Origin: Nostoc punctiforme PCC 73102
GTDB taxonomy: Bacteria; Cyanobacteriota; Cyanobacteriia; Cyanobacteriales; Nostocaceae
Length of the DNA: 32,000 nt
Direction of reading: 5' to 3'
NCBI RefSeq assembly: GCF_000020025.1
Contig: NC_010628.1
Location: forward strand, 3,870,001 to 3,902,000
Shown: one piece after another, positions 1 to 32,000 of the stretch
Numbering within the stretch: the first letter of the stretch is position 1
How the letters are laid out: every line of letters begins with the position of its first letter
Notes under the pieces: generated by a model
Database searches by the model: none
The model's input: only the letters and a program-made list of their open reading frames with translations
What the model was told of the DNA's origin: nothing
Translations under genes and position numbers: made by a program

Positions 1-881
1 AATCATTTTGCCTTTGTATACTCAAAAACAAGTTTCGGGTTATCTACAAGTGGCGCGTAGTATCACTGATTTAGACCAACATCTGGCTTATTTAAGATTA
101 GCTTTGGTGTTGGGATTACCAATTTCGATGATTTTCGTTGGTTTGTCTAGTTGGTGGTTAGCAGGAAGGGCAATGCAACCTGTATATCTTTCCTACTAAC
201 AAATACAACAATTTACTGCTGATGCTGCCCATAAGTTTCGCACACCTTTAGCAGCAATGTACTCTACTATTGAAGCTGCTATCAAGTTACAGCAAGAACC
301 AAAATCCAATGGTGGAATTTTAGATGTACTCAAACGCCAAAATCGGCGACTATCACAATTAGTAGGAGATTTGCTGTTATTAACGAGGATAGATCAAAAA
401 CAACTAACAGGAGAATATCAGTCTTGCTGTTTGAATGATTTAATTAGCGACTTAATTGAGGAATTAGCATTTTTGGCTGTAGAAACTAAAGTAAATCTCT
501 CTAAACAGGTGCAAGTCTCAGAAAAACTGTATGTGATGGGAAATGAAGAACAGCTTTATCGCTTAATTTCCAACTTAATTGCCAATGCAATTCAAGCTAC
601 ATCTAGCGGTGGAAAAGTCACGGTTTTTTTTAGAAAAGAGTGAGCTTTACGCCATGATTAAAGTTGAAGATATAGGAATTGGTATTGCTGTTGAACATCA
701 ACAGCGAATTTTTGATCGCTTCTACCGAGTAGATCGCGACCGCTTTCGTACCTCTGGCGGTTCGGGTTTAGGATTAGCCATCGCAATCGCGATCGCCAGA
801 GCGCATAAAGGCAATATTCACGTTCAAAGTCAACCTGGGCTTGGTAGTACATTTACAGTTCAACTTCCTTTTTCATCGTGA
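1..881 (+). pseudogene. two-component sensor histidine kinase (HisKA + HATPase_c), 5'-partial and disrupted
   Basis: One frame reads QQFTADAAHKFRTPLAAM (H-box), then NLIANAIQAT, EDIGIGI and GGSGLGLAIA (N/G boxes). An in-frame TAA at 197-199 and a frame change at the T-run 624-631 split it into ORFs 8-199, 257-643 and 579-881. The 5' end lies outside the window. Confidence 0.8.
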
Positions 882-1030
882 TTTCTGGAAAAAATGTTGC
901 TATCTAGTGCATTATTTATCTTGATAACGATATTTTATGCTGAAGCTTTTGTTTAAAATCTAGAATCTAACATCATTTGATTTGGAGGAGTTTTGATAAA
1001 TAATATTCGCAATCGCTTTAGGGGTTTTAA

Positions 1031-1252
1031 GCGCAAAAGGTTGAACCATCACAACTAAAACAGTTGGTACATGAGTTATTGTCAGAGTCTAATCTCGACG
1101 CAACATATTTGATTGTGATTATTGGCTCATTTGCGTTAGCGTTCGCGCAGCGTTCCACAGGAAAGCTCCTCCGAAGGAGATCGCTACATTTGGTCTACTT
1201 GCCAATAGCACTGCTGTAATTATCGGCGCAATGATTATCGCACCTCTAATGT
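1031..1252 (+). pseudogene. N-terminal remnant of a DUF389-like membrane protein, split by a 44-nt repeat insertion
   Basis: Reading ...YLIVIIGSFA [44-nt insert] IATFGLLANSTAVIIGAMIIAPLM* matches the conserved DUF389 motif (GLL.NStAVIIGAMliAPLM) as I recall it. The insert shifts the frame and the ORF stops after about 70 aa. Confidence 0.35.
1136..1179. repeat. 44-nt GC-rich small dispersed repeat (CGTTCGCGCAGCGTTCCACAGG... plus CTCC..GGAG hairpin)
   Basis: GC-rich island inside an AT-richer ORF. It is related to 2458-2487 (GACGTTCGCGGAGCGTCCCGCAGGG). Its length is not a multiple of 3. Confidence 0.5.
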
Positions 1253-1431
1253 AGTCTTATCTAAACTAGGAGTTTTACCTAAAACAAATTCTAGTTTGTA
1301 GGCGAAAAAGCTAACAAAAATAACTAAAAATATACAGTATCCCAATAGTTCCCCATTTATTTTTTTGAGGCTCCACTTTCGGAGGATTGGAATCTATAGC
1401 GATACCTGGGTCAGTTTTCATAGTTTTGATG

Positions 1432-2379
1432 TCACGAATGAAACACTTTATCCGGTGCTGATTGAGTAAACCACTCCATAGCTCTTTCGGCGATCGCAGT
1501 AGGAACTGTATGGAATCCGTTGAAATCACGGTATTCTAGGTCATAGTCTGCTTGTTTTAACTGCTGCACAATCCGGCGACTGCACCGTTCAATCGGTAAC
1601 GCCGTATCGAACTTTCCATGAGAGATGAATACACGCGGTTTCCCGGATTGGCTAGCAGGAGCCATGAATCCGGGTGAAAAGGCAATAATGTGGTTAAACA
1701 GTTCGCCATTGGTAATGCCAACCGAAAGGGCGTAGGAAGCACCATCAGAGAAACCAGCGATCGCTACCTGGTTTGGAGCGATCGCATAATGACTGAAAGT
1801 TTGTGCTAGTGCCCGATCGATAAAGGCAATATCAGGGCCATAGCCACCCCGAATAATGTCCCAAGTTTGTTGGCGTGAGTCTACTGCCAACAGAATTGTC
1901 CCAAAGCGATTTGCCAGATGATGGAGGATTTTTAGCGCACCCTCCGCATCACCTCCGGCTCCATGCAATATCAACACCAGGGGAACGGGCTGATCTGCTT
2001 GATAGGTTTCAGGTACATAGACAAAACCATCTCGCTGCCCATCCAGTCCTAGTGGGTGTAACCCGGTCAAAGCGGTTGTTGTGGGGCGAGTTGGGCGTGA
2101 CAACAACTGTCCTTCAGCAGCTCTAGAATCAACTTGCTTTGAGCTTTCCATAACTAATAAATTCCGCTTTTGGCAATTGGATAGTTGAGAGGCAGCGAGT
2201 GGTAAAATCATCCCTGTTAGCCCGAACTGGAGTAGTTGTCGTCGTGTCCAGTCAGGAAGATTTTTATTTTGTGTCACTGCGATCGCAGCTAATGCATTGA
2301 GCAAAAAAATGTAACCAAACAATGGCATTAAGCCGAAAAATGTCTTACCCAAAGGTAACAATCCGATGACACCCAGCAA
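1432..2379 (-). CDS. secreted alpha/beta-hydrolase (phospholipase/carboxylesterase or PHB-depolymerase-type esterase) with Tat-like signal
   Basis: 315-aa ORF with LVLILHGAGGD, the GFSDG nucleophile elbow (G-x-S-x-G) and a C-terminal H. It has a twin-arginine motif, WTRRQLLQFGL. An in-frame GTG at 2277 would place the RR motif at a canonical N-terminal distance, so the true start may be 2277. Confidence 0.75.
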   Translation of the reverse strand: MLGVIGLLPLGKTFFGLMPLFGYIFLLNALAAIAVTQNKNLPDWTRRQLLQFGLTGMILPLAASQLSNCQKRNLLVMESSKQVDSRAAEGQLLSRPTRPTTTALTGLHPLGLDGQRDGFVYVPETYQADQPVPLVLILHGAGGDAEGALKILHHLANRFGTILLAVDSRQQTWDIIRGGYGPDIAFIDRALAQTFSHYAIAPNQVAIAGFSDGASYALSVGITNGELFNHIIAFSPGFMAPASQSGKPRVFISHGKFDTALPIERCSRRIVQQLKQADYDLEYRDFNGFHTVPTAIAERAMEWFTQSAPDKVFHS

Positions 2380-2457
2380 AGCATAAGAAATTGCAAAACT
2401 ATGATTAAATAAGCGTGCAATGCTAACACTGCTGTAGCAAGTAATTCCTAACGCCCC

Positions 2458-2487
2458 GACGTTCGCGGAGCGTCCCGCAGGGATGGG
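2458..2487. repeat. small GC-rich dispersed repeat, same family as 1136-1179
   Basis: GACGTTCGCGGAGCGTCCCGCAGGGATGGG is followed by a TCCCGC..GCGGGA hairpin. It lies in intergenic DNA. Confidence 0.4.
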
Positions 2488-2801
2488 ATGTTTTTTGCCG
2501 CGGGAAATCCCTTAACAATTCAAAATTCAAACAGCGTTCATTGAGTTTCTAATTCTTCTCTCACAGTCTGAAGAGCAGGAGGTATAGCTGTCCCCATAGC
2601 CTCTGCCAATTCTTTAGGAGGTTTTTGCAGAGAAGGCGATCGCATACATTCACCTGTATGAACACGAGAAACAGGCTTCATCTGATGCGTGGTACTGTAG
2701 TAGCGATGGGTTTGGGTAATTTTGCCCCGTTCCTGCATTGATTCATTAGATATTAGACTTGTCGGGAAATAAGAGAGAATAGACAGCAGTGGTAGGGAAG
2801 A

Positions 2802-3352
2802 ATGATGCTGAATATTGAAGGTGCGCTGAAGCAAGACCGACTGTTGAGGGCATTAACTGGGTTGAACCGGAAAGCATTTGATGCCCTTTTGCCCACGTTT
2901 ACCACGATGTACCTAGATACTCAACAGGCCAAGCCTCGTCAACGTGGCCTGGGTGGAGGACGCAAAGCCCGCTTACTTACAGCCCAAGACAAATTGTTTT
3001 TCATCCTTTTCTATTTCAAATGTTATCCGACCTTCGATGTGGCGGGACTGCTCTTTGATATGCATCGCTCCCAGGCACATGAGTGGATGCATCGATTGCA
3101 GCCAATATTAGAAGCGGCTTTGGGACAGAAGATGGCGCTGCCGGAACGCCATCTCGAAAGCATTGAAGCATTTTTGTCACGCTTTCCAGGAGTGCAACGA
3201 GTGATGATTGATGGGACAGAACGCCCAATTGCGCGACCTCAAGAAAGAGAACAACAAAAACTGAATTACTCCGGTAAAAGCGGCGGCATACCCGTAAGCA
3301 TCTAGCAGCAGTAGACCAAAGCAAACGAGTGCTGATACTGAGTTCTTCACTA
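2802..3352 (+). pseudogene. IS5-family DDE_Tnp_4 transposase, N-terminal segment
   Basis: MLNIEGALKQDRLLRALTGLNRKAFDALL...KLFFILFYFKCYPTFDVAGLLF...MIDGTERPIARPQ...NYSGK. A 1-nt loss in the A-run 3276-3279 shifts the frame; the shifted frame reads KRRHTRKHLAAVDQSKRVLILSSSL up to the IS630 insertion point. Confidence 0.75.
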
Positions 3353-3421
3353 GTAGTCTACCAAGGTAACTTTGCTAAGTAAAACCTCTAATTGGTAAAA
3401 TAGCCAAAAACGGGGTGTAAC

Positions 3422-3862
3422 ATGGCAAAAAAGTACATTGTTGACTTGAATGAAGATGAAGTTTCCCAACTGCAATCGATAATTAAGAAAGGTAAGCATA
3501 AGGCAAGAACCATAAGCCGTGCAAACATTCTTTTGATGGCTTCCGAAGGAGAAACGGATCAAGCGATCGCTAGCATAGTTAGAGCGCATGTTGCAACAGT
3601 GCAACGAATACGAGAAAAATTTGTCATTGGAGGGTTAGATTTTGCTTTAAAGGATGAAGTTCATCCACCAAAACATAAAAAATTAGATGAAAAGCAAGAA
3701 GCATTTTTGATTGCAACAGCTTGTTCTAATCCGCCAGAAGGAAGAGTGCGTTGGACAATGCAATTATTAGCAGATCATTTAGTGAACGTTGGTATCATAG
3801 ATTCAATCTCAGATGAAACAGTACGTCAAACTTTAAAAAAAATGAAATTAAGCCTTGGTTGA
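3422..3862 (+). CDS. IS630 transposase orfA (HTH DNA-binding part)
   Basis: 146-aa ORF. It ends just after an A8 run (3835-3842). The -1 frame continues as [14 protein letters not shown], the canonical IS630 linker. Confidence 0.85.
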
Positions 3863-4338
3863 AAGAACAATGGTGTATTCCTGAAGTTAACGCAGAATAT
3901 GTTTTCCGAATGGAAGATGTGCTGGATTTATACAATGAGCCTTATGATCCTAAACGCCCTGTAGTCTGCTTTGATGAACGTCCATACCAATTAGTAGAAG
4001 AAGTAAGACTTCCTTTGCCACCACAGCCAGAGCAACCTGAACGTTATGATTTTGAGTATAAACGTAACGGGACAGTAAATTTATTCGCATGTTTTCAACC
4101 CTTGGCTGGATGGCGGCATATCGAAGTTACAGAACGTCGAACTAAAGCCGATTTTGCTAAACAAATGAAAAATTTAGTAGATGTTTCCTACCGAGATGCC
4201 GATGTTATTCGTTTAGTAGTTGATAACTTGAATATTCATACACCCAATGCATTATATGAAGTTTTTCCACCAGAAGAAGCACGTCGAATTATTCAAAAGT
4301 TAGAGTTTCACTATACTCCTAAACACGCTTCTTGGTGA
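3859..4338 (+). CDS. IS630 transposase, DDE catalytic part (orfB), expressed as an orfAB fusion by a -1 frameshift
   Basis: [21 protein letters not shown]...VVCFDE...VVDNLNIHT...[10 protein letters not shown]. It is terminated by a TGA created by the 56-nt insertion. Confidence 0.8.
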
Positions 4339-4589
4339 GCCAGTGCGTTGGGCGGGTTCCCCGACTTGAAGCAACTGGCGAACCCGAAGGGCTGAATCAG
4401 GTAGAAATCGAATTATCTGTTTTATCTCGCCAATGTTTAGAACGGCGTATTCCTAATGCAGAAACATTAACTTCTGAGATTGCCGCTTGGGAGAAAAAAC
4501 GTAATCAGCAAAAAGCTAGTGTTTATTGGGGTTTTCAAACCAAAGATGCTCGCCGAAAAATGGAGCGTTTATATCCAAATTTAACATAG
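4332..4589 (+). pseudogene. IS630 transposase C-terminal segment, out of frame because of the mini-insertion
   Basis: From 4392 it reads LNQVEIELSVLSRQCLERRIPNAETLTSEIAAWEKKRNQQ, which contains the last catalytic-region motif of the IS630 family. Confidence 0.7.
4336..4391. repeat. 56-nt GC-rich hairpin-forming mini-insertion inside the IS630 transposase gene
   Basis: It separates HYTPKHASW from LNQVEIELSVL, which are contiguous (HGSWLN) in IS630 transposases as I recall them. It contains the stem CGGGTTC(4353-4359)/GAACCCG(4380-4386). At 56 nt it shifts the frame and introduces a stop. Confidence 0.6.
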
Positions 4590-4613
4590 CAAAGTTAGCT
4601 TGGCAGACTACTA

Positions 4614-4958
4614 GAAGGCAAGTTACACGATAAAAGATTTCATGACGAAGATGACATTGCAGGCAGTATTCCTGACGAGATTCCCATTGAAGTTGATCTG
4701 GGGTTTCTGGGAGTCCAAAAACAGTATGTTAATATCCGCATTCCATATAAGAAACCTAAGGGTGGGGAATTATCACAGGAGCAGAAAGCTGCTAATAGGG
4801 AATTGAGCCAAGAGCGTGTGGTGTGTGAGAATGCCTTTGCTGGGGTAAAACGTTATCGTGCAGTCAGCGCGGTTTATCGTAATCACATTCAAGAGTTTGA
4901 CGATCATTTAATGTTGACAGCTGCTGGACTATGGAACTTTTACTTGATGGCAGCATAA
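4614..4958 (+). pseudogene. IS5-family DDE_Tnp_4 transposase, C-terminal segment
   Basis: EGKLHDKRFHDEDDIAG...VDLGFLGVQKQY...QEQKAANRELSQERVVCENAFAGVKRYRAVSAVYRN...LMLTAAGLWNFYL*. This is the typical DDE_Tnp_4 C-terminus. Confidence 0.75.
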
Positions 4959-5024
4959 AAATTAAATCAAAACCACAGGGACAGAATTTTAACTTAACTC
5001 TTAGTTATTTCCCAACAACTCTAG

Positions 5025-5333
5025 TGGTCAGGACAAGAATGGATTTATGCAATTGTTTGCCAGAATGAAACTCTCTACTTAGCTGAACAAGAATTTCATA
5101 CAACAAATGTACTAAAAAAGCCCACTGTTTCTACTCCAGCTTTTAGATTAGGGGACATAGTTGAGGTTGATTTCGGTGAACGGCCGACACGCCGTATTAT
5201 TCAAGGAATTTTTAGTCTCAAAGAGAATTGGCTTTATGGGGTAGAGTGGCGCTCCCCAACTTTAGAAGAAGTATCTGCCCAAAGCAGAACAATATGGCTT
5301 GCTGATGTAGATTTAGTTAATGTTAGTGTATAA
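5025..5333 (+). pseudogene. 5'-truncated hypothetical protein gene abutting the IS5-family element
   Basis: A 102-codon open frame with no Met starts exactly at the IS boundary, with a stop at 5022-5024 just upstream. It reads ...GDIVEVDFGERPTRRIIQGIFSLKENWLYGVEWRS... Confidence 0.4.
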
Positions 5334-5375
5334 CTATTGTCATTTGAGATTCAAGAATAAGGCTATAGGTTACTA

Positions 5376-5549
5376 TCACCCGCTCCTCTTGGTTTTGAGT
5401 GAGTTTAAGATGTCGTCACTACCCAGGGAATTTTTCATTGGTTGAGCCACATCTTCAGCATTTTCTACGAGTTGGGGTTCTGCTGCATCTGAAAGTTGCG
5501 ATACTACAATAGTAGATGTTTCCGCTTTTACCTCGTTTTTCGTTGCCAT
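5376..5549 (-). CDS. small hypothetical protein (57 aa)
   Basis: ATG-initiated ORF MATKNEVKAETSTIVVSQLSDAAEPQLVENAEDVAQPM..., same strand as and downstream of 5628-5825. There is no homology evidence. Confidence 0.25.
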   Translation of the reverse strand: MATKNEVKAETSTIVVSQLSDAAEPQLVENAEDVAQPMKNSLGSDDILNSLKTKRSG

Positions 5550-5627
5550 TAATCCTGACTGAAAAAATCTTTCTGAGTGTATAGTTTGATTGACCTTGTT
5601 ATTTAGTATGGCTTCTAGGGAATAACA

Positions 5628-5825
5628 TTAGCCACAACGAAACAGAGTTTCGAGATAAACTTGGGAAACACCGCGATCGCCATCAGCATTTTGCAGCAGA
5701 AACAGGGAGATGGCTGCGGTAATAAGGCGATGTTCATCCCAATCAGGATGTTTTTCTAAGTAGGTATTGAGAGATTGATGTAGCGTTTCGGGAAGAGTAG
5801 TAAAGATGTTTTGGGTTGAGTTCAT
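5628..5825 (-). CDS. small cyanobacterial conserved hypothetical (DUF2811-like)
   Basis: 65 aa: LPETLHQSLNTYLEKHPDWDEHRLITAAISLFLLQN. It resembles the short cyanobacteria-restricted family I recall as DUF2811. Confidence 0.5.
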   Translation of the reverse strand: MNSTQNIFTTLPETLHQSLNTYLEKHPDWDEHRLITAAISLFLLQNADGDRGVSQVYLETLFRCG

Positions 5826-6197
5826 ATAATAAAAGCTTCAGAAAAAGCAAATCAATAGGGACAACAAGCTAAAGGTGATACAGTGCAAGTACAGTTTCAC
5901 CCATTCAATGCTAGCCGCACCACTGGCACTAACAACTGAATAGTTTTATACAGTTGATGCTCAAAATGGAACAGGCGGCAAAGGCTAGTGGATTTATTTT
6001 GTGCTGATTGGCTCAGTTTGTCAATGTTACAAAATGTTAAAGAGAAATATAGAAAAAATAAATAATTACGTGAAAGCTAGGGTTAGAAGTAGGTTTTGTT
6101 TACGTTGCGTAATAATAACTCAGTAAAGCAGACTGATTGCTACAGACATGACAAAATACCCATTGGGTGAACAGAAGCCGATTATCTTGTAAAACAA

Positions 6198-6240
6198 CTG
6201 TGGAAAACAGCAGAAATAGCTGTGGAAAGTCTGTGGAATC
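6198..6240 (+). promoter_or_regulatory. three direct CTGTGGAA repeats upstream of the 6345 gene
   Basis: CTGTGGAAAA (6198), CTGTGGAAAG (6220) and CTGTGGAATC (6231). The spacings of 22 and 11 bp place them on the same helical face, about 105-145 bp upstream of the ATG. Confidence 0.3.
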
Positions 6241-6344
6241 TGGCAGGAAAGGTAGAGGTAATGATAAGAATTGCAAAAAGTTCAGATTTGTAATCTCTGC
6301 CGTTGCAGTGTAATATCAGCCTCAGTATTCCCAAGGAGCTAATC

Positions 6345-6761
6345 ATGAGAGGATGGGTAAACGATCCACATTCAGGAGGGGTAAAAATCCCGGAGCAAGT
6401 CAAACAGAGAACAAAGCAACGAATATTAGCCTATGCAGAGAAGCATTACGCGGGGAAATATATACGTATTGATGTGCGTTTTAAGGGATATTTCTGTTAC
6501 ATAGATGCTTATAAAGAACCATTTTTACCAGACAATGATGACCTATCAATGTTTAAAATAACACGCTCAGAATATATAGAGAGAGCCAAGAATACACCAA
6601 TTCATCTGTGTCGATTGCGGTACAAAGGGAATGAAGAGAAATGGACAAAGGCTTTTTATACTTATAGTAATGAAAAATACGAACCTAGCTTATTTAATAA
6701 TGGTACTTTTTATGGAACACCAGAAGAAGCATTTCAGAGTTCAGCATTGTATTTAGATTAA
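6345..6761 (+). CDS. conserved hypothetical protein
   Basis: ATG at 6345 is preceded by AAGGAG (6333-6338). It is 138 aa: ...IRIDVRFKGYFCYIDAY...HLCRLRYKGNEEKWTKAFYTYSNEKYEP...GTPEEAF. The ORF track's upstream extension (6303) lacks an RBS. Confidence 0.6.
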   Translation: MRGWVNDPHSGGVKIPEQVKQRTKQRILAYAEKHYAGKYIRIDVRFKGYFCYIDAYKEPFLPDNDDLSMFKITRSEYIERAKNTPIHLCRLRYKGNEEKWTKAFYTYSNEKYEPSLFNNGTFYGTPEEAFQSSALYLD

Positions 6762-6844
6762 TCAAATTTTGACAGCTTTCATGATTTTTGAGATAGAAAT
6801 ATAAAATTGTTTGGCTAATAAAAAAAGTAACAATATCGATCAAT

Positions 6845-7603
6845 ATGTCTGAATCTTATACGTTTCAACCTTTACCGCTAATTAATCCTAGCTTGGATAT
6901 TAGTGAGAATCACTACTGGAATTACCATAATATCGAGGAACTAATTAGTTGTAAAAAGCCTTTGACGGCATCTCTTGATGAAGATTTATTTATTGCTGTG
7001 CATCAAATGTGTGAACTTGCTTTTCACCAAATGATTATTGATATGGAACGAGTTTTGAAGACTTTAGCACAAGCACTACAAGATGCAACTGATCCGATCA
7101 TTGGCAATACGGCAGAGGTATGCTATTTTTTTCGTCGCATCCTGCGTCTTTACGAAGTTGTAAATACAACGATGCCGATTTTGGCGACAATGCGTGCTTT
7201 TGCGGAGTTCAGAACTAGTATTGGGCCTACTAGCGGGTTTCAGTCTTTTCAGTTCCGTCATCTAGAAATTATGAGTGGGGTTTGTAAATACTGGGATGGT
7301 GGTACTAAAAATGCTGAGGGGAAATTGCATATTGCTGAGATCGAGTTTAATCAACGCTATGGTGAACAGGTAGCACAATGGTTTGAATTATATCGTCAGC
7401 ACAACCTTACTTACTATTATCAAATCTTGATTAACCGCGCGGCTGGTAATTCTCAGGCAGAATGTCTAGTCAATTTACAAACTAATACAAATGCTAGTGC
7501 AATTCTTCAGTGCTTTAGCGCTTATGATAATTTGCAAAGGCGATTTCATAAATCTCATCTAGGGTTGGCAATTACACAACTAAAAATAGTTGGTGCTGAT
7601 CAG
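6845..7603 (+). pseudogene. tryptophan 2,3-dioxygenase (TDO)-like protein gene, interrupted by ISAs1
   Basis: VHQMCELAFHQ (the TDO HQxxELWF-type motif), FAEFRTSIGPTSGFQSFQFRHLE (SGFQSxQFR hallmark) and FHKSH near the C-terminus. The frame runs into the IS at about 7601-7604. A 19-codon in-frame tail, LAYYRGFRYVREMLKILP*, resumes at 8799-8855. Confidence 0.65.
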
Positions 7604-7605
7604 GG

Positions 7606-8726
7606 CTATTTCATTCTAAAAAGCTGCTTGAGTGTGTCTAGTCCAAAAGAACATAAACGTTGAGCTTGTGCCATATTTTCAAACATATTACTGCGATATA
7701 AATTAAGTGAAAAATTGCGAGCAAGCGCAAAAATTTGAGGAAGAGGAGTAGTGCGAATTCTAGATTTATCTTCGCCTTGAGTAACGTCTCGAACATAGTG
7801 GACTTTATTCTCAACACCCCAATATCCTCTGATACGTTCAGCAAAGGCTTGCACCGTTTCGCTTAAAGATGAAATATAATAACGGGTTTCATTAGTTACT
7901 TCAATCACATTGTGTGAAAACCTGACGCTCTGATTTGACTTTAATCAAAGTGGTAAGTCCAGGCCAAGGACGAATACCATCGAGATTTTTACAAATACTG
8001 ACATGACGCTTTTCGATTCGACCATGCCCTTTATTTATCTGCTCATAAGCCAATTCTGGCGTGAAATTTGTTTTGACATCTTTGAATAAGTTAAGCTGAT
8101 TGCCTTTTAAGGCGGCAATATAATCATTCCCACTATTTATAATCAACTCACAAGTTTTTTTGAGTATTAATAGCATCAAAAGCAAAGATAACCCCATTGA
8201 GAGCCAGTTTGGAAATCAACTCAGGTAAAGCAATAATATCATTAGTTTTGGCATCAACTTGAAATGGCTCTAAAATTAAGCCTCGCTCAACAATATAAGA
8301 ACTAACTAACATCATCGCTGGATGCGAATCCGAGTTAGGGTTATCATTTTCAATCTGATATGAACCCTTGAGGACTTTACCATCTAACCCAACAGTTTCT
8401 CCAGTATTTGGTTGTACATTAAAGAATTTGCTCAGACATACGGAATAATCTTCGTAATCTACGTGTAATAAGGCACGACGTACAGTGCTATAAGATGGTA
8501 GTCTATTTTTTGGCGGTTGAAAAAGTTCAATCCACGGCTCACGGTAGCTTGAAATCCAGTCTCCAATTGCTAAAAATCCTTTGTTCCCTGCTGCGATGCC
8601 TACGGCGGGCTGCGCCTACGCCAATGTGAAAAGTGCCAAAGATAATGGTAGATTATGTCTCTGTCCGGCGCGGCGACGGGGGTCTTTTAGACCTGCAAAA
8701 GCTTTGATAATTTCGATTTCAGACAC
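7606..8726 (-). pseudogene. ISAs1-family transposase (multiple frameshifts plus a stop-bearing repeat insertion)
   Basis: GTG at 8726, then SEIEIIKAFAGLKDPRRRAGQRHNLPLSLALFTLA*...GNKGFLAIGDW..., DAINTQK(frameshift in A7 run)KTCELIINSGNDYIAALKGNQ..., and ETRYYISSL...IRGYWGVENKVHYVRDVTQGEDKSRIR. Confidence 0.8.
8593..8621. repeat. 29-nt small dispersed repeat GCGATGCCTACGGCGGGCTGCGCCTACGC (inside the ISAs1 tnp)
   Basis: Identical 29-mer at 11466-11494. Here it adds about 24 nt in frame, with a TAG (8616-8618 on the plus strand) in the transposase reading frame. Confidence 0.65.
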
Positions 8727-9230
8727 GGTAATAGATGCTTGAAGTAGAACTGGCGCTGCACCTTACCATATCGCGTCTACATTTACAATGAAATAGCCCT
8801 GGCTTATTACCGTGGTTTTCGATATGTCCGTGAAATGTTAAAAATACTTCCTTAAAAGCCTAAGCCTATTTTATTAGCACAAATTTTTGCAACGCTTACT
8901 TCCCTGGGACGTGTTCATCCCGTTTCCACAGGCGTTGAACCCTCGTAATTTGGCAAAGGTCTTGTAGTAATAATCACTATATAATACTTGTGATGCCCAG
9001 ACAACTAATTAAAAGTAGCTAATAAAATCAGTAACGTTAGATTAATCACCCAAATTGTTAGTTAACTTGGGGCTGCTCTTTTGTGCTGTGGACGCAATAG
9101 TAAGTGATCGCACTTGTGTAACATCTGCAATTCAACACTCACGTTCCCTCTAACATTGCCCCACCTGCCTTGAGAACAGCGAATGCTACAGCTTTGCAGT
9201 GATTAGATTGCTAGTGGTAAAGCAATTCAT

Positions 9231-9506
9231 CTATGGCGCTACTTTTTCTTTAAACTGCTTGCCAGGAGAAAATCCAGGCACTCTAGTAGCCGGAATCGTC
9301 ATTGGCTCATTGGTTTTGGGATTACGCCCTTCACGCTCGGCACGTTCGCGTCGCTCGAATGACCCAAACCCTACCAGCGTTACCTTATCCCCATTAGCTA
9401 CAGCCTCAGTAACGACTGACAAAAAAGCACTGATGACTTCATCGGCTTGCTTTTTTGTGATGTTGGTCTTTGCCGCTACAGCATCCACTAATTCACCCTT
9501 GTTCAT
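9231..9506 (-). CDS. hup: HU family DNA-binding protein
   Basis: 91 aa: MNKGELVDAVAAKTNITKKQADEVISAFL...VTLVGFGSFERRERAEREGRNPKTNEPMTIPATRVPGFSPGK. This is the canonical HU signature. Confidence 0.95.
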   Translation of the reverse strand: MNKGELVDAVAAKTNITKKQADEVISAFLSVVTEAVANGDKVTLVGFGSFERRERAEREGRNPKTNEPMTIPATRVPGFSPGKQFKEKVAP

Positions 9507-9728
9507 GAATCACCCTGAAGTATTGAAAGTATTGGAAATCTAGCATTAATAGCTCTTATCAGGGAAGGGGGAAAGGAATAAAATCTAGCGACATACGAAA
9601 ATTGATAATGCGCGGCTATTACTGCGCCCTTGCTCTGTCTCCCAGATTTCCTTTCATCACCATCTCTTTGAAGGTTCATACAAAATATCCTCCAGCCTAG
9701 AAACCTCCTTTGACAAAATTTCCCACCC

Positions 9729-10232
9729 CTACCATCTTCGATGGTGGCCCCATCCGTGGAACCCTCCACCAAATCCAAAGTGGAACCCTCTTCCAAATCC
9801 AAAGTTGATGCCATAAGTAGGATAGGGCGATACATAGATGGGATAAGGATTGTAGATGTAAGCAGAAGAAGGCGCTACGGTGTAATAATCATCTTCATTA
9901 CAAACAGTAGTAGTATTTTGCACAATTGTTCTAGGTACAACATTCTCTTGCCCAGCATAAGGTAGATTCAAATAACCATCGTGAAAACCACGAGCGAATT
10001 CACCTCCCGCAGTCCGAGGTTTATAAGCAACTCTATTCCGAGCGCTTTGTTCTCCTTCTTGAAAACCATTTGCATAAGCATAGGGGTGGTCAGCCGCCGA
10101 TTCTTTGAGTACTCTATTATCAGTAACAGGATGACAGTAAACAACCCTATCAGCTTTAGCGGCTTGGGGAAAAAGTAAGGATGTTGAGCCAGCTATTAAG
10201 CTGAATATTGCACCAACAACTATTTTCTTCAC
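9729..10232 (-). CDS. secreted hypothetical protein with Gly/His/aromatic-rich C-terminal tail
   Basis: Signal peptide MKKIVVGAIFSLIAGSTSLLFPQAAKA. The C-terminus reads INFGFGRGFHFGFGGGFHGWGHHRRW. Confidence 0.6.
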   Translation of the reverse strand: MKKIVVGAIFSLIAGSTSLLFPQAAKADRVVYCHPVTDNRVLKESAADHPYAYANGFQEGEQSARNRVAYKPRTAGGEFARGFHDGYLNLPYAGQENVVPRTIVQNTTTVCNEDDYYTVAPSSAYIYNPYPIYVSPYPTYGINFGFGRGFHFGFGGGFHGWGHHRRW

Positions 10233-10379
10233 AGCCTTTTACCTCATTTATGCTTAATACTCTAAGCTCTTTAACTTTAATTATAAAACCTGAATCCTTA
10301 CATGGCGTAGTCCATTTAATAAAGAAAACTGAGAGCGGTTTGGGTGAACTTTTTTTGTGACGATAAGAGGCTTACGAGA

Positions 10380-10583
10380 ATGTCTGATAATTTTCCTTTT
10401 CAAAATCCTGAGCAACTACAGCAATGGCATCAGGGTATCAAAGATGCCAACCGTAATAATATTTTCTGTCATTGTCGTGCTTGCGGTTATGAGTGGATGG
10501 ATTCAGCATTTGATGTTACTTGTATTCAATGCAGTAGCAAAGATATAAAAAGTATTTTATCTTGGCAGTTTCCCGATGACTAA
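10380..10583 (+). CDS. small zinc-ribbon-like protein
   Basis: ATG at 10380 with AAGAGG 9 nt upstream. It has CHCRACGYEW...CIQCSS, i.e. two Cys pairs. There is no family assignment. Confidence 0.45.
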   Translation: MSDNFPFQNPEQLQQWHQGIKDANRNNIFCHCRACGYEWMDSAFDVTCIQCSSKDIKSILSWQFPDD

Positions 10584-10923
10584 ATCGAAATGCTTATTGA
10601 ATAGTGCGATGGCGAAGCGAGTAGAGCTTGTGTGATTGTGGTTTTGGAAATATAAGCAACGCCTAACTGAACTATCCCTTTCAACAGCAGATTTATTAGT
10701 TGATTATTAGTGACATTAATAGTTCTTATTCGGGTTTACCGAACATCAAAACTTAAGTAAATCGTAATCTTATTTTAGGTCTACTTAAGTGCGGCAATCA
10801 TCCTTTTATTAGGTGATGAGAACCGAATTTAAAGGAGTTTTAAGCATACTTGTTATAAATACATAAGCACAAAGGCAAGTGCAAAAACAATAAACAATAG
10901 CTGAGTTTTTCTGAGAAAGAGTT

Positions 10924-11376
10924 ATGGCACTAGTTCGTTACAACCCCTGGCAAGAATTGAACGCTCACTTAAGCCACATCAACGGTTTATTGGGAGATAC
11001 CAGAGTACCATCTGCACGGATTGGCAGAGATTTTATCAGAGTTCCGGCGGCTGAGTTGCACGAAACTGATGATGCGATTATTCTCTTGCTAGAATTGCCA
11101 GGACTTGAAGCTAAAGACCTGGATATTCAAGTCACTGAAGATGCTGTTCATATTAGCGGTGAGCGGAAGTCTGAAACTAAAACCGAAAACAATGGCACAA
11201 CATCGAGTGAATTCTACTATGGTAAATTCCAAGGTGTAATTCCTCTAAAAGCTAGAATTCAAAATACCAATGTCACCGCAGATTATAAAGACGGTATCTT
11301 GAATTTGACACTGCCCAAGTCTGAGCAAGAAAAGAACAAAGTTGTCAAGGTTAATTTGGAACAACCTGCTGCATAG
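10924..11376 (+). CDS. Hsp20/alpha-crystallin small heat-shock protein
   Basis: 150 aa: PAAELHETDDAIILLLELPGLEAKDLDIQVTEDAVHISGER...FYYGKFQGVIPLKARIQ...ADYKDGILNLTLPK. Confidence 0.92.
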   Translation: MALVRYNPWQELNAHLSHINGLLGDTRVPSARIGRDFIRVPAAELHETDDAIILLLELPGLEAKDLDIQVTEDAVHISGERKSETKTENNGTTSSEFYYGKFQGVIPLKARIQNTNVTADYKDGILNLTLPKSEQEKNKVVKVNLEQPAA

Positions 11377-11415
11377 TCTGAAACTACTTACCTCCAATGA
11401 TTGATTGAGATAGCT

Positions 11416-11449
11416 AAAAGCCCAGTCATCTCATAACTGGGCTTTTTTG
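11416..11449 (+). terminator. rho-independent terminator of the hsp20 gene
   Basis: Stem AGCCCAGT (11419-11426) / ACTGGGCT (11436-11443), followed by a T6 run. Confidence 0.75.
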
Positions 11450-11465
11450 TAGCAATTGCCTAAGA

Positions 11466-11494
11466 GCGATGCCTACGGCGGGCTGCGCCTACGC
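11466..11494. repeat. 29-nt small dispersed repeat, second copy, embedded in a larger palindrome
   Basis: Identical to 8593-8621. It is flanked by CCTAAGAGCG / CGCTCTTAGG (11459-11501), which form a hairpin. Confidence 0.65.
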
Positions 11495-11814
11495 TCTTAG
11501 GCATCGCTTAGGTTTTCCTCGCTTGAAAAAGTTGAAGTTACGGTATCATCTTCAAAGGTTCTGGCAATTTGGCATAACAAATTTCTGAATTGCCATTTAA
11601 ATGAGATATCAACAGAACAGCCACAAATCGCCTAAGTTGACCCAATGCTGTAGAATAACTCAGCAGCCAACCCACAGCGCTCGGTCATCGCAACTCTTGG
11701 AGACGCGCAAGGGACGCCACAACTGGTTAGTAATGTACTAGAAAACACATACACTATACTTCTTTACCAGTCTGGCTGCTGTAAAATCAGGTACAGTCTC
11801 ACAAGTACCAACTG

Positions 11815-12576
11815 ATGCTTGATTGCCACGAAGATACCTTAGTCATTCTTGCTAAGAACATTGCGGTAGAAATGCATTATCATCATGCGATTCAGCTTGT
11901 TTTGAGTTTGGATAAACCTTACGATGCAGTATTAGACCATCAACCTATTGAATCCGTGAAAGGATTTCTGATTGATTCAGATATTCCTCATGCTTGTCAG
12001 TCTGCCGATTCTACAGTGTTAGTGATTAGTGTCGATGCAAGCTCTTCAAAAGGTCGGTTGCTGAAGTCACACTTATTAAAACGAACATTTATTTTGATTG
12101 ACGAACTCTTTTCTGCTGAAGCTATTGATGAATTTTTAAACTTTTATTGGAGATGCTGCGACACTTCTCAGCATGAATTTGATCCCCTCTATTTCCTTCA
12201 TAAACTCAGTCATGAACAAAGGAATATAACTCCATTTGATGCACGATTACTTATTGCAATTGATTTTATCAATCAAGACATTAGCCAAATTATTAAAGTT
12301 ATCGATATTGCCAGACATATTAGTTTATCTGAAAGCCGGCTCCGCCATTTGTTCACAGAGCAAGTTGGCATTCCATTAACGAAATATGTTTTATGGGTTC
12401 GCATGAAAGTTGCTTTAAGAGAAATGCTAAAGCCAGGTGTAACTTTGTCCGATGCTGCCCACCAAGCAGGTTTTACAGATCATGCCCACTTCACACGAAC
12501 ATTTAGGCGAATGTTTGGGGTTTCTCCCTCTTTGCTTTTAAAGTATGGTCAGTTTCTTCAGATTTTTGGTTTATGA
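11815..12576 (+). CDS. AraC family transcriptional regulator
   Basis: C-terminal double HTH: IARHISLSESRLRHLFTEQVGIPLTKYVLWVRMKVAL...DAAHQAGFTDHAHFTRTFRRMFGVSPS. Confidence 0.9.
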   Translation: MLDCHEDTLVILAKNIAVEMHYHHAIQLVLSLDKPYDAVLDHQPIESVKGFLIDSDIPHACQSADSTVLVISVDASSSKGRLLKSHLLKRTFILIDELFSAEAIDEFLNFYWRCCDTSQHEFDPLYFLHKLSHEQRNITPFDARLLIAIDFINQDISQIIKVIDIARHISLSESRLRHLFTEQVGIPLTKYVLWVRMKVALREMLKPGVTLSDAAHQAGFTDHAHFTRTFRRMFGVSPSLLLKYGQFLQIFGL

Positions 12577-12632
12577 GCCAAGCTACGGCACAAAGTGGCT
12601 ACTTGGCTCACTCATGTACCCAAGAATAATGG

Positions 12633-12893
12633 TTAGCTTTGATTTTGAAGCTGAACCAGTTTCAGTGTCATATAAGGAAACAGGGGAAACCTATTGAACT
12701 GCTGTCTGACATAGGATTCATCACGTTCTTCTACCACTAGATAAGCCCCAGATAGGTCATTGCGAACATAGATTTGCTCAATAAATCCTGTTTTGGTCAA
12801 TTCAGCGACGACTTCTTGTTCTTTAGCAGCAAGTGTTTCAAACTGATTCGGATCAACACCCGATAAAGTCACCTCGACCATGTAGCGATTCAT
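12633..12893 (-). CDS. muconolactone delta-isomerase-like protein
   Basis: 86 aa: MNRYMVEVTL...FNRFPLFPYMTLKLVQL. The PLFPYM motif and the size match the MIase family. Confidence 0.6.
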   Translation of the reverse strand: MNRYMVEVTLSGVDPNQFETLAAKEQEVVAELTKTGFIEQIYVRNDLSGAYLVVEERDESYVRQQFNRFPLFPYMTLKLVQLQNQS

Positions 12894-13321
12894 GCGTTCG
12901 CTCCGGCTTGTTGAGACTGCTGTAGCAGTGGCAAACTCGGATCAACCTCAATTTGACGTAATATCAGATACCACTTACCGTTAATTTTCCTGACCTGATC
13001 TTTGACAAAAGCGCTCCCTGCCCGATTCAAATCTTCTCGATTAACGACGGTCAAATATGACTCCATTGTTGCTTCGTCATAATTTCCTTGAATGATGGCA
13101 TTCGAGCTACAGTGCCGCTTTCCTCGCGCAAAGGTATCCAACATAGCGTAAAAACCCTGGCGCAACTCCTCTTTCCCCTTTGCAATTCCCCAGAACCCCT
13201 GCAATGCACCATCAGAAGCAAAGGTTGCGAGATAATTTTCGACATCCTCCTTATCCAGCGACATTTCAAACCGTGCCGCTAGCTCCATGATTTCGAGCTT
13301 GTCTAACGCAGTCAATTCCAT
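12890..13321 (-). CDS. SnoaL-like / NTF2-fold protein
   Basis: 143 aa: LDKLEIMELAARFEMSLDKEDVENYLATFASDG...KINGKWYLILRQIEVDP. It overlaps the downstream gene by 4 nt, which suggests an operon. Confidence 0.7.
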   Translation of the reverse strand: MELTALDKLEIMELAARFEMSLDKEDVENYLATFASDGALQGFWGIAKGKEELRQGFYAMLDTFARGKRHCSSNAIIQGNYDEATMESYLTVVNREDLNRAGSAFVKDQVRKINGKWYLILRQIEVDPSLPLLQQSQQAGANA

Positions 13322-13418
13322 ATTGCTCTCACTTCTTTATCTCACTGGATTCAACTCATTTAGAGTCCCTGAGTACATTAACACTGGTCGCGAGCGCCAG
13401 ACTTGAACAAATCGGCTA

Positions 13419-13832
13419 TTATCCAGAAATGGATAAAGTCTCAGTGTTATGCACAGCAACCAGTTGCCACCGTCCATCTTGTTGAGCGATCGCAGTCAAG
13501 ACTCCATATTTTGTTGGCAGACTAGTCCCATCAGGGCGAGTGAGCCCACTCATTTCCCAAGTGCTGTGGCAAATTGCCAAATCAGGTTTGAGAAATTTGA
13601 CAGTGGTATCGGGAAAATGCATCTGAGTATTTTTCAGATGATTGCTAAAGGCGTTGGCATGTCCTTGCACTAGTTCAGTTCGACCTTTCCACCACTGCCC
13701 TGCCACATTGATAAAATCCGCATCTTCAGTGAATAACTCTGCTAATTGCATTGCATCATAAACGTTCCAGGCATCTGCAAAAGATTGCATGATGGCTTTG
13801 ATTTCTAGAATGTTTTGCTCGTGATTGTTCAT
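13419..13832 (-). CDS. SgcJ/EcaC-type NTF2-fold protein
   Basis: IKAIMQSFADAWNVYDAMQLAELFTEDADFINVAGQWWKGRTELVQGH...DGRWQLVAVHNTE. The ATG at 13832 is preferred over the ORF-track start at 13904. Confidence 0.7.
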   Translation of the reverse strand: MNNHEQNILEIKAIMQSFADAWNVYDAMQLAELFTEDADFINVAGQWWKGRTELVQGHANAFSNHLKNTQMHFPDTTVKFLKPDLAICHSTWEMSGLTRPDGTSLPTKYGVLTAIAQQDGRWQLVAVHNTETLSISG

Positions 13833-14061
13833 AAGTTCTTTTTGACTCACTCCTTCACAAAGTGATTTAGGACAATTCAATGTAATGTCCCAAATTGTTT
13901 GCACTCTTAACTCTTATCGGCAGTTCAAGTTAGTCGAAATTAAGCTAACCTTGAGTACGCTCAAACACAGTAACACTGACAGAAAGCGTCAGGCTTGAAT
14001 AAATCGGCTATGGACTACAAGCTTTCTTCTCACTCAAAGTCAGTAAACCTAAAAGTCTAGT

Positions 14062-14397
14062 GTGGTAAAATTTACCAGGGTGGTAGCCGCCTATTTTAGC
14101 GGCTACCCTTTAACTAAAGAGCATTTTAGGGCATTTAAAGAAATTTACGGGGATGATGCAAATGGGGGAAGTCCGCATGTAGACAAAGGGGAGTCGGGAC
14201 GCTGGCGCTACTTTACGCGGGAGGATATTGCTAAACGAGGCGAAAACCTAGATATTACTTGGCTATAGGATGATAGTTTGCAGTCGGGGGATGATTTACC
14301 AGAGCCGGATCTAATTGCAGCTGCTATTATGACGAGATTACTTTCTAGCGCTCGCCCAGATGGAGGCGTTGACGCTACTAGGATGGCCACCATGTAG
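14062..14397 (+). pseudogene. type I restriction-modification methyltransferase (HsdM) C-terminal remnant
   Basis: ...GRWRYFTREDIAKRGENLDITWL*DDSLQSGDDLPEPDLIAAAIM matches the conserved HsdM C-terminus. There is an in-frame TAG at 14266-14268, and the N-terminal ~90% of the gene is absent. Confidence 0.65.
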
Positions 14398-14609
14398 CGA
14401 AAGAAAGATAGTTAGTATTAAATTAGGTAAACAAGCGCCTGGCTACAAAGTTGTTCAGAAAGCTCTCAATTGCTTCATCGCTGAAGTGACTCACCCAAAC
14501 ACGAGCATTTTTTGACTTCGCCACCAGCATCGCTTACTTTACTTTTCCCTACAGTAGTCTTTATGATATTTCTCGTTTAGTTTCAGTCAAAAATTTGACC
14601 AAAGCTTTT

Positions 14610-15200
14610 ATGCCAACCGTTGCGATTATCTATTTCTCTGGTGCAGGTCATACTCATCTTATGGCCCAAGCTATTGCTGAAGGTGCAACTAAAGTTGAAG
14701 ACACTACTGTTGAACTGCTGCGGGTTACTGGAGAGCAGATTGTCAATGGTCGTTGGAAGAACGATGAGGGACTAGAAAAGCTCAACCAAGCTGATGCGAT
14801 TGTTTTTGGCTCTCCTACCTATATGGGTGGTGTAGCGGCTCAGTTCAAGGCATTTATTGATGCCGCTAGCGAAGTCTGGTTCCGACACGGATGGAAAGAC
14901 AAAATCGCTGCGGGTTTTACACACTCTAGCTCCCCTAGTGGCGATAAACAAGGCACACTGCTCTATTTAGCGACCAACGCAGGCCAGCACGGCATGATTT
15001 GGGTAAATGTCGGCGACTTGCAAAGCTTTTTATCGGGTCTTGATGATGGGGTAAATCGACTAGGAGGATTTTTAGGTGTCATGGGTCAAAGCCAACTCGA
15101 TATGAGCGGCAAGGAACCAGTGCTAGATTCGGGTGATTACCTTACCTCAGTGCGCTTTGGGGAACGCATTGCAGAGGCAACTAAACGTTGGAACAAGTAG
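14610..15200 (+). CDS. flavodoxin-like NAD(P)H:quinone oxidoreductase (WrbA-type)
   Basis: MPTVAIIYFSGAGHTHLMAQAIAEGA...ADAIVFGSPTYMGGVAAQFKAFIDA. The ORF-track TTG at 14595 is less likely than the ATG at 14610. Confidence 0.8.
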   Translation: MPTVAIIYFSGAGHTHLMAQAIAEGATKVEDTTVELLRVTGEQIVNGRWKNDEGLEKLNQADAIVFGSPTYMGGVAAQFKAFIDAASEVWFRHGWKDKIAAGFTHSSSPSGDKQGTLLYLATNAGQHGMIWVNVGDLQSFLSGLDDGVNRLGGFLGVMGQSQLDMSGKEPVLDSGDYLTSVRFGERIAEATKRWNK

Positions 15201-15296
15201 CTTTTGACACTCATATTAGGTTATACCACCCTTACATCTGACAAAAAATCCTTTTCGAGGCAAAGTTACACCTATGGAGGGGCGTGAGTAGCAACG

Positions 15297-15413
15297 GATA
15301 CTGTTGGCGAACTTAATAATTCACCGAAAAGTGTGAGAATTGCAGGGGAATTAAATCAGCAAGCACTTCATTAACAAAAAAGATTAAAACTCCCCTTTCC
15401 ATGTAATACATGG
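15297..15413. repeat. left terminal inverted repeat of the IS1182-family element
   Basis: GATACTGTTGGCGAACTTAATAATTCACCGAAAAGTGTGAGAATTGCAG... pairs with 18903-19019. Confidence 0.8.
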
Positions 15414-15442
15414 AAAAATTCGCCTAACCATGTATTACATGG
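15399..15442. promoter_or_regulatory. two CCATGTAWTACATGG palindromes in the left IR
   Basis: CCATGTAATACATGG (15399-15413; extends to the 21-bp palindrome TTTCCATGTAATACATGGAAA) and CCATGTATTACATGG (15428-15442). Confidence 0.5.
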
Positions 15443-15494
15443 AAAAGTACAGTAGAGATTTAGAAATGATTCGAGTTTCTAATAAAGGAAATTT

Positions 15495-17143
15495 TCAAGT
15501 GATAGCGATCGCTGCAAATCTTGATGTGCGTGTCTTGGCATGAGGCACACTTTGTAACCAAGCTACCATCCTTACCACATTAATCGCTGCTGCTGTGATT
15601 ATGTGCTGTAAATGGACTTTGGCTAAACCAGTATAACGAGCTTTTCGTAATCCGAATGCCCTAACTCCCTGAGAAATTGTCCCTTCAACTCCTGCCCTTG
15701 TGTCATAAATTTCTTTCCAAGAGTCAGTTGATTGTTGAATTCGCAGAGATTGAAGTAATTCATGCTCTTTTTTGAGCCGTAAAGTTAGTTTTCTTGGTTC
15801 AGAAGCCGACCGAGTACACAGAGAACGACTGGGGCAAAGTTGGCATGTTTTTCTAGGAAAACCAACACGAATTACCTGATTGCCCCATTTATCTTGATAA
15901 GGAGTCCACTTTTTGGTGCTTTTTTTGCCCATTGGACAGGTGACGCGCTTGGTGTTCCAATTCACCTTGAACTGGCTAATGTCGTAACCACCTGGCATTC
16001 TAGACTGCCAACTAACATTGGGACGCGCTGGCCCAACAACTGTGACCCCATACTTTTTTTGACTGGTAACTAGCAAATTAGCATCAACATAACCACCATC
16101 AACGATATGCAATGCTGGGAGTAATTTTTTAGATGCCAGAGACTTATGGATTGGTTCGGTCTGATCTACGTCGCTTATTTGTGCCTGAGTGGTATCAACA
16201 TTAGTAATTAGATGAACCTCATCAGCATCACAGGTTTCAGTAATATGGACTTTGTAGCCAGTCCAAGTGACACTGCGCTTGTTACCATAGCGAGCATCTT
16301 TATCATAGGGGAATCCATTCTTGTGCCAGTCGGCGGTAAATCGGTAGCAGCCCGTAAACGCAAAGAGTCATTCTCGACATAATATTGGTGAATCCAGGTC
16401 AGGCGCAGGATTTCCACTGCCGGAATCTGACGCAAGTAGGCAACATTGCTCGTCTCCCACAGGACTTTCAGTAACTGCATCCCATCATTACCGATGATTT
16501 CAGCATATTTGGTTCGGGCAGAAATTCCTTTGGGCAGGTGATATTCATCAAAAGCCCGACTATACCGCTCAAACCATTCAGGAGGAACCCACGAGCGTAA
16601 CCAGTCTGGGGCAACCGTAGCAATGGCATTAAGTGCAGCCCGAAGCGTTTCCCCATTCCCTTCCAGTCGATTCAGGGTACGAATTGCAGCCAAAACATGG
16701 GTTGAATCGGTTCGTTGTTTACCCCTATCTTTTAACCACCCACGCTCTTTGAATTGCTTTAATATCAGCTCTAAAAGTTGTTGTTCCGCCCCTCCTTTCA
16801 TCAGCCGACTTCTGAATTCACACAGCACAGTGAAGTCAAAGCCTGGGTCAGTCAACTCTAAACCTAAAGCATATTTCCAGTCGATGCGACTGCGAACCGC
16901 TTCGGCTGCTTGTCGGTCTGACAATCCTTCAATAAATTGCATCACACAAATTAATGCCAATCGCCAAGGAAAGATAGCAGGTTGACCATCAGTAGGAAAT
17001 AGAGTTTCAAAGTTGGAGTCACTGTACAATGTGCCTATTTCGTCCCGCATCGTTAGATATAAGTTGCCTTTGGGAAAAGCAGCCTGAGCAACTTGGCTAG
17101 TTGACAGAGGAACTGGGTTGATACGGCGCGGATGTAAAGACAT
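15495..17143 (-). pseudogene. IS1182-family transposase with one frameshift
   Basis: The N-terminus reads ...FPWRLALICVMQFIEGLSDRQAAEAVRSRIDWKYALGLEL (InsH_N-type). The frame changes near 16328-16336 (..ATDLPP|ADWHKNGFPYDKDARYGNKRSVTWTGYKVHITE). The C-terminus reads ARYTGLAKVHLQHIITAAAINVVRM. Confidence 0.85.
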
Positions 17144-17206
17144 GGCTCCCCTCCTGTCTACAAAACTTTTTGCTGCGGTAAATCAGCTTTATTAGCATAC
17201 CTTTTT

Positions 17207-17256
17207 CCGTGTGTTACGCGGTAAAATCAGTTAAAGTTAAACCATGTAATACGCGG
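17207..17256. promoter_or_regulatory. two degenerate copies of the palindrome in the tnp/RHH divergent promoter region
   Basis: CCGTGTGTTACGCGG (17207-17221) and CCATGTAATACGCGG (17242-17256). The second copy ends 11 nt upstream of the GTG of the RHH-like ORF. Confidence 0.45.
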
Positions 17257-17267
17257 AAATTTTAGTC

Positions 17268-17567
17268 GTGAAACGAGACATTCAGGGAAAGTTTACCCTC
17301 AAAAATGATGATTATCGTGAAGTTCGGACTTTGAGACTAACGGATGCTACCTGGAAAGCATTAGGCATTACCGCAGAATGTCATGGAATCACCAGGGCTG
17401 ATTTACTCGAACAGGTTGTCAGGTCTAATAATTTGGCATTTCCTCTTGCTCCCGTTCTAAAACAGTCTCAAACAAATCTTCATGTTGAACAACTCACAGT
17501 TTTAGCCGAACAGGTTTTAGCAGAGCTAAAGTTAGGCAAACAAGCTTCTAGTAGTCTGCCAAGCTAA
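17268..17567 (+). pseudogene. ribbon-helix-helix-like small protein gene, interrupted by IS630
   Basis: VRTLRLTDATWKALGITAECHGITRADLLEQVV has a strand-helix-helix pattern. Removing the IS630 plus TA continues the frame as ...KQASSYKSAQKALRRLIELVTTPTTSK*, with the stop at 18880-18882 (about 118 aa). Confidence 0.55.
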
Positions 17568-17572
17568 CTTTG

Positions 17573-17830
17573 CTATGTTAAATTTGGATATAAACGCTCC
17601 ATTTTTCGGCGAGCATCTTTGGTTTGAAAACCCCAATAAACACTAGCTTTTTGCTGATTACGTTTTTTCTCCCAAGCGGCAATCTCAGAAGTTAATGTTT
17701 CTGCATTAGGAATACGCCGTTCTAAACATTGGCGAGATAAAACAGATAATTCGATTTCTACCTGATTCAGCCCTTCGGGTTCGCCAGTTGCTTCAAGTCG
17801 GGGAACCCGCCCAACGCACTGGCTCACCAA
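17573..17830 (-). pseudogene. IS630 transposase C-terminal segment (copy 2), displaced by the same 56-nt insertion (17771-17826)
   Basis: Identical 85-aa product to 4332-4589. Confidence 0.7.
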
Positions 17831-18303
17831 GAAGCGTGTTTAGGAGTATAGTGAAACTCTAACTTTTGAATAATTCGACGTGCTTCTTCTGGTGGAAAAA
17901 CTTCATATAATGCATTGGGTGTATGAATATTCAAGTTATCAACTACTAAACGAATAACATCGGCATCTCGGTAGGAAACATCTACTAAATTTTTCATTTG
18001 TTTAGCAAAATCGGCTTTAGTTCGACGTTCTGTAACTTCGATATGCCGCCATCCAGCCAAGGGTTGAAAACATGCGAATAAATTTACTGTCCCGTTACGT
18101 TTATACTCAAAATCATAACGTTCAGGTTGCTCTGGCTGTGGTGGCAAAGGAAGTCTTACTTCTTCTACTAATTGGTATGGACGTTCATCAAAGCAGACTA
18201 CAGGGCGTTTAGGATCATAAGGCTCATTGTATAAATCCAGCACATCTTCCATTCGGAAAACATATTCTGCGTTAACTTCAGGAATACACCATTGTTCTTT
18301 CAA
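17824..18303 (-). CDS. IS630 transposase DDE part (copy 2)
   Basis: Identical 159-aa product to 3859-4338. Confidence 0.8.
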
Positions 18304-18740
18304 CCAAGGCTTAATTTCATTTTTTTTAAAGTTTGACGTACTGTTTCATCTGAGATTGAATCTATGATACCAACGTTCACTAAATGATCTGCTAATAATT
18401 GCATTGTCCAACGCACTCTTCCTTCTGGCGGATTAGAACAAGCTGTTGCAATCAAAAATGCTTCTTGCTTTTCATCTAATTTTTTATGTTTTGGTGGATG
18501 AACTTCATCCTTTAAAGCAAAATCTAACCCTCCAATGACAAATTTTTCTCGTATTCGTTGCACTGTTGCAACATGCGCTCTAACTATGCTAGCGATCGCT
18601 TGATCCGTTTCTCCTTCGGAAGCCATCAAAAGAATGTTTGCACGGCTTATGGTTCTTGCCTTATGCTTACCTTTCTTAATTATCGATTGCAGTTGGGAAA
18701 CTTCATCTTCATTCAAGTCAACAATGTACTTTTTTGCCAT
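18300..18740 (-). CDS. IS630 transposase orfA (copy 2)
   Basis: Identical 146-aa product to 3422-3862. Confidence 0.85.
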
Positions 18741-18874
18741 GTTACACCCCGTTTTTGGCTATTTTACCAATTAGAGGTTTTACTTAGCAAAGTTACCTTG
18801 GTAGACTACTAGCTATAAGTCTGCTCAGAAAGCTTTAAGACGATTAATCGAATTGGTGACTACACCAACAACCT

Positions 18875-18917
18875 CCAAGTAATATATGGACAACCGCCCT
18901 CCCCGTGTAATACATGG
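18875..18917. promoter_or_regulatory. two copies of the palindrome in the right IR
   Basis: CCAAGTAATATATGG (18875-18889, overlapping the reconstructed RHH stop codon) and CCGTGTAATACATGG (18903-18917). Confidence 0.45.
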
Positions 18918-19019
18918 AAAGTGTGGTTTGAATCTTTTTTATCACTGAAGTGCTTGCTGGTTTCATGCCTCTGCAATTCTCACACTTTTCGGTGAATTAT
19001 TAAGTTCGCCAACAGTATC
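18903..19019. repeat. right terminal inverted repeat of the IS1182-family element
   Basis: Reverse complement of 15297-15413. It is 49/49 identical at the tip, with conserved blocks CAGCAAGCACTTCA, AAAAAGATT and TTTCCATGTA.TACA further in. Confidence 0.8.
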
Positions 19020-19077
19020 AGCAACGGAACAGAAAACCGGGATAAGAAAAAAAATCTTGAAAAATCAGCCATTCAGC

Positions 19078-19091
19078 CATGTATATACATG
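19078..19091. promoter_or_regulatory. CATGTATATACATG palindrome upstream of the RHH paralog
   Basis: A 14-bp perfect palindrome 33 nt upstream of the ATG at 19124. It has the same half-site (CATGTA) as the IS1182-element motif. An extra half-site, CATGTA, lies at 19106-19111. Confidence 0.45.
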
Positions 19092-19123
19092 ATATAGTAA
19101 GACATCATGTATAACTTAGGACA

Positions 19124-19339
19124 ATGGATCAATATTCAGGCACTAGACAAAAATCTCAAAGACGACCCCGTACATCAGATGGTAAATTTGAAACTGATTA
19201 TGGAGATTCACCCAAACGGTTAAGGTCAATTCGCTTAACCGATGAAGCATGGGAGAAACTACTAGAAATAGCGGATAAAAATCAAGTAACCAGAAGTGAA
19301 GTCATAGAAATTTTCGCTCGCGGTGGCGAATTATATTAA
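19124..19339 (+). CDS. ribbon-helix-helix-like small protein (paralog of the 17268 gene)
   Basis: 71 aa. GKFETDYGDSPKRLRSIRLTDEAWEKLLEIADKNQVTRSEVIEIF aligns with GKFTLKNDDYREVRTLRLTDATWKALGITAECHGITRADLLEQV. Confidence 0.55.
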   Translation: MDQYSGTRQKSQRRPRTSDGKFETDYGDSPKRLRSIRLTDEAWEKLLEIADKNQVTRSEVIEIFARGGELY

Positions 19340-19500
19340 GTGTTACCTCTAGTTTATTTAGAAAAAAGTGTAATTTTTTACTAAATTTGGCATGAATCCA
19401 TATTTTGACAATCAAGAGTATTGTCTATTCTCTTGATAAGTTTTTAATCATGATAATTTTCAGAATGCGACAATATATAAATTAAATCCATACTTTTAAA

Positions 19501-20397
19501 TTATTGTCCAAACGGTGGTATTTTCTTAAAAGCATGAAGCGCTACTTCTTGGGCACGAAGGGATGTGACTTTAGAGTAGCGAAGAGTAGTTTGAATTTTT
19601 TCATGCCCCATCAATGCACGAAGTTCCTCAACTCCCATGATTCCAACTCTCTGGGATGCAAAAGTATGTCTGAGTTGGTGAAAGCCAACACCTTCTAGTT
19701 CTGGAATGTTTTTAGCGGAGTTTACAAGTGTAGAGTAAGCTGTAGCATAGGAAAGACGAGATACTTGCTGATTATTCGGTTTTTGAGCCGTAAATAAAGC
19801 ATTTATCTGGGGATGTCGGTAGTATTTGATGTAATTATTCAAACAGAAGTCAGTATCTTCGTTGTAGAAACACCATCGTTGCTTGTTCCCCTTACCGATA
19901 ACTTGAAATGAACGAGCGGTAAAATCAATATCTGATAAATCCAAAGCTAGTATTTCTGCTATTCTGGCTCCACTGCTATGTAGCAAATGCACTAAAGCAT
20001 TAAGTCTGGCATCTTTTTTGATAGCTTGGTAAAGAATACTTAATTGATGTTGTGTCAGATATCGCACAACACTATCTGAATTATGCTCTCCTATCCGTGG
20101 ATTTGGTTTACGCCGTTTGAGATGAGAAATGGGGTTTGATTTGATATAACGGTACTCAACAGCAAAGTTAAATAAGGCTGTAATTACTGCTTGATGACGA
20201 TGATGAGTGATATATGATACGTTATTTAAATTATTGAGGTATTCAACCAAAATTTCTCGGTCAATAATTTCTAGCGACCAACTACCATAAAGTTGGAGCA
20301 AAGGCATTAAAGTTGATTCATAAGAGCGAATAGTAGAGTTAGCCAGTCCATGACGCTCTAAAAACTGAGTGACTAATGATGCTAAATTAACACTCAT
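19501..20397 (-). CDS. tyrosine recombinase / phage-integrase-family protein
   Basis: SIRSYESTL (SAM-like N-domain), GARIAEILAL (Arg), HQLRHTFAS, GHEKIQTTLRYSKV (catalytic Tyr). The ATG at 20397 (MSVNLASLV) is preferred; the ORF-track start at 20541 would overlap the divergent gene. Confidence 0.85.
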   Translation of the reverse strand: MSVNLASLVTQFLERHGLANSTIRSYESTLMPLLQLYGSWSLEIIDREILVEYLNNLNNVSYITHHRHQAVITALFNFAVEYRYIKSNPISHLKRRKPNPRIGEHNSDSVVRYLTQHQLSILYQAIKKDARLNALVHLLHSSGARIAEILALDLSDIDFTARSFQVIGKGNKQRWCFYNEDTDFCLNNYIKYYRHPQINALFTAQKPNNQQVSRLSYATAYSTLVNSAKNIPELEGVGFHQLRHTFASQRVGIMGVEELRALMGHEKIQTTLRYSKVTSLRAQEVALHAFKKIPPFGQ

Positions 20398-20478
20398 CTG
20401 ACAAGAGCCACTTAAATTATTTAACTGATGGACAAATATTAACTTAATATTAATAGGTAACGAAGTAGATATATTTTC

Positions 20479-20937
20479 ATGAATGTATCTGTGACGGATG
20501 CGGCTCCTAAGCCAGCAGAGACGTTGAGTTGTTACATTCAACGAGTCCGTAACTCTCTATCTCTAACTCAATTGGAGTTAAGTACAAAAGCCGGAATCCA
20601 TGTCCAGACTATTCGCAAAATTGAAGCAGGAGGAACATCTCGACTCAATCAAAAAGCTAAATCTGGTTTGGCTGCGGCCTTAGGTATCCCTCAAGAATAT
20701 TTAGATGCCGTTGTCAAAAAAGTATCACTTGAAGCTATAACTTCGCTCAAATTTTGCCCAAAATGTTGGACACCGGGGACAACTCTTGACCCCATGTGGA
20801 CTTCTTTACGGTCAAAATATTGCTTTGCGTGCGGGACGCAATTGCGAGATAGATGTTTGAGTTGTCACGAACCAATTGTGTCGCTCAAGTTTAAATTTTG
20901 TCCACATTGCGGCAAATCCTATAAGCAAACTGAATAA
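20479..20937 (+). CDS. XRE-family HTH protein fused to a double zinc ribbon
   Basis: LSLTQLELSTKAGIHVQTIRKIEAG (HTH_3-like), then CPKC...CFAC...CLSC...CPHC (four CxxC pairs). Confidence 0.75.
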   Translation: MNVSVTDAAPKPAETLSCYIQRVRNSLSLTQLELSTKAGIHVQTIRKIEAGGTSRLNQKAKSGLAAALGIPQEYLDAVVKKVSLEAITSLKFCPKCWTPGTTLDPMWTSLRSKYCFACGTQLRDRCLSCHEPIVSLKFKFCPHCGKSYKQTE

Positions 20938-22807
20938 TATTTAAGTCAAAAAATCAACCTAGATGCCAGTTGAATTTTTAAGTGGCGAACAAGAGAAAAG
21001 ATATGGATGTTACAACGGTGAACCATCTGCTGAACAACTAGCAAAGTATTTTTACTTGGATGATCTTGACAAAGAGCTGATTAAAAAACGACGAGGGAAT
21101 CATAACCGCTTGGGTTTGGGATTGCAGTTATGTACCGTCCGCTTTTTAGGGACTTTTTTAACTGACCCAACAGACGTTCCTTTACTGGTGGTTGATTATC
21201 TGACATCTCAATTGGGTCAGTTGGATGCAAGCTGCTTAGAACAATATAGAATTTCCGAAACCAAATGGGAGCATACAGCGTTAATCAAACAACGCTATGG
21301 CTACCAAGAATTTCACTCCCAACCTGAACATTGGAAACTGGTGCGTTGGCTTTACCAAAGGTCAACTTTGAGCGCGGAATCTCCCAGTATTTTATTTGAC
21401 CTAACTACAGCGCGGTTGGCAGAACGGAAAATACTGTTACCGGGAGTGAGTGTTTTAGCACGGTTAGTGGCATCAGTACGTGAAAGAGCAGCTAACCGTC
21501 TTTTTAAGGTTTTGTCTTCACTCCCCAACAAAAAGCAAATTGAAATACTCGAAAAACTGTTACTCATAAAAGAGTTAGCACGTTACTCAACTCTCGACCG
21601 TTTGCGTCACTCTCCGACTCGCGTCAATGCCAAATCTATGTTAGTGGCGATTAATCGTTTGTCGGAAATACGGTCGTTTGGGATTTCTGACATTGATTTA
21701 TCTAGAATCCCACCGACACGAGTGAATTTTTAGCACGTCTTGGCGCAGCTTCTCGGTCGGCGGCGATTGCCCGGATGCCTGATAATAAGAGAATTGCCAC
21801 CTTACTGGCATTTACTTATTTACTGGAATATACGGCAACAGATGATGTAATTGATTTATTCGATTTACTTGTTAAAGGGTTGTTATCGAAATCTAAGCGG
21901 GAGGGTGAACAACAACGTCTGCGAACGCTCAAAGATTTAGATGCCGCCGCACTCAAACTAGCGGAGGTGGTCGAAGTACTTATAGACAACGAGTGCGACG
22001 ATATTAATGTCAGAATTGAAGCTTTTACCAGAGTCAGTCAAGAACAATTGAGTCAAGCTGTAGCTAAAGTCAAATCATTGGCCCGTCCAGAAGATGATGA
22101 GTATTATGATTTGCTACTGTCTCGCTGGCGTGGAATCCGTATTTTCCTCCCTTCACTGCTTTCTCAAATTGAGTTTTCATCTTCCGAGAATGCAGCACAT
22201 ATTTTAGATGCACTCTTATTTTTACGTTCTATTGAGGGTCAAAATCGACCCGACATGAGTGCTGCACCACTCAAAGTAATTACCAAAGGGTGGACACGGT
22301 ATTGCATTAATTCCAATGGCACAATTGACCGTAAAGCTTATACGTTCTGCGTTTTACAATCTTTAAGGTCGGCGTTGCGTCGTCGGGATGTGTTTGTGGC
22401 CAAAAGTCAGCGTTACTGTGACCCCCGTGCCAAACTTCTTAGTGATGAAGCATGGTCAGCACAACGGGCAGGTATATGTCGGACTTTAGATTTCCAACCG
22501 ACTTTTGATTCATCACTCTCTATCTTAAAACAAGAATTGGATGAGGCTTACCGTCGCACTGCTGCTAACTTCGAGAACAATACTGCGGTACGCATTGAAC
22601 ACAAAGATGGAAAAGATAATTTGGTATTGACTCCAATAGATAAACTGGTTGACCCGCCCAGTTTGATAACGCTTAAAAGGCAAGTGACAGCCATGTTGCC
22701 AAAAGTTGATCTGCCGGAGGTAATGCTTGATAATTAATGCCAGGACTGGATTTACCAAAGAATTTACCCATTTGAGTCAGTCCAACAGTCGGGTTGATGA
22801 TTTGCAC

Positions 22808-24159
22808 TTCAAGGGGCGACAATGGTTGCTAAACCGAGCCAGATAAAGGTTTAGAAGGCACAGACCCTTTGAAAAAATGGGCTATTCTGGAGTGCTTATT
22901 GAGAATGAAATATGCAGGTGTCACAGACCCGCTTCTAGAGATCTATTTTATGGTAAAAAAGAACGGTCTCGTAAATTGAACAAGACCGTCATCATAATGT
23001 TGCCCTCATTCTATCAAAAGTTTTTAGAGAAATACCTGAGTCAATCACAGTTAATAACTTTGAAGATGTTGGTGTGGTTGTTACAAAATCAAAAACAAGT
23101 CAGATTAGAAAGGCTGGCTGCAACACTACCTTTACCCATACAGCAAAATAGTCGGAGGCGACACTTACAAAGATTCCTAACGCTGAATGCTTTGAGTGTA
23201 GTGTTACTGTGGTTTCCCATAATTGAAGAGATACTTGGTAAGCAAATCAAAGCTGGCTCACAAGTAATTATTGCACTATATAGAACACAATGGAAAGAAA
23301 ATAATGTGCTAATGGTAAGTGTAATTTACCAAAAAAGAGCATGGCCAATATATTGGTGCTTGTTAGAAAAAGATGGTTGCAGTAACTTCCAAGAGCAACA
23401 AAAAGTTTTACGCCCAGTGATTCGCTTGTTAAAAAATTACAAAATAGTGATTATTGGCGATAGAGAGTTTCATAGTATAGAATTAGCGGAGTGGTTACAC
23501 AGGAAGAATCTCAGCTTTGTATTCCGTCAAAAAAAGGACACAACCTTCCGAGAGAAAAGACAAAAATTTCAGCCTTGAAGCAGCATTGATATTTATCCAG
23601 GAATCCGCCAGTTTTATTTGGGTATCAATTTGACTCAAAAACGAGGGTTTGGCAGATTTAATTTAGCAGTATATTGGAAAAGAAAATATCGCAATAAACA
23701 GGAACCAGAACCTTGGTATTTATTAACTAATCTGCCTGATTTAGAAACTGCTGCTCAAATCTACGGAGCGCGTTTCGGCATTGAAGCTATGTTCCGTGAT
23801 TGTAAAACAGGTGGTTATAATCTCGAAGGTTCTAAAGCTAATCCTGATAGACTTGTGCGTTTAATTTTCTTAATTGCTTTAGCCATGACAAGTGCTTGGT
23901 TACACGGACAAAGAACTAAATTGCAAAAACAAGAATCTTATATTTGTCGCACTCAAGAAAAAAGTCGAACTTCTAAACGACATAGTAATTTTTGGATAGG
24001 TTTATATGGTCAAAATTGGATAGTCGCTTGGAATGAATGTCAAGCATGGGTTGAGGAACTGGTCGCTTCCATTCGCAATAAGCAGAGCTTTTATCTCAGG
24101 GGTTTAAGGGCTATGAAGCTTATACAGAAAGCACTTTAGCTCCATTGTCGCCCCTTGAA
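22808..24159 (+). mobile_element. IS4-family insertion sequence A (1352 bp) inside tnpA
   Basis: Perfect 18-bp IRs TTCAAGGGGCGACAATGG (22808-22825; reverse complement at 24142-24159). 9-bp TSD GATTTGCAC (22799-22807, 24160-24168). Confidence 0.85.
22997..24139 (+). pseudogene. IS4-family transposase with an in-frame TGA and loss of the first catalytic Asp
   Basis: It aligns along its length with the 382-aa protein of element B. TGA at 23576-23578. IALYRTQW stands where B has LAIDRTNW, a D to Y change at the first DDE residue. Confidence 0.8.
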
Positions 24160-24332
24160 GATTTGCACATTAGTATCTGCGCGGTGTTGCTGGCAGAAGC
24201 TTGCAATATTGGTTTGGAACCACTGATACGTCCAGAATTACCTGCATTAACTCGTGGACGATTATCTTGGGTGCAGCAAAATTATATCCGTCAAGAAACT
24301 CTCATCCGTGCCAATGCGCGATTGGTCGATAC

Positions 24333-25600
24333 CTGAAGGGGCGACATGAAGCCTATAAAGCTGACTGTATAAGCTTCATAGCTCTCATCCCTTGTAAATA
24401 ATTCTCTAGTTTATGACGACTTAATCGCATTAAATCTTGAACTAAACTCCAACAATCACCAATGAAATTAACCCAGTTCTGTGCATAAAGACCGATATAA
24501 AAGTTACTATGCCTTCTGTGAGAACGTCCATATTCTTTGGGACGTGCCACATATTTTGCAATTCCTTTACTCTTAATATTCTGACCTTGTAATGTAGCAA
24601 TAGTGTAAGCTAATGAGATGATTAAAACTAAAGCAATAAACCGCTTACCTTCCACATTTGTCTTCTCTAAATTGTAACCGCCACTTTTAAAATCTCTAAA
24701 CATCTCTTCTATATCAAAGCGCTTTTGATATGCCGGAATCGCCGTTATTTTACTATTCATGTTAGTTAAAATAAACCATCCTTCTTTGGCTTTGTTTTGA
24801 CGGTAATTCTTTTTCCATTTGCAAGCCACATTAAATCCCTTCACTTGTTTAGTTTTTGTTAGCGTTGCATCTGATACAAAAAAAGATGTTCCTGGTTTTA
24901 AACCTAAATCTTTTATTTCGCACCATAAATGAGCTTTCAACTCAATATTCTCATTTTTCTTGAGTCTCAAACAAAACTCAAACCCTTGTTCATCAAGCCA
25001 TTCCGCCAAGCTCACTGAACAAAACTCTCTATCTCCTAACACTACCGTTTTATAGTTTTTAAATAAGGGAATTATCTTTGATAATGCCTTAGTTTGTTCT
25101 GATAAGTTACTACTACCTAATTTTGCTAAAAGCTTAAAGTATATCGGTATAGCTCTTTTTTGAAAAATTACACTAATCATTAGTAGATTTTTTCTTTTCC
25201 AATTCGTCCTATCAATTGCTAAATAGATTCGGTGATTTCCGAGGAAAGTTTGAGCTAACCATCGTTCAATTATGGGAAACCATAATTCTTCTATATTCAA
25301 TATTGGTAATGATAGAAACCTTTGTAACTTCTTCCGTCTCGACTGGCATTGAATGAATAATGGTCGCGACTCTGATATTTTCTCTAGTTTCACATCTTTG
25401 ATATTTTGTACTACGTTAATCACCAGCGTCAGAAATATTAATTCGGACTGTGAAAGTAAACTTTGTAGATGCTTCTGGTATAATTCAGGTAATATTTTCA
25501 ACAGATAGGTCTTATTGACAATACTGACCTATCTTTTTTTACCATAATTCGCTCAACTTAATACAGCACAAAGGCTTTCGGGTGCTTGTCCCCCCTTCAG
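24333..25600 (-). mobile_element. IS4-family insertion sequence B (about 1268 bp) inside tnpA
   Basis: IRs CTGAAGGGGCGACA... / reverse complement CTGAAGGGGGGACA.... 9-bp TSD GGTCGATAC (24324-24332, 25601-25609). Excision restores ..RLVDTQTHIPLAKIWGGG. Confidence 0.8.
24353..25501 (-). CDS. IS4-family DDE transposase (intact, 382 aa)
   Basis: LAIDRTNW, VLGDREF and FDIEEMFRDFKSGGYNLE carry the D, D and E motifs. The ORF is uninterrupted. Confidence 0.85.
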   Translation of the reverse strand: MKILPELYQKHLQSLLSQSELIFLTLVINVVQNIKDVKLEKISESRPLFIQCQSRRKKLQRFLSLPILNIEELWFPIIERWLAQTFLGNHRIYLAIDRTNWKRKNLLMISVIFQKRAIPIYFKLLAKLGSSNLSEQTKALSKIIPLFKNYKTVVLGDREFCSVSLAEWLDEQGFEFCLRLKKNENIELKAHLWCEIKDLGLKPGTSFFVSDATLTKTKQVKGFNVACKWKKNYRQNKAKEGWFILTNMNSKITAIPAYQKRFDIEEMFRDFKSGGYNLEKTNVEGKRFIALVLIISLAYTIATLQGQNIKSKGIAKYVARPKEYGRSHRRHSNFYIGLYAQNWVNFIGDCWSLVQDLMRLSRHKLENYLQGMRAMKLIQSAL

Positions 25601-26067
25601 GGTCGATACCCAAACTCACATTCCCCTTGCAAAAATATGGGGTGGTGGGGAAGTCGCATCTGCGGATGAGTTGCGCTTTAGTGTTCCTGTGAGAACGATT
25701 AATGCTGCGCCCAATAGCAAATATTTTGGTATCGGCAAGGGTATTACTTGTTACAATTTTACCAGCGACCAGTTCACTGGCTTCCACGGGATTGTAATTC
25801 CTGGTACTTTGCGAGATTCGCTTTTTCTCTTGGAAGGTTTGTTAGAGCAATTAACGAGTCTCCATCCAGTCGAGATCATGACCGATACTGCTGGTTATAG
25901 TGATGTCGTGTTTGGTTTATTTTGGCTTCTGGGCTATCGGTTTAGTCCAAGACTTGCAGATATTGGTGAGGCCCGTTTTTGGCGAATCGACAATTCTGCT
26001 AACTATGATGTCCTTGATGGACTGACTAAAAACAAGATTAATACTGACCTGATTACGAATAATTGGC

Positions 26068-26154
26068 AAGAATTTCTCTTTTTGTCCACCGAGGTGGTTT
26101 GGTTTTCTTCTTTTGAGGCAGTAATGGCTCTATGAATTCCCACTCTTTGTCGCT
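26068..26154 (-). pseudogene. 29-codon N-terminal stub of an IS5-family (DUF4096-type) transposase
   Basis: The minus strand reads SDKEWEFIEPLLPQKKKTKPPRWTKREIL, the hallmark sD.eWe.IepLLP...W..R.il N-terminal motif. It ends abruptly at the junction with the truncated Tn3 tnpA. Confidence 0.5.
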
Positions 26155-26218
26155 TCAGCTACTGGAATATGGCATTTATTTTTTATCTTAGCTCGTCGTC
26201 AAATATCCCAAATGGATT

Positions 26219-26914
26219 CTATACAAATTTAGATGTGCTTACCCTGCCATCTTCCATTTCTATGATGCGATCAGCTATGTCTAAAATGCGGTTATCATGT
26301 GTGACTAACAAGATAGTAGTTCCCCGATTTTTAGCTAGGCTCTGCATTATTTTTACGATATCGCGTCCTGATTGTTTATCTAATGCAGCCGTTGGTTCGT
26401 CTGCTAGCACTAAGGGAGGACAATTTACTAAGGCGCGGGCGATCGCAATTCTTTGTTTTTGACCACCAGAAAGATTGTCTGGATAATAATTAATTCTTTC
26501 TTCTAAACCAACAGCTTGCAACATCATTTCTGATTTAGCTACTGCTTCTATTTGAGAAATACAATCGTTTAATTCTAATGCCATTTGTACGTTTTGCTTG
26601 GCAGTCAAAAACCCCAACAAATTGTGAGATTGAAAAATATAACCAATGTTACGCCGCATCTGCACCAGTTTATTCTGACTAACACCAGACAATTCTTCAC
26701 CTAAAAATTTCAAACTTCCTTCTTGTACAGACCGTAAACCACCAATTAAGCTCAGTAACGTTGTTTTTCCTGAACCTGATGGCCCAGTCATAATTACAAT
26801 TTCACCAGAATAAACTTTTAGGTTGATATCAAATAAAATTTGTTTTCTCAGTGCATTTTTCCCATAGTAATGATTCAGACTTTGAATTATAATTACAGCT
26901 TCTTGTCTCATCAT
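26219..26914 (-). CDS. DevA-family (MacB/LolD-like) ABC transporter ATP-binding protein
   Basis: 231 aa with GPSGSGKTTLL (Walker A), LSGGQKQRIAIARAL (signature) and LVLADEPTAALD (Walker B). IGYIFQSHNLLGFLTAKQNVQMALE is typical of cyanobacterial DevA. Confidence 0.88.
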   Translation of the reverse strand: MMRQEAVIIIQSLNHYYGKNALRKQILFDINLKVYSGEIVIMTGPSGSGKTTLLSLIGGLRSVQEGSLKFLGEELSGVSQNKLVQMRRNIGYIFQSHNLLGFLTAKQNVQMALELNDCISQIEAVAKSEMMLQAVGLEERINYYPDNLSGGQKQRIAIARALVNCPPLVLADEPTAALDKQSGRDIVKIMQSLAKNRGTTILLVTHDNRILDIADRIIEMEDGRVSTSKFV

Positions 26915-26944
26915 AAATTTGACAATATTTAGTATAAATCATAT

Positions 26945-26978
26945 ATCAATAGAACATATGGGTTAATGTTCTATTGAT
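26945..26978. promoter_or_regulatory. 13-bp perfect inverted repeat between the RTX gene and the devA-like gene
   Basis: ATCAATAGAACAT (26945-26957), 8-nt loop, ATGTTCTATTGAT (26966-26978). It could be an operator in the devA-like promoter or a weak terminator or attenuator for the RTX gene, although no clean U-run follows it. Confidence 0.4.
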
Positions 26979-27057
26979 ACATCTGAATGATTCTTTGGAG
27001 TTTAAGTTAACACCAACAGATAATACAGTACCTGATTAGTGTAAAAAGATAGATCAA

Positions 27058-28386
27058 CTATGCGATGAAATCTGTTGCTGTCAAACTACTAGCTTGAATA
27101 CGATCAACAACTGCTAAAGGTGGTTCACTGCTACCAGCGATCGCAATTAAAACGTTACCACCAGTTTGGATTAAAGACAGTTGTCCGAAGCTAATTTGAT
27201 CGGGTAACTTAATGTGATCTACTCCTTTCTGGAAGTCAAAGATTTGGTCAAATCTAGCACCTCTACCTAAGATAAAAGTATCGTGTCCAGATCCTCCACT
27301 AAGCAGGTTGAAACCTAAACCACCATCGAGTAAATCATTACCTTCATCGCCGTTGAGAACATCGTTATCTGCACCTGCAAATAGTTGGTCATTGCCAAGA
27401 CCACCATTGAGTAGGTCATCACCGGCATCTCCAACAATAGTATCGTTATCCCAACCACCATTCAGGAAATCACCCCCAACACCACCATTTACATAATCGT
27501 TACCGAGATCACCATTAATAAAGTCACCGCCTTCGTCGCCAAATAAGCGATCGCTACCTGTTCCACCGTTGATCACATCATTGCTCAGTCCGCCTTGGAT
27601 AATATCGTTACCAAAACCTCCGTTGAGAAAATCGCTACCATCTGTACCAACGGTTTGCGGGTTTGCAACGCCAACGCTAGGAATGTCTTGTGAAAGTGGT
27701 GATTCGTGTTGAGAGTACAGTTCGGCATTGCTAACTTGCACAAAATTAGCTGATGTGAACTGATTGGGACTAACAAAAGCTACAAGCGCCAATAACTCAC
27801 CTGTTGCAGCTACAGAAATCAAGGAGCTAGGACCAACCGCCTCTATCTTGATCTGATTGAATGATAAACCACCAGCCAAGGCAATGAAGTCATCGGTGGG
27901 GTTAAAGTCAACAAAAGAGTCTACCCCCTCACCTGCTTTAGCTACAAAGCGATCGCGCCCTTCTGCACCAAAAAGCACATCGTTACCAGCACCACCATAG
28001 AGCAGATCGTCGTCAGCAGCACCAAATAGACCATCATTACCCGATCCACCCAACAGGATATCGTCACCGCCACCTCCACCTACAAGGTCATTACCACTAC
28101 CCCCAGATACGAAATCGTCTTCATCGTTAGGTAAACGTAAAAAGAAATCATTACCGGCTCCGCCAAAGAGAACATCTTGACCTAAAGAACCAACAATAAA
28201 ATCATTACCCAGTCCACCGACTATTAGATCATTGCCATTACTACCATTAAGTAGGTCATTACTCGCCGTACCTACAAGTACTGAACTTGGGATGTGCAAT
28301 CCTGTGACTTGATAATAAATATTTAGCAAACTATTTTGACCACCAAGGATGTTGGAATCAAAAAGATGAGGCAATGGTCTTGACAT
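27058..28386 (-). CDS. RTX (hemolysin-type calcium-binding repeat) protein, probable type I secretion substrate
   Basis: 442 aa with many GGxGNDxLx nonapeptides in two blocks (e.g. GSNGNDLIVGGLGNDFIVGSLGQDVLFGGAGND). There is no N-terminal signal peptide. The C-terminal end is ..LTATDFIA. Confidence 0.88.
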   Translation of the reverse strand: MSRPLPHLFDSNILGGQNSLLNIYYQVTGLHIPSSVLVGTASNDLLNGSNGNDLIVGGLGNDFIVGSLGQDVLFGGAGNDFFLRLPNDEDDFVSGGSGNDLVGGGGGDDILLGGSGNDGLFGAADDDLLYGGAGNDVLFGAEGRDRFVAKAGEGVDSFVDFNPTDDFIALAGGLSFNQIKIEAVGPSSLISVAATGELLALVAFVSPNQFTSANFVQVSNAELYSQHESPLSQDIPSVGVANPQTVGTDGSDFLNGGFGNDIIQGGLSNDVINGGTGSDRLFGDEGGDFINGDLGNDYVNGGVGGDFLNGGWDNDTIVGDAGDDLLNGGLGNDQLFAGADNDVLNGDEGNDLLDGGLGFNLLSGGSGHDTFILGRGARFDQIFDFQKGVDHIKLPDQISFGQLSLIQTGGNVLIAIAGSSEPPLAVVDRIQASSLTATDFIA

Positions 28387-29400
28387 ATTTTTGGTTATGT
28401 ATTTCTGAGAGTTTTATAAACTATGAAAAAGCAGCAATAGTCCTTACAGCTAAAACTCAACAAGTTATGAAAAACTCAGTTGGTAAGCTTTAGCTGGACT
28501 GTATATGGAAAATATCTGGTCAAATTTCGCAACTGATATAGTTACACGAATCTCAGAAAAGTTTTTGCATGAAGTGCAACGTTTTTAAGATTCTTCTCAG
28601 AATCATATAAATAAATATATTTATAAAAAATTAAAATTTGTTTATCAACAGGTTAATCTTAATTGAATAATTGTTGATTTATTTGCATAGATGAAATCTT
28701 GATAAAAAGATTAAATTTTGTTTATGTAATCATTAATTTTGAATGCTATTAAAATATAGAGCTTAAAATAAAAACATGATTAATTTTTCTTATATAGAGG
28801 TAAAAATATAAAATTCCTCTATCGTTATGTGTGTATAATTTTTACGAATGGTGTAACTTGCTTGGATAAAGTGGATAAGTTCCACAGCTAACCATAAAAA
28901 TTGCATTAAGAATCAACTTGATGTAGTCAGCAACAGCAATTCATTCTCAGTCTAAAAATACCTGCAAGATGTAGGTAAAAGAAGTTAGTTTATCTTCAAA
29001 AGGAATTCATGAAAACCGCTTGGGAAAAGTCATTCAAAACTAAAATGTGCTTTAAGCAAAGGTATTGAACTAAATATATTTAGGATAAGCTATAGGGTTA
29101 GACTCCTTTAATTAACCGAGCATAAGGTCTGGATTTCAGTAATCTACAAAATTGAAATTTTTGATTAGTCAAATCATATTGCTTGTTGACTTTGTTCACA
29201 CGTATGTTGCTGTGCATAGTCTGAGTAATAGCATCGAAAACTGCAAGGAACTTAACCATTATGTTCTATTGCAGAAATGCTTTTGGATTTAGGTCTTTGC
29301 TAATTTAGTTAGCCATTAAATTAGTTAAAATACCTAGAACTATTGTTGGATTTAGGCAAGGTCAGTTACGCATAGTTGCTTTTAGGTGTATTAAAGACTT

Positions 29401-31185
29401 ATGCAATTAAGAGACAAGATTTTTGGTTGTGCAGTTTATACCAGAAGCGATATCCTCGACAAATTGTTTAGACCGAAAAATATTCCTGATTTGTCAGATG
29501 GAGACAGCGAAGAAAGAAAAGAACGTCTCTCAGTTCGGCGAACAATCTTTCTACATTTGGATGGAATTGCCATAGGCCCAACTACAAATGCTCTACAGGA
29601 AAGAGGGGTCTTCTTCTTGTTTGAAGAAGGAAAAGTCGTACCCCTGAATCTAGTTCTGAAATATTTTCCGGGAAATATAGGCTATTTGAATGTTGCTTTG
29701 CGGCTAATGGTGTCGCAAGGATGGATGAAGCATCAAGAAATAGAGGGAGAAATCTTTTACACCTTGACTCGCAGAGGCAGCATAGCGTTAGGACTGTCAT
29801 CAATTTATAAAGAGTTTGTTGCTTTTTTACCTATCCTGCTTAATATCAATGACTATCTTTTTGGAGATTTAACTTTGTCGTTGCAGTCTAAATTAGCTGA
29901 CGGCATGAATTTCTCTTCTCTACTAGCAAGAGCTAAAAGACAGTGGGACTTGGTAGAAAGTACAGATGAAGATTATCAGTATGTGTGTTGTCAGATATTG
30001 CACCATCTCAATGGCTTATTGGTAGGCCCAACGATGGTATCTTTAGCAATGGCTAATGTCTTTGAGCAAATCGATCCCAAAACGCACACACTTGACATTG
30101 AGCAGTTAGCAGGTAATCAAAAACATTTACTTGAAGCTTTTGAAATCCTGGCCTTACAGGGCTGGGTTGTAATTCAAGGTCGTCAAGTTCAGTTCATCCG
30201 TACAGGCTTATATGCGATTTCTAGAGCCTACGCTTACGGAGTCACAGTTTCTTATTTACCAACATTTGAGAAGGTTCCTGAACTGTTATTTGGCAATCCC
30301 ACTATTTTATGGAGACGAGATACTGATGGACATGAAACCCATGTGAATCGTCCAGTAAATATTTGGGGTAGCGGACTAGCTCATCAGACCTACTTCCAGA
30401 AAGTTGACGCGATTATTAGAGATATCTTTAACCGTCCGATTGACGAACAACCCAAAGGAATTGTAGATATGGGTTGTGGGGATGGTACATTCATGGAGCA
30501 TATCTATCACGTCATTCAAAATCAGACTCTGAGAGGGAAATATCTCAATGATAATCCCTTGATTATGGTCTGTGCTGACTATAATCAAGCCTCTCGAGAA
30601 GCTACTTACAAAAGACTCAAGGATTTGCAGTCGCCAATAAGCGTCATCTTTGGTGATATTAACGACCCAGACGAATTAGCAAAAACAATACTCGCCAAAT
30701 ATGGAATACTATCTAACGAGTTTCTCCATGTCAGATCGTTTTTAGATCACAACCGTCCTTTTATCAGTCCCACAATGGGCAATATGGGCTGTGAATTGAG
30801 TTCTACAGGAGCTTTTGTTTGTAGGGGTCGAATGATTATAGCAAATGAACTCTTACAAAATTTATTAGAGCATTTACAGCGTTGGAAACCACATATTGGG
30901 CGATTTGGTTTGTTAGTCCTAGACTTACATACGATTCCGCCAGCCCTAGCAGCAGCAAATATTGGGTATACCTTAGCCACAGCTTATGATGCGACTCATG
31001 GTTATACCGATCAATATCCGATTGAATTGAATCAATTCATCGCTGCGGCAAAATTAGCTGGATTAACTCCCGATCTCCGCTACCAAGCCAAGTTTCCACC
31101 CAATGATTTGGCTACAGTTAGTCTCAATCTATTTGTGCCTATGGAAGTGGGGAGTGGTGAGTCCGATTCTGACTGGATTGTTTAA
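29401..31185 (+). CDS. 594-aa protein: tandem winged-helix-like domains plus a class I SAM-dependent methyltransferase; PKS-associated
   Basis: IVDMGCGDGTFMEHI (SAM motif I), MVCADYN (post-I acidic residue) and VIFGDINDP. Two N-terminal repeats (HLDGIAIGPTTNAL...GYLNVALRLMVSQGW and HLNGLLVGPTMVSL...LLEAFEILALQGW) resemble O-methyltransferase dimerisation/wHTH domains. Confidence 0.7.
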   Translation: MQLRDKIFGCAVYTRSDILDKLFRPKNIPDLSDGDSEERKERLSVRRTIFLHLDGIAIGPTTNALQERGVFFLFEEGKVVPLNLVLKYFPGNIGYLNVALRLMVSQGWMKHQEIEGEIFYTLTRRGSIALGLSSIYKEFVAFLPILLNINDYLFGDLTLSLQSKLADGMNFSSLLARAKRQWDLVESTDEDYQYVCCQILHHLNGLLVGPTMVSLAMANVFEQIDPKTHTLDIEQLAGNQKHLLEAFEILALQGWVVIQGRQVQFIRTGLYAISRAYAYGVTVSYLPTFEKVPELLFGNPTILWRRDTDGHETHVNRPVNIWGSGLAHQTYFQKVDAIIRDIFNRPIDEQPKGIVDMGCGDGTFMEHIYHVIQNQTLRGKYLNDNPLIMVCADYNQASREATYKRLKDLQSPISVIFGDINDPDELAKTILAKYGILSNEFLHVRSFLDHNRPFISPTMGNMGCELSSTGAFVCRGRMIIANELLQNLLEHLQRWKPHIGRFGLLVLDLHTIPPALAAANIGYTLATAYDATHGYTDQYPIELNQFIAAAKLAGLTPDLRYQAKFPPNDLATVSLNLFVPMEVGSGESDSDWIV

Positions 31186-31203
31186 AATACGAACTCCAGA
31201 GGA

Positions 31204-31383
31204 GAATGGCACTAAGAAAAGCTGAAAGCTTCGCCTGGAGTGGGTGTGGGAGGTGTGGGGAGAATGAGGAGGAATTGAGAATGGGTGCGGCATCTATCGC
31301 TTGGGAGCAACACAGTACCTCCCACACCTCCCACACTCAAAAGCCTTACAAATAATGGATTCGCCGTTATCTTAGTGCCATTC
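31204..31383. mobile_element. 180-bp MITE-like element with a 10-bp TSD
   Basis: 13-bp perfect TIR GAATGGCACTAAG (31204-31216; reverse complement at 31371-31383). Inner 16-bp perfect IR GTGTGGGAGGTGTGGG (31244-31259 / 31321-31336). Direct repeat CTCCAGAGGA at 31194-31203 and 31384-31393. Confidence 0.7.
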
Positions 31384-31443
31384 CTCCAGAGGATACGAAG
31401 AGTTCATCAGGTCATACTGCAAAATCAAGTAGGTGGATTAGAG

Positions 31444-32000
31444 TTGTCTAATAACTTTAACGAAAAAGCGATCGCCATTATCGGGATGTCGGGACGTTTT
31501 CCCAAAGCAAACAACCTGGATGAATACTGGCAAAATCTCAAAAATGGGGTTGAATGTATTTCATTTCTGAGCGATGAGGAACTAGCGGCGGAAGGTGTAG
31601 ATGCTTCTACCCTTAACGATCCCAAGTATGTCAAAGCCATTCCGATGATTGACAATGTGGAATACTTCGATGCCGGATTCTTTAGCTATTCACCTAGAGA
31701 AGCCAAACTCATTGATCCTCAACATCGTGTATTTCTAGAGTGTGCTTGGGAAGCTCTAGAAGATGCTGGGTGCGACCCTGAGAACTATGAGCATCCTATC
31801 GGTTTTTACGCAGGAGCAAGTATTAATACTTACATTCTGGATTGTATTTTAGGCGATCGCTTGCGTCCTAAACTTGATTTTGAAAGCTTCTTGGAAACCT
31901 TCGTTGGTAGTGACAAAGACTTTCTCACCAGTCGCGTATCTTACAGATTAAATTTGAGAGGGCCTAGCGTCACAGTCCAAACGGCTTGTTCCACTTCCTT
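31444..32000 (+). CDS. type I polyketide synthase, N-terminal ketosynthase domain (3'-partial, runs off the window)
   Basis: The open frame from 31279 to the window end reads (TTG 31444)SNNFNEKAIAIIGMSGRFPKANNLDEYWQNLKNGVE...DPQHRVFLECAWEALEDAG...VTVQTACSTS, with the KS active-site Cys. AGGTGG at 31432-31437 precedes the TTG at 31444. GTG at 31375 or 31285 are alternative starts. Confidence 0.88.
   Translation, partial: MSNNFNEKAIAIIGMSGRFPKANNLDEYWQNLKNGVECISFLSDEELAAEGVDASTLNDPKYVKAIPMIDNVEYFDAGFFSYSPREAKLIDPQHRVFLECAWEALEDAGCDPENYEHPIGFYAGASINTYILDCILGDRLRPKLDFESFLETFVGSDKDFLTSRVSYRLNLRGPSVTVQTACSTS

Follow-up and report, generated by a model that had tools for sequence, protein, structure and literature searches.

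An IS1182-type element of Nostoc punctiforme with a predicted ribbon-helix-helix gene and candidate operator sites that recur in other transposon types

Members of the IS1182 family are usually shorter than 2 kb and consist of a single transposase ORF between short inverted repeats (IRs). The element at positions 15297-19019 of the 32,000-nt stretch of Nostoc punctiforme PCC 73102 DNA analysed here (the window) does not have this simple organisation, since it comprises 2462 bp, two conserved genes and IRs of 117 nt. This raises the question of what the second gene contributes to such an element, and of which protein might read the 15-bp palindromes that are reiterated at its ends and between its genes. 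Self-limitation of insertion sequences has so far mostly been attributed to features of the transposase itself, and dedicated accessory repressors have been demonstrated only recently, in IS605 and CAST elements.

The element in the window

The element and its parts are arranged as follows (tnp, transposase gene; RHH, ribbon-helix-helix, a predicted assignment).

15290-15296: left target-site duplication AGCAACG, 7 bp
15297-15413, plus strand: left IR, 117 nt, with tip GATACTGTTGGCGAA; 15297-15345 perfect
15399-15413: palindrome L1, CCATGTAATACATGG, 103-117 nt from the left tip
15428-15442: palindrome L2, CCATGTATTACATGG, start-to-start distance to L1 29 nt
15495-17143, minus strand: IS1182-family transposase pseudogene with one frame switch at 16307-16310
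17144-17267: divergent tnp/RHH intergenic region, 124 bp; RHH-proximal half conserved, tnp-proximal half variable
17207-17221: candidate operator site, decayed, CCGTGTGTTACGCGG, 4 mismatches
17242-17256: candidate operator site, CCATGTAATACGCGG, ending 11 nt before the RHH GTG start at 17268
17268-17550, plus strand: 5' part of the RHH-family gene, codons 1-94 plus one base
17551-18809, minus strand: secondary IS630 insertion, 1259 bp; TA duplicated at 17549-50 / 18810-11
18812-18882, plus strand: 3' part of the RHH-family gene; stop TAA at 18880-18882 within palindrome R2
18875-18889: palindrome R2, CCAAGTAATATATGG
18903-18917: palindrome R1, CCGTGTAATACATGG, 103-117 nt from the right tip, mirror of L1
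18903-19019, minus strand: right IR, 117 nt
19020-19026: right target-site duplication AGCAACG, 7 bp

A reading of the sequence alone had proposed that 15297-19019 is one transposed unit, 2462 bp long without the IS630 and its TA, with a 7-bp AGCAACG duplication, IRs that are perfect over 49 bp and extend to ~117 bp, and a frameshifted IS1182-type transposase on the minus strand. All of this holds. The two arms are 89% complementary over 117 nt and perfect over the outermost 49 nt, the duplication is present on both sides, and the window element without the IS630 and TA has the same length as an intact relative (L014). Target duplications in the relatives measure 6-7 bp (more than 15 independent insertions). 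The tip GATACTGTTGGCGAA, presumably the transposase site, is identical in all eight aligned ends.

Both halves of the window transposase match the IS1182 model NF033551, at 1e-39 and 7e-40 (136 and 137 bits), as well as PF05598 and PF13751 of Pfam, and the protein shows the IS1182 profile of a DUF772 N-terminal region with DDE_Tnp_1_6. Intact orthologues reach 347.5 bits (the 568-aa protein of L014) and 329.9 bits on the same model, for a cut-off of 270. The terminal IRs, the short target duplication and a tip common to named IS1182 elements are in line with membership of this family. The nested IS630 has 35-nt IRs, matches an IS630 HMM and carries a broken transposase reading frame of its own; a second copy, 100% identical, lies at 3353-4611 of the window. 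The element is an inactivated copy, its transposase being frameshifted and its second gene split by the IS630.

The small gene and its palindromes

Joined across the IS630 (17268-17550 + 18812-18882), the small ORF starts with the GTG at 17268 and encodes 117 aa. The divergent RHH-like ORF of ~118 aa noticed earlier is thus real but slightly shorter than supposed. The gene has 198 homologues, every one cyanobacterial, and belongs to a conserved family that is confined to cyanobacteria and under purifying selection (dN/dS 0.13-0.37); the family amounts to 428 clusters at 50% identity in 1.8 billion proteins. Its members, 117-157 aa long, consist of a predicted N-terminal RHH domain, a variable linker and a predicted C-terminal helical hairpin, with invariant N-terminal and C-terminal motifs. 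In the window the 5' part of the gene runs from the beta-alpha-alpha domain at the N-terminus through the linker into the C-terminal domain.

The small protein is predicted to be an RHH DNA-binding protein. Its AlphaFold model (pLDDT 72; local values of 78-87 in strand 20-25 and helices 26-39 and 43-53) places strands at 4-9 and 20-25, helices at 26-39 and 43-53, a disordered linker and a helical hairpin at 73-111, matching the strand, helix, helix topology of an RHH DNA-binding domain and agreeing with the RHH-like character first proposed for this conserved ORF. A Pfam search with the window protein gave no match, nor did a PDB sequence search. Sub-threshold RHH_4 matches were seen in four of 50 close family members and in eight of ten divergent ones, among which they cover the same residues; the best has an E-value of 5.8e-5 and 23.5 bits for a cut-off of 25. 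A 35%-identical paralogue within the window matches RHH_1 at 1.2e-3. The best small Foldseek targets were RHH antitoxins, Arc and CdbA, none of them significant (best E-value 0.9).

Palindromes of the CCATGTAWTACATGG type with at most two mismatches occur five times in the window (15399, 15428, 17242, 18875 and 18903), always inside the element. At up to three mismatches chance would provide 0.71 per window, and none of 100 shuffles attained five. As to the six reiterated palindromes described by the sequence-only reading, five are good while the sixth (17207-17221) is decayed; the orthologues of the latter in L014, L013 and L001 are better preserved (1-3 mismatches). The consensus (TTT)CCrtGTAWTACayGG(AAA) is a 15-bp palindrome, usually present in pairs 28-36 bp apart, and over 80 loci we counted 384 sites within 2.8 kb of RHH genes versus none in the remaining 505 kb. 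The palindromes are conserved among copies: in eight aligned class-A ends the tip and two palindromes are the only conserved blocks, common to left and right ends, separated by spacers that differ and contain indels. Sites persist even where the gene encodes the variable linker; there they specify P[SC][NI]T[WR], a variation that is exactly what the degeneracy of the palindrome permits.

In more than 20 elements from many genera (2.32-2.52 kb, 6-7 bp duplications) the gene lies inside the tips. Several contigs of ~2.4 kb run from tip to tip across the element, and read coverage is high for two of these. Rather than the passenger it was initially taken for, it is an integral accessory gene. The IS1182-type elements that bear it show three gene orders, and the palindromes accompany it in every case. 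Six IS1182 relatives without the RHH gene (ISAcma45, ISAcma46 and copies from Rhizobium, Streptomyces, Deinococcus and A. marina S15; transposases 51-60% identical) have the same tip ACTGTTGGCGAA, kept also in other phyla, and zero palindromes, including in a tnp leader of equal length. The four with both tips in the stretch analysed measure ~1.75-1.83 kb, in keeping with the earlier view of ordinary IS1182 members as shorter than 2 kb. Since these relatives keep the tip without the palindromes, we assign the tip to the transposase, and the palindromes would go with the small protein. MITE-like derivatives that retain only the RHH gene are also found (L033, L049).

The combination of accessory gene and palindromes is not confined to the IS1182 family. 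An IS1634-type element (L065:7756-10484) contains the RHH gene and sites in both of its 141-nt IRs, arranged as mirror-symmetric pairs 92-141 nt from the tips, while its relatives at 36% identity have neither gene nor sites. Nostoc carneum has at least 13 identical copies of it, which shows that the module does not prevent transposition bursts. A TnsB/TnsC-type transposon (L092:7837-13208), which lacks cas12k and whose transposase N-terminus is weakly TnsA-like, has the RHH gene, four sites confined to one end and 5-bp duplications; a relative without the gene is also without sites. Gene and sites thus strictly co-occur across transposon types. In all three the candidate regulator gene lies between the transposon ends and is conserved together with the transposon, it always adjoins one element end, and each RHH clade is stably tied to a single transposon type. 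Every type has sites upstream of the RHH gene, and the IS1182 and IS1634 types also have them upstream of tnp. Divergent family members off transposons keep TGTAWTACA upstream of, within and at the end of the gene.

How the sites may be used

We consider it probable that the window element belongs to a two-gene cyanobacterial IS1182 lineage that has gained a portable RHH-repressor/operator module, with control that is likely to be negative on balance. A ~1.8-kb backbone (tip GATACTGTTGGCGAA, DDE transposase, 7-bp duplication) would have acquired a regulatory module of ~0.6 kb, made up of the 117-157-aa protein and its cognate 15-bp palindromic sites. RHH dimers, oligomerised through the C-terminal hairpin as in Mnt, could bind the paired sites cooperatively. 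The set directly upstream of the RHH gene would then provide for autoregulation and the set upstream of the transposase gene for repression; in the window copy the two would be merged within the single divergent region, and additional candidate pairs lie ~100-145 bp inside both tips. The outcome would most likely be negative control that depends on copy number and acts in trans, on expression, on end use or on both. The module is portable: IS1634-type elements and a TnsB/TnsC-type transposon contain the same gene and sites. Consensus promoter scans of the relevant intergenic regions detected no promoter, so that an overlap between sites and promoters is only assumed. The sites at the ends are not needed in cis for mobilisation, since tip-only MITEs with proper 7-bp duplications have no palindromes, and a role at both ends is not universal, since the TnsB/TnsC-type element has sites at a single end.

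The symmetric pairs could have another purpose. RHH relaxosome proteins at oriT and host factors at IS ends are precedents for architectural factors, and the RHH protein might act positively by bending the subterminal sites and bridging the ends to aid transpososome assembly, promoter control being secondary. Such a role would suit the mirror symmetry of the pairs in two unrelated IS families, where they lie 103-146 nt (window) and 92-141 nt (IS1634 type) from either tip, the pair of order A and of the IS1634-type element that lies past the transposase 3' end and adjoins no gene start, the predicted C-terminal hairpin, which could mediate bridging, and the multiplication of module-bearing elements to at least 13 identical copies. 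We nevertheless regard it as unlikely. Many phyla harbour same-tip relatives devoid of both the RHH gene and the sites, and the tip-only MITEs and the single-ended TnsB/TnsC-type element also speak against it. Moreover, the transposon-encoded RHH proteins characterised so far are repressors (bioRxiv 10.64898/2026.09.24.754181).

It is similarly improbable that the small gene is a self-contained passenger cassette that regulates only itself, the end sites being by-products of its position and of IR homogenisation. The off-transposon members share the layout of upstream, in-gene and 3' sites, the gene is always beside one element end, and the left-end pair of the window is partly inside the extended 117-nt IR, all of which would fit such a cassette. 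On the other hand, elements of gene orders B and C have a pair of sites upstream of tnp that is separated from the RHH gene by more than 1.7 kb and lies at the other end, which implies control of tnp; in RHH-less relatives the tnp leader, though equally long, has no sites. In the window the similarity between the IRs ends past nt 117, yet the second palindrome is still kept in a different spacer context, and each RHH clade is stably attached to one transposon type. Within the repressor/operator reading, some of the end sites could still be there passively, as the upstream, in-gene and 3' sites of the cassette adjoin an end.

The sequence-only reading had left open whether a single protein reading both ends and promoter would be the RHH protein or the transposase N-terminus. 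Many transposases bind subterminal repeats, and the sites are within the extended IRs. The co-occurrence of gene and sites supports the idea of one such protein, and the comparison of relatives points to the RHH protein, because the six IS1182 relatives without its gene have no palindromes despite their similar transposases, whereas unrelated transposases accompanied by the gene, of the IS1634 and TnsB/TnsC types, share them, as do non-transposon loci; the tips of the IS1182-type and IS1634-type IRs are no more alike than chance. Recognition by the transposase N-terminus thus seems very improbable. We give as little credit to an antitoxin or centromere-binding function with palindrome arrays serving addiction or partition. 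RHH antitoxins are among the best structural neighbours, and one relic copy of the gene is found near parA/parB, but the elements of 2.3-2.5 kb have two genes only, neither a toxin nor a ParA gene, and parA/parB lie outside the tips of a deletion derivative. Chance nesting of two unrelated elements, which only the unusual element size would suggest, is refuted, as the gene lies inside the tips of more than 20 independent elements with duplications (within the IRs in dozens of elements overall) and no other copy ends near 17262.

A further, more tentative possibility, which we hold to be less likely than not, is that the cassette was captured by at least three unrelated cyanobacterial transposon lineages, its operators being implanted in their promoters and subterminal regions, and that the proteins cross-bind, forming a shared trans-acting network that senses the total load of these transposons and throttles them jointly. 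Across all lineages there is essentially no variation in the recognition strand of the protein or in the GTAWTAC core, and different module-bearing lineages are co-resident in one genome, so that the proteins should cross-bind. In such a network L033 and L049 would represent mobile repressor donors.

Such elements are currently annotated only as 'IS1182/IS1634 family transposase + hypothetical protein'. One small, predicted DNA-binding protein and its candidate operator appear to form an exchangeable module in three transposon superfamilies, with sites at presumed promoters and, symmetrically, inside extended IRs. Should binding occur as proposed, this would offer a model, simple and open to testing, of how DDE-type insertion sequences restrain themselves according to copy number, and possibly a case of cross-family regulation between co-resident transposons. 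It would also explain why these cyanobacterial elements are unusually large and have unusually long IRs. The compact operator/repressor pair, native for example to Nostoc sp. PCC 7120, might then also serve as a genetic tool.

Comparison with known systems

The canonical IS1182 elements ISAcma45 and ISAcma46 of Acaryochloris marina resemble the window element in their same-family transposase (51% identical to the intact orthologue), the tip ACTGTTGGCGAA and short target duplications. They differ in their size of ~1.8 kb, their single gene and their short IRs, and they lack both the palindromes and the RHH gene, as opposed to the 2462 bp, 117-nt IRs, second conserved gene and six operator-like sites found here. 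IS elements with passenger genes are known as 'transporter IS'. The IS1 InsA, IS911 OrfA and Tn5 inhibitor proteins act in trans, bind at or near ends and promoter and damp transposition; in contrast, the putative regulator described here is unrelated to the transposase, has its own sites apart from the tip and is common to several transposon families. Mnt of phage P22, a phage immunity regulator, combines an N-terminal RHH domain with a C-terminal helical oligomerisation domain and binds cooperatively to a bipartite operator. The small protein would share this layout, oligomerisation being suggested here by the predicted hairpin alone.

We found no published description of such a regulator module in IS1182 or IS1634. 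In the IS605 family, Arc is an RHH repressor encoded in the transposon that binds and represses an intergenic promoter; its small gene likewise lies within the transposon boundaries and is often divergent from the transposon genes, while the HUH TnpA and TnpB chemistry differs and sites at the ends are not reported (bioRxiv 10.64898/2026.09.24.754181). Compared by description only, the small protein is longer than this Arc and has a conserved C-terminal hairpin domain. CvkR, Arc_1 and Arc_2 are small transposon-encoded repressors of cyanobacterial type V-K CAST, Arc_1 and Arc_2 being RHH proteins, and several types of CAST regulator were acquired independently (PMC9938897). They are 53-72 aa long, encoded upstream of cas12k and CAST-specific (PMC9938897), whereas the family studied here, again compared by description, has 117-157 aa, three element types and one common operator consensus. 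The closest precedents for the module are thus Arc in IS605 and Arc/CvkR in CAST.

The IS1182-type element and its gene-bearing relatives

Window positions 15297-19019 had been read from the sequence alone as one transposed unit with long inverted repeats and flanking AGCAACG repeats, 2462 bp in size once an IS630 copy and one TA are taken out, and encoding a frameshifted IS1182-type transposase on the minus strand. Reconstruction and profile matches bore all of this out, with the following features.

Features of the element (window coordinates)
15297-15413 and 18903-19019: inverted repeats, 117 nt, 89% complementary, first 49 nt perfect
Direct repeat AGCAACG: flanks both inverted repeats of 15297-19019
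16208-17143, minus strand: transposase ORF, N-terminal half (IS1182 profile NF033551, with DUF772/DDE_Tnp_1_6 matches to the two halves)
15495-16112, minus strand: transposase ORF, C-terminal half (IS1182 profile NF033551)
17268-17550 then 18812-18882, divergent from the transposase: small ORF, GTG start, 117 aa when rebuilt
17551-18809: IS630 copy inside the element, 1259 bp, 35-nt inverted repeats, TA duplicated

The two transposase halves match NF033551 with E-values of 1e-39 and 7e-40, and one frame switch, at 16307-16310, appears when they are aligned to an intact orthologue. Transposase, tip (the terminal end sequence) and duplication agree on IS1182 membership. The divergent plus-strand ORF was also found, its length being 117 aa on reconstruction rather than the ~118 aa first given. 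As to the six reiterated palindromes claimed for the element, five matches to the 15-mer CCATGTAWTACATGG occur in the window at ≤2 mismatches, all within the element; the sixth (17207-17221) has four mismatches and is orthologous to better sites of relatives. At ≤3 mismatches the chance expectation is 0.71 per window, and five matches were reached in none of 100 shuffles.

The IS630 copy has a counterpart in the opposite orientation at window 3353-4611, 100% identical over 1259 bp, which indicates recent movement of this IS630; a broken reading frame is common to both copies. Window 22800-24170 shows 77-82% identity to IS4-family transposase regions on plasmids of Nostoc, Trichormus and Chroococcidiopsis, and the window as a whole is an IS-rich, Nostocales-like region.

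The window copy of the IS1182-type element is dead, its lineage being widespread and active elsewhere. The intact relative at locus L014 measures exactly 2462 bp, and its 568-aa transposase scores 347.5 bits, the cut-off being 270. By tblastn, the small gene, called the RHH gene for its probable ribbon-helix-helix fold, adjoins an IS1182 transposase in three gene orders.

Gene orders and MITE-like forms (L numbers are fetched loci with relatives)
Divergent (class A): window, L013, L014, L039 and others
Convergent: L015-L021 and L029, Pleurocapsales
Tandem: L032, L037, L047, L051, L053, L061
MITE-like, RHH gene only between IS1182-type tips: L033:7817-8459 and L049:387-1000, 614-643 bp, 7-bp duplication in L033
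Tip-only MITEs: L018:6076-6197 and L048:11088-11229, 122 and 142 bp, 7-bp duplications, no palindromes

The tips GAyACyGTTGGCGAA...TTCGCCAACrGTrTC enclose both genes in every case, the RHH-bearing elements are 2.32-2.52 kb long, and clean 6-7 bp duplications are present in more than 15 copies. Deletion derivatives (L003, L022, L052) retain the small gene. The alternative raised in the sequence-only reading itself, that two unrelated elements are nested here by chance, is refuted because the gene lies inside the tips, with duplications, in many copies and across all three gene orders.

A further RHH-bearing IS1182-type element, of tandem order, has left its right end as a relic at window 14345-14531, where a C-terminal-domain fragment KLGKQAPGYKVVQKALNCFI is followed by a degenerate tip TTCGCCACCAGCATC. 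GGGG stands some 15 nt beyond one tip in many IS1182-type insertions, those of RHH-less relatives from other phyla included (window 15279-15296; left flanks of L003, L014, L022, L042, L019, L029, L095 and L101). Class-A left flanks have GGGGyNTGAGTAGCAAys in common, the last 7 nt being the duplication, and the box GGGG-N7-AGCAAYS was not found as an independent repeat in the window or the fetched loci. In some copies (L022, L019, L087, L095, L096) the flanks are inverted, not direct. A preference for targets that contain GGGG or a hairpin could explain these flanks, as could recombination between copies in inverted orientation.

The small protein family

The rebuilt protein has 198 homologues (E ≤ 0.01), with 45-92% identity among the 120 matches listed, and the named sources are cyanobacterial throughout. 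Scanning one genome per species gave 188 relatives, many of them on ~2.4 kb multi-copy or high-coverage contigs. A nearly invariant N-terminal region (KRDIQGKFTLKNDDYRQVRSLRLTDxTWKALGIAAECLGITRADLLE) is followed by a variable linker and a conserved C-terminal region (LxxLAxxVLxELKLGKQASSYKxxQKALxRLIEL), and dN/dS of the gene among class-A copies is 0.13-0.37. The small ORF is a genuine, conserved gene that belongs to the IS. Database names for the family are hypothetical, except for one UniRef entry, 'Ribbon-helix-helix domain-containing protein'.

AlphaFold (50-sequence alignment, pLDDT 72) predicts strands at residues 4-9 and 20-25 and helices at 26-39 and 43-53, with ribbon-helix-helix topology at residues 20-53, and then a disordered linker leading to a helical hairpin (73-86 / 94-111). 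Foldseek with this model returned no significant match; the best small targets, none of them significant, were Rv0298 (TM 0.65 on the target), MazE-mt10, VapB, Arc, AtaR and CdbA, which are RHH proteins. Pfam gave nothing above threshold for the small protein, and RHH_4 was matched by eight of ten divergent members at the same residues (best 5.8e-5). From sequence and model, the RHH assignment is probable. An antitoxin or partition role for the protein was considered and rejected.

The window also holds a 71-aa paralogue (19124-19339) consisting of the N-terminal domain only, with 35% identity to the RHH protein (E = 3e-8) and a weak RHH_1 match (1.2e-3). Upstream of it, at a distance of 33 nt, is the related palindrome CATGTATATACATG (window 19078-19339), and a tyrosine recombinase gene (19501-20541) adjoins it on the opposite strand. 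This paralogue may be another mobile-element regulator of the RHH family.

Palindromes and their carriers

Gene and sites go together as one inseparable module. Across 80 loci, 384 sites (≤2 mismatches) fall within 2.8 kb of RHH genes and none in the other 505 kb. The site consensus is TTTCCrtGTAWTACayGGAAA with a near-invariant core GTAWTAC, and neighbouring sites are preferentially spaced by 28-29, 33-36 and 44 bp. The small gene always has a site or pair directly upstream; IS1182-type elements have another pair ahead of the transposase gene, whichever end this occupies, and in the divergent order and in an IS1634-type element further pairs are placed mirror-symmetrically from both tips, away from gene starts. 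Consensus scans for promoters and terminators in the window element and the presumably active tandem-order element at L032 gave no hits in the intergenic regions concerned, and so do not place the sites relative to -10/-35 elements.

The sites stand out from what surrounds them as conserved footprints. The eight left and right ends of five class-A elements have only the tip and two palindromes in common, with spacers that differ and contain indels; the inverted repeat similarity in the window ends at nt 117, and the second palindrome is retained within a different spacer. Of the divergent intergenic region, the site-bearing half is conserved and the transposase-proximal half is not. Sites inside the gene (L005:5172-5219 and equivalents; family proteins P0079, P0085, P0095, P0103, P0108) encode PSNTW, PCITR, PSITR or PCNTR, that is P[SC][NI]T[WR], within the otherwise variable linker. 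This is exactly the variation allowed by the degeneracy of the palindrome; the constraint is therefore on the DNA, and it shows in the protein alignment.

As controls we used IS1182 relatives at 51-60% identity, obtained by tblastn of the intact transposase against plasmids (ISAcma45, ISAcma46, A. marina S15 and copies from Rhizobium, Streptomyces and Deinococcus). These have the tip ACTGTTGGCGAA (≤2 mismatches) and measure 1.75-1.83 kb where the fetched stretch has both tips; none of the six contains the small gene or the palindromes. Palindromes are present in gene-bearing copies of Nostoc sp. PCC 7120 (pCC7120alpha, at about 268.4-270.8 kb, and pCC7120epsilon) and Geminocystis; WP_010999803 and WP_044520416 are RHH proteins of PCC 7120. 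This distribution assigns the palindromes to the small protein rather than to the transposase. Reading of the palindromes by the transposase was rejected, since RHH-less relatives with the same tip lack the sites and other transposase types have them.

One such carrier is an IS1634-type element of Nostoc carneum NIES-2107 (L065:7756-10484; 2729 bp, 141-nt inverted repeats, tip ACTGTACGTTCGC). At least 13 copies, identical in sequence and differing in their flanks, are present on the chromosome and plasmid3, which indicates recent activity. The element encodes a homologue of the small protein and, after a 37-nt gap, an IS1634-family transposase (NF033559, 4e-86), and has the same palindromes in both inverted repeats as well as ahead of and within the small gene. 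Neither small gene nor sites occur in IS1634 relatives at 36% identity. An exchange of whole ends with IS1182-type elements was dropped as an explanation, as inverted repeat similarity beyond the palindromes is no better than chance (observed score reached in 159 of 1000 shuffles).

Another carrier is of TnsB/TnsC type, 4.0-5.4 kb long with TGT...ACA ends (TGTGACTTGAATG...ACA). The longest copy, about 5.4 kb, is L092:7837-13208; others lie at L005, L023, L026, L036, L038 and L044, with 5-bp duplications at L005 and L044. Its products are an AAA+ protein of 563 aa that resembles TniB/TnsC and a transposase of 908 aa (rve plus Mu-transpos_C) whose N-terminus is weakly TnsA-like; no tniQ or cas12k was seen in it. 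The RHH gene sits at one end in convergent orientation, with one site pair upstream and one in the linker, and no sites occur in a 65-77% identical relative lacking the small gene. Divergent members are also found outside transposons, one carried by a Rep_1 plasmid-like contig and one preceding an RND efflux operon (L106:2256-2674, L105:1-522), and they retain TGTAWTACA motifs in the gene, at its end and ahead of it.

Proposed regulation, spread of the module and known systems

We propose that RHH dimers bind the palindromes, and that the C-terminal hairpin would connect dimers and allow cooperative binding to site pairs, in the manner of Mnt. The RHH and transposase promoters would thereby be repressed, and binding at the subterminal sites may modulate end use or block read-through. 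A positive architectural role of the small protein is possible, as is a purely self-regulating passenger. We favour a negative, trans-acting and copy-number-dependent role because RHH-less relatives and tip-only MITEs move without sites, because one carrier has sites at one end only, and because the characterised analogues are repressors, namely Arc in IS605 (bioRxiv 10.64898/2026.09.24.754181) and CvkR and Arc in CAST (PMC9938897).

A neighbour-joining tree (129 columns, no bootstrap) groups the small proteins according to carrier type, with the IS1634- and TnsB/TnsC-associated clades nested among IS1182-associated ones. This fits a few cassette transfers between transposon families, each followed by stable association. 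Carrier types are co-resident in single genomes of N. carneum, Fischerella muscicola, Anabaena minutissima and Nostoc sp. MG11, and the window itself holds a class-A copy, the relic tandem-type end and the paralogue. Neither the beta-strand motif nor the operator core varies between clades, so cross-binding between carrier types is plausible.

Searches of the literature on RHH or passenger genes in IS1182 and IS1634, cyanobacterial examples included, yielded no description of the module, ISfinder entries outside those searches being the main caveat on novelty; nor did we find an operator/regulator pair spanning transposon superfamilies, or regulator sites forming part of extended inverted repeats. 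RHH repressors encoded by transposons are already known from IS605 and CAST. The window element departs from the simple organisation of the IS1182 family.
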